Source: Mobula hypostoma (Eukaryota). Taken from it: a stretch of 64,000 nt of DNA. The stretch covers positions 93,436,001 through 93,500,000 of the forward strand of contig NC_086097.1 of assembly GCF_963921235.1 (NCBI RefSeq). The letters are read 5' to 3'. Below the pieces are notes generated by a model. The model ran no database searches. It was not told the origin of the DNA and worked only from the letters and a program-made list of their open reading frames with translations. The translations under genes were made by a program, and so were the position numbers. Of this stretch, positions 1 through 64,000 are shown one piece after another; the stretch's first letter is position 1; each line of letters starts with the position of its first letter.

Positions 1-99
1 CTTCAAACTTATTTGGAAGTGTATGTCTTCATTTCCCTGTTGTAATTCCTGCAAATGAGTACTACATCAGTATGTACAGCTCATTTTAATTACAAAGTG

Positions 100-797
100 A
101 ATATGTAAGGATGTTTGTGCAGGTGGATCTCAAACTTTCTCTCTGACAGAAGGCAGTCTGCGAGACTAGATATGCACATATCCTTATCTACTCACCTTGC
201 ACTGGCGCACCGCACATGTGTGCTCTCCCTTCTCCTACTTTTGCTATACACTAATGACAGTGTCTGTTAAATTGATAAAAGTTTGCAGATGACACCACTG
301 TCATCAGACTAATCACCAGAGGCACTGAATCCAAGTATCATCTGGAAGTTAACAAGCTAGTCTCCTAGTGCAATCACAACAGCTTAGAGCTAAATGCCCT
401 CAATCGCAGAGACACATATCGACTTCAGGAGAAATATACCTCCTCTCCACCCGCTCATCATCAACAACTCAGTAGTTAGCACTGTCTTCATTCAGATACT
501 TGGGCAGAACCTCGTGGGGGAATGATACCTCTTTCATTAACAAAAAGGCTTGGCAGTTGGTAAAATTCCGTCTTCCCCAGAAAATACTCTTGCAATTCTA
601 CATTGGCATCATAGAGAACATCTTCACATCGGCCATTACTGTCTGGTTTGTTGCAGCATCCTTTCACAGTTTACAAAAACTACAATCAGGTCAGCTGAAA
701 AGATCACTGGCTGTAATCTGCCATCACTGCAGAACATGTATGTGCCCAGAGCAAAGAAGTGGGTAGGAAAAATTATTGCTGATACTACCCACCTGAC
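100..797 (+). mobile_element. Decayed Rex1/Babar-like LINE RT fragment
   Basis: KFADDTTVIRLI near 280-310; LLQFYIGIIENIFTSAITVWF C-terminal motif; frameshifts and stops. Confidence 0.75.
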
Positions 798-799
798 CC

Positions 800-1127
800 G
801 GCTGGTGGCGTAGTAGCATCAGCGTCTGACTTCGGGACGAAAGGTCCCGAGTTTGAATTCAGCTGGCTCCCCTGCACGCTTTCCATCTGTGCTGGGTTAC
901 GAGCTGGTAATCTCTTTGGAATCTCACCTGGCAGAAAGGCAATGGCAAAGCACTGCTGTAACTTGCCTTGTACGCTGTTCCCCACTATGTCAGAGAGGCG
1001 TGGAGGGAAATGGTCCGCTAACCGGAGAAACTGTATGCGACATATCTTTCCTTTGCTATCCACCTAGCAAATTGCCCTATCCAAAAGCTCCCTTTTGGAG
1101 AGCGCCATAGGGAGATTAAAACAAAAA
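800..1127 (+). mobile_element. tRNA-derived SINE
   Basis: A-box-like tggcgtagtagc, B-box-like gagtttgaattc, A-rich tail at ~1117-1127. Confidence 0.7.
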
Positions 1128-1539
1128 CTTCACACCATCTTAAAAGTTTCTTCTGTACTGCAGTGTAAATACTTTAAGCCACTTTTTATATTTATTTTTC
1201 CATCGTGAATACATGCTGGTATTTATGAACATTTTTATTCCATTTCTGTACTTGACCTCAAAGTTAATTTTTTTATACAATTTTTCTTATAATTGTTGAA
1301 TATTGTTGTTTTTGAGTGCATGTCACACCAACATACAGTACACCACAAATTCCTAATACATGTAAATTTTTATGGCGAATAAAGTTGATTTTTCAAAGAA
1401 CCTTGATCCTTGAAAAAGAAATCAAAAGTTTATCATTTACATATTAATAACATATTTCAAAAAATGAGTACGTCACACTGAAAGTAAGGAACCGTGCATG
1501 AATTTGAGTTTGAGAAGGAGAAGCTGAAGTCAGGTATAT

Positions 1540-3415
1540 CATATTACAGTGGAGTGCCAAATCCAGGATTTGGAAGCTTTTCAACAGAAGGCAACTAAAG
1601 CAATAAGGAGAGAAAATATGATATATGATGTTAAGTTAGTCAATGATATAAAAGAAGATACCAAAAGATTATACCACTGGAAAATGAAACTGAAGAGTTA
1701 GTAATGAGGAACAAAGAAATAGTGATCTTCGAAGAATCGCTAGATTCTGGAATGGTTCCTGAGGACTGGAAAAACTTTTGAAATTCTTTGAGCAAATAGT
1801 AGGCAGGATAGAGAGTCTGTGGATGTTATCTACTGGGATTTTCAGAAGGCCTTTGATAAGTTGCCACGCATGAGGTTGCTAAACAATATAAGAGCCCATG
1901 GAATCGTAGGAAAGATACTAGCATGGATAGAAAACTGTTTGACTGGCAGGAGGCAAGCAGTGGAATAAAGGGGGCATTTTCTTTTGACTTCTGGTAACAA
2001 GTGTTGTTTTGAAGGGGTAGGTATTGGGACCGCTTCAAGTTGTACAGTATGTCAGTGATTTGGATGATGGAATTGATAGCTTTGTAGCCAAGTTTGTGGA
2101 CAATACAATGATAGATGGAGGGGTGGGAAGTGTTGAGAAAACATGGAATTTACAGAAAGACTTAAACAGATTAGGAGAATGGGCAAAGAAACGGCAGGTG
2201 AAATATTGGGAATTGTATGGTCACGCACTTTGGTAGAAGAAATAAAGATGTAGACTGTTTTCTAAAAGAGTGAGAGAATTCAGAAATCAGACGTGCAAAA
2301 GGACTTGGGAATCCCCAAGCAGGAATCCCTAAAGGCCAACTTGCAGGTTGAGTCAGTGGTAAGGAAGGCACATGCAATGTTTAGTATTCATTTCGAGAGG
2401 ACTAGAATGTAAAAGCTAGGATGTAATGCTGAGGCTTTATAAGGCATTGATCAGACTGCACTTGGGAGTATTGTGAGCAGTTTTGGGCTGTTTATCTGAG
2501 AAAGGATGGCTGGTACTAGAGGGCCAGAGGAGGTTCATGAGGATGATCCCTGGAAAGAAAGTGTTAACATATTCTCAGAAATGAAAGAGTTAACACATGA
2601 GGACACTTTGGCTCTGGACCTGTACTAGTTATACTTCATACTTCATTGTCGCCAAACAATTGATACTAGAACGTACAATCATCACAGCGATATTTGATTC
2701 TGCGCTTCCCGCTCCCTGGATTACAAATATTAAATATTAAAAATAGTAAAAATTAGTAAATATTAAAAATTTTAATTATAAATCATAAATAGAAAATAGA
2801 AAAATGGGAAGTAAGGTAGTGCAAAAAAACCGAGATGCAGGTCCGGATATTTGGAGGGTACGGCCCAGATCCGGGTCAGGATCCGTTCAGCAGTCTTATC
2901 ACAGTTGGAAAGAAGCTGTTCCCAAATCTGGCCTATGAGTCTTCAAGCTCCTGAGCCTTCTCCCGGAGGGAAGAGGGACGAAAAGTGTGTTGGCTGGGTG
3001 GGTTGTGTCCTTGATTATCCTGGCAGCACTGCTCCGACAGCGCACTAGTTGCTGAGTTTGAAAGAGTGAGGAAGAATATCATTGATAGAGCAGACATGAG
3101 TAGGATGTTTCCTATGGTGGGGGAGGGCACAGTCTCTGACGAGAAGGACATCCCTTTAGAACAGAGATGAGGAGGAATTTCTTTAGCCAGAGGGTGGCGA
3201 ATCTGTAGAATTCATTTCCACAGATGGCTGTGGAGGTCAAGTCATTGGATATATTTAAAGTGGAGGTTGATAGCTTCTTGATTGGTGAGGGAGTTGAAGG
3301 TTATGGGGAGAAGACAGGAGAATGGGGTTGAGGGTGATACTAAATCAGTCATCATGGAATGGCAAGGAGACTCGATGGGCCGAGTGGTATATTTCTACTC
3401 CTACATCTTATGGAA
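1540..3415 (+). mobile_element. Decayed CR1 LINE, RT to 3' end, split by an insertion at 2631-3043
   Basis: DFQKAFDK, VAKFVDNT and EMRRNFFSQRVANL motifs with many stops. Confidence 0.85.
2631..3043 (-). mobile_element. Young 3' end of a Rex1/Babar-like LINE
   Basis: Minus strand encodes ARFGNSFFPTVIRLLN; (tgaagta)n tail; perfect TSD actagtt (2624-30, 3044-50). Confidence 0.8.
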
Positions 3416-5001
3416 TTAATAGATTATTTTATTTATTTTTAAATGCTTAGGAGCAACCTCTTTAATATTTATTGAAAATATGTGTTGTCAATACTCTATT
3501 CAGATCTATGGACTGCTTACTGCCATTTCCAGATCTATCAATCTATGTCTGATACTCCCATAGATCGCATGTGACCCCCAAGCTTCCTCATCGAGAGGGT
3601 TTCTTAGCTTACTTCATCTGTCAGGCTGAGAGAACCTGCGAAATATGTAGCATTGTCCCACCCCTTATGTACCCCTGTGCTCTCTAGCATCAACTCTGTT
3701 CCCATGGCCTGCACACAAATAATCTAGTAGTTCTGTGAAAGCTGGTAGCAATCATCCATGAAACATGCAGATCAGGTTTTAAAGCTTTATTGACGTGCAG
3801 GTCGTGATAATGAACAGTTGGAGCAAATTTGCCCAGTTTTGTTTCTTTCTTTTGTGTGACTTCCGGTCGGATATTTATACGGTACCCAGTGAAAACAGCA
3901 AAATACTTACAATTTATGCTATGATTGTTTTAAGGGTGCGCTGCAATAGGGACCAGTTTTGCTTCAAACCTGTTTTATGTGTGACCTGGTAAGCTGGAGC
4001 TTTGGGTAACAAAAGCGAAGAAGGAATGATAGGATGGGGAAATTACTTCCCGCATATGTGTGAGGTTTCAATCGCAGAAGGATCCTTTGGGCTGCTAGAT
4101 TGTTAAACACTTCTAGAATGTGGTACTGTGAAGGTAATTGACTTCTCTGGTTTAAGTGTAGAAAACCAACAATTTGAAATCTGGCAAATTTGGAGATGGC
4201 TGTCCTCAAAATTCCTGTTTTACATTCTTCCAGTATCAATTTGATAAGTAGTTTCTTCCAAAACAAATTTGTTTTTAAATTTGTGATTCGAAGTGAATAT
4301 TTCTCTGGAGATTTTACTGCAACGAAAACAATAGAAGCTAGGAGAATGAGGTAGTTGAATAGTATTGTTTGGACCACATGCAGATTACCAGGGAGAAGGT
4401 AATTGGACATCTTAAAAGTCCGGGGCCTGACCTAGTGCGTTCTCTCAACTCACACAAGTTCCAAGAAGAAATTGCAGAGGTCCTTACAGAGATTTTTGTT
4501 TTATTTCTGGCCACTGGTAAGGTTCTCCAGGCCAGAAATGTGGCTAATGTCATAACATTGTTTAAAAAGGGTAAGAAAATGCAAGCCTGTGAGACTGACA
4601 GTGGTGACTAAATTGCTGGGGGGGGGGATTCTGAGAACTACCAACATTTGGAGAAACAAAGTCTGATTTGCAACAGTCGTCATTGCTTTTGCATTGGAAG
4701 TCATGTCTGACAAAACTCTTGGTGTTCTTTGAGAAGGTAATCAAGAGAGGAAATGAAAGATGTCTCTGTGGACTTTGACAGGTTCCTTTCTGACAGTTTA
4801 AATCTCATGAGACCCATGGGGAGATAGTGGATATTGGATTTGTAATTGATTCTGGTGGAAACAAGGGCAGATCATCAGGGGTTTTCTCTCTGGTCTTTGT
4901 CTAGTGGTGTGCCACAGTGTTAGTGCTGGGATGTTTGTTGTTTATAATTTGTATAAATTATTTAGATGTGACTGCACAAGGCATGATTGTTAAGTTTGCA
5001 A

Positions 5002-5328
5002 ATAGAACCATAGAACCATAGAAACTACAGCACAGAAACAGGCCCTTTGGCCCTTCTTGGCTGTGCCGAACCATTTTCTGCCTAGTCCCACTGACCTGCG
5101 CACGGACCATATCCCTCCATACACCTCCCATCCATGTATCTGTCCAATTTATTCTTATATATTAAAAAAGAACCCGCATTTACCACCTCATCTGGCAGCT
5201 CATTCCATACTCCCACCACTCTCTGTGTGAAGAAGCACCCCCTAATGTTCCCTTTAAACTTTTCCCCCCTCACCCTTAACCCATGTCCTCTGGTTTTTTT
5301 CTCCCCTTGCCTCAGTGGAAAAAGCCTG
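5002..5328 (-). mobile_element. Young CR1 3' end
   Basis: ORF 5082..5273 FFTQRVVGVWNELP; tandem (ttctatgg)n tail seen as atagaaccatagaacc. Confidence 0.85.
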
Positions 5329-5421
5329 TGTTAATAAAAAATGTTAATAAAGTAGGTGGTATAGAGTTAATGCAGAAAGTTATGAAAAATTATAGGGGGA
5401 TCTTAATTAGCTAGGTATGTG

Positions 5422-5713
5422 GGCTGGCGTGTGGCCAAGTGGTTAAGGCGTTTGTCTAGTGATTTGAAGGTCGCTAGTTCAAACCTTGGCTGAGGCAACA
5501 TGTGTGTCCTTGAGCAAGGCACTTAACCACACATTGCTCTGTGACGACACCAGTACCAAGCTGTATGGGTCCTAATGCCCTTCCCTTGGACAACATCGGT
5601 GGTGTGGAGAGGGGAGACATGCAGCATGGTCAACTGCTGGTCTTCCATACAACCTTGCCCAGGCCTGCGCCCTGGAGACTTTCCAAGGTGCAAATCCATG
5701 GTCTCATGAGCCT
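5422..5713 (+). mobile_element. tRNA-derived SINE
   Basis: A box tggccaagtgg, B box agttcaaacc, followed by the cttgagcaaggcacttaacc core. Confidence 0.8.
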
Positions 5714-6080
5714 CTAAGAATATGGGCTGAGAATTGGCAAGTGTCTTTTGAATCTGGCAGATGTTAGTTACAGCATTTCAAACCAGGTAGGACTTAAGTA
5801 GTGAGTGGTAGGGCACTAGTGAGAGCTATGGAATAGAAGGATCCAAGAGTGTTATTGAATAGCCCATTGTTCACTAAATGTAGCATCGCTAGTAGACAGG
5901 ATAAGAAGGTATTTGGCACACTGGCCTTCACCAGTCAAGGTATTGAGTGTAGGAGTTGGAAAATTATGTTGCTCTTGTATAAGATGGTGGTAAGACCACA
6001 CGTGGATGATTGAGAGTAGTCTTGGTCATCCTCTTACAGGAAAGATGTTATTAAAATTGAAAGAGTGCAGAAAAGATATA

Positions 6081-7958
6081 CAGCCAATTCTGGTTATTTG
6101 AGCCAACGATTAATTGAGGCAGCTGCTTATTTGGGACAACTCTTAAAGAACATAAACAGAGAAAATAGCCAGGATTCCCTTTGCTTATTTGGAACACTAT
6201 GCCACCTAATTAGGACAGAAGATGGTTGCTGAACATTTTCTAGCTAGCATCACTCACATGCACGTCGTGTGGCCATTAGACACTACACCGTGCTTGTGTG
6301 TTTGTGTTCAGAAAGGAGTGATTCTTGCCACTGATAGTTGGTGAGTAATATGCAGTAAGATAATTCAGAACTGCTCACTGCGGCTTCAAGCATTCAGGTT
6401 TGGAGATGCCAGAAACGACCACAGGTACAAATGAAAAGATTTTACCACTTCAGCACTACAAAAAATTTAGGCCAGTTAGCCTAACTTCAGTGGTTGGAAG
6501 ATGTTGGAGTCAATTATTAAGGATGATGTTTCAGGGTACTTGCATGATAAAAATGGGCCAGTCAGTATGGTTTCCATGAGGCAGGAGTTCTCAACCTTTC
6601 TTATGCCATGGACCGCAGGTTTGGAACCCCTGCCTTAGGTGCAAATCTGAAGTTCTTTGAGGAAATAACAGGCAGGATAGACAAAGAATCAATGGATGTT
6701 GTTTACTTGGATTTTCAGAGGCCTTTGACATGGTGCTGTCCGTACATTAGACTACTAAACAAGATAAGAGCCCAAACTAGCATGGATAGAAGATTGGCTG
6801 ACTGGGAGGAGGCAAAGAGTCAGAATAAAGGGGGCCTATTCTGGTTGGCTGCTAGTGACTACTTGTGTCCCATAAGGTTGGTTTTGGGAGCGCGTCTTTT
6901 CATGTTATATGTCAACGATTTGGATGATGAAATTGATGGCTTTATGGCTAAGTTTACAGACAACACAAAGATGGGTTGAGGGACAGGTAGTGTTGCGGAA
7001 GCAGGGATTCTGAAAAGGACAGTTTGGGAGAATGATCAAATAAGTGGCAGTTGGAATATTGTGGAGGGGAGTATATGGTCATGCACTTGGGTAGAAGGAA
7101 TAAAGCCGTAGACTATTTTCTAAATGGGGAGAATATTCAAAAATCACAGGTGCAAAGGGACTTGGGAATCCTTGTGTCAACTTGCAGGTTGAGTCAGTGG
7201 TAAAGAAGGCAAATGCAATATTAGCATTCGATATAAGAGCAAGGATGTGATGCTGAGGCTTTATAAGGCATTGGTCAGACTGTACTTGGAATATTGTCAG
7301 CAGTTTTGGGCCCCTTATTTAAGAAACAGATGTTTTGACATTGGAGGGAGTTTTAGGGTTCAAGGGAGGTTCACGAGAATGATTCCGGAAAATGAAAGGG
7401 TTAACATAGGAGCATTTAATAGATCTGGACCTGTACTTGCTAGAGTTTGGAAAAATAGGGGCAGGGGCTCCTCTTTGAAACCTCAATTATTGAAAGGCCT
7501 AGATAGAATTGATATGGAGGGGATGTTTCCTGTAGTCGGTGAGTCTAAGACCAGAAGGCACACCTTCAGAATTGAAGGACATCCATTTAGAACAGAGATG
7601 AGAAGAAATTTCTTTGGACAGAGGGTGGTGAATCTGTGGAATTCATTGCCACAGACAGCTGTGAGGGCAAGTCACTGAGTATATTTAAAGTGGAGTTTGA
7701 TAGGTCCTTAGTTAGTCAAGGTGTCAAAGGTTATAGGGAAAAGGCAGGACAATACGGTTTTATAGTGTAGTAGTTTTGGTAGTGTTTTAATTTATTCTAT
7801 ATTTCATTTAAATATATAATTTGTTACTTGGTTAAATGGTTGTTTGTCATTTTTATACTTTTTTAACTATTTCCGTGAAACTTCAGCTAATTGGGGCAAC
7901 CAGTTAATTGAGCCAAAATGTCTGGTCCCAATGTGTTCCAATTAAGTAGAACCCACTA
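6081..7958. mobile_element. pogo/Tigger-like MITE (TA TSD) split by a CR1 insertion
   Basis: ta|cag start and cta|ta end; repeated taattgg/gggaca subterminal motifs at both ends; host CR1 frame rejoins across it. Confidence 0.6.
6455..7760 (+). mobile_element. CR1 LINE fragment nested in the MITE
   Basis: ORFs 6608..6979 (DVVYLDFQ, AKFTDNTK) and 7247..7678 (LYKALVR, FFGQRVVNLWNSLP). Confidence 0.85.
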
Positions 7959-8699
7959 TACCAGGATGTTGCCTGGAGTTGGGTGCCTAAGTTATAAGGA
8001 AAGGTTATGTAGATGAGGACTTTATTTCCTGGAATACGCAAAATTGAGGGGTAACTTCAACATGTAAGATTATGAGGGGCATAGTCCTTTTCCCAAAGTG
8101 TGGGTGCTAGAAACTAAAGGGGTGTTGGTGTAAATCAGAGGTGAGAAAGACATGAGGGCAACTTCATGCAGAATTTTGTGTATTTGGTATGAGCTGCCTG
8201 AAATCCTGGCTGATATGAGGATATTTAACAACATGAAACACATCTAGATAAATACATGGGAAGGAGAGGTTTGGATCCTTTTTGATTTTAAATTCTCCCT
8301 ATTTCTACCATATCCTACCACTGCACTTACACTAGAGGCAATCTACAGTGACCAGTTAACCGACCAACCTGCACAGTTGTAGGCTGAGGGAAGATACTGG
8401 AGCACCCTGATGGAACCTGCATGACACAGGAGAATGTGCAAACTCCATGCAGATAGGATCTACGTTCGGGATTGAACTCAAATTTCATAAACTGGTATCA
8501 TCCGGGATGAAATTGATATTCCTTTAATTGATACAGAGCAGTAAACAATCTCAGTGCATCGTCAACGTACTCAACAGCTACCATGCATTCACCCTTCTCA
8601 TATGGTCTATTGCTTGTCTTGACAAGTCAATCGGCAGTTCTTCAATGGTACCCAAAAAGTAGAATTATTCAACTAATTGCCTCAATATTGAACACAGAA

Positions 8700-9730
8700 A
8701 AAGTTCTACATGTTGAAAATCTGAAATAAAAACAAAATGCTCAAAACTCACCCAGTCAGACACCACTTATTGAGAGAGAAAAACAAAAATAATGTTTCAT
8801 GTTAATGACCTTTCATCTGATATAGGCAAAGGTAGAAAACAAGCACGTTTTAAGTTTCAGAAAAGTTGAATTGGGTGGTGGTGGGGGTGGAGAGTGATGA
8901 AAAAGGAAGCTTTGGATAGAATGGAAATCAAGAGAATCTGAATGCTGGAATTGTAAGACACACAAGCTGCAGGTTCCAGCAGTCATGAATAAAAGTGAGT
9001 GCTGGAAGTACTGAGATTCTGTGGAAAGTAAAACAGGAAATATTGCAATTTGATACCTGTCATCAGAGATGACCACACCTTTTAAGTGAAGAAGTTCACT
9101 TGTATTTTCACTACTGTGTACTGCATCTGGGTCATACAACCTGTCCTTCTCTACATGAGAAAAATCAAACATTGATTAGGTGACCATTCTGCAGAACATA
9201 CTGGTTCAATCCAGTTGCCTGTCTCTTTAATTGTTATATTTCTCAGTATATGGAGTCACTTAATTGCCTGTCATCTATTCTCTCGTGTGATCTCCACCAT
9301 CTCATGCCACTCTCTGTTTCCCTGATATCCAACTACACCCCAGCAGAAATTTTGTGATGTGAGTGGAAACAAGACTACAGGGGAGGGGAGAGAGTCCATG
9401 TGTTTGCACAGAAAATGAGCAAGCTCCACACATATGCATCTTTTCGTACTCTGCCATTTATCTTTGCAAGATTATTAACATGTCCATGCCTTCGCAATAG
9501 TTTCTCATCTGGCACCTCCATGATTTACAGTATTCATTCTCTCTTGGTCTCCAACCAAACACAGAAATTCCCTTTGTTTGTGCTATTTGTCTCCCTTATT
9601 TGCATCTTAAAATATGTTTAATTCTTACGAAAATTCATTGACTTGAAATGCCTGCTGTATTTCTCTGCATAGATGTGGTCTAACCTGCTGAACGTTTCCA
9701 GTATCTCATCTTGATTTAGCCTAGATTTTT
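8700..9730. mobile_element. Old, decayed Penelope-like remnant with inverted ends
   Basis: pLTR-like ends near 8715-8820 and 9640-9710 in opposite orientation; decayed GIY-YIG-like LGDHSAEH near 9175-9200. Confidence 0.5.
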
Positions 9731-10204
9731 TTTTCAAATAATTTTGTTTCGTATCTGCACTGATGAGTTCCTGGCAGTTGACAGTTTCAGGGATTTGCAA
9801 ACATTTGGAGAGAGCTGAAAAAAAACAAGCTGATTTAATATAACTATTCAGGACTGAACTGTTTTCTTGTGTGTAGTTCAATTGTGGGTATTAAGAGATT
9901 GGTTTAAAAATGCTGCAGTTTATGGCAATCTAAGGAACTTAAGTAGTTGGTCACTTTTTATTAACAGTATACTCGCACACGATATGCCTGAAGACTAAAG
10001 TGTAGAGTTTAAGGAGACTAGGTTACAGTTTGTCCAACCTGATTCACATTTTTTGCCTTTATACAAATGTAAAATGCAAAATGAGGCAGAAGATACCATA
10101 CTCTGTATCTCTTGTCACCTTTCACTGCCTGTTTCTCTGCTTCCTTGTTTTTTCCTTGTTTAATTATCCTTTTTGTAATCCAGTTGTATATCTGATTGCT
10201 GTGA

Positions 10205-10890
10205 ATTTGGCTAAGGTATGACAGTGATGAAACTGGACTATTGGGTACGGTATAAACGTTGCCCTTTTGAAGCAGGTGAGAACTTCTGACTAGCAATGAG
10301 AGATTGAAAATGTCTTTGAATTCCCTTGCCAGTTAGTTGGCCCTGGTTTTCAGAGCCCTGCCAGATACTCCACTGGGGCCTGTCACCTTGCGAGGGTTCA
10401 CCCTCTTAAGACAGGCTGACGTCATCTTCTAAGACAGAGATCACAGGGTAACCAAGTGCTGCAGGGGTCCTCCTAGCTGCAGTTCTATTATCTCTTTCAT
10501 AGCATGCGTAAAAGATGTTGAGCTTATCTAGCAGTGAAGCATCACTGCTTTTATGATAACAACAGGAATTCTGCAGATGCTGGAAATTCAAGCAACATAC
10601 ATCAAAGTTGCTGGTGAACGCAGCAGGCCAAGCAGCATCTATAGGAAGAGGCGCAGTCGACGTTTCAGGCCGAGACCCTTCGTCCTGACTGCTTTTAGGA
10701 TGTTAGGTTTTGCTTTGTAGGAAGTAACGGCTTGCAAACCCTGCCAGAGTTGATGTGCTTCTGATTCTGTCTCCAACCTAGTTTGGAGTTATACCTAGTT
10801 TTTATGCAGTCCCTTTTGCAATCCAGTAAAATGCCTGATGGTGTCATTAATTTGAAAGTGCTGTGCATTGCCTTATTGTTTGGATTAGGA
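10205..10890 (-). mobile_element. Decayed Rex-like LINE fragment
   Basis: Minus-strand LLDKLNIFYACYER and PVISVLEDDV (ORF 10406..10591). Confidence 0.65.
10558..10687 (-). mobile_element. Short Penelope pseudo-LTR fragment inserted in a Rex-like LINE
   Basis: Same family as 18002-18130; TSD actgcttttatgat (10544-57) / actgcttttaggat (10688-701). Confidence 0.85.
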
Positions 10891-10960
10891 ACTATATATT
10901 TTGACCATATTTTATTTTCAGTGTGCATTGTACTTTATTCTTTTTTTTATTCCTCTCCAG

Positions 10961-12059
10961 CATCTTGAAATGTCTCCCTAATATTTATTCAACATCGCCT
11001 GAAGACCATGAAGAGCCTTTTAATATTATTGTCAAGGAAGAACCTCCAGATGACTATGAGTACAATTGTGCAGCAAACTCAGTGGACCTTGATTGTGGTG
11101 AACTAAAATGTAAAGAGGAGGAGGAATATTTAGAACCAGAGGAACAGCATGACAAGACTAATTGTGAATTAATTAATAAAACTATTGACAAAAATGAAGA
11201 GGATGCAACTTCACCTGCAGTTAGTAAGCCGCCATTGAAAATTCCGACAGAAGTAGCACCTAAAGCTAAAATGCGGCAAAGCATTAAAGTGCCTGTAGTT
11301 TACTTGGAACCATGTATTATTACAAAAGGTACCATAAAAGTATCTGAAATACCACAGAAGCTGTTGTCTCCTTGTCGGAGGAGTGGAGGGCCTCTGCCTA
11401 CCGTTGTCCATTCTCCAGTGTCAGCAGAAAAACGTACTTGCTCACCGAGCTCTGCTGAGAAACCTGAAATGGAGAATGTGGACTCAACATCAGAATGCTC
11501 AAAGCGCAAAGAGAGAAGCCCTGCGTCAGAAAGGACTGAAAATAAACCCCACATCTCTACGGATGAAAATATTCCAACTGCTTCACATAGTACACTCTTT
11601 GGGAAGTCGTCTGGAGAAGGCTTCAGATTTCGTAAGATTAAATATACTGAAAAAGCACTGAATTCCACCCTTTGGATGCCTTTAAGCAGACCGTATCTTA
11701 ATTCTACTGAGAATTCTCCTGTGTTATCCAATTGCTTTAAGTCTGCACGTTTGTCTAGTAAGGCATTCAGTTCTGGGATCTGGAGACCTCCAGATGGTAG
11801 GACTTGCTCTACAGGGGGGACCTCTGTGCCTCGCACCAATTGCAAATCTTCACCTATGTCGGCACAACAAGCCATAGCGGGTGCTTGCAGACGAAGACGG
11901 ACAAAAAAGCTGCGGCTGTCTGCGAAATCTTCCCATTCTGTCTTGGGAATGAGTTCTTTGGCATCCTCTAAACATCTGGAACGGGAAAAAACATTTCAAG
12001 ATGCCAGTCCCGATCTGGATGATGTGGAAGGTGTTACCTTTGTGTCATATGCATCTCAG
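10961..12059 (+). CDS. MGA: MGA-family coding exon (post-T-box exon), phase 2 in, phase 0 out
   Basis: Polypyrimidine tract ending tcctctccag at 10960; long open frame (ORF 10923..12236) containing IIVKEEPPDDYEY and ending DLDDVEGVTFVSYASQ, like MGA DLDDVDGVLFVSFESK; donor cag|gtgaga at 12060. Confidence 0.92.
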
Positions 12060-12475
12060 GTGAGACCATTTGTGTTAGGGTGTGTAATTCATTTAATATT
12101 TGGTTTTGAGATTTCTCTAAAAAAGGAATCCTGTTCTAAACTAAAGCATTGTAATAAAACTATGACTACATTCAGATTATTAGGCCTTATGAAAAAAAGT
12201 GTGAAAATGTGCTTAGGAATTCATAACTTAAAATAGAGAAGACTGTCAGTAATGAACTAGGTTATTTTGTAATGGAACATGTTTAAATTACAAAACTTTG
12301 AAGAAGTTATTGAACCCAAGGAATCATTAAAAACTAAGGGATGTGAGCTTCCCTAATGCATAGATTTTTTTTTACTTCTATTGAACCAGTGTGAAGCAGA
12401 TGCATACCTAACCAGAAGCTTGGTATACATGAGCCCTGCTAAAGAAATTGAGACAAAGCTGCTAATTTAACATAA

Positions 12476-13848
12476 ACCAGCCAGACACCCAGATCCCATT
12501 GTACTTCCCCTTTTCCTAACTTGACACCATTCAGATAGTAATCTGCCTTCCTGTTCTTGCCACCAAAGTGGATAACCTCACATTTATCCACATTAAGCTG
12601 CATCTGCCCACTCACCCAACCTGTCTAAGTCACCCTGTATTCTCATAACATCGTCCTCACATTTCACACTGTCACCCAGCTTTGTGTCATCTGCAAATTT
12701 GCAAATGTTACTTTTAATCCCTTCATCTAAATCATTAATGTATATTATAAATAGCTGCGGTCCCAGCACCGAGCCTTGCAGTACCCCACTAGTCACTGCC
12801 TGCCATTCTGATAAGGACCCGTTAATCCCTACTCTTTGTTTCCTGTCTGCCAACCAATTTTCTATCCATGTTAGTACCCTACCCCCAATACCATGTGCTC
12901 TAATTTTGCCCACTAACTTCCTATGTGGGACCTTATCAAAGGCTTTCTGAAAGTCCAGGTACACTACATCCACTGGCTTTCCCATGTCCATTTTCATAGT
13001 TACATCCTCAAAAAATTCCAGAAGGTTAGTCAAGCATGATTTCCCCTTCGTAAATCCATGCTGACTCGGACCTATCCTGCTACTGCTATCCAAATATGCC
13101 GATATTTCATCTTTTATAATTGACTCCAGCATCTTTCTTAAAAAGTGGGATAACATTAGCGACCCTCCAATCCACAGGAACTGATCCTGAATCTATAGAA
13201 CATTGAAAAATGATTACCAATGTGTCCACAGTTTCTAGAGCCACCTCCTTAAGTACCCTGGGACGCAGACCATCAGGCCCTGGGGATATATCACCCTTCA
13301 GTCCCATCAGTTTACCCAACACCATTTTCTACCTAATGCGAAGTTCCTTCAGTTCCTCCGTTACCCTAGGTCCTCTGGCCACTATTACATCTGGGAGATA
13401 GTTTGTGTCTTCCCTAGTGAAGACAGATCCAAAGTGCCTGTTCAGCTCGTCTGCCATTTCCTTGTTTCCCATAATAATTTCACCCGTTTCCGTCTTCAAG
13501 GGCCCAACTTTGGTCTTAACTAATTTTTTCCTCTTCATATACCTAAAGAAGTTTTTACTATCCTCCTTTATATTCTTGGCTAGCTTACCTTCGTACCTCA
13601 TCTTTTCCCCCCGTATTGCTGTTTTAGTTATCTTCTGTTGCTCCTTAAAAGTCTCCCAATCCTCTGGCTTCCCGCTCATCCTTGCTATTCTATATTTCCT
13701 CTCTTTTATTTTTATACTGTCCTTGACTTCCCTTATCATCCACGGTTGCCCCTTACTCCCCTTAGAATCTTTCTTCCTCTTTGGAATGAACTGATCTTGC
13801 ACCTTCTGTATTATTCCCAGAAATACCTGCCATTGTTGTTCCAATGTT
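12476..13848 (-). mobile_element. Young CR1 LINE internal fragment (RT plus upstream linker)
   Basis: ORFs 12593..13156 (QHGFTKGKSC, YLDFQKAFDKVPH, GVLQGSVLGP, KFADDTK), 13107..13325 and 13329..13859. Confidence 0.95.
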
Positions 13849-15288
13849 ACAGGTGGCATTTGAGTAGTAAGAGTGTCAGGGACTGACAGACTTCAAGAAT
13901 AGCTTGTGATTCAGGCTGAGCTGCAAATTCTGAAGGGGCATGGCACTTAACATAACAGCAGTTCATTCCCCAGGCTTCTCGATGCCTACAATCCTATAAG
14001 ATGCTGTTCAGTGATAATGCCACTGAATATCAAGGATAGGTGAATTTGTATGCATCCTTGCAACCAACTCCCTCTATATCATCTTTGAGGTCACCATTGA
14101 TCCAGAACTCGGTTAGACCAACCTCATAAACTTCCTTTAATAGTTGAAGAGCAGGTCACACACTGGGAATCCTGAAATGAGTGACTCATCTAATGTCTCA
14201 TAATCTTTCCACATCTGTGAGACCTGAGTGAGAAATGTGATGGAATATTATCTTCATGCCTGGTTAAGTGTACCTCCATCAACTACAAATGCTCAACACT
14301 ATCAATAACAAATTAGCCTCTTAATTGGCACTCCATCCATCACCTGTCAAACATTGATTCACTAGTATGCAATGGCTGTAGTGTGTGCCATCTACAAAAT
14401 GTACTGCAGTTACTCATATTGGTCACTCTAACAGCACCTCTCAAATCCAAACGCCTCTGCCTTTACCATCAAGAAGGATAAGGGCAACAAGTGATTGGTT
14501 ATCTCCTGTACTGTATTCTTTCCTGATTTGGAAATATATCACCATTTCTTCCTTTACACTAGAACTAATTATCGGGAGTCTCTATACAACTGCTCTGTGA
14601 GAGCTCCTTCATCAGAAGGGATTCAGTTGTATTAAATGTGGCTCAACATCACCTTCTCAATGATAGGCAATAAATGCTCACTTCATTCATGCCACTCATA
14701 ATATGAAAGGCGAATAAGCTCATTCTCAACTGACTGCAGAAAATTCGAAACACCACCAGTGAAAGGATGTCTTTTTTTGCATTTTCTTTATCAGAAACAA
14801 TCGCTGTTTTTTTTTGTTTTGTTTTAACAGGGTCTTCATTCAAAATTAATCTTGAATCTTTGCGTTTCTGTTTGGGTCAGTGTTAGGTTCCCGTATGCTT
14901 TTGGATGAGAATGTAGATGGCATTATGAGTAACTTTGCATATGATGCCAAAATTACTGGTATGTTAGTCAATAAAAAAGATTGTCTAAGGTGTCAAATGG
15001 ATCCAATCAACTAGGAAAGTTAGCAAAAGAATCGCATATTGGAATTTTAAGTCAGTCAAATGTGAAGACTTGCATTTTAGGAGGTTAATCATGGACAGGA
15101 CTTGCACAGTAAATGACAGAGCCCAAGGGAGTGTTGTAGAACAGAGAGACTTCGGGGTAAGAGTAAGTCAAGTTTTGAAAGTGGCAGCGTAAGGAGTCAA
15201 AGGGGAGAAGGCAAGCAGCCATACTGCTTCTTCATTGCAGAGGGCCTTGAGTACAGGAGTTGAGATGTCATATTACAGCTGTGTAGGA

Positions 15289-16046
15289 CAGTGGTTCCCA
15301 ACCACCGGGCCGCAAAACATGTGCTACCGGGCCATGAGGAAACGATATGAGTCAGCTGTACCTTTCCTCATTCCCTGTCACGCACTGTTGAACTTGAACA
15401 TAGGGTTGCCAACTGTCCCGTATATGCCGGGACATCCCGTATATTGGGCTAAATTGGTTTGTCCCATACGGGACCGCCCTTGTCTCGTATTTCCCCCCAC
15501 TAACGTAGAGCGGTCCTATGAAACCTTTCATGCCGAAATGGCGTGAAGCGAAGAAGCAATTACCATTAATTTATATGGGAAAAATTTTTGAGCGTCCCCA
15601 GGCCCAAAAAATAACCTAACAAATCATACCAAATATCACATAAAACCGAATATAAATAACGCTAACATATAGTAAAAGCAGGAATGGTATGATAATTACA
15701 CAGCCTATATAAAGTAGAGATAATGTATGTACAGTATAGTCGGGAAGATGAAGGCAAAACGGATTTGTGGGGGGGGGGAATCGGCATGTATGCGCATGCG
15801 CACACAGGTGCCCACGCAAGGTTTCATGGTCATGGTAGTCTTTCCTGGGGTAAAGTGTCCCGGGATTTGACTGCTACTTTTGTCCCTTCCTTGGGAGTGA
15901 GAAAGTTGGCAACCCTAACTGCAAAAGACATGTTGAGGTGAGTTTAACCCTACTTGAACAACCCCCCCACCACCCGTTTGGCTGGTCCGCAAGAATATTG
16001 TCAATATTAAACTGATCCGCGATGCAAAAAAGGTTGGGGACCCCTG
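15289..16046. mobile_element. hAT (Charlie-like) MITE inside a CR1 remnant
   Basis: TIRs cagtggttcccaacc / ggttggggacccctg; perfect 8-bp TSD gtgtagga (15281-88, 16047-54). Confidence 0.9.
15401..15952. mobile_element. Second hAT MITE nested in the first
   Basis: TIR tagggttgccaac with its complement gttggcaacccta ending at 15917 and a further aacccta ending at 15952; 8-bp duplication cttgaaca (15393-400, 15953-60). Confidence 0.75.
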
Positions 16047-16424
16047 GTGTAGGACATTGATACAATCTCATCTGGAATATTGCATACTGTTTTAGTCGCT
16101 ATACATAGGACGGATGTGATTAAGTTAGAGGGTGCAAAAATGATTCACTAGAGTATTGATTGGACTAGGTGGCTAGAGATACAAGGAGAGACTAGATAGG
16201 TCAGGGGTGTTGTCGGGAGTGAAGGGGGCTGAGGGGTGACCTAGATATTTATAAAATCAGAGCCATTGAAAAGGTGACTGGTCAGTTTTTTTCTAGGGTA
16301 GGGGAGTCTAAAACTAGAGTGCATAAATTTAAGGTGAGAGGGGTCGATTGATGGAATTTTTTTTTGCACAGTGAGTGGTGGTTATATGGAACAAGTAGTC
16401 AGGTGAGATGGTGGAAGCACTGGA

Positions 16425-17395
16425 ATTTTGGAATTTAGAATTGGTTTATTATTGTTACATGTATCAAGATACAGTGAAAAGTTTTTCCTGCATGTCGTTC
16501 ATACAGATCAAATCATTATACTGTGTGTTAAGATGGAAAAAGGTAAAACAATAACAATGCAGAATAAAGTGTAATACCTACAGAGAAAGTGAAAGCAGGT
16601 AAACAATAAGGCACAAGAATATAATGAGATTGATTGTAAGGTCAAAAAGTCCATTTTATCGTACTAGGGAACCAGTCTTACAGCACTGGGGCGTAAGCTG
16701 TCCTTAAAACTGACAGTACTTGCTTTCAGGGTTTTGTAACTTTGCCTGACATAAGAGGCAGAAAAGAAATAATGTCCAGTTTATGTAAGGTTTTTGATTA
16801 TGCTGGCTGTTTTACTGAAGTATAGACAGTCCATGGAGGGACTTTGCAGTTTCTTGCAGTCACGTACAAAGCAGTTGTATACCAAGTTGTTATGAATTTA
16901 GATAGGTTGCTCTCTATAATACATTGATGAAAATTGGTAAAGTTGGACAGAAAGATGTCAAATTTATTTAACCTCTTGAGGAAGTAGAGGCGTTGGTGAG
17001 CTGTCTTGGCCATGACATCTACATAGTTGGACTAGGACAGACCATTGGTGATGTACACTCCTGAGAACGTGAAGCTCTTAACCTTAATGCTGCTGATGTA
17101 GACAGCAGCATGTCCACTACCCCCCCACCCGCTTCCTGAAGTCAATGATCACTCTTTTGTTGGCATTGAGGGAAAGGTTGTCATGACTCCAATCAACTAA
17201 ACTACCTCTCTTGTACTCCAAATCATCATCATTTGAAGGACAGCCCACTATGGTAGGATCCTCTGAAAATTTGTAGATGAAATTAGAGCAGAATGCGGCC
17301 ATGAGTGTATAGGAGGCTGAGGAACCTTGTGGAGGACCAGGGGTAGAGGTGCTATCTTGACTGTTCTGCAGGAAATCAAGGATCCAGTTGCAGAG
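16425..17395 (-). mobile_element. Decayed Rex-like LINE 3' portion
   Basis: ORF 16798..17013 KTAHQRLYFLKRL and IYKFSEDPTIVG; aataaa plus microsatellite tail near 16430. Confidence 0.75.
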
Positions 17396-18100
17396 GTTGG
17401 TACAGTTACTCTATTTAAAATACATTTTGGCTGGTTTATAGGTAGGAAAGTTTAGAGGAATATGGATCAAATACTGGCGAATGGAATTAACTCAGTAAGG
17501 CATGTTCAAGTTGGCTGAGTGCCTATTTATGTTCTGTATAGTGCTAACTCTTAAGTTGATATTATAGTAGTATCTGAAATGAAGCTTCCACCCCAAACCC
17601 AATGGCACAAAGTTGAAGGGTCTGTGTATGTTGTTTAAGTTACAACTGTCTCCCACTCCCGTTCTCCTTTCAGCATCTCTCTTGGAAGGACAGGTTTTAC
17701 ATGTAGAAACTTTGGTGAAGGATTGTGCCTTGGTAGATACCTGACCTTGTAGCATTTCACAGCTCTCCATGAATCCTAGCAGCTTATCACTGCCTGAGCA
17801 ATCACGCATGAGCTTATCATTTGAATGAAATTTTTTTAAACAATGCAAAAACTGTTAATTCAGTATTTTAAAACAAAAACAGAAAATTCTCAAACTCAGC
17901 AGGTCAGGCAGCATCTTTGGAGGGAGTAACAGTTAATGCTTGAAGTCAAAGATTCTTTATCAGCATGAGGAAGGAAATGAAAACAAGTTAGTTTTTAAAT
18001 GCAAACACGAGGAAATCTGCAGGTGCTGGAATTTCAAGCAACACACACAAAAGTTGCTGGTGAATGCAACAGGCCAGGCAGGATCTCTAGGAAGAGGTAC

Positions 18101-18136
18101 AGTCGACGTTTCGGGCCGATACCCTTCGTCAGGACT
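18101..18136 (-). ncRNA. Minimal Penelope-type hammerhead ribozyme (inverted copy)
   Basis: Reverse strand reads AGUC-CUGACGA-A-GGGU-AUCG-GCCC-GAAAC-GUC-GACU. Confidence 0.8.
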
Positions 18137-18947
18137 AACTGAAAGAAGAGATAGTAAGAGATTTGAAAGTGGGAGGGGGAGATCCGAAATGATAAGAGAA
18201 GACAGGAGGGGGGAGGGATGGAGCCAAGAGCTGGACAGGTGATTGGCAAAAAGGATATGAGAGGATCATGGGACAGGAGGCCTAGGGAGAAAGAAAAGGG
18301 GGGGGGAGCCCAGAGGATGGGCAAGGGGTATAGTGAGGTGGACAGAGGGAGAAAAAGGAGAGAGAGAGAAAAAGAATGTGTGTATATAAATAAATAACAG
18401 ATTCTTCCCTTCCTCCACCATCAACTCTGCTCTCAAACGCATCTCCCCCATTTTACGCACATCTGCTCTCACTCCATCCTCCCGCCACCCCACTAGGAAT
18501 TCCACGTCCATTCCCATTCTGTTATGTCTATCCACGGCCTCCTCTACTGTAGAGATGAAGCCACACTCAGGTTAGAGGAACAACACCTTATATTCCGTCT
18601 GGATAGCCTCCAACCTGATGGCATGAACTTTGACTTCTCAAACTTCCGCTAATGCCCCACCTCCCCCTTGTATCCCATCTGTTATTTATTTATACACACA
18701 CATTCTTTCTCTCTCTCCCCTTTTTCTCCCTCTGTCCCTCTCACTATACCCCTTGCCTATCCTCTGGGCTTCCGCCCTCCCCCTTTTTTCTCCCTAGGCC
18801 TTCTGTCCCATGATTCTCTCACATCCCTTTTGCCAATCACCTGTCCAGCTCTTGGCTCCATTCCTCCCCCTCCTGTCTTCTCCTATCATTTCAGATCTCC
18901 CCCTCCCCCTCCCACTTTCAAATCTCTTACTAGCTCTTCTTTCAGTT

Positions 18948-18983
18948 AGTTCTGATGAAGGGTCTCGGCCCGAAACGTCGACT
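18948..18983 (+). ncRNA. Minimal Penelope-type hammerhead ribozyme
   Basis: AGUU-CUGAUGA-A-GGGU-CUCG-GCCC-GAAAC-GUC-GACU: core boxes, stem I, stem II and palindromic minimal stem III. Confidence 0.8.
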
Positions 18984-19566
18984 GTACCTCTTCCTAGAGA
19001 TGCTGCCTGGCCTGCTGCATTCACCAGCTAGTTTTTAAATGGCTCTTTTTTTCCCAGTCTTTAAACTGAAACACGAGCTGTTTTTCATTCTCCACAGAAA
19101 CTACCTAACCAGTATTTCCAACATTTACCATTTTTATTTGTGTTTAGCATCATGGGTCCAGGAAAATCTGTGCCTCTTAAATCCTTAGGTATTTTATAGT
19201 CTGCAACATGTTTCAGTTGTAAAATTCAGGACATTGTAATGGTAACATTAGCCAAACTAGGATGTGCTAATGTAAATAGACTCGAAAAAGAAATCAGGAA
19301 TGATCTGGGGCTCAAAGCTGATTTGAAAGGAATGGTGGTAATGCAATAGAAACATTTTTAACTTCATGCTTGCCCCAGTTTTCTTTATTATAACTGCTGG
19401 ATCAGATTTAAGAAAGTGTTAATTAAACCAAGGCAGTTTTTTTAAAAACACCTATCTTTTAAAATTTTCTCTGTCTCTTTAGGAGTTTCTCAGATTTTTC
19501 TGTTTCAATATTGTAAGTTTGATATGTTTGGTTTTCATCACAATCTTTGAATTTTTATTTATGCAG

Positions 19567-19633
19567 GATGCCCTACAGTCCCACCTGGTTGAAAAGGTGC
19601 CGGAAGAACAGAGCAATTCCATCTCTCAGATAG
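19567..19633 (+). CDS. MGA: MGA-family coding exon, 67 nt
   Basis: tttatgcag|GAT acceptor; DALQSHLVEKVPEEQSNSISQI resembles MGA EALDIHAVD; donor g|gtattt; phases 0/1 fit both neighbours. Confidence 0.85.
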
Positions 19634-21114
19634 GTATTTGCTACACCAAGTTTATTCTGTCTCTGCTGAACTGTGATACCATCTCTGCAAAGATCTCAAT
19701 GTTTTAATGTTATTTTTCCTACAATTTTCTGTTTTTGAAGAGAACTGCAAGACAGGTTAATACCAGAAATAACATGTATGTTTCAGCCTGTTCACCCAAC
19801 AGGAGCCCTGTAATATAGTTTGCTTATGGGAGAAATATATCCTTCCTTGGCTTTTGATTAGATTAAGTTGGCTTTTCACAACTAAGTGCAGCATTTGGCA
19901 TTATTGGACTTTTATTTCAAAATGTTAATCTTATATATATTTTCCTTTTCTTGAAAGCAAGGTTAAATTGAACTCGCAGCAAGTGGTAGCCAAAATACCA
20001 CTTGACCCCTATCACTGGACTTGGATGCTCTTTTGGAAACCAATGTGGTATTGGTACAGGACCTGATCCCTTATTGCCCCCCCGCCCCCCATGCGTATTG
20101 GGCCAGTGAGTTGAGGAGGTACCCTAGATGACCAAGCTGATGCTTATCACAAGGTGGTAAGGTTGGAACGTGCAGGGCTAGTCTACGATGTAGCACGATC
20201 TCTAAATAAAGAGCAAAAACTTGAAGCTTTACATGTGCTCCTTTCTCTGATGACCAGTTTGTCACTGTAGGTCTGCAGCAAAAACTCTGGATAAATCTTT
20301 GTATTCTTCCCTTCACAATTAGCTGGAGCTGTCTAGAGATTGGTGAATCAAGATGAAGTTCAGCAGGCGTTGTAGGAGATCTTATGTCAACTTCCCAAGC
20401 ATGGTCACTCAGGGAGGTTTATGCACTTGATGGAGAGTCAATACACAGGACAAAAACAGAAGGCCATCAGCTTCTGGCACAGATGGTAGCCACCTGACCA
20501 GGCAGCTCTACTCTGTCTGTCGCCACCTCAGAGAGCGAAGGTCTTGAGCAATCTAACATGGTATCAGATGATGGTTCATGGTACAGGCAGCCACCACACT
20601 GATCTAAATGCTGGTAGATGGGCTGCAGGGTCCAGGTGGTGCCACAGGGCCTTTTCAAATACCAGGCACAGCCAAGTCTTGTACTGATTGGTGCTAGGCT
20701 GATGCTTTTGACTGGAGCCTGGCTACTGAGCCATTGCTGGTGGCCCTTCATATATGTCAACATTGAGTTGGGTATTTAGAAAAGAAAACTTCAAAGTTCT
20801 CTGGCTTGTGTCAATTGTGCATCTGATTTTAACTTCACACCTACCAAATGTAAATCACTTAGTTGGTTAGCAACTAATTCTGTGAAAATGAAAGAATGTG
20901 CAAATGGAACCTATGCTATTGTGGAAGATGTATTGTCTCCTCCAGTTAAATACTGTATTCAAATTTCTGTGTTTGGATGCAATACTTGACAGCATATGTG
21001 CCTTAGCTATGTATGAACTTTCATACATCTACTAGGGTGGATGATCTAGGCAGTGCATTGTTGCTGAAAATTTAGATAATTCAAATTGTAATGTGGGTTC
21101 ATTTCTTTTCCAAT

Positions 21115-22065
21115 AGACCAAGACATAGGAGTAAATTTATGCCATTTGTCCATAGTGTGCTCTACCATGAGGTCATGGCTGACTTATTTTCTCCCTCAGT
21201 CCCATTTCCTGCCTTCTCCCTGTAGCATTTGACACCCTTACTAATCCAGACTTTATTAACCTCTCCTTAAAATATACCCAATGACTTGGCATCCACAACC
21301 ATCTGTGGCATTGAATTCCACAGATTTGCCACCCTCTGGCTAGAGAAATTCCTCCTCATCCTTCCAACAAGATGTCTTTCTATTGAGGCTATGCCCTCTG
21401 GTCCTAGACTGTCCCACTATTTGAAACGTCCTCTCCACATTCACTGTATATAGGCCTTTCAGTATTCAGAAGGTTTCGCCGAGATCCCTCCACCCTACCC
21501 CCCCCATTGTTCTAAACTCCAGTGAGTACTGGCCCAGAACCATCAAGTACTCTTCACATGTTAACCCTTGTGTTTCCAGGTTCATTCTCATAAGCCTCTT
21601 CTAGACCCTGTGCAATGGCAGCACATCGTTTTTTTAGATATGGGGTCCTGAACTGCTCACAATACTCCAAATGTGATCTGACCAATGTCTTATAAAGCCA
21701 CAGTAATACATCATTGCTTTTATATTTTAATTCCCTTGAAATGAATGCTAACGTTGCATTTGCCTTCCCTACTGATTTGACCTGCAAGTTAACCTTTTTA
21801 CGGAATCTTGCACAAGGACTCCTGAGTCCCTTTGCAACTCCAATTTCTGAATTTGCTCCCTGGGTTTAGAATATAGTCCACGCTTTTATTCCTTCTACCA
21901 AAATGCATGATCATACACTTTGCTGCACTGTATTCCATCTGTCACTTTGCCTACATTCCCATTCTAAGTCCTGCAGACTCTGCTTCCTCAACACTACCTG
22001 CTCGTCCACTTGGTATCATCTGCAGACTTGATCACAAAGCCTTCAGTTCCTTCATTCAGACCATC
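21115..22065 (-). mobile_element. CR1 3' fragment
   Basis: ORF 21554..21787 LYKTLVRSHLEYCEQF; tcttg/tatg tail at the left end. Confidence 0.8.
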
Positions 22066-22121
22066 TTCCCTCTCTATAATCATGGTCATTGATATCACTA
22101 TGCTTCCATTTTTTTAAGCAG

Positions 22122-22229
22122 ATCCTCAAGAAACTGAAGAAGAGAAAATTCAACGGCTGGAAGAGCAGCTGCTTAAGAACCTGTCTCATTTAAATCCCAG
22201 AGTTATTATGCATCCATTACTTGAACAAG
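22122..22229 (+). CDS. MGA: MGA-family coding exon, 108 nt
   Basis: tttttaagcag acceptor; DPQETEEEKIQRLEEQLLKNLSHLNPRVIMHPLLEQ resembles MGA RISQLEKELIEDLKTLRHKQVIHPGLQE; donor g|gtgagt; missed by the ORF track. Confidence 0.9.
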
Positions 22230-22449
22230 GTGAGTGTTTAATGTTACAAGGTTTGTTCGAATATGCTAATTTGTGAAAAAATTTAAAGATGTATCAAAGT
22301 GGTCTGATGAATTCAAATTTGTTAATTCCACTTTTATGGTCATTTTTCAAGCTGCAGTGTTTTTATGCAGAATGTAAAATGTGTGTCATAGCCTGATTGG
22401 TGTGTTCATTGTAAACCTCCTTATTAACTACACGTACTCTCTTCCACAG

Positions 22450-22599
22450 CTGGTCTTAAGCCAAGTTCCTTGCTGTCAACAGGCAGTCTGAACCTAAAAC
22501 ACTTAGGAGTGGTAATATCACCCTCAGCATCAATTGTTAGAACTGCTCAGAGAGACATCTTAAAACCTTCTCCAATCAGAGAAGTTCGTGATCCTTTAG
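22450..22599 (+). CDS. MGA: MGA-family coding exon, 150 nt
   Basis: cttccacag acceptor; GLKPSSLLSTGSLNLKHLGVVISP resembles MGA GLKLNSVDPTMSIDLKYLGVQLP; donor g|gtgagc. Confidence 0.9.
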
Positions 22600-24485
22600 G
22601 TGAGCAAACAAGCGCTTCAATGAGAAGTTTATGTCAATGCATGAAAGCAAGTTTGTCAACATGGAAGTTAGGGACCACGATCAAATGGACCATTTCTATA
22701 GATAATATTTCCCAAAGATAGTTACAAAATTAAATTTATATTTTTTCTGAAGAGTGTGATTCTAGTTTATAGATTAAATTGAAACAAACTTGTTTCTGAG
22801 ACTAAAAATTGAATGGGTGACAGAAATTTTAGAATAAATGAGAAGTTAAAGAGCAAGCTCTATTTAATCTATATTTGAGTTTTGTGTCAAATGATAACAG
22901 TAATTTTGAAACTGAGATAAGAAATTTTAAAAAAAACAAACATTACAATTTGTTTAATAAGATTTGATAATAAAGCTGGCCTTTTTTTATTTTAATGTAT
23001 AAGCTATAACCAAATAAATTTTTTAACAATCAAGCCAAAAAAAAGTCTTCTGTTGACTGAAACAGTGCTATTTCCCTACGTTATCCACTCAGAGATTCCA
23101 ATTCTTGACTAGAAATTGGATTGCTTGCTCTCAGTCTTTAGTGTTCCAAAGTGATGCCCAGGGCCTTGACGCATACATGGACAGCCCGACTTTCCACTAT
23201 CACACTCTTGTCTTGATTACTTCAACATGCTATTTAAAGAAGTAACCATATATGTAAAGATTAGATGCTGGTAGATTTCTTCGAGTGTTTTCAAGTTAAG
23301 TAAGTTTAGGCAGAGTGATAGAGGTGAAGGGCCTTTATACTGATGTCTCTCATGTGAATTGATTTGCACTTGGACAAGTATTTTTAACTGGGGTTCTCTT
23401 TGGAAAATGAAGTGTCAGGAATAATAGTCAAAAGGCAAAAAAAACTGGATAAATAATTTGAATAGGGAAGAGGAAAGGGTTATTCCCCTGTCTGGACTAT
23501 AGAAAAAAATTCTTTGTGGGATGTCCACTTATAATAAAGCCATGATTGCAAATGCAGAGCCAGGTATGTACCAACTGCCACTGATCCCCATAACAATGAG
23601 TTTTTATGCCATGGGATCCAGATAAGTTTTCAGTGTCTAATTTACTGCTCTGTTTTGAGCTGTCATCAGCTTGGGATTCCTATGCTTAAGTGGGAATTTT
23701 CAAAAGAGTTTTTGAGAGCAATTTTGAGTCTTTTCTTCTGCCCACCTGGTAATGATTTTTTGAAGTTTGGAGATCTGTTCACTGTCCTTAACAATGTTAA
23801 TTGTGCATCAGCTGTCCTTGTGTATATTTTCAAAGACTGGTTATTTTACACCTGTTAATAAAATATTGAACTGATGCAAAGACCTTTGGAGTAGTGCAAC
23901 AGTCACTGGAGTTGGTCATTTTCTGAATTTGAGTTGTAGGTGTCCAAGGTATGATCTCCCACACAAGTTGTTTGATTGCTTTAATGTACTCAAAATTTAC
24001 TGTTTTTATTATTTTCTTCAGGTAGAGATCTCTAGCATATCTAATCAGAAAGAATCAATCCCCTTTGATCTCATTGTTCCTGTGTTTTTTTGCCTTCCCT
24101 TCAGTTCCTTTAAGAGATCAATAATCCTGAAAGCTAACCATTCTTAGTTCATCTCCAGTAATAAACAAGTATTCTATATTTTGCTTGCCTTGCTCAGATA
24201 AATTCTGTTTCTTCAAAGGAGTGCAAAAGAATTGTATCTCTTCAGCCACATTTTCAGGAAGAATATGCTTCTCTCAGAACTGCTTGGCTTAACAGCAGTT
24301 GTTCTAAACCAGGGTTTTAAATAGGTAGTATATTATTTTGCCATAAAGCTTTAGTTTTAAACATTACATTTCCCTGTCTTTTAGTTTTATGGGTCATTAT
24401 TACTGCTGCACAATTTTAATAATTGAAATTGTTGTCCAATTCCAGTAAATCTTTAACTTTATTTAAATATGTGAATATTCTGCAG

Positions 24486-24602
24486 AAGACGTTTCCTTTG
24501 TTTCAAGAACAGGAAAAACAAATGACTTCACGAAGCTGAAGGGCTGGAAGCACAAGCTTGCACAACAGTCAGAGTCTTCTACTTCCAAGCAGGTTGAAGC
24601 AA
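24486..24602 (+). CDS. MGA: MGA-family coding exon, 117 nt
   Basis: ttctgcag acceptor; DVSFVSRTGKTNDFTKLKGWKHK is nearly identical to the MGA motif FVSRTGKTNDFTKIKGW; donor a|gtaagt. Confidence 0.93.
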
Positions 24603-25069
24603 GTAAGTTTATAAATTGTTGCTTGCCAATGACGGTGTGTAGTTGAGATAACTTTTAACTCACAATCAGGTGGGACAGATCACCCCATTCCAACATTTTA
24701 GCATCCAGGCAACAGATCTGAAAACTATGTGTGTTCCTTTCAGTTCTGAGTTACAAGGGCCTAAGCTACTGACTACTCTGACCCTTTCACCCTCTTTATT
24801 TCTCACCTCCTCTCTCCCACCTGTTGTCCTCCATATCAGCCTGAAGGGAAAAGGGAATTGCTAAGTTTACTTATTGGCTTTTAGTCTTTTGTTATGTTGT
24901 GTTGATGCTTACTTTGGGATGAGAACCTGCAGATACATTTAGCATGAAGAAAGTAGTCTGTACTTTAATTAGAAAGTAATCTATACTTTAATTCATAGAG
25001 TTTATTATTTTTTATTCATTAACAAAGCTTTCCCAGAGGTATTTCACTCAATATGCTCTACGACAATAA

Positions 25070-25665
25070 CAGACAGGAGGTAGAGCCACTTAGCCCATTG
25101 AGTCTACTCCATCATTTGATCATGACGGATTTATTTTACCTCTCAAACCTATTCTCCTGCCTTTTCCCCATAAACTTTGACACCCTTATTAATTAAGTAC
25201 CTTGCTATCTCCACTGTAAATATACTCAATGACTTGATCCCACAGTCATCTGTGGCAATGAATTCCACGGACTCACCATCTGCTGACCAATAAATTTCCT
25301 CCTCATCTCATTCTAAAGGAATCTCCTTCTACTCTGAGGCTGTACCCTCTGTTCCTAGACTTGTCCGCTATTGGAAAGGCCCTCTCCACCTCCATTCTAT
25401 CTAGGACTGACAATATTCGGTAGGTTTCAATGAGATACTATGCTCATTCTTCTAAACTCCAGTAAGTACAGTCCTTGAGCCATCAGATGCTCCTCACACA
25501 TTAAGCATTTCATTCCCATGAACCTCCTCTAGACCCTCCCCAATGCTAGCAGATCCCATCTTAGACATGGCGCCCAAAACTGACTACCTTATTCCAAATG
25601 TAGTCTGACCATTGCCTTATTATTACATCCTTGCTTTTATATTCTTGTACTCTTGAAATGAATAC
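25070..25665 (-). mobile_element. CR1 3' fragment
   Basis: Same family as 21115-21750 (tgtggcaatgaattccac and aaatttcctcctcatc blocks). Confidence 0.75.
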
Positions 25666-25811
25666 TTCAGTAGGCATGGTAAAGAACTGCATACTTGCCA
25701 TAATTTGTTGGGACGAATTGAGTTTAAGTAGTATACTTCAATTGATGAATGTTTGTCTGGACAATGCAATAACCAATGAACTGATGATTAATGTTTTGGG
25801 GTCTCTTCCAG

Positions 25812-26371
25812 GCACCAATTTAGAGGCATCCATGAAAAATCGTTCTGTTTTCTCAAGTGACAAATTGGATGAATATCTAGAAAATGAGGAGAAAATTATT
25901 AAAGAGCGTGCTGCTCTGTGTATGAACAAAACATCAAAAGTTGTTTATGAAATGCCTACCAAAAGTTCCAGTTACATCCGCACATTGGATAGTGTTTTAA
26001 AACACCAGACAACGCAAGCCAACACTAGAGAGTCCTCCTCATCCAGTCGAACTTCAGTTTCTCCACAGTCCGTTCCTGCTGGCTCTGTTTCCAAAAGCAA
26101 GAAGCAGAGTGGGATGATCATAGAACATGACTCGGCCAGTAAGGAGCAGAGGTCTGTAAACGTGGCAAAAGTAGCCTCAACACCAGCTAAATCACCGGCT
26201 AAAAGCTCCCGTTTGCGGTTCTCCTCTGCATCCAGGAGACTTCCTGGTATATCTAAAAAACAGATGAAGTTGATGCATCTGGAGAATAGTGCCCTCTGGT
26301 CTGGGAAGCCAAGGACTTACATTACAGAGGAGCGAGCAGAGGCATCCCTTGTTACTCTGTTAACAGCACAG
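25812..26371 (+). CDS. MGA: MGA-family coding exon
   Basis: ctcttccag acceptor; motifs KNRSVFSSDKLDEYLENE, VYEMPTKSSSYIRTLDSVLK and GKPRTYITEERAEASLVTLLTAQ; donor cag|gtattg. Confidence 0.95.
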
Positions 26372-27196
26372 GTATTGATTTTTCTCTTACATTGAAGAAA
26401 AAGTGAGGAAAGTTTGTTACTGAAGTTCTTGGAGAATGCAAATCTCAAATAAATTGACTCCATCAGTTGACAACTGTAGTACATTTTTCTGGTGACTGTA
26501 GATCAGGTAATGTTTATTTGGGACATAAGGAGACAGTGCAAACATAACATGTGGGAGGAGGATTAAGCTGTAAGTCTCTCATTTTGGATTCATTAACTTG
26601 GAGTCTGATCTGATTTTTGCCCTCTCCTATACTTTCCTGTCTTATATTTCTCATTTCCCTTGTAGTCTGTATCAGCCTTGAATTAAGTTTAATGCTGCTG
26701 CGTCCATAGCCCTCTAGTGTATAGAACTGCAGACTTGTAAGGGAACAGATTACTCTTCACCTCAAACTGAAATAACATTTCAGATGCCATCTGAAAATCC
26801 AAATATTATACAGTATGTGTTTATTAATTTCCCTTTACACATCCATGCTACATAGAACAGTAGAGCAGAGTATGGACCCTTTGGCTCATGACATTGTGTC
26901 AGTATAAATCAATCTACTTCATGATCAATCTAACCCTCCACACCTGCACAGCACATAACTCTCTAGTTTATTTTACATTCATGTGCCTAACTGTCAGTAC
27001 TATTGTATCAGCCTCTATGACCACCTCTGCATTGTGCTACAGGCACCCACTACTCTGTGTAAAACAAAAAAAACTCCTTCCTCTGGCATCTCCCCGAAAC
27101 TTACCTCCGCTCACCTTAAACACATATCTTTTAGTGTTGGCCATTGCTTTCCTGGAAAAAAAGTGCTAGCTATCCCTCTATCTATACTCCTTGTAT

Positions 27197-27356
27197 GGGG
27201 TGTCAGGGAGGGGTAGCACCTCTGCTGGGGGAACATGTGGCATCCTTTCCCCACCTGACACTTAGCTCTCACCTGTGGCTCCCCGTAGCTGTTTGCATGC
27301 GACAGCGGCCACACTCCAGGCAATGGCTTCGACAAGCCAGCTAAACCAGGTGAGGG
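27197..27356 (+). ncRNA. Predicted HDV-like (nested double pseudoknot) self-cleaving ribozyme
   Basis: P1 GGGGUGU(27197-203)/ACACUCC(27311-17); P2 CUCUCACCUG(27266-75)/CAGGUGAGGG(27347-56); P3 GGC/GCC; L3 begins UCCCCG; AG-GCAAU then P4 GGCU-UCGACA-AGCC; J4/2 AG-C(27341)-UAAA. Confidence 0.8.
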
Positions 27357-27721
27357 TAGCTGACAGGTTTCAAACCCTCGGTGAGATAGGGAGTTGTCTA
27401 TCCTAGCATGTGAAGACAGACTCCGGTGGATTGAGCAGATGAGACCAATGGAAGGTTCAACAGTCAAGAAGGCGGTCTCTGCAAGCGTCGTGGACCGTGT
27501 AGAGCAGGACAAGACACAGAAAACGTCCTGGTCATCCACTGCGCCTAGTCCCATCTCCAGCTGTCTCGATTCTGTCTTGCCACAGGATCCAGATGGGAAT
27601 TGGGAACAGAGAGTGAGGCTGACGCTGCTCAGTTCTCCCTCACTTAAATCCAAATCACGCGCTAGTATCAACACCATCATAATGATGTCAAGGTCCTCAT
27701 CGACGTCGATGATGGACACAC
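27197..27721 (+). mobile_element. Non-autonomous ribozyme-headed retroelement (SINE/SIDE-like) inserted in a CR1 fragment
   Basis: Interrupts a minus-strand CR1; degenerate TSD actccttgta (27186-95) / accccttata (27722-31); short (CA)n tail; starts at ribozyme G1. Confidence 0.7.
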
Positions 27722-29719
27722 ACCCCTTATAATCTTATACACCTCTATCAATTGCCTCTCGCCCTCTGTCAATCCAAAGATTTGGATTGACTCAGGCATA
27801 CTTCAGAAGGCATGTCCTCTAATCCAGGCAGCATCCTTGTAAATTTGAATCTTCTTTGATGCTTTCACATCCTTCCTATAATGAGATGACACAATATTGT
27901 AAGCGTGGTCTAACCAGAGTTTTATAAAGCTGCAACATTACTTTGCATCTCTTGAACTCAGACCCCAACTAATGAGAGCCAACACACCTTTTGCCTTATT
28001 AACCACCCTATTACCCTTGTGCTGCAACTTTGAGTGATCTATAGACATGGACCCAAATATACCTCTGTTTGTCCACACTGCTAAGAATCTTGCCCTTTTC
28101 CTTGTACTCTGCCTTCAAGTTAAATCTTCCAAAGTTTATCACTTCCCACTTTTCCAAATTGATTTCCATCTGCCACTACTCCACTCAAATCTTCTTCTTG
28201 TATATGTCCTATTGTAACCCATAGCAACTATCCACAACAACTCTACGCCTTCACTTCCTCATCCAAGTCCACAAAGAGCACGGGCCCCAGAACAGATTCC
28301 TGAGGAACACCACTGGTCAGCAGCCTCCGGGCAAATAGTTTCCATCTGTTACCACCCTCTGCCAATTCCAAATCTAGGCAGACAAGTTCCCATGATTCCA
28401 TGCCTGAAAGGTGTTAAAAACAATTTTACTTTCCTGAAACCATGTTGACTGTGCTTGATTGTCCTATTTTTTTTCTTTATTTCCCCTTCAACGATGGATT
28501 CCAGCAGTTTTCCTATAAGCTTAAAGTTCCGTGGTTTTTGCCTCTCTCCTTTCTTGAAATGTGGTACCTTGGCCTACAGAATCCAGGGGATTTTGATGGA
28601 TTATACCCATTGTTTTTTCAGCCACTTTAAGTTGCAGGATGTAGGCCACTAGTTCCTTGGAATTTGTCCATCTTGAGCCCATGGTTTGCTCAATACTTTA
28701 TCCCTAATAGTAGAAATTGATATAACTCCTCTTTCTGTCTGCTCATCTACCATTTTATTTATTTAATCTGCTTTCCTAGTTCACCACCCAATTCTCTTCT
28801 TTAATCATTGTAAGTGGGTTTATTTAACACTGGAACACAGGGACATTTTTATTTATTAAATATGGAGACCAAAACACTGTTAGGTACTCCAGGCCCACAT
28901 GCACCCAGGAGAATTGCATCAATGTTTTCCTGCTTTTATAGCCTTTTGCAACAAACTCTTACTGTGTCTAAGGTTATCAGATTGCTTCACCAAGAGCAGA
29001 CAGAAAGCTTTGCCTCAATCACCACTGCAAACTCTGCTCTACTATGGCAGTCATTGAGAATTACCAGAGGGAGAACCAGATCCTTTGCAGTCTCTCATTT
29101 TATCTGATTTTGAGGTGAACTTTCAACAAGGTATTGATGGCAGATGTAAGTCTGCTGTTTCAATCTCTGCAATATTGCTTTACTACTATAAGTATATTGT
29201 TAAAATACCCCAGCCTTATTATTATTTTCAGAATCTTCACTATTCCAATGGCCAGCTTCCTGAGTTCAATCCTCCATAAACATGAGACCATCAAAACTTT
29301 TACTGGTAGGGTTGTTTTCTGACCTGTGATAATTTCCTCTCCCTATAATTCCAAATTCCTCCATGACATGTAGCTCTCTGGGAAAACTGTGCTTATCCAT
29401 TTCTGGCTATGTGAAAATCCCCAAGTTAAGTTGGCTTTGGATACCAAGCTATGAACTCCAGAATTACTTGCTAAATCTCTCCATCTCCCCATGTCTTTTG
29501 CCTCCTTTAAACAGCTTCTTAAATCCTTTCTGATAAATTTTAATTGCCATACTAACATTTCTTGAATGATGTAATATTTTATATGTATATGTGTGTGTAT
29601 CACTCACTCACTCTTGAGGAGCACCTTGGGATGTTTTGCAATGATGAAAGTATCATTGGTTCATACTCTGAATGCCAAGTTTCTGTGTAAAGCTTGTTTT
29701 GCATGCTGTTTATATAATG

Positions 29720-30495
29720 CAGACAAGTGTGAGATTTTGCACTGCAGGATCAACCAGTATAGGTCTTAAACAGTGAACAGTAGAGCACTGAGGAGTGTGG
29801 TAGAACAAAGGGATCTGGGAATACAGGTACATAACTTATTGTAAGTGGTGTTACAGGTAGAGAAAGCTTTTGGCATATTGGCCTTCATGAATCAATTTAT
29901 TGAGTGCAGAAGATGGGATGTTATATTGAAGTTGTATAAGATGTTGAGGCCTACTTTGTGTGCAGTTTTGGTCACCTACTTACAGGAAAGATGTAACCAA
30001 GATTGAGAGAGTACAGAGAAAATTTACAAGGATGTTGCTGGGTCTGGAGGACCTGAGTTATACAGTAAGACTGAATAGGTTAGGACTTTATTCTTTATAA
30101 CGTAGAGGATTTAGAGGAGATTTGACGGATGTGTACAAAATTATGAGGGGTATAAGTAGAGTAAATATAAGCAGGCTTTTTCCATTTAGGTTGGGTGGGA
30201 CTACAACCAGAGGTCTTGGCTTAAGGATGAAAGGGAGAAGTTTAAGGGGAACATGAGTGAAAACTTCTTTACTCAGAGGGTCGTGAGAATGTGAAATGAG
30301 CTACTAGCAAAAGTGGTCCATGTGAGCTCAATTTCAGCGTTTAAGAGACGTTTGGATAGGTACATGGATAGTAAGGATATTGGGGAGCTGTTGTCCTGGT
30401 GCAGATCGATGGGAGTAGGCAGTTTAAATGGTTTTGGCATTGACTAGATGGTCTGAAGGGCCTGTTTCTGTGCTGTACTTCTCTATGACTCTATA
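29720..30495 (+). mobile_element. CR1 3' fragment
   Basis: ERVQRKFTRMLLGL and FFTQRVVR; gggcctgtttctgtgctgta followed by a tctatgac tail. Confidence 0.8.
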
Positions 30496-30567
30496 TAGAT
30501 CTAATTATTACACAGTATTGAGCTAGAATAAGGTAAAACAATAACAATGCTGAATAAAATGTAAATA

Positions 30568-31483
30568 CAGTTAGCCTTCTGTATCCGCGGGGGTTTGGTT
30601 CTGGGACCCCCCGCAGATACCAAATTCTGCAGAAGCTCAAGTCCCATATATAAAATGGCGTGGTATTTGCATATAACCTACGCACATCTTCCCGTATACT
30701 TTAGATCATCTCTAGATTACTTATAATACCTAATACAATGTAAATAGTTGTTATACTGTATTGTTTAGGGAATAATGGCAAGAAAAAAAAGTCTGTACAT
30801 GTTGTACAGAGGCAACCATCGTAGCTGTTCAGCGAACCTCGAGCAGCAAGAGTGGCGAAAAGCAAAAATAGTGTTCAGCGTTTGTTTTGCTGTCAGCAAA
30901 ACAAACCCTCAGCATCTCAGCATCAAGCCGCCATAGCTTTGAACTGCGTGAGATTTTCACTATGATTGACAGTGCTGCAATGATTGCAGAAAAGTATGAC
31001 TTTAATTTTGAAAGGGCACATAGGTTTAGGGCTGGTTTGCAGGATGTTTTGAGTACTTACAAAGAACTGTATGATAGAAAAATGTGTGAAACTTCCAGTG
31101 GGCTCACTGTCTTCCCAATTCTGGTAGGTGAAACTATACTGTACATACATTATTTCTACTTTGTATAGGCTATGTATTTATCATATCATTCCTGCTTTTA
31201 CTATATATTAGTGTTATTTTAGGTTTTATGTGTTATTTGGTATGATTTGGTAGGTTATTTTTTTGGGTCTGGGAACGCTCAAAAATTTTCCCCATATAAA
31301 TTAATGGTAATTGCTTCTTTGCTTCACTTTCGGATAGCGGGGGAAACCTGTACAATGGAAATGCTATGTAAATAGTTGTTACACTGTATTGTTTAGCGAA
31401 TAAGAAGAAAGAGAGAGAACTTACGGGTTTTTCTCGATCCCGATCTGTGGTTGGTTGAATCCGCGGATACGGAGGGCCGACTG
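30568..31483 (+). mobile_element. Tigger/pogo non-autonomous DNA transposon (MER2-like ends) with a transposase C-terminal remnant
   Basis: TIRs cagttagccttctgtatccgcgg / ccgcggatacggagggccgactg; TA TSD; ORF 30887..31168 DFNFERAHRFRAGLQDVLSTYKELY typical of a Tigger C-terminus. Confidence 0.9.
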
Positions 31484-31890
31484 TATTACCAAAAAATGTG
31501 GTGCAGGCAAACTATAAATTGTAAGATCATAACGAGGTAGATTGTGAGGTCAAAAGTCCATTTTAAAGTATGTCTGTTCAGAAGTCTGATAACAGTAAGA
31601 TAAAAATTGTCCTTGAGTCTGGTGGTATGTGCAGTCATGCTTTAGTATATTCTGCTCGATCAGAAAGGGGATAAGAGAATGTCTGGGTGATCAGTAGTAC
31701 ATATGTGTGCTAATTAACTAATTCTAAAATCTAATTAAAATCTACAATTAACTAACATATGTACTTGGTTAACATTTGAGATTTCAACTGACTGCAGTCT
31801 CAGCTGGCAGCTTTTTGGTGTACTGAAATTTCAGGTTGCTGGTGCTTCTTGAGAACAAAACCCTCACTAACTGGTGGAATGTCCTCTACT

Positions 31891-32020
31891 TCAGAAAAGG
31901 GGCTGCTCTCCTCACAGGAAGGTGATCAGGGCTCAGAAAAAGAACTGCTCTCCTCACGGGAAGGTGGGTAGGGCTCAGAAAAAGAACCGCTCTCCTCACA
32001 GGAAGGAGATCAGGGCTCAG
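31891..32020 (+). repeat. 42-bp minisatellite, 3 copies
   Basis: Unit tcagaaaaagaactgctctcctcacaggaaggtgatcagggc at 31891, 31933 and 31975. Confidence 0.9.
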
Positions 32021-32679
32021 TTTGCTCAGCTTCTGTGGGCCAGCACCAGTCAAATCCCAAGGATGTTAGACTACAGAGTTTCAATGTGTATTTAATTTCA
32101 GGATTCAAGATTAATTTATTTCCAGTACACAAGTGTAAAGGAGAACAAAATAATTGAGAAATTTGAAGTTGTTACATCTCTAATTTTTTATCAGTAGCTA
32201 ATGTTTGGCCTTGTAGTTGGATCTTTTCTAAGTTATTCTTGCAAGTGATGGTCAAATGTGAAGTACTCTAACTATTGTGTTTGCCATTGATAGACAACTT
32301 GTGTATTCTCATGGAAAGTCAGCAACTTACACAATTCCCCAGCCAAAGGGGATGATGGTTGCGGTCCTAGCAGGAGGGAACAAAGCTCCACGGAACTTCA
32401 TGCCTTTTGTTGAAATTATCTTTTACTAAAGAATAGTAAAACAGAAGGCTGGTATTTTTTTCAAGAAATAGTAATGATCCTATTTGCTATGAGAAGAAAT
32501 CTGTGCTAGTCTTAGTTAATAGATGGGGTTGAGGAGGAGGAAAAAAGGATCAGCCACGATTGAATGGTGAAGCAGTCTCAATGGGCCAAATGGCCTAATT
32601 CTGCTCTTATGTCTTGTGGTCTTAAAATTTATTATTGTATTTTGTATTAATTAATACATGCTTTGCTATCATGATTTAG

Positions 32680-32998
32680 GGTTCACTGTCATCACGGAAA
32701 CGTAAAATGGTATCTAGACAAGTGCCAATGTGTAAGAATGAATTCTGTCGTTTGGGCTGCATATGTTCCAGTCTCTCGCATGTGAAGCAGCCGCCTAGTC
32801 ATTGCCGCAAACCAAAGTGCATGCTGACTTGTAAATGTCCGAAGCAGAAGGTGCTGGTGCTAAAGTCATTTGGGAGACGTAAAAAGCAGATGAACAAAGC
32901 CCTCAGAGAAGATTTAATATTCTATGATGCATTGGCAGAAGATGAAGATTGGAAACCAAGAGCCAAAAAGAGGAAAAGGAAGAAGATGGTTGAATATG
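32680..32998 (+). CDS. MGA: MGA-family coding exon carrying the Cys-rich MGA conserved domain (DUF4801-type)
   Basis: gatttag acceptor; CKNEFCRLGCICSSL...HCRKPKCMLTCKC; basic NLS-like KKRKRKK; donor g|gttagt. Confidence 0.95.
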
Positions 32999-34656
32999 GT
33001 TAGTGGCAACTGGATTTAACATTTTTCAGCATTAATTATCTCCAGTAAAATGTAATTTTGTTAACAAGTAGGTTTGAAAATGTAAGTCTGTTTATGATTT
33101 GCGGGTAGATTACATGGTTCTTTTTGAGATTGAAGCTACTTACATCTGTGAAACATTCCTTCCTTAACATGCAAAAATATGTAAATACATGTGATACTTA
33201 AAGTTCTGTATGTTCCACCAAAAAAGAAATTTTGCTTGATGTTCAAGCATGTTATAAACAACAGTTCATTTTAATTAAGTTCCATGCATTTAGAACATTG
33301 AAAAGGATATTAGGCTGGAGAGGATTATTGGACTAAAAGCCCAGAATCGTGCTTCCTGGATGTCTTTCAAAGGTAGTCATTTGAATTTTATTACCAAGCT
33401 GTCTGCATATTAGTTGTTGATTTTAAAGGCTGGATGCTTATTGAGTGGAAAGCAACCATTAGTGTTTTTCACCTCTTGAGACAACAGGGTTTGAATTAAA
33501 GTCTGCTCCACAACTGTATTACATAAAGTGGGATTTTTTGAGGCCTTGCAATCATTCAGTTGGTCTTAAATTTGACTTCCTACAGGAGAAGGCTGAGAAA
33601 TAATCATCAATATCCAGTTCAATCAGTTGTAGGCTTATCCATCAATTACTTCGTTACAAAAGGACTTTTGCATTTTTTTGGGCAGACTTTTATTGCTTTT
33701 ATAACAGACTTTCAAATATGCATGTATCTTCTTGACCCAATTTTTTCGCTTTCTTGATACAATGCCTCTCCTTCCCTACCCCTGCCCCCCCACCGCTCCT
33801 TAAGTTAATAGTCTGTGAAACACATGTAGTATGAATGTATGCCTCAATATTTCACTTTTTATTTACTGGCTAAATGTTGTCTACTTGTTGCCACCTCCTG
33901 TTCTGCCTTTTTTTTTGTCTCCATGCCACTTTAATATAACATTTCCATCCCTCCCCACTGTGTCAGCTGTTTTAGCCAGTTGTCACCCAAGGAGCAACCA
34001 TCATTACTTGGGGTTTACCATAATCATATAGATTGAAGCATTAACATCAATCTTTCAATTTACTGGGTTAGCAAGACTGCAAATGACTGATTCCTGATCA
34101 GTAGGTTTAGCAATCAAAATTAAGAATATCCTGGAAATGCACACAATAGGACTGAAAGTTTACATTTTGCCTATATACCAAGAATAAGTGGGCCATGAAA
34201 ATAAAAAAAACTGCACATGCTGAAATCTGAAATAAAAACAAATGCAGGAAAATTTTAGCAAATGGGGCAGCATCTGTGGAAAGAGAAACAGGAAGTGAGC
34301 TGTGCACTGTATGAAGGAATGTTGTACCTCATTTAGTCTGTGGATAAATCTTGTATACCACTAAATTTTTATGCCATATCAGTGCATTACTGGGGAGAGC
34401 ATTCAATTGTTAGAGGTCTTCTGATGAATTTCAAAATAGTCTGTTATTTATGATCAAAGTGGACATTCAACATCTTGCAATATTTGAAGACAGATTTTTT
34501 TTAGTGCTTTGATGGAGACATAATTTAATGTTCTTCCTTTCTACCATTTCTTCTAAAGTATGTTATGCGTTCATTTAGATTTCACATTGTTATGTTTAAA
34601 GATAAAAATATTAATGAAGAATTTTTAATTCCCAATGCTAACAAGGCATTTGAAAA

Positions 34657-35387
34657 GTGAATACAGGGTCCTGGTGGAGGACTTCTGTCAAATGGTACAA
34701 GCTGAATCATCTGCAGCTCAACATCAGTGAGATGATGGTGGACTTTAAGAAGACTAAGCCTATTATTATTGATGATGACGATGTGGATGTGGTGAGGACC
34801 TACAGGTACCTGGGAGTGAACCTGGATAACAGACTTGAGTGGAGCACCAACGCGGAGGCTGTGGTCGAGAAGGGCCAGAATCGCCTGTCATTTTGGAGGA
34901 GACCAAGGTCCTTTGGAGTCTGCAGGCCTCACCTACACATATTTTACCAGTTTGTTGTCACCAGTACAATCTTCTATGTGGTGGGTGTGCTGGAGCAATG
35001 GCATCAACATAAGTGATGCCCACAGGCTCAATAAACTGAATAGAAAGGCTGGCTCTGTTATAGGAGTCAAACTGGACACACTGGAGTCTGTGGTAGAAAA
35101 AAGGACCCAATGGAAAATCCTGGCAATTCTGGACAATGTTTCTCACCCTCTGCATGCCACCTTGACTGAACAGAGGAGCACTTTTAGTAACAAACTAAGA
35201 CAACTGTGCTGCTCCAAAGAGTGCTATATGAGGCCATTCTTACCCTCGGCCATAATGAGCCAACCTATAGCCAGGGAAGTGTTTGGGGTAACTTATTTTG
35301 AATTCTTTCTTATATCTGTGCAATTTTAGTGCTACTGTTGACACTGTATTTTTCTTTGGGATCAATTAAGTATCATCTGTCTATCTA
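34657..35387 (+). mobile_element. Rex-like LINE 3' fragment
   Basis: YRYLGVNLDNRLEWS, ILDNVSHPLH and RPFLPSAI; aattaagtatcatctgtctatct tail. Confidence 0.85.
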
Positions 35388-35449
35388 ATGTTGGGCTTAA
35401 GAATGGGTATAAGAACTGTTCTCCGTTTTTTCTTCCCTTCTCCCTGCAG

Positions 35450-35622
35450 CAATTCCTGCACCAGAACAACCTAAACGTTCTTATCCTATGTGGGTTCGCG
35501 AGGAGGGGGAAGTAGACCCTGAGCCAGTCTATACTGCACCTCACATAGAAACTTGTCATGAAAATAAATCTCAGTCATTGCCAGTACAGTCAACTCCTGC
35601 AAGTTCACCAAAGCTCTCTGAG
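35450..35622 (+). CDS. MGA: MGA-family coding exon, 173 nt
   Basis: Strong pyrimidine tract ending ccctgcag; PEQPKRSYPMWVREEGEVDPEPVY resembles MGA PEQPVRHYPLWVKVEGEVDPEPVY; donor gag|gtagga. Confidence 0.93.
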
Positions 35623-36666
35623 GTAGGATGAAAATCATAAAGAAAAAATCTCTGTGATATGTGTACTCAGAAATGGCATTGATGTTCAGCAAATTATTTT
35701 CTGTTTTTAGATTTCATAGCCAACCTGGTTAGCGCCTATTGAATAAAGATGCCTCCTTTGCCAGTGTTTGCAGTTTTATACACCACTTATCTTTAGAGCC
35801 TATAATGAGTAAGATAATCCAAGGAATATTATTACACAAAACTTAATGATGGGACAGGTATCAACGCAAAATGAACCAAAGCTTGGTCAGAGAGTCAGAT
35901 TTTGATGTGCATTTTAATGTGAAAAGTTAGTCAGAGAAATAGGGTTTTACAAAGGGACTTCCAGAGTTCGGGGCCCTGTTACCCAATACAATGCTATCAC
36001 TGGCAGAGTGATTATAAACTTTTTTTAGAGGAAAGAATATAGGAGTATAGGTATTACAGAGGGCTGAGGAGATAAAGTAAAGAGAGGCTTGAATCTAGTC
36101 GGGTTTGTAAACCAGCATATCTTTTTAAAATCGAGGCATTTCTGATTTGAATCTTGAGTTTTTTTTTGAGTACAGGCATGAATATGTGGGATTTGAAATT
36201 TCAGAACAACTTCAAATTTGTGCAGGCAGACTAGTCAGGAATGTGCAGAATAGTTAAGTCTTGGGTAACAGTGGCGTGGATTAGTTCTAGGCAAAAGATG
36301 GCAGCAAATGACCAGTTATAGATTTAGAGAGAAAGCGGATCTCCTGGTACATGCTGCCTAGAAGCTATTTTCCTGTTCTTTGGTACATTTGCATATGTAA
36401 GAACCACTGATAAGGAACCTGGAAGAGTAAGGTATGAGCAGATGGTATACTCTTATCATTCTGTATCAGCAACATTACAAAACTGTTACTTTCTTTCCTG
36501 TTCCTGGGCGCTTTGTCAATTACATGACAAGTGGTGTTATGGTGAAGGTTGTTCAATTGTGGAAGAGATAAATCAGGAAATTTTCAGGAGCCAGAATAAT
36601 TAGGACTAAACTGTTAAAGTTATCATGAATCTGGCAGTTAAGTAATGACAAACAAATACTTGCAGA

Positions 36667-38411
36667 TTTTTTTTTCAATCTTTTTATTAGTTTCAGCATC
36701 ATATACATTTCAGAAAAATAGATACAGAGAAATCGGGATTACATTATTGAAAAGATAGTTTGTACAAATATAACCTCAATTGACACATAATTCATGAGCC
36801 TCCCAAAATCTCAAAAAGTACAGCTCTAATATAGGGAAATATAAGGTAAAAATGGAAAAAATATCATGAAAAAAGAGTAAAAAAAAATTTCCCCCAAAAA
36901 AGAAAAAAAATCTAAACCAGCTAAAGAAAAACTAAACTAACGAAAAGAAAAAGAATGGGCTATTATGATACCTCAGATAAGACCATTAGTGTTGTTAACT
37001 CCGCTCCTCTCCCCCTATATAGAATAACAAAGTAGAATTGGAAAGGATCAAATTTCATCATATGAAAGTATTGAATAAATGGTTTCCAAATCTCTTCAAA
37101 TTTAATAGAAGGGTCGTAAATGACGCTTCTAATTTTTTTCTAAATTTAAACAAGACATAGTCTGCGAAAACCATTGAAATGTAGTAGGAGGATTAATCTC
37201 TTTCCAATTCAATAGTATGGATCTTCTAGCCATTAGTGTAACAAAAGCAATCATCCAACAAGCTCAGATGATGTTGTTCTATCATTGGTAAACCAAAGAT
37301 TGCAGTAATAGGATGGGGTTGTAAATCAATATTCAAAACAGTTGAAATAATCCCAAAGATATCGTCCCAGTATTTCTTCAGCAAAGGGCATGACCAAAAC
37401 ATGTGAGTTAACAAAGCTGTATCAGAATAACATCTGTCACATACAGGATTTATATGAGAGTAATAGCGAGCTAATTTATCCTTGGACATATGAGCTCTCT
37501 GTATTACTTTAAACTGTATCAACGTGTGTTTAGCACATATAGAAGAAGAATTAACTAATTGAAGAATTTTTTGCCATTTCTCATAAGGTAAAGTAAGCTT
37601 AAGTTCCCTTTCCCAGTTGTTCGTGATTGAATTCGATACATCTGGATTTATTTTCATAATCATATTATAAATAATTGCTATTGCACCTTTCTGAAAAGGA
37701 TTTAAAACTAAAATTCTTTCCATTATATCCGATGAGTATGAAATCAGAAAGGTAGTAAGAACAGTATTTAAAAAGTTTCTAATCTGTAAGTATCTAAAGA
37801 AATGGGATCTAAGTAAATTATATTTATTAGATAATTGTTCAAAAGACATGAAACCATTATCTAAAACTAAATCAGAAAATCATATTATACCTTTAGTTTT
37901 CCAGACTAGATGGGCTTGATCCAAAAAAGAGGGTTGAAAAAGAAAATTTAATTAGAATAGGGCTTGTTAAAATAAATTGATTCAGTCCAAAAAATTTGAA
38001 ACTGAAACCATATTCAAAGAGTATATTTAACTATTGGGTTATCCATATGTTTGTTCACCTTAGAAAAATCAAAAGGAAGCTTAAGACCCTAAAATAGAAC
38101 CTAATGAAAACCCTGAAACGGATTTACATTCAAGATTAACCCATTGTGGACTTGAAACTGTATCCCAATTCCATGTCCAAAATTTTAAGTAACGAATATT
38201 AATTGCCCAATAATAAAATCTAAAGTTCGGCAATGCTAAACTGCTCTCCTTTTTGGGCTTCTGTAAGTATCTTTTACCTAGTCTAGGATTTTTACTCTGC
38301 CATATATATGAAGAAATTTTTGAATCAGCATTATCAAAAAAGGATTTCGGAATAAAGATGGGCAATGTTTGAAATAAATATAAAAACTTGGGTAAAATCA
38401 TCATCTTCATG
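36667..38411 (-). mobile_element. 5'-truncated LINE-1 clade element
   Basis: ORF2 C-terminus KMMILPKFLYLFQTLP and zinc knuckle CDRC...HMFWSCP; aataaa plus poly(A), seen as poly-T at 36667; short TSD gcagat. Confidence 0.9.
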
Positions 38412-38484
38412 GCAGATGTTTTGGATCATTAATGACATTGCAGAAAAATGGTTGCTTAATCAGACTGTGTAACAGTATTAGCTG

Positions 38485-40435
38485 CAGTACTGTCCAAAGG
38501 TCTGAGGCACATGTAAAACAAATCAGAAAAGCGAAGATGCTTTCAAAAATAATGAAATTAAAAGTTTCTAAATGTCAAAAAATTACTATATAGAGCAGTA
38601 CTCAGCAAAAAACTAAACCAAATCAATATCTTGTGTGTGTACCCTTTGACTTCAAAACTGCATCAATTCTCTTAGGTACACTGTCATGCAGTTTTATAAG
38701 AAAATTAGCTGGTAGGTTGTTCCCAGCATTCTGGAGAACTTGTTACAGTTCTTCCACAGACATTGGTTGTCTTGCTTGCTTCTGTCTCTTCAGGTAATCC
38801 CAGACAGCCTCAATGTTGATCAGGGCTCTGTGGAGGCCATACTATCTGTTGCAGAATTCATTGTTTTTTTTGTTGCTTTATGACTTTGGCCGTGTCTTTG
38901 AGATCATTGTCCTGCTGCAGAGTGAAGTTGGGACCGATCAGACACCTCCCTGATGGTATTGTGTTTCTTTCCTGCCCATTACGCACTGATGTTTAGGATA
39001 GCAGTGAAGGTCCTCCATTTTTGGTGGTGTCAGGGCTTCCTTCATCATGTCACTAACTCGGTCATGCAAGTTCTGGGTGGAGACTCAAGAATACCATTGC
39101 ACTCAGATGTAGAAGGATTGTTCACTGCTGTTTTCCACAACAACTTTGTTTTACCAGTCAGGGTTGTTAAAACCCCCAGACCAGGAGGACTGGTGGATCA
39201 CTCTTCATCTGGCCTCTACCCTTTGACCTGTTTGGCATGGGTGACCCTACCAAGAGCCAAAGCCCTGACTCCAGCCAGCATTGCTCTTTGTGTCATTGAG
39301 GCACGCAGGCCTCAAAACCACGAGAGAGTTGTGGTCCTCTTGAGGGATGGTATATGTGATGGATGAGAATCTGCTTGTACTTCTCAGCATGGAGGATTCC
39401 ATTAATTCTGACCAGATCACAAACTCCATTTGCGGAAATGCAGCTCCAAACCTGCAGGAACCTTCTCCATGCTTCACTGTTGGATGCAGGCACTCATCCA
39501 GGTAGCACTCTCCAGCTCTTCTATGAACAAGTTGCCTCCTGTTTGAGCCAAGTACTTCAAATTTTGACTCGTCAGTCCATTGCACTTGCTCCTGTTGTTC
39601 AGCATCCCAGTCCTTTTGTTTCTGTGCATATGGGAGTCTCCTGGCTTTGTTTCCACTTTGGAGGAATGGCTTTTTGGCAGCAACTCCTCCAGGAAGACCA
39701 CTTCTGACAAGACTTCTCCATACTGTAGAAGGTTGTACTTGGGTTTCAGTGGTCTCTGAGTTCAGAGCTGATTGCAGCACTGGACTTAGTATGATTTAGA
39801 AAAATGTCATTTTGATGTATTTCTCGTCTGCTGCGCGCAGTTTCCATGGCTGACCACTGCATTTCTGGTCCTCAACTTATTCCGTTTCTTTGTGCTTCTT
39901 CAGAAGAGCTTGGATGGCACATCTTGAAACTCTTACCTGCCACAGAATTTCTGCTGTGGAGAGATCTCGTTGATGCAGGATGACCTTGTATCTTGTTGCT
40001 ATGCTCACTCTTGCCATGGCATGAGAATTGATGATTGAAGATTAAACTGTTGCATCTGCCACACCCTCATATTTTAGTTTGGTTGTAATTTGGCCAGTTT
40101 GATTCCTTCTACACCTGTTTCTGTTTCAATTAATCAGTTTTGTTTATTCAATTTATTATGTCATTGATCATTAGCATCCTGTTTGTTATCTTTGGTTAAT
40201 CATGCACTGTCCTATATACCTGCAAAGTAATGGAAGTTTATATTACTTAATATATTACTTTCTTTAAGAAAATACAAAAAATTCTCTATAACATTTTAAT
40301 TTTTTGGAAAATGATTGTTTGCCAAAATCTAAAATTTGCTCTTTTTAACTGTCACACTAATGCAAAATCCAAAAAAAAAACCCAAAAAAATTTATATAAA
40401 ATATCTAGGGTGCCTAAGACAGTTCTCTAGTATTG
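38485..40435 (-). mobile_element. Tc1-family DNA transposon, decayed
   Basis: Degenerate TIRs cagtactgtccaaaggtctgaggcac / gtgcctaagacagttctctagtattg; transposase motifs WTDESKFE and PTVKHGEGS (ORF 39247..39780). Confidence 0.9.
38964..39345 (-). mobile_element. Short RTE-derived non-autonomous element inserted in Tc1
   Basis: TSD gatggtat(a)tgtg at 38952 and 39346; RTE/Expander-like 5' UTR joined to an RTE-like 3' end (WRTFTAILNISA*). Confidence 0.7.
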
Positions 40436-41164
40436 TAGATTAGTTTGCACAAAATACAACTAGTAATAAAGCAAACTGAGAAGGAGCTGTGTGTAGTTTC
40501 CAGCCCCAGCTCCTGACAATGTCCTTTTAGGTTTGTAATGCATCTATTTTAGTACTGCAGTAGATTTCATCTGTGACATTTCTGCTCTAGTCCCGAGAAT
40601 ATTCAAGTATTCATTTTTGGATCTGCAGTTCACTGCCTTTTATTTAATAGTATTATGAAAGATTTAGGCTGTAAGTCACTCTTGGTTCCAGATTACTGTA
40701 CAATATATCTAACAAAAGAAATCTTAAAGCAGTTCTCTTTAAGATCTAATGGATCACCATCTCCCAGACTAATGACATCATACTGGATTCTATATATTAG
40801 CCAGCACTGATTCCTGGTTTTTGTCATTTTCAGTACAAATCTTTAGCAGTATGTATGTTAAAGTTCTGGAATTCTAGTACATTAAATCTGCACCTTTAAG
40901 TCTCAGAGAACACCAGATTGGCCTCCGCTTTATGAACCCATATTGCTATCTAAATATATGGGTCATCAAATTCCTTTCAGTAAATGTTTTGTCTGAATTT
41001 AGTAAGATGCTTTGCAGCAGCTCCAAATGCTTCTTAGAAATAGTATGCATAAAACCTTGTTTATTCCTTTGAAGGCCAAAGCAGTGTTGCTGCTTAAAGG
41101 TACACACCACAACATTATTCCATGACTAACAAACATTGATTATAGTTATTATGTAATTCCATTA

Positions 41165-41455
41165 GGGCGGCATGGTAGCATAGTAGTTAGCACAACGCTT
41201 TACAGAGCAGGTGACCTGGGTTCAAATCCTGCTGCGGCCTGTAAGGAGTTTGTACGTCCTCCCCATGATATTGCGGGTTTCCTCTGGGTACTCCGGTTTC
41301 CTCCCGGTACTCCGGTTTCCTCCCACAGTCCAAAGACGTGATAGGTTAATTGGTCATTGTAAACTGTCCTGCGATTGGCCTAGGGTTAAATTGGGGGTTG
41401 CAGGGCGTCACGACTCAGAGGGCTGTAAAAATCTTTTCCACGCTGTATCTCAAGT
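41165..41455 (+). mobile_element. tRNA-derived SINE (V-SINE-like)
   Basis: tagcatagtagttagc A box, ggttcaaatcc B box, tactccggtttcctccc core (locally duplicated). Confidence 0.8.
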
Positions 41456-41660
41456 TATTACATTTTGGCTTCCTGATATGGTAACTCACCTCCAGCAATT
41501 TGCTTGGTTATTTGCAGTTATTAAAATATAAAACTATTTCATGAAATGTTGCACAATAGATAACTGTTTATGTAAATAACGCGTATTGAAATATTGCATG
41601 TGTCATTGCCCAGGAAAGCTTCCTTTAATTTTGTCTGTCTTGTTTTTATCTTTATTTGAG

Positions 41661-41792
41661 GTTGATGAGAAGGGTCTTGTGTACTGGTATTTTGAGAGTA
41701 TGATGACCTGTGCACGTGTTCGTGTCTTTGAACGCAAGGATGCTGGAAGATCATTAACCTGCACTTGCAGTCCTACACAATGCTGTAAAGAG
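41661..41792 (+). CDS. MGA: MGA-family coding exon, 132 nt
   Basis: tttatttgag acceptor; VYWYFESMMTCARVRVFERK; donor gag|gtacag chosen because it keeps frame with the next exon. Confidence 0.9.
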
Positions 41793-42344
41793 GTACAGTA
41801 AGCTATAAAGTATTTTTAGTTGTTTGTGAGTTTACCTGGATTCATGCGGGAAGATGACCAGACAACAGAAGTTAAGTGGTTGGTGCAGTTTCTGAGTTAC
41901 CTGCTCTGTATCTTCTCTGTAGCTGTAATACAACACTCTTCATTCTGTTTTCCTTAGTTACCTCAATGTACTTGTGTATGGCATGATCTGGCGGGATGGC
42001 ACACAAATAAAAGGTCTTGCTGTATTTTACTACATGTGGCAATAAAAGTTTAGAGGAATTTTAAAAACGTATAAATTTATGAGATTCCAAGAGCTTGACT
42101 ATAGATGCTGTGAAGGTATTTCACCTGCTTGGTAATGCAGTGCCAGAATATATAGTTTCTGGGACAACATTTAAGACAGATGAGGTGCTGTTGCTTCTGA
42201 GGTTGTGAATCTTCAGTATTCTCTTCGTACACACTGGAGCTAAAGCCATTATCTCATTGAATAACAGAATACATCTGATGCCGTGTGCCCTAGTCCATCA
42301 CCTATACCTTCCATTCTTCCTTACATTGTATCAGATATTTACAT

Positions 42345-42610
42345 ATTGAGATACAGTGCAGTATAGGCCCTTTGGCCACGCCAACCAGCAGTTCCCCAAC
42401 TTAATCCTAGCATAATCACTGGCCAGCTTACAATGACCAATTAACATACCAACCGGTACATTTTGGACTGTGGGAGGAAACTGGAGCACCTAGAGGAAAC
42501 CCATATGGTCACAAGGAGAACGTACAAAATTCTTGTTGGCAGGAGTGGGAATAGAACCCTATTTACCTATACTGTAAAGCGTTGTGCTAACTGCTATGCT
42601 AATGTGCCGA
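42345..42610 (-). mobile_element. tRNA-derived SINE, same family, reverse orientation
   Basis: gactgtgggaggaaactggagcacc and gcgttgtgctaactgctatgcta are reverse complements of the 41165 SINE blocks. Confidence 0.75.
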
Positions 42611-42645
42611 ATAATATTGAAGCTTGGAACAAATCTGGTAGCTCA

Positions 42646-43458
42646 TGTTACGTCATCAGCAACAATGAATATAGAATTGAGTCAGGTTTTATAAACAAAC
42701 ATAAACATTTATTAAACTCTGCTTAACAATAGCGAAAAGTATTCAAACGACTAACTTAACCGGAAGTTAACTGCTATACTGGAACTCTGGAATAGTTCTT
42801 AAAGTGGTAAATTCGAACACAGTCTCAAAGTGATTTGTACAGTCAGTAAGGAGAGACTTCTCTGGAAATGGATTTCTTTGAAGACATGGTGTTACTGCTG
42901 ATCCCGTCCAAAGGATTCACGACGAAGGAAGTAAAACAGCTTAAAGGAACTGACCTTTTTCCCTGGATGGTGAACACTGCACAAACCTTTCTGATCTTGC
43001 AGGGGCTATCTCAGATGCAGGCCACTATTCCTGAATGAAGATTCAATAAGGCCGATCCTTTATGAAACCACAGAACGACACCAACTTTACTCAACCCTTT
43101 GGGTTCCCGTACTTCGGTAAGGTCTTCACTCTCCAATACTAGACTGTAAAGGTAAATCAAAGGTACCCCAAACAAAACTGGCAGCAATTGGCGAAACTGC
43201 CAGCACAACGGCTTTACCTTACAATAGAAAGTAAAACTCCACTTTAAAAGAAAACTGCATCATGAGACGAATACGCAGCATAACGGAGTAACTGACAAAT
43301 TAAACAACAAACTAAACTGCTTGACAACAGGGGTTTCCTGTTATATACCTGTTGGGAACATGTCATCACGTGATCTCACACCGGCGGGAAAATTATATCA
43401 CCCTACCATCACAAGACAATTACATCATGCTCACAAGATACCCACGAGGTATGTAACA
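42646..43458 (-). mobile_element. Solo LTR (Gypsy/ERV-like)
   Basis: TGTTAC...GTAACA termini; 4-bp TSD ctca/ttca; minus-strand aataaa near 42707. Confidence 0.75.
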
Positions 43459-45240
43459 TTCAAAATTGGACAACCATAAGGAACTTGGAATAGAAGCAGA
43501 ACTGCATTCTATTACAATCTATAACCTTATGGGTCAATAAGTTCTCATTCTAGCATGAGCATCGATGTCAGAAATGTACCCCTGTTCAGTGAAGGGTGGA
43601 AAAGCTCATGTCTCATGTACCGCAGATGAGTGGTGCCTTGTCATTCTAATGTTAATCACCTATAAAGTGGTAGAACATGTCACTGACAATGCTGAGAAGA
43701 ACCATTTACTTCCTGATTACCTGCTCATCAGAGTTCAGTCTGATATTTGCCAAGACATCTTGGCACCTGTCCTTAACTTCCAGCCTAGATTCAAATATAG
43801 ATAAAAGCTGAAATCCAGACAGTTACTAACAGCAAAGGAGCATTTGATTGAGCCAGTTTCAAGAAAGGTTTTACACTGTCTGGACTTAATCCCACAAAAA
43901 ATCAAATCAACCAAGCCCCAGGTGTTGTTCAGCCGCCATCTTCAAATGCTGTCATTGTCCGCCCAAAAACATGGGAAGGTCTTCACCAAAAGGCATGTGG
44001 CAGTTCAAGAAGGCAGCGTCTGTTGGTCTTGCCTTCAAGATCAACATAAAATAAAATTTAGTAAAATGGTGCATATTTTTGATTTAAAATCAGGAAAATG
44101 CACTTCAAACAGAAAATGTGGAGGGAAGCAGTTGATGGTTTTTGTGGATAGATATTTAATCAGAATTAAGAAAATGAGAAGGAGCAAAGGACAAAACTAA
44201 GGTCTGTGATCAGTTAAATAACAAAAGATAAATTGTCAGATGTATCTTGCAACAGGTAGTTAGCCGTGATCGAGGAGAGTTGTGGCCTTTGTTTACCAAT
44301 AATCTACTTCTGCCCTACAAAAACAGATGTTGACTTCAAAAGTGATCTTTTTCTTCCCCGAAGATCCAGATTCAAGTCCCAAGTAAAACTCTAATCCTGC
44401 CATGCCCTTTAATCACTTGTTTCTCTGGTTCATGTTGCAGCAGTTCTTAGACATGCCATCATTATTGTTATTATTAATATTATCATCCATTGTGATAGCA
44501 ATTATTGGCCTGGGTACTTGAAAATTTTAACTTCCCTAATTCTCATCAGCACATAACTCAGAATGAGAGAGAGAAAAAATGAGAATGAAAATGATAAGAA
44601 GAATATGTGGTCAGGCGTTGAGATAATTAGATTCTATCTGCCAAAGGCAGAAAAAGAAAACAAAACGAAGACTTGTCATAACATCGTCATTGAGACTGAT
44701 CTCCCAATCATTTCATAATCAAGAAAAATGGCTTTTCTTGTAATTAAGGAGGAAGTGCAACTAATTGACCTCTAAATTTTTTACAAATGTCTTTGAAAAA
44801 TTGGGCTGATAATCTGTTTTAGATGTTAGTTGACTATGTTACAAGGGAGAATTTGGGCACTTCTAAAGAGATAATTAAAAAGATTTAATATGCAAAAGAT
44901 AGTGGCCTCATTCAATGATGTACTAGAATTTTTGCTGAGGCCCCTGTAATAGAGTTTGAAGGTATTAACTTTCTGAGAATGTGTCTATTGACCTGTGGCT
45001 GATGGTTTGTCTGAAGCATTTGTAAATGCAAATACAAATATTATATTGTAAAATGATGTGCAGTTCTTAAGTAATGCTATGGGAAGTTAAATGGTTTCAG
45101 CATAACTAGACTAGGTTGGGTTAATAGCAAGGTAGAATCTTGTTTAAATTTGTAGTTTTATCTTTTTGTTTACAGATTAGAAATCCTTGTCACTAGATAA
45201 ACTCCTGAAGAATAATTATGAGTGCTTTTTCTGTTTATAG

Positions 45241-45319
45241 GGAAACAGTAAAGTAAATAACAATTGGGGAGTTGAGGCATGCAAGTTAAAGTGCTGCAGT
45301 GACTGTAAATCCAGCAAAG
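45241..45319 (+). CDS. MGA: MGA-family coding exon, 79 nt, Cys-rich
   Basis: ctgtttatag acceptor and g|gtaaga donor; GNSKVNNNWGVEACKLKCCSDCKSSK; supplies the phase 0 to phase 1 shift needed between the flanking exons. Confidence 0.8.
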
Positions 45320-46118
45320 GTAAGAATTTTCATTTAAATAACTTGCCTGCCATTTTGTTACACATCTTGTATGTCAGCAGTTTGTACCATATCATTTGGC
45401 ATTACAGGCTTATCAATTTAGTAAGCATGCTTAGACATTTGCTTCCAGTTTACTCTCATCAGTTGAGTAGACTTTCCACAAAGTTACTTGCATCTTGGCA
45501 TCCTAATTGAATCTCTCAGCACTTCGATCTGCAGACGATCAATGCAAGCAATGACATCCTTAGACTGGTCTTGACTGTTGAATAGTGAGAGGTACATTGT
45601 GCTTTTTGGCCTGTACTTGTATGCTGCCCTGCTGTGTTATGAATGAAGCTCTGATATGCAATGTACCTTGTACCTTTTCCTTTAAGTGATTTGGAAGATG
45701 GACATTAGGGATAATGTGTTGTAAAGCACTGCAACAGGCCAAGTCTTTCCTTGAATCTAACACAGCATTAAACCTTTTATGAGTCATTTAACTGATGAGG
45801 TAGAATCCACAAGTATTTGAGTGTCAAAGTTATCTCACAGCACAGAAACTATGGCTGTAAATAGAAGTTTCTCATTGTCAAACCTTTGATTCTTTGAAAT
45901 GTGATATTTCAAGTTGATGAGGGTTTCAACAAAAAATTCCCTTCTTTAGATACTGCTTAACCAGTAGATGTGTTGCTTCAGATTTCAGCATCTGTCTTGC
46001 ATCTTCATTACTTAGCCTTTTGTATAAAGATGGTAACTATTTTGCAAGGTGTTTTATATACAGACCCCAAGCCTTGTAAACAATTCTTCACAAATAAATT
46101 CACTTTTGTCTTGTCTAG

Positions 46119-46756
46119 AATTAGATCCTGAGAAAATGGATGATTTGGAGGACAGTTCAACATCACCAAATGGTGTTCAGATGTGCAAATGGAAGACAAA
46201 GGAGAAGACAGATTCACCTTTACCCTGTAACAGTCCTCAAGGAGAAAGTTCCAGCTTTCATCCAAAAGAGCCACCATCATCAGCGCAGATAAAAAATACA
46301 TCCAAACTCATTGAGATTATTTCAGATTGTAACTGGGAATCCGAACGCACAAATATTCTTGAAGTTCTTGCTCGATATACTGCTAATAAGGGAATTTCGG
46401 AGAAAATACGAATTGGCAATTTCCTTGTTGAAATTGCATCAAATCGTGGAAAAGGTCTAGATGGTCCACCTGGAAGTACACACATTTCTAGTTCCATAGT
46501 AAAGATTACTCAGCCTGCTGATAAAGAGGAGGATGCCAAAACCTCGGGTTGCAATATATCTGTTCAAACTGCTTCCAAATCTTCTGGACTGAAGCAGTCT
46601 GACCCACGACCAATTGCACCAAAAGAAAAGTTACGAATACCTGCCAACAGTATTTTGGGGAGCAAGGAGATAACCATAATTCAATTAGGCTCGACAGTGG
46701 CTAGGCTGCAGAAGGCTGCTTCTGATTCAACTGCTCGGAAAAATGGTTTGATGCAG
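46119..46756 (+). CDS. MGA: MGA-family coding exon
   Basis: ttgtctag acceptor; KLIEIISDCNWESERTNIL, IRIGNFLVEIAS, ending GLMQ; donor cag|gtatgt. Confidence 0.93.
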
Positions 46757-46914
46757 GTATGTCCTTGGTTGAGCAGTTTAGTTTTCTTTCATGGGATATA
46801 GCATTGTTGTGAAGACCAACATTTTATTTTCATCTTAATGCTCTTGAAGTTGGTAATGAATGTTGTATTGAACTGATTTGTATTCAAGTAAAGTAAAAAA
46901 ATAAGTAAAATAGA

Positions 46915-47340
46915 ACTTCAAAGTTCAAAATAAATCTATTATCAGAGTACACATGTCACTACATTCAACCCTAAGATACTTTTTCTGCTTGCTTACTTAG
47001 CCAGTCTCTAGAACAGTAACTGTAAACGTCAGAAACTGTTATCTGTAAACAAACTGTGCAAATGCAGATATAAGAAAATAGCAATAAATATGGAGCATGA
47101 AATAATGTAACAAAGTCCTTAAATGAGTATAGCTATCCCCTTTTGTTCAAGAGCCTGATGATTGAGAGGTAGTAACTGTCCTTGAACCTGGTGGTGTAAG
47201 TTCTGAGGTACCTGTACTTTCTACCTGATGGCAGCAGTGAGAAAAGCCTAGGTGGTGAGGATATTTAATGATGGATGCTGATTTTCTACGATAACGTTTC
47301 ATGTAGATGTGCTGACTAGTTGGAGGGTTTTTACCCTCGG
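46915..47340 (-). mobile_element. Rex-like LINE 3' end
   Basis: gtaactgtccttgaacctggtggtg block; (ttcaaag)n tail. Confidence 0.7.
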
Positions 47341-47454
47341 CATATTTAACTTGTTAAATCTTCTTGTGTATAAAAGGGGTTCTGTCGACATTAATTTATA
47401 TGTGACGGTTTTCTGATTGTTTTTCTTGTGTGTTCTATTATATCTTTTGATTAG

Positions 47455-47710
47455 TTTACCAGAAATACCAGTGGTGATACAAAGCTGACACTAGGACAGG
47501 TTGGAGCTCTTCATCCAGTGAATTGGGTGATTTCTAACCTCAAAAAGAATGTAAAGTCAGCTGATCCAGTCAGATGGTTCACTTCTAGTATGGCTGCCTC
47601 ATCAATCTCTGCTGATTTACCCTCAAAACACGTGACTACTTGTTCTACAGACCCTGCCAGTGAAGTTTCAAGAGATGCCAGTAATGCTGTGCCTTTTGAC
47701 CAGGCCAAAG
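47455..47710 (+). CDS. MGA: MGA-family coding exon
   Basis: ttttgattag acceptor; TKLTLGQVGALHPVN resembles the AKLLLGQMGALHPAN segment of long MGA isoforms; donor g|gtaagg. Confidence 0.88.
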
Positions 47711-48622
47711 GTAAGGTTAGCTTGGCAAAATTTTTTGTACTAATAAAATATTTTTGAGCAAGAAATCTTAGCAGTAATAATCTTCAGTTCTTGCTTCAGA
47801 TGTTAACATGTGGTAGATGGCTCAGAGTACTGAAAACAACTCAATGCCAACCAAGCTGTTAAGATTTAGTGGTAGTGGAATGATCTATGATTTCATTTGT
47901 TAGCCAACACTTTAATTTAACCCACAGTTGGGAAGAAAATTCTTGGGATGAAGTATGGCTAGGACTTATTAAAAGCTGGAGTTGTTTGTTTGGAACTTGT
48001 TGGATTTGTGGCATCTGAATTTTTTATACCAAGAAGTGATTTCCTTTCTGATTCATTGAAGAGTTAAACAGTGTAGATCATAATGCTTCTAGTTGTGATC
48101 TTGGTTGGTATAGTACAGCTCCGCCTTGTCCACGGAGAGAGAAAAGGTAGTGTTCTCTTAAATGCATTGCACTAGATATGTAACAGGAGAATGTGTTTTA
48201 TTGGAGTATTTCCTGGAAAGCCAGTTAGCAAGATGCAATTTGTTGGCTTTGTTTCTGCCCAGAAGCCAGTTAACTTCACAGGATGCTGTGGGATGGCCAG
48301 CTATAGCATGCCAAACATGAAAACTGGCAACCTGCAGGGAAAAATTCGGCCTTTCAGGACAATAGGTTTGAAACAGGTGGTAGTCAAGAGGAAGCTATGG
48401 GGGCACTTAAGGGTTTGCAGGATGGGCTTAAGCTGGGCTTGTAGCCGGCAACAGTCAGTTGAAATGATTGATGAAAAGAATATGAATGTTTTGTTGAGGG
48501 GCTGTGGGGGGCATTTCTTGTGCTTTACAAGGAGTATTTCAAAGAAGGTATTCTCCTGCCTGGTCTCCATTTCACTGTCTGTTAATGAATGTTTGAATCT
48601 CTGAATAATGGTGCCACTCATC

Positions 48623-49856
48623 TTCATCATCAGGTGCCATGCCCAGTTTGAGCTTTGACTGCCATGGCCCACACACATTCCTGTTTCGGGTCAAGTAGAT
48701 CAGTTCATTGGTATTCACTTCCAGTTCTCTGGCTGCTGTCTCCATCACTATTTGTCTTTGCCTTCCTTTTTTTTTCTTCCCTTCAATCTTTCCCATAATT
48801 ACCGTGCATTCTATCTCCTCTTTCCTAATCACATGTCCAATGAAGTTAGGTTGCCTTTTCATGATCTCATACATTATTTCTCTTTTTGTGTTTGCTCTGT
48901 TCATGACATCCTCATTAGATACTTGTCCCTGATATTCTTTGCATCCTCCTCAAAAACCATATCTTTGCTGCTTCAGTTTGTTTCCTCATGTTACTAGATA
49001 TTGTCCAACATTCTGATCCATATAACAAAACTGGATAAACGTAACTTTTCAGTACTCTGAGGTGGGTTGTCGTGCCTAGTTTAGTGTTGGTCAGTATACT
49101 CTTCATTCTCGTAAAGGTGTCGTTTGCCATCCCTATTATTCTTTTGATGTCCATGTCGCACCTGCCATCTGATGTCACCCAGCTTCCTAAGTAGCAAAAG
49201 TTCTATACTTGTTTTATGTCTTCCCCGTGTATTTTCAGCCTGCAGATAGGATTCTCTTTCTTTTTGGATATCACCATACATTCTGTCTTTTTACAATTGA
49301 TAGATCGACCCATTTTTGCACTTTCTTCAACAACTATATCAATAAAGTTTTGTAGTTCTTCCTCCGTACTTGCAAATAACAGTGTCATCCGCATATCTGA
49401 AATTATTGATGTTTTCACCGCCAACTTTGATTCCCAAGATGTCTCTTATTTTTTTGTAATATTGTTTCACTGTACACATTAAACAAATCAGGGGAGAAAA
49501 CACACCCTTGTCTAACATCTCTCTTGGTTTTTGTAAACTGACTCACTTCTCCATCTATTCTTACAGCGGCAGTTTGTTCCCAGTACAGATTTCTGATTAG
49601 GCGGAGGTCTTTCGAATCTAGATCAAGAATTTTCTGTAATATTTCAAATAACTTACTGTGCTTCACCTTATCAAATGCTTTTGTGTAGTCAATAAAACAA
49701 ACAAACAAATCTTTTTGCACTTGAATAGCTCGTTCTGATAGTATCCTTAACATCAATATCGTGTTTCTTGTACCTTTGTCTTTCACAAAACCACATTGTT
49801 CTTTACCTATTTCAACTTGTATCTTACTTTTAGCTCTTGTCATCAAAATTCTTATT
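48623..49856 (-). mobile_element. 5'-truncated RTE-clade (BovB-like) LINE
   Basis: FIDYTKAFDKVKH, VRQGCVFSPDLFNVYSE, VLLYGSECWTIS and IMGKIEGK; (gat)n tail; TSD actcatc (48616-22, 49857-63). Confidence 0.9.
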
Positions 49857-50052
49857 ACTCATCATACATACCTCAATAAGATTTAGCAATGTTATCAGAA
49901 AAGGGGATAATTGGAAAGAGTCACAGAAAGATCATACTAATTAATAGACATTGTATTTCCTTCTATTTATTTACCTTGGCTTTTTAAATGAATAATTGAT
50001 CACATCCTGGTTATACTTAGAATTCTTCTGTGTCTATCTTTTCTGCTTACAG

Positions 50053-50535
50053 GGAACTGTACTGCTCCTGACAACTACACTCATCTTGTAATAAATAAAG
50101 TTGGAGATGTAGGGAAAACGAAATCATGTTTCAGTTCATTGGAACCAGTGTCCAGTAACCAGCAGCTTGGTACTCTATTATGCAGAGTCAACATGAATGC
50201 GGCAGCAGGTATTCCTCCATTAATAACTTGTACATCAGAAAAGAGCACTTCAGTTTGTACAGTAAGCACAAATGCTGGATCCCATTTATTTAAGAGCTTT
50301 GAGACTACAGTTGCAGACGAGTCACAATTCTGTGGAATCCCAGAAGCAATAAGAATTGGAGAAGAGAGTATTGTAACTGCTAGCACAGTTGAAACTCCAG
50401 CAAAAAGTTCTACTCTTGCTGTTATATCTGCAAGTGTTTTAGGAGTGAGAACAACACAAACATTAACAAAATTGATTCTCCCCAGTACTTCTACCTCAAC
50501 AACAACGATTCTGTCAATGGCAAACAACTCTCCAG
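50053..50535 (+). CDS. MGA: MGA-family coding exon, Ser/Thr-rich
   Basis: ctgcttacag acceptor; YTHLVINKVG resembles MGA FTQFVMSKVG, followed by a Thr/Ser-rich tract; donor g|gtaagc. Confidence 0.87.
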
Positions 50536-50739
50536 GTAAGCTCTGATTTGAGCAACATGGATATAAGGTTATGAAATTTGAATCAGAGTTTGTTTAAAAA
50601 TAGGGCTGTATACTGCTGGGTGCATCTAATCAATACAGTGCTGAAAAGGAATGCACCACCTTCCACGGTGATAATTTTTAACTTGTGATGAAAATGCATT
50701 AAAAAAATACTCACATCTTCATTTTTATGGAAGACCTTA

Positions 50740-51400
50740 AGATTCCCTGAAAGTGGCATCGTAGGTAGACAAGCTGGTGAAGGAGGCCTTTGGAATACTG
50801 ACCTTAAGTCAAGGTATTGAGAATAGAAGTTGGGATATTATACTGTAGTTGTAAAAGACAATAATCAGCCCTGTCATGGAATATTGCACTCTGTTTTGGC
50901 CACCTTGCTATAGAAAAGATGCCTTTAAGCTGTAAATAGTGCAGAGGAGATTTATGGGGATGCTGCTGGGACTTCAGGGACTGAGTTATGGAGAGAGGTT
51001 GAGCAGTTGAGACCTTTTTCATTGCAGCATAGGAAAATGAGGGATGATCTTAGAAGTGTATAGAATTATGAGAGGCAAAACGGCTGAAGGCACTCGGGTC
51101 TTTTTCCTCTGCGTTGAGGAACCAAGAACAAATGCTATAAGTTTATGGTGAGAGGTTGAGATTTAATGGGAACGTGAGAGGCAACCTTTTCACCCAGAAA
51201 GTTGTCAGTATATAGAATGAGCTGCCAGCAGAAGTGGTTGTGGCAGATACATCAACAACAATTTAAAGAAACTACCAGGTCAAGAACATGTGGAAGGTTT
51301 GGAGGGATATGGGACAAATGTGGGCAACTGTGACTAGCTTAGGTAAGATTCTTGGTCAGCATGGACCATTTGGGCCAATGGGCCTGTTGCTGCACTAAAT
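50740..51400 (+). mobile_element. CR1 3' fragment
   Basis: gtgcagaggagattt, FTQKVV and gggcctgttgctgcact blocks. Confidence 0.7.
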
Positions 51401-53292
51401 CATGGTTTTATTTATAGTCATACCCCAACTACCTCATTTATCACTCTCTATCATATATCACATTTTAAGTTACATAATGCTGCTTTTAACGCTCTAGTTT
51501 TTTTTACAATGCTTCTGTGATGTGAGACTGGAGAAGATAATTTTTGCAAGATGGACAACTTTCTGTCATTTTCTATTCACTATGCATAGTCTTCACTCAC
51601 TCATTTAAGAAAAATTTTAAACACCTAGAAGTTTAACGTTCATTTCAGTCAACAGATTGAGCAGCCTCTGAAATTATATCTTGTTTATTTATCCTTTCTA
51701 TATATGAACACTATCCTTTTAAAACTGATAGACATGGACTATCATCAGCTTCTTGTATCAAAGTGAACTTTATCTCTGTCCTTATTCTAAATTGTTTACT
51801 ATTCAACTAAAACAGTAGAAGTCTCAGGATGGATTCCCAAAGCACTGTTGTTGTTTAATTTTATAGTATTGTTGCACCTTTATTTGGTGCTTCCTCTCAA
51901 TAACTTCTGTCCATTTCATACTTTTCTTCCTATCCTTCCTATTCTTTATAAATGGAGAACTGTCAAAATATGCTTGTGGGTCATTAATGGAGTTGGTGCC
52001 ACCAATTGCCAGTTCACTAGTTTAAAAAGCCTGAACTGTGAGCATTTATAATCTTTAATACTGTTAGAGATTTAATTCCTGGCATGTTAGATTTGTCACA
52101 AGGAGAGAGGTTAAGCTGTTTAAGCCTATATTGTCTGAGTATAGAACAAGAAGAAACATCTTTCCGAAAGGTACATATTCTTTCAAGTTGTAGAAGAGCT
52201 GCTGCCTTGCAGAGACAGAGACCAGGGTTCAATCCTGACCTTGTGTGCCTTCTACTTTGGGTTTGCCTGTTCATCCTTTGACTGCATGGGTTTCCTCTAG
52301 ATGCTTCAGTTTTCTTTGATATCCGAAAGACAAACAGGTTGATAGTTTAATTGAACAGTGTAAATTACCTCTAGTGTGTTTGGGGGTGGAGTAGATGAGA
52401 ATGTGGGAAGACTACAAACTGGGATCATTATAGGATCAGTATAAAATATTGGTTGACAGTCAGCACAGACTCACTGAGCCAAATGACCTGTTTCCATTCT
52501 GTATTTATGTTAGCGAATGAAGGGGCTTTATTCTCCTTGTGACAGAGAAAAGACAATTTCTCTAGAATTCTCTATGAATATGGGCTCTGGAGGTTCAGTC
52601 ACTGAGCATTTTCAGTAAAGTGATAGATATTCAGAGAAGTGATTTGAGGAAAATGGAATTAGCACAAGAAAGTGACACTGAGACAAAAGTTATTAGTTTA
52701 TTGAAAGTGAATGCCAAGTATCCTATTCATACTTCTGTTTCTCATGTTTTTGTTAGGAAGAAGACTGTGGATGCTGACAGTTAGGTATAATCCTGGAGCA
52801 TTAGTCAGATTATTTATTCATTATTCATTGCTCTTCCATTCATATCCACCATGCTCCCAAACTCCAAATAATGAAATTTAGCCGGGAGCATCATTGGTTT
52901 TTTGACCTCCTCAATATTCCAATGATCTGCAATGAATGTATTTCTCAGGTTGGCACAGGGTGGTGATTTAGATATCTTGCTCCATGTTTGCCAGCAGTCT
53001 TCACTGACAGTTGGCTCTCCTTATGGTGAAGGATTTGGCAACTACTTCTTGCTTTCCAGTTCTTCAGGCATTTCTTTCTGCTCTAAGACTGCCAGGGTAA
53101 TGATTCCTCAGGAGTCATTGACTCCCTGGTACCTTACCCCCAATCCGATTTCCATTTCGCATGCAATCGAGAAGTTTTGTTGTGGAGTTTAATATTCTTC
53201 TTTAGGATTAAAAGATATTATTTTAACCAAGCAGACTAGCAATTAGTGAGTCACAGTACTTGATGCATTTATATTGCATTTTCTTATGACAG

Positions 53293-53589
53293 GGTTATCT
53301 AAACATCCTGAAACATCCAACTCTACCCCTGATTTGCCTAAAGCTACAAAAACTGAAGGATCGCAGCTCATTTCGTTACCAGTGCAGTCTGGCCTTCCTG
53401 TCCGGCCTGTCCAGAACCTGCAGCTCACACCTGGGCAGAAGGTGATACTGCAGCCCCTCAGATATCCAGTTGGGAAACTCTTCCAACACCCAAATGGCCA
53501 GATTATCCAACTTGTACCTTTGGCAAATTCTGGTACAGTAAGTCAACCAAATCTCCACCAAATGATCACACTTGCTGTACGGAATCCAG
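53293..53589 (+). CDS. MGA: MGA-family coding exon
   Basis: atgacag acceptor; ILQPLRYPVGKLFQHPNGQIIQLVPL...RNPG resembles MGA VLQPVRSPSGMNLFRHPNGQIVQLLPL...RNPG; donor g|gtgagt. Confidence 0.93.
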
Positions 53590-56397
53590 GTGAGTTCTGC
53601 CTTTGAATCTCACAAAAGATTTTCAGAAAATTATTGGCTTTGTTCATCTTTTTCCCCCATTATTCATGTATTTTGGGGTTTTTTTGAGTGAGCAAAATCT
53701 TGAAGTAATAGGAGAAGAATGCAAACTCCCATCACTTCATAAACCTGGTAATTAAATATGTACTCAGATTAAACTGTAAATTTGAGGAGAATTTTGTTAT
53801 CAAATTTGACTGTATTTTAAACATTTAACTTGCTTATTGATACTTGCTTTAATATTCTGATCAATGTTGCTAATTTTGATCACACCTTTCCGTTAAGAGA
53901 AATGACTTAGTTTGATAGATTCTTGAAGAAGCCATGTGCTGATCATTCAGATAAAAGTATCACTATGCTGAGGATGTGTGTGGCCTAGGAGTTTCATGAT
54001 CCCCTCAAAAGATTTTTTTTTCTCTGCTTCTCACTGTGATCGTAGATAATCTTCATGCTAACTTTCACTTTCCGACCTATGGTTTTATTCAACACTCAGT
54101 CCTTAGTGAGAGTTCTAAACATTTACAGTCCTCTGTATTAAGGAGCTTCCCCTTTCCTCACTGTCTAATGCCCCACCTAAGATCGTTCTCCCTGTTTCTT
54201 GATTCTCCAGCTGACGAAGATTTTCAAATGCATGATGAAATTCTTATCAGAGATGAGGTTTGAAGGTAGTTTTTTTTTATTCCCTTTAACTAAGCAAGGG
54301 GATTTGACCTGGATACTGTATGCATCATGGTACTAGTTGCATATTGCAGTTACTGAAATTAGGCACCTCAGCAGAGAATTGAGTTCAAGCTTAGTAACTT
54401 AGTCCCTAGGTTATCATACTCCCTCATTAGTACCAATGTTTGTTTCTACTTTGGTCATGGCAATTGAATCCTTTACCTTGTGCTCAAATGATATTTTCCA
54501 GTTTGGAACCATGCATGAAAAAGCAGTTTAACCTGGATGCAGAAAGCAGCAGGTATTTTTATGCCAGACAGACATGTATTAGGTCCTTCCTGTATTCCCT
54601 CATTGAATGCAGTGGACATTGCTTGTCCACTGAGATGCATTTTAAGCAATCCAATCCATTACTTGTGCTTCATTCCATCATAGTTTCCTTTGTCTTGATT
54701 TGGGACCCTAGTTTCGGATTGAATTTGCCTCATTTCTTATTAAAAATTGCTATCTCTTATTGTCATTCTTCCTTAATGGCTCCCTTAGTACAAGGTTCTG
54801 CAACAAGGAAAGGTTCATTAATAGTCTGCATTGGATAGTCTGTTCCCAGATTGGCTGCTCAACATACAGGTCCAAAATAACATCATGTGCACACCTCAAG
54901 AATTGAGTTTTATTGCGGATACTCTTCCCCTGCTACTGCCTGGAGGCCGGTAGACAACTATGTTCCAGACTGATTGCACATCTTCATTTTCTGAACTAAA
55001 ATCCTTTCCCCTATTATACTGGCTTGATAATTCACTACAAAGCCATTCCATCTCTTTTTCATTTTACCTGTCCTTCCTAATTATCAAATACCCTGAGTAC
55101 TTAACTCTCATCTTTGGTTACTCTGCAGCCAGGTCTTTATAATGGCAATAACATTGTGTACATTTATATTTAATTGTGTTGTTAATTTGTCCACTTTGTT
55201 ACAAATACTTTGCATACTTAAATGCAGCACTCTTATTCTCCTAGCATTCTAATTTTGGGCTTGGAACTTAGTTGCATTGTCATGCGTTCTTATTGAGCCC
55301 TATTTGTTAATGCTGTCCTTTTCCTTCCTTACACAATCTGTTTACTCTTATTTCATATTTTTTTTGGATCTGCTTCCTTTTGATAATCTCTGGCATTCTA
55401 GATTTCCCTCCACTGGGAAGCCCTTGCCCCTGTGTCCAACATCCTTACATAAAGTCCAATCTGACTCCCTTGATTTAGTTACTTGATTTGCCAGAACTCT
55501 GCTCCCAGCATATTTCAGGCATAGTCTGCCACAGCAGAATACTCTCTCCTTTCTTAATGCTGGTGCCAGCATTTCTCAAATGGAAACTTGCCTCTACTAC
55601 GCCAATCCCTGATCTACATTCATTTCCCTGATCCTATAATTAACCCTAACCTTGGTCAATTTACATATCTCTCAGATAATAATCCAGAAGTTAGAGCCTC
55701 TGTTTTTCCTTTTATTTTAGCCCCTAATTGTTTGAACTCTTATCAGTAGTTGATTTTTTTAATCCTACCTATGTAATTGGTAACATCATTGATCATGACA
55801 GTTGGATTCTCCCTCTCTTTTCCTTGGCCCTCGTAAGCAACTAAGTCTTAGCACCTGGTAGACAACTAAACCTTTGGATCCCTCCCTCCTCCATTGGCCC
55901 TGCTAGACAACTAAACCTACTAACCCCTAATTAAACAGCCATCCACTGCATCTGCATTGCTTTTAACTCCTAACATGAATGGCTTCCACTGTCACAATGC
56001 TGATGTCAGTTTGCTTGTCCCTCTTGCAGTATCCACACACACTGTATAAGGTTCAGACTTGTGCAAATGCAGGTACTAAGGTCTTGGAATGTTAACTCTT
56101 AGATCCCCATGACTTCCTTACTTGCCCAAGACTATGTATTGATTCCAAAGCCTTTAATCTAAGGGGTGTGATGCTCCTTGAAGCAAGTGGGGCATGCAAA
56201 TTTTTCTCCCTTCCTCATTCTTTGGCTTTGTGCAACTTGGATGCCAGTTCCTCAACACAGTGCCAAATTTCCTGAGCCACATACACAAATTGTCAATGTA
56301 GCCACCTTGGACAAAAGTGTTCACAAAGTCCCACATGTTGCAGCAGCAACACATGGCTTGTTCTCCCATGTTGCATTAATTTAATGATTAGTTTAGT

Positions 56398-57020
56398 GAT
56401 TTTCTGTAGATGTGTGATGGAGAGTATGTTGACTGGCTGCATCACAGCCTGCTATGGAAACACCAATGCTCCTGAAAGGAAAGTCCTACAAAAAGTAGTG
56501 GATACGGCCCAATCCATCATGGGTAAAGTCCTCCCACCACTGAGCACATCTACATGGAGCGTTATCACTGAAAAGCAGCAGCCATCATCAGAGACCCCTA
56601 CCACCCAGGTCATGCTCTCTTGCTGCTGCCATCAGGAAGAAGATGCAGGCGCCTCAGGACTCAGACCACCAGGTTCAGGAACAATTATTACCCCTCAACC
56701 ATCAGGATCTTGAACCTGAGGGAATAACTTCACTTGCCCTATCACTGAAATGTTCCCACAGCCTATGGACTCACTTCAAAGGTCTCTTCATCTCATGTTC
56801 TCAATATTTATTCTTACTGTTTCTTTTTGTATTTGCACAATTTGTTGTCTTTTGCATACTGGTTGAATGCCCCAGTTGGTGCAGTACTTCATTGATTCTA
56901 TCATAGTTGTTGTTCTTTTATGGATTTATTGAGCATACCCACAAGAAAATGAATCTCAGGGTTGTATATGGTGACGTATATGTACTTCGATAATAAATTT
57001 ACTTTGAACTTTGAACTTTG
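56398..57020 (+). mobile_element. Rex-like LINE 3' fragment
   Basis: RCVMESMLTGCITACYG (ORF 56384..56713); aataaa plus (tttgaac)n tail. Confidence 0.85.
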
Positions 57021-57779
57021 GAGTTTGATCTTAATTTAATTAGTTTTGTTATTTTAATTATATATGCCATAGTTTATTCAATTGAATTTATTTTTTAAAC
57101 ATTTAAGTACTCTTCATTAACTAAAATTTAGCTCACATTTGAGACCAATCGTTTGTCTTCCTTGTCTGTGACATCACACATCAGATTCCTTGCTTTCCAA
57201 GACTGCCCTCCCAGCCTTCTGCATTTCATTCACAAATGTGTGCCTCTGCCTACAAACTCTCATTCTCCATTCACCAGGTCTGTATCTCCCCACACCAGAT
57301 TCCTGTTCTCCACTCATTGGAACTGTCACTTTAATTCACCATACTCTCGACTTCATTCATGGGGCACGTGTGTTTATCCTTTTCCATTCCGGCTCTCGAC
57401 TTGCATGGGTGTGCCTCTCCACACTCCCTCATGCCACCTCCTCACCACCCATCAGTATGTCTCTCCTCTTTCTTCTGGGACCTCAATCCAGTCTCACGAG
57501 CTCTCTGTCCCTCCTCGCTTCCAGACTTCCATTTTGAACTTGCTGATCCCATAGAAGTAACAAGCAAGCACCATGTGATTCCCATACCTGCTTGATACAG
57601 GGGCTGCTCAGAGCCACAGCAGAAAATGCTGCTGCCTCATTGGTTTGGTGACTTGGGTTCAGTTCTGACCTCTGCTGCTATTTGTATGGTGTCACATTTT
57701 CTCCATGTGGACATACTGGATCACCTTGGTTGCTTCGGTTTCTTCCCACATCCCAAAGATGTGGTCAAAATTGTTTACT

Positions 57780-58690
57780 GTCATTTCCAGTACACAAGTG
57801 TTAAGGAAAATGAAATAATTGTTACTCTGGATCTGATAAAGTACAAAAAAAAAGATAAAGAATGCAATAATTTAAAAACACACTAAATATAAATACTATG
57901 AATCTGTGTATATAAGTTTTCTCATATACGTCCATAAAGTGATGCTAGCCACAGGAGCGTCTGTACAGAAGGAGAGTCTGACAGAAAATGATAGAGGTGA
58001 TATGGGATGTGGTGGGTGGCTTAGTGGGTGAAGGAGTTGATTGGCCTTACTGCTTAGGGAAAGTAACTGTTTTGAGTCTGGTGGTCCTGGTGTGGATGCT
58101 ATGTAGCCTCCTACTTTATAGAGTGGGGCAAGCAGTCCATGAGCAGAGTGGGTTGGATCTTTCCTGATATTTCTGGCGTTTTTCCGGCATCTTTCTGTAT
58201 TTATGTCCTTGATGGTAAGTAGACTGGTGCTGGTGATGTGTTGGGCAGATTTGACTAAATGTTCCCACAACCTATGGACTCACTTCCAAGGACTCTTCAT
58301 CTCATTTTCCTCCTCCTTGTCTGCCACAATGCAGCTTCCGTACCATACAATGATAATGCATGTTAGGATACTCTCTACTTCACAGCTGTGGAAAGTTGTG
58401 GGTAATGATGTTCATTATCTAGCTCTCTTCAGCCTCCTCAGAAAAAGAGGCATTGGTGAGGTTTCTTGATTGTGTAGTAAGTGTTCTGGGACCATGAGAG
58501 GTTCTACAAGATGTGCACACCCAGGAGTTTGAAGCTGCTACAGTTTCCATTGTTTTGTTGCTGATGTAAAGAAGGGTATGAGTGGTGTGAGTTCTCATGA
58601 AGTTGATATCCATATCCTTTGACTTGTTGACAATGAGGAAGAGGCAATTTGCCTGGCACCAGGTCTCGAGCTCTTCCACCTCTCTAGGCC
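57780..58690 (-). mobile_element. Rex-like LINE 3' fragment inserted in a SINE
   Basis: ORFs 57896..58270 (KDPTHSAHGLL) and 58419..58679 (WCQANCLFLIVNKSK). Confidence 0.75.
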
Positions 58691-58721
58691 ATAGACTTTC
58701 GGTAGACTCATTGCTAGGTTA

Positions 58722-58900
58722 ACACAAAACAAAGTGCTGGAAATACTCAGCATATCAGGCAGCATCTATGGAAAGAAACATCTAAAATTTCAGATCTTAG
58801 ACCTTTTGTCAGAATTTTTTTAAAGAAGGAAGCTGAAACTTAATTATTTTTCTCTTTGGCTAGATGCTATCTGACATGGGTGTTTCCAGCATTTTCAGAT
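58722..58900. mobile_element. Old Penelope pLTR fold-back remnant
   Basis: tgctggaaatactcag...gcagcatct and its decayed reverse complement agatgctatctgac...tttccagca. Confidence 0.5.
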
Positions 58901-59689
58901 CCCGTCTTAAATCAATTATAGTTTTCATCTGATTTTTCACTAACTGGTTGCTGGGTTATTTGTCTACTATAACTGCCCTTGGGTTAGGTGTGAGATTGGA
59001 GAAACTGGATGGAACTGATGGCCTTGTGAAAGGATATAGATTACAGGAAAATAGACGGGAATAAAATCTTTGAGGGCTGCCATAAACTCAATACCATGAG
59101 AAAGTACAAAAAAAATCCAAATTACAGACTGTTGGAATGTAATTCAAAGGGGAGAAAGATGAAAAGGATTGCAGTGACACAGTAGGTTTTGTTGCCGCTA
59201 GCTCCATTGGCTTAGGCTCAATCCTGACTTTCAGATTTTATGTGTTCTTGTAAGCACAAGGATTTTGCCTGAATGTTATCAGTTTGCTCCTTCATCCAAG
59301 GTTGTGCTAGCGACTGTAAATTACCCCTATTGTAGATGAGTGATAGGAGAATTGACAGGCACGTGAGAGGGAATAGTTGTTAAGAAATAAGTGGAGAATG
59401 GAATTGATGGTATTTCTTTGTGAGGTGGGCCAAATGTTGTAAGAAAATATGGATTATCCTTTCCCTAAGTACTGACCAAACAAACTCCTTCCTCAAATAA
59501 AGATTTGTCTATCTAGAGAATGGTACCCAAATTATTTTTCCCACCTGGTTCAGTGATCTAAACCATGTTTATTGAGGTATAGACACCTATTGTAGCTACA
59601 GTTACTGGTAATTTGACTACTATTCACCAACCACAATTTGTACATATGATGCACCATCTCCCTCACCATCATATTCTTTACAGATTTTC

Positions 59690-62600
59690 TTAACATCAGA
59701 GAACATGAACAGGCCCTTGGGCACACAATAAATATTATCTAGGGAGTTCTTTAGAATCCTGACAGTAGTTTAGATACCATCAGCAGCCGACTATAATCAA
59801 GTGTTTGAGATACTGCTTGATGCCATCTCCAGACATGAAACAGTCCATCCTGATGCATTTCAAGTCTTAGTTGGTGACTTCAACCAGGATGTTTGAAGAA
59901 ATCCTGCCCAATTACCATCAGCACATAACCTGTAGCACCACACGAAACCACTGAAAGTGTGATCACTTGGCTGTCATTCACATACAGGCACATAGGCAGG
60001 GGCAAAGCTCCAGAGATTAGGGCAACAAAAGGGTGGTCACAGGAGGAAGAGGAGCGACTATAGGGTTGTTAAGAATCAGTGGACTGGGCCATGTTCAAGG
60101 ACTCCTCTATGGATCTGAATGAGTGTACCATGGTCGTCACAGATTTTATTAAAATAGTTGTAGGTGAGATAAATAATTCAGTGTCTTTCCCAACCAGAAA
60201 CCTTGAATGAACTTTGAGATCTGCAATCTGCTGAGGGTCAGGTCAGAGGCATTCAAGTCCAGTGACCAAAAAAGTTATGAGGTCTAGGTGTGATCTAAAG
60301 AAACCATCTCACAGGCAATGTAGCAATTCCAGACTAAACTTGAATCAACGAAGGATGCTTGACAGTTGTGTCAGGGCTTGAATGCTATCACCTCTCAAAG
60401 TAAAATCAAGCAACATAGGCAACAAGCGGGCTTCACTTTCAGTTGAACTTAATGCCTTCTATGTTCACTTTGACCGTCAAAATATAGAGGAACCATCACA
60501 AGCTTCCACATCCCCCGATGAACCTATGATTTCAGTCTCTGAAGCCTATGTGCAGGAGGGTGATCCCACACAAAGCATCTGGCCCAGATGGGGTACCTGG
60601 CCAAGTTAAAGACCTGTGCTAATCAACGGGCTGGAGTGTTCACTGAGGTCTTTATCCTCTTGCTTCAGCAGTCTAAAGTACTCATTTGCCTAAAAGCAAC
60701 CTGCCTCAATGACTGTTGTTCAGCAACACTTGCATCCACAGTAATAAAGTGTTTTGGAGGTTGGTGATGAAGCATATCAACTCTTGCCTGAGAACCGACT
60801 TGGATCTGCTCCAATTTGCAACTGGAGCAATAGGTCCATAGTAGATGACATCTCATTGGCTCATCATTGAACCCTGAAACATCTGGATAGCAAAGATGCA
60901 TACATCAAGATGTACTTTATCGACTACAATTTGACTTTCAGTGCTATCATTCCCTCAAAACTAATCAATAAACTTCAAGACCTTGGCCTCAATACCTCCT
61001 TGTGCAATTGGATCCTCTATTTCCTTACTTGCAGACCCCAGTCAGTTCAGATTGGCAACAAGATCTCCACCACAATCTTCATCAGTACAGGAGCACCATA
61101 AGACTTTAAACTTATGAATTTGTGGCTAAGCACAGTTCCAATGCTATATTCAAGTTTGTTGATGACATCATTGACGACCGAATCAAGGGTGGTGACGAAT
61201 CTGCATATAGGAGAGAGATTGAAGATCCGGTTGAGTGGTGCTGCAACGACAATCGCTTATGCTATGTTAGCAGGAGCAAGGAGCTGATTATTAACTTCAG
61301 GAGGAGGAATCCAGAGTTCCTTGAGACAGTCCCCACCAGAGGACCAGAGCTGGAGAGAGCAACTTTAAATTGCTCAGTGTTAGCATTTCAACAGATCTGT
61401 CCTGGGCCCAGCATGTAAGTGCAATTCCGAAGAAAGCACAGCATCACCTCTACTTTCTTAGGAGTCTGAGAAGATTGAGCATGACATCTAAAACTTCGAT
61501 AAACTTTTACAGATGTGTGGTAGAGAGTATATTGACAGATTGCATCACAGTCTGGCATGGAAACACCTATGCGCCAGCAAACAGTAGTAGATACGGCCTA
61601 GTCCATCACGGTTAAAGCCCTCCCCACGGCTGAGCACATCCACATGAAGCGTTATCACAGGAAAGTACCATCCACCGTCAGGGACCCCCACTACCCAAGC
61701 CATGCTGTCTTCTCGCTGCTGCCGCCAGGAAACCTCATGAGTCATACCACCAGGTTCAGGAACAGTTATTTTCCCTCAACCATCAGGCTCTTGAACCAAA
61801 GGCGATAATTTCACTCACCTCAACAGTGAACTGGTTCCACAATCTATGGACTCACTTTCAAGGACACTTCATTTTATGTTCTCAATATTTATTGCTTATT
61901 TATTCATTATTCTATGTTGATCTGCTATTTGTTGTGCAGTTACTTGCATGAAGGGGTATTGCACTATAAACTGTTAATGAAGTTTGTCCCTGTATACTGT
62001 CATGTCGGTCTCAAGTTCAGTTACTTGATAATACACACGCATTATGAATGTGCTTGCTTCTAATGACCATTTTATGTTTGTCTTAATGACTGGAGTGCTC
62101 TCAGTTGTAAGTGGACTGCTCCCCCTTGCAACAGTCACAGCCTGTGATGTTGGCAGGCTACTTTGAATGTTGCCTGTATCCTTTTCAGGTTTCCTGGTGC
62201 CCGTCCGCCTATTCAGCAGTGTACCACGCACAATTCACTTACTCTCATGTTCAGTGTTAGCTCCAGCTGTGCCCTGGCGATCCCCTGACAGTTACTTTAT
62301 CACTCTATTCCATCGACATCACTCCTTTTCTAAAGCAAAAGGATATTGCTTATTATACCTACAGGCAGGTTTTGGTTTCAGCCACCCCTACAGTGGAGAA
62401 CAGATGCTGACCAGAGCACTTCCCAATCTGGGTCCAGACATACCTGGATTTGTTTCTGGGTGCAGTTGATTTTACACCAATGGATGTCCTCTCCCCGCAC
62501 TTTAAGGCCCAGCATCCCAGACCTGTCACACAGATCTCAAGACGGAGTTCTGGCTCCTCACCTGTCCTCCTTGTTCATGCAGCTGAGCGGCTCTTCGTCT

Positions 62601-63200
62601 GAAGAGTTCTCCAGACTCTGCCTCCTGTTTCCAGAAGTTGGTGCTGCTACCTCATCCCATTTGTGCTGCTGCTGCTGTTGTTGCTTTTGCTACTGGCCAC
62701 CTCTGGTTTCAGTCCTTGGCTAGTGCACCGTCCTTTTTTTTATTATTATTATGATTACTATTTATTTTCTCAGCTTAAGCTGGTAAAGCCTGAGGTGCGG
62801 CATAGCCAAGGACACTCATTTCTCAATTGCTAGGAAGTTTCAGACTATTCTAGTGGTGTTTAGTATTGTGGCTTTCTGAAGGTTTACATAGGTATTACTG
62901 TGTAGCGCCAATTGTTGAATGCTATTGTGTAGTGCATTTGGGATGACAATATTACTATCAGAATAATTATACCTTGTTCATGTTCCAAAGTCTTTCAATT
63001 TCCTCTTTTAAATAAATAGTAATTTAATTATTACTATTAATATTATTATTATTATTTCTTTTTATTTTTGTTCTTGCACACTGGTTGAATGCCCAACGTG
63101 GTACAGTCTTTCATTGATTCTATTATGCTTATTATTCCATTATGGATTTATTGAGTATGCCCACAAGAAAATAAATCTCAGGGTTGTATATGTAATAATA
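59690..63200 (+). mobile_element. Long decayed Rex1/Babar-like LINE; 3' UTR split by an insertion at ~61912-63030
   Basis: [34 protein letters not shown] and YRCVVESILT motifs; the 3' UTR matches 56750-56970 and resumes at ~63050. Confidence 0.85.
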
Positions 63201-63204
63201 TGGG

Positions 63205-63550
63205 ACCAGCTCTTTGGTACGCAATGTTGTGCCGAACCAAATAAATTAGTAATCAAAGAGCCAACTAAACTAATCCCTTATGCCTACACATCTCCATATC
63301 CCTCCATGTTCCTCACATTCATGTGCTTATCTAAATGTCTCTTAAAATTAAAAGTCCCTAATGTATCTGCCTTTTCCACCACCCCAGGCACTCTCCACTC
63401 TTTAAAAAAATAAATTGCCTCTCACATCTCCTTTGACATTACCCCCTCTCTTCTTAAATGAATGTCCTCTGGTATTAGACATTTCAACCCTGGGATGATG
63501 ATACTGTCTGTCTACTCTTACCTATTCCTCTCCTAATCTTGTACACCATT
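63205..63550 (-). mobile_element. CR1 3' fragment
   Basis: ccatatccctccatg and tccaccaccccaggca blocks, like 5100-5300. Confidence 0.65.
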
Positions 63551-63895
63551 AGGTATTTTATATAGACTCTTAATTAATAAATTTAATATTACATTTTATT
63601 GGCTTTTAATTCAAGTTATTAACTCATAAGAAATCAAAGCTAAACCTTTCTTGTCAACTAGTGTACATTCCATTCCAAAAAAGCCTCTCCTTTCTCTTGG
63701 GTCTCCACTGATGCTCCTTTCACATCTAATCATTTGTTCTATTCTCACTGTTGAGCATCTGGGTCTGTGACAAAGATAGATGCAGATAACTATACAGAAG
63801 CAGATAACTGCACAAGCATGATATGTAACTTCCTCACTTACAATCTGAGATATGATTTATTTCATATTTTCTCTTTTCTATTTTCATACTCCTAG

Positions 63896-64000
63896 GCTCA
63901 GTGAGTGGAATCTGCTTACCTACCCCTTCACAATCTTCTTCAGCTTTACCTCCCATTCTGCATCCTGTATCAGGAATACCAACAAGAGGAAGGCCATGCT
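63896..64000 (+). CDS. MGA: MGA-family coding exon, partial, runs off the window end
   Basis: Long pyrimidine tract ending cctag; GSVSGICLPTPSQ continues RNP-G, like MGA GSVMGIRLPAPSK; frame open to the end. Confidence 0.88.

Follow-up and report, generated by a model that had tools for sequence, protein, structure and literature searches.

The window (the whole stretch of 64,000 nucleotides analysed here) carries at positions 27192..27726 (+) one old copy of a non-autonomous non-LTR retroposon of ~540-560 nt. We regard it as quite probable that the family of this mutated copy starts, over its first ~195 nt, with a predicted HDV-like self-cleaving ribozyme, and that the copy in the window is itself dead. 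Judged by sequence and predicted pairing, the family would be an HDV-like structural variant; a ribozyme at the 5' end of non-LTR elements is a role already known, and the novelty would lie in an extra helix in L3 and a doubled P1 strand. An HDV-like variant family had been proposed from this site in the earlier note on the same DNA; the proposal is supported at the level of the family, whereas the locus on which it was based is one of at least 3065 copies.

The repeat nature of the element became apparent in a DNA search run on the source genome's own 3.48-Gb assembly. The first look gave 1805 candidates, and nearly all of the 40 that were scored begin at the equivalent of window positions 27192-27197. 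The segment common to the window copy and 29 other copies extends from 27192 to about 27717-27725, with the similarity setting in at 27192-27208 in 29 of the 29 other copies. A 31-nt word from J1/2 has at least 3065 genomic matches with no more than two mismatches (reversed control, 0), and a 33-nt word from the 3' end has 1697 (control, 0). Copies of the family are ~530-560 nt long, and exact target-site duplications (TSDs) of 8-22 nt were found on 50 of them. A set of 30 copies selected by the 3' tail comprises 21 of full length and nine that are 5'-truncated at scattered points. The 3' end, as aligned with the other copies (27660..27726, +), consists of two adjacent hairpins, decayed in the window copy, which end with ...GAUGGAC at 27717, and of a degenerate tail ACACACCCC; the tail of other copies is GAAC(AAC)n. 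The intact 3' end of one of these (L064) folds as a double hairpin with a z-score of -3.78, and none of 200 shuffled sequences was as stable. TSDs, 5' truncation, 3' hairpins and the (AAC)n tail together imply LINE-mediated retroposition of a non-autonomous element. For the window copy itself the TSD search returned only an 8-nt match, CCTCTATC, inset from both ends, and the borders given for this copy are approximate.

The body of the retroposon (27385..27732, +) contains a frame that is open to the 3' end according to the ORF list and the translations of copies. In other copies this frame reads MEGPTVKK...MDEQQQ, and by its sequence it may be the remnant of a LINE ORF. No autonomous LINE was found among the 60 ribozyme-selected and 30 tail-selected loci, none of which exceeds ~560 nt; these 90 loci (87 distinct copies) are all short or 5'-truncated. 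Furthermore, the upstream flanks of six truncated copies have no sequence in common, and the ORFs beside a further copy (L073) include no reverse transcriptase upstream of it. A search with the body ORF for longer proteins gave a single, seemingly unrelated match of 205 aa, a search against representative proteins gave 12 matches of 58-335 aa, none of them long, and Pfam, applied to ten ORFs of the window, recognised only reverse-transcriptase fragments located elsewhere in the window. A classical SINE with a Pol III small-RNA head was considered and rejected: ARAGORN detected no tRNA gene in three loci, and no small-RNA family matches the first 200 nt of the element beyond a chance-level match to mir-593 (E 4.7).

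The ribozyme-like core lies at 27192-27356 of the window, with all its elements on the + strand. On inspection of the window sequence, all of the HDV-type helices and junctions listed in the earlier note were found in their places, and they follow one another in the order of a nested double pseudoknot (P1, J1/2, P2, P3, L3, P3', P1', P1.1, P4, J4/2, P2'). The core is preceded by UGUAU (27192..27196), the remnant of a first GGGGUGU unit ("unit 1", GGGGUGUAU in the family) that has lost its four G's. A second unit, GGGGUGU ("unit 2", 27197..27203), had been regarded as the 5' strand of P1; as first drawn, P1 joins it to ACACUCC (27311..27317; family majority ACACCCC) in seven pairs, one of them G.U. 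It is followed by a structured J1/2 (27204..27265, delimited by the copy alignment and a fold of the window copy) and by the 5' strand of P2, CUCUCACCUG (27266..27275), all ten nucleotides of which pair in the window copy with the 3' strand CAGGUGAGGG (27347..27356; located by sequence, alignment and covariance model), again with one G.U. P3, delimited by sequence and copy alignment, is formed by GGC (27277..27279) and GCC (27308..27310) with three of three pairs.

The 5' part of L3 is UCCCCG-UA (27280..27287, from the sequence and the copy alignment). With a published descriptor as a guide, U27280 and G27285 are the equivalents of the U.G reverse wobble in L3, and C27281 and C27282 are the L3-side partners in P1.1. 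An extra stem-loop follows (27288..27306), in which GCUGU and ACAGC form five of five pairs around a 9-nt loop, UUGCAUGCG; it is in effect an extension of P3. Including this 5-bp helix and its loop, the spacing between P3 and P3' is 28 nt, so that a short closed L3 is not what is found here; the L3 of HDV itself has ~7-8 nt. Downstream of P1' lie the 3' strand of P1.1, AG (27318..27319; family majority GG), and J1.1/4, GCAA (27320..27323 in the copy alignment). P4, drawn in the earlier note as four pairs between GGCU and AGCC, is present as a hairpin and is better described, from alignment and pair counts, as six pairs (27324-27329 with 27334-27339), with UGGCUU, the loop CGAC and AAGCCA spanning 27324..27339. 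Finally, J4/2 is GCUAAAC (27340..27346, from sequence and alignment) with the putative catalytic C at 27341.

The family alignment explains several departures of the window copy from this type of fold. Family A, aligned from 55 copies with a mean column identity of 97%, has a core majority composed of P2, U, GGC, UCCCCG-UA, the hairpin, G, GCC, ACACCCC, GG and GCAA, followed by CGGCUU-CGAC-AAGCCG, GCUAAAC and P2'; thus the majority carries GG-GCAAC, the 6-bp P4 and GGCUAAAC. Its P1 would be formed by GGGGUGU with ACACCCC, directly after P3', with a G1-C pair. The nucleotides A27318, U27324 and A27339, which had been attributed to CpG decay, are each the less frequent state among the copies: column 53 (27318) has G in 44 and A in 11 copies, column 59 (27324) C in 29 and T in 24, and column 74 (27339) G in 43 and A in 11, with G, C and G as the respective majority states. 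As U27324 pairs with A27339, the latter two would be CpG transitions that happen to preserve the P4 pair. A27318, as the earlier note had also stated and a pair check of the window copy verified, leaves one of the two C-G pairs of P1.1. In family A, pair 16-54 is C-G in 54 and pair 17-53 in 42 of the 55 copies. The variation within the family looks like independent CpG decay, columns 59 and 74 being unassociated (Fisher p 0.31). All HDV features that were checked are retained in 34 of 77 copies, a sample biased to well-kept ones. The family was also recognised in contigs of four organisms, with G making up 83-98% of the depth at column 53; these came from 24 public runs, all of them in the form of assembled contigs. 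By sequence, the family majority is a better fit to the rules for HDV-like sequence and pairing than the window copy.

The main revision of the earlier model concerns P1. The element begins with a doubled GGGGUGU, GGGGUGUAU-GGGGUGUCAGG, in 29 of 30 loci that were picked irrespective of their 5' end, and in the copy alignment GGGGTGTAT precedes unit 2 in most copies. The GGGGUGU at 27197-27203, designated as P1 in the earlier note, is thus the second of two tandem units, and copies start at the first. In fact, where the TSDs define the 5' end (n=50), 34 copies have their first nucleotide at -3 to +2 nt relative to the G that opens unit 1, and four further copies at +4 are ambiguous because their target ends in G's. 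In a few copies a partial or whole extra unit is present at the 5' end. A start at unit 2 was found for only one of the 50 copies (L075, 1 nt upstream of unit 2) and exactly for one copy outside this set (L018). The 34 starts near the unit-1 G imply that the upstream GGGGUGU is generally the start of the retroposon RNA. This unit-1 7-mer exactly complements the ACACCCC following P3', and the predicted cleavage site coincides with the 5' end of the genomic copies in the same TSD-defined set. A subfamily with GGGGUAUAU (8 of 60 copies) has an A.C mismatch in the unit-1 P1, yet its members start at unit 1 too.

Unit 2 appears to have another partner. In the minimum free energy (MFE) folds of the window copy and of 195-nt stretches of three natural full-length copies, unit 2 (GGGUGUCAGG) pairs with the 3'-terminal part of J1/2, CCUGGCACUC. 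The natural copies fold into a closed J1/2 domain of ~92 nt (about -44 kcal/mol) that leaves unit 1 single-stranded, and the corresponding basal stem of the window copy joins 27198-27207 to 27254-27263 in 10 bp. Duplex energies calculated for the window copy are -14.8 kcal/mol for the basal stem vs -8.8 kcal/mol for P1. By our own reading, the basal stem changes from family A to its sister family B by U.G to U-A and by A-U to C-G with a bulged A. We infer from these thermodynamic predictions, from the census of 5' ends and from the compatible stem changes between A and B that the upstream unit 1 would be the true P1 strand and unit 2 the basal helix of a peripheral J1/2 domain. Precedents exist for both parts of this arrangement: large J1/2 domains "pinching" P1 and P2 together activate HDV-like ribozymes (PMC4908430), and P1 and P1' can be separated by 23 to >700 nt, with duplicated P1 sites discussed for R2 (PMC3774820).

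The window copy lies within a gene resembling MGA. The frame of 443 aa at 10905-12236 (+) has a match in a skate protein called "MAX gene-associated protein-like" (E 9e-89, 57% identity), and tblastn with the skate protein places exons on the + strand, the nearest ending at ~26371 and the next starting at ~46121. The copy therefore lies in sense orientation in an intron of ~19.7 kb, in agreement with the earlier note, and the cartilaginous-fish origin supposed there is consistent with the best MGA match being a skate protein. We consider it very unlikely that this copy is itself active and cuts the MGA pre-mRNA at 27196/27197 with unit 2 as P1. It can be drawn with all helices (P1 7/7, P2 10/10, P3 3/3, P4 6/6), it possesses C27341, and it is sense to the MGA-like gene; moreover, the starts of L018 at unit 2 and of L075 1 nt upstream of it suggest that unit 2 may sometimes act as P1. 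However, unit 1, at which 34 of 50 copies start, is absent as a functional strand, since its GGGG is missing and the copy is thus 5'-shortened by 4 nt. The P1 strand that is left is predicted to be held in the 10-bp stem, which is more stable than the P1 that it would have to form, and A27318 costs one of the two P1.1 pairs. Furthermore, J1/2 is ~25 nt shorter than in most copies owing to a deletion, and the copy is ~87% identical to one near-majority copy. With no unit-1 GGGG, its only P1 strand sequestered and P1.1 reduced to one pair, the window copy is most likely inactive according to these models, and cleavage of the MGA pre-mRNA at 27196/27197 is unlikely.

Comparison with family B permitted the predicted pairings to be examined beyond family A. 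Family B was first seen as a variant in the contigs of four organisms that were matched to a near-majority copy; in the source genome its 24-nt motif has 467 matches (control, 0). The 32 copies inspected are older, ~560 nt long and possess a related tail, GAUGGACAACCACCAC. They share the architecture of family A, with its two tandem units and its L3 helix. The two majority sequences differ at 9 of 92 core positions, and P1', P2, P3, P1.1 and GGCUAAAC (J4/2) are unchanged. In L3, columns 18-19 are CC in A and AA in B (UCCAAG in B, with U, CC and G kept), and the L3 hairpin differs at a single position of its loop (column 35: family A has C, family B has U), with scattered changes in the hairpin of individual B copies. 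Three bases of J1.1/4 change from GCA to UAC (family B, UACA), and in P4 the pair G60-C73 is replaced by C60-G73, in addition to a change of A70 to G. Inside J1/2, 16 of 40 positions differ, and over the first 40 nt of the element the only difference is the insertion of one C.

In a joint alignment of both families 94.2% of the cells are paired, compared with 25-51% after a shift of the partners by 1-3 columns. Among the distinct rows, 17 have C-G and 13 have G-C at pair 60-73, and the C of J4/2 (column 76) is invariant in 43 of 43 rows, followed by U-A-A, columns 53-76 of family B being fixed by the pattern used in its search. Covariation between A and B thus appears to amount essentially to one compensatory event, at P4 60-73. 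No change from A to B affects P1, P2, P3 or the L3 helix, so that these are conserved but show no covariation, and their pairing is predicted.

A loose HDV descriptor, composed after the site had been seen and scanned over both strands, found exactly one locus in the window, and one locus in 60 dinucleotide-preserving shuffles of it. A covariance model of the family core, built from 55 sequences with the window copy among them, has a single match in the window, at this site (121.4 bits, E 2e-28). That the resemblance to HDV ribozymes arose by chance is scarcely credible: a weak form of the motif can turn up at random, as the one match in 60 shuffled windows implies, but the real site has a 10-bp P2, a 7-bp P1 and, in the majority sequence, GG-GCAAC, the fold is kept in two families, and its P1 coincides with the 5' terminus of the element. 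The published descriptor for HDV-like ribozymes fixes G1-Y, a P1.1 of two C-G pairs, an L3 with U..CG and the C of J4/2 (PMC6326823), all of which are present in the majority sequence of family A. The departures of the family from the descriptor are J4/2, C-U-A-A instead of C-R-R-A, and the insertion of 22 nt in L3; family B has A at an L3 position where the descriptor has a fixed C.

Rfam does not recognise the site. At the gathering score it has no matches over the window, and even with E up to 10 there is no HDV-type match in 26900-27700 or in six near-majority loci. When the ribozyme of one copy (L008) was searched alone, the sole match, scoring 13.2 bits (E 3.5; gathering score 44), was to RF02682, the HDV ribozyme of F. 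prausnitzii. In this alignment the 3' half is in register over GGCAACGG, P4 and CCGGCUAA, i.e. GGCAAC, P4 and GGCUAA are aligned, and the C-U-A-A of J4/2 is common to the RF02682 consensus; the 5' half and the L3 helix are unmatched, and the score is far under the gathering threshold. By that criterion the Rfam miss counts against membership in the HDV type. It is also to be expected of models unable to span a 90-nt J1/2 and a 22-nt insertion in L3.

The Rfam result would also suit a family that merely looks like an HDV ribozyme and is devoid of catalysis. A defined 5' end could also arise from a transcription start, and an internal promoter in the first ~40 nt would then account for the uniform ends of the copies. 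We find this explanation improbable, if less so than activity of the window copy. The scarcity of covariation agrees with it, as does the near-identity of the first 40 nt in A and B, which suits a promoter as well; promoter and ribozyme are in fact joined in the first 77 nt of L1Tc. In addition, no precedent for a helix in L3 was found in the literature consulted on HDV-like ribozymes, and no title on such an insertion stands among the literature matches listed. On the other hand, a mere lookalike would have to explain why the 5'-terminal 7-mer exactly complements the 7 nt after P3' in a core that keeps all fixed HDV positions, and why the changes between A and B avoid the helices and catalytic positions. 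A tRNA-like head is lacking in the three loci submitted to ARAGORN, and the head has no small-RNA family match other than the mir-593 one mentioned above.

A ribozyme at the start of the element thus remains the preferred explanation, and it has close parallels. It is established that R2, RTE, L1Tc/NARTc and other non-LTR elements carry HDV-like ribozymes at their 5' ends (PMC3774820 for R2), and non-autonomous derivatives that retain the 5' ribozyme of a LINE are known as well (PMC5786205). In HDV-like ribozymes the complementarity of P1 and P1' sets the cut site, and the G in L3 is stressed as critical (PMC3774820). In R2, RTE, L1Tc/NARTc and bipartite LINEs, as in the present family, the ribozyme comes first and the site predicted from P1 is the 5' end of the copy. 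Variable 5' junctions with extra nucleotides or microhomology are common to the family and to those R2 elements whose cleavage site is their own 5' end, and R2 also has a long J1/2 and a duplicated P1 with two possible cut sites (PMC3774820). Similarly, large HDV-like ribozymes (Webb et al. 2016, PMC4908430) have a closed J1/2 domain whose basal helix draws P1 and P2 together. In the family, unlike in these ribozymes, a duplicate of the P1 strand serves to build the basal stem, and the same 7-mer could therefore compete for P1'.

The family differs from the LINE ribozymes of the literature consulted in its vertebrate, cartilaginous-fish-like host, its thousands of copies with dispersed insertion, its extra helix in L3 and the conservation of both P1 units in two families. 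The cases described there are from invertebrate and protist elements and, in vertebrates, the site-specific R2 and the single CPEB3 locus. Bipartite non-autonomous LINEs have both their 5' and their 3' end in common with an autonomous partner, whereas none was found among the loci and protein matches inspected here. Like the CPEB3 ribozyme, the window copy is intronic and sense and could in principle cut its pre-mRNA co-transcriptionally; CPEB3 is a single conserved locus, whereas the window copy is a decaying repeat copy that is off-consensus at key positions. A dedicated single-locus intronic ribozyme of the CPEB3 type was rejected in view of the dispersed genomic matches, of which there are at least 3065. 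We found no report of the family among the matches listed from full texts outside subscription journals on HDV-like ribozymes with sharks, elasmobranchs or SINEs.

The proposed mechanism would combine catalysis, unit 1 as P1 and a reverse transcriptase partner. The predicted 5' module would consist of P1 with unit 1, a 2-nt linker, the closed J1/2 domain of ~92 nt, P2, P3, L3 with its extra helix, P3', P1', the GG of P1.1, P4, GGCUAAAC and P2'. The element would be transcribed within a longer RNA, e.g. a host pre-mRNA. Cleavage by the ribozyme directly 5' of its first G would define where the retroposon RNA begins. The pair of 3' hairpins and the (AAC)n tail would then be recognised by a LINE reverse transcriptase, perhaps an RTE-like one, which would insert copies of the RNA at new sites through target-primed reverse transcription.

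For the intact copies we lean, by a little, towards a further-reaching possibility, namely that they form an active, undescribed subclass of delta-type ribozymes, characterised by an L3 that forms an internal loop closed by an extra helix, a doubled cut-site strand, of which one copy would form P1 and the other the base of the "pinching" J1/2 domain, and hundreds of sites at which pre-mRNA may be cut. A conserved L3 helix together with a doubled P1 strand would probe the tolerance of the delta active site, and it is these two features that would let such ribozymes be missed in descriptor and Rfam searches. The known range of 5' HDV-like ribozymes would also become wider with a family that is dispersed over a vertebrate genome in thousands of copies. 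For the MGA intron, a small effect is to be expected because the copy in the window is degraded. If the possibility is true, thousands of copies, of which about four in ten are intact in a biased sample, would place many ribozymes in sense orientation in introns. This would create hundreds of sites for co-transcriptional cleavage of host pre-mRNA, all missed by standard descriptors and Rfam. If the intact copies cleave, sense intronic insertions of this retroposon would supply pre-mRNA cleavage genome-wide, as a cost or a regulatory resource for the host.

The MGA-like gene whose intron carries the window copy of the retroposon was traced by six exons, all on the forward strand (window positions 10962-11675, 22118-22628, 25811-26371, 46121-46675, 47455-47733 and 53295-53588), which map to a skate MAX gene-associated protein-like sequence with 54-69% identity. 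The exon at 53295-53588 aligns, in addition, with another region of this protein (residues 170-265). The introns of this gene also host two reverse-transcriptase fragments of other retroelements, both on the reverse strand (12593-13192 and 37226-37879), with Pfam matches to RVT_1 (E value of 5e-23) and zf-RVT (2e-5, a match that falls short of Pfam's cut-off), respectively.

The body of the retroposon contains a reading frame (window 27385-27732, forward strand) of about 95 codons from an ATG, preceded by 21 further open codons and free of stops up to the (AAC)n tail. The equivalent part is present in other copies, and the frame is open in many of them; its relatives in protein databases are short and fragment-like only.

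The final ~50 nt of the retroposon are exchanged in five of 60 sampled genomic copies (L017, L022, L029, L040 and L045), all of which share one breakpoint. The sequence beyond it was read in L017, L022 and L029, where it is tRNA-like SINE sequence (GCTGGCTGGTGGCGCAGTGAC...GAGTTCGAATCC), in which ARAGORN, applied to L017, called no tRNA; for L040 and L045, the same breakpoint was assigned by BLAST. The copies with a swapped 3' end appear to form a chimeric subfamily whose 3' module has been exchanged.

Two further copies, L050 (G000:C1:59833017, forward strand) and L051 (G000:C1:59838080, reverse strand), lie 5 kb apart in opposite orientations and have identical 5' flanks. They stem from a locus that was duplicated in inverted orientation when it already carried the retroposon. 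At the 5' end of some copies (L009, L050), a third GGGGTGTAT unit, whole or partial, was observed, such as might arise if the reverse transcriptase slipped at the duplicated 5' unit.

The first ~40 nt of the retroposon consist of the tandem units 1 and 2 and the hairpin GGAGGGGUAGCACCUCU. Between family A, to which the window copy belongs, and its older sister family B, this stretch is identical except for one inserted C. In contrast, 16 of 40 positions differ between the families in the interior of J1/2, the joining domain of the HDV-like ribozyme fold. The first ~40 nt could have a second role, e.g., in promoting transcription or in binding a protein, similar to Pr77 of L1Tc.
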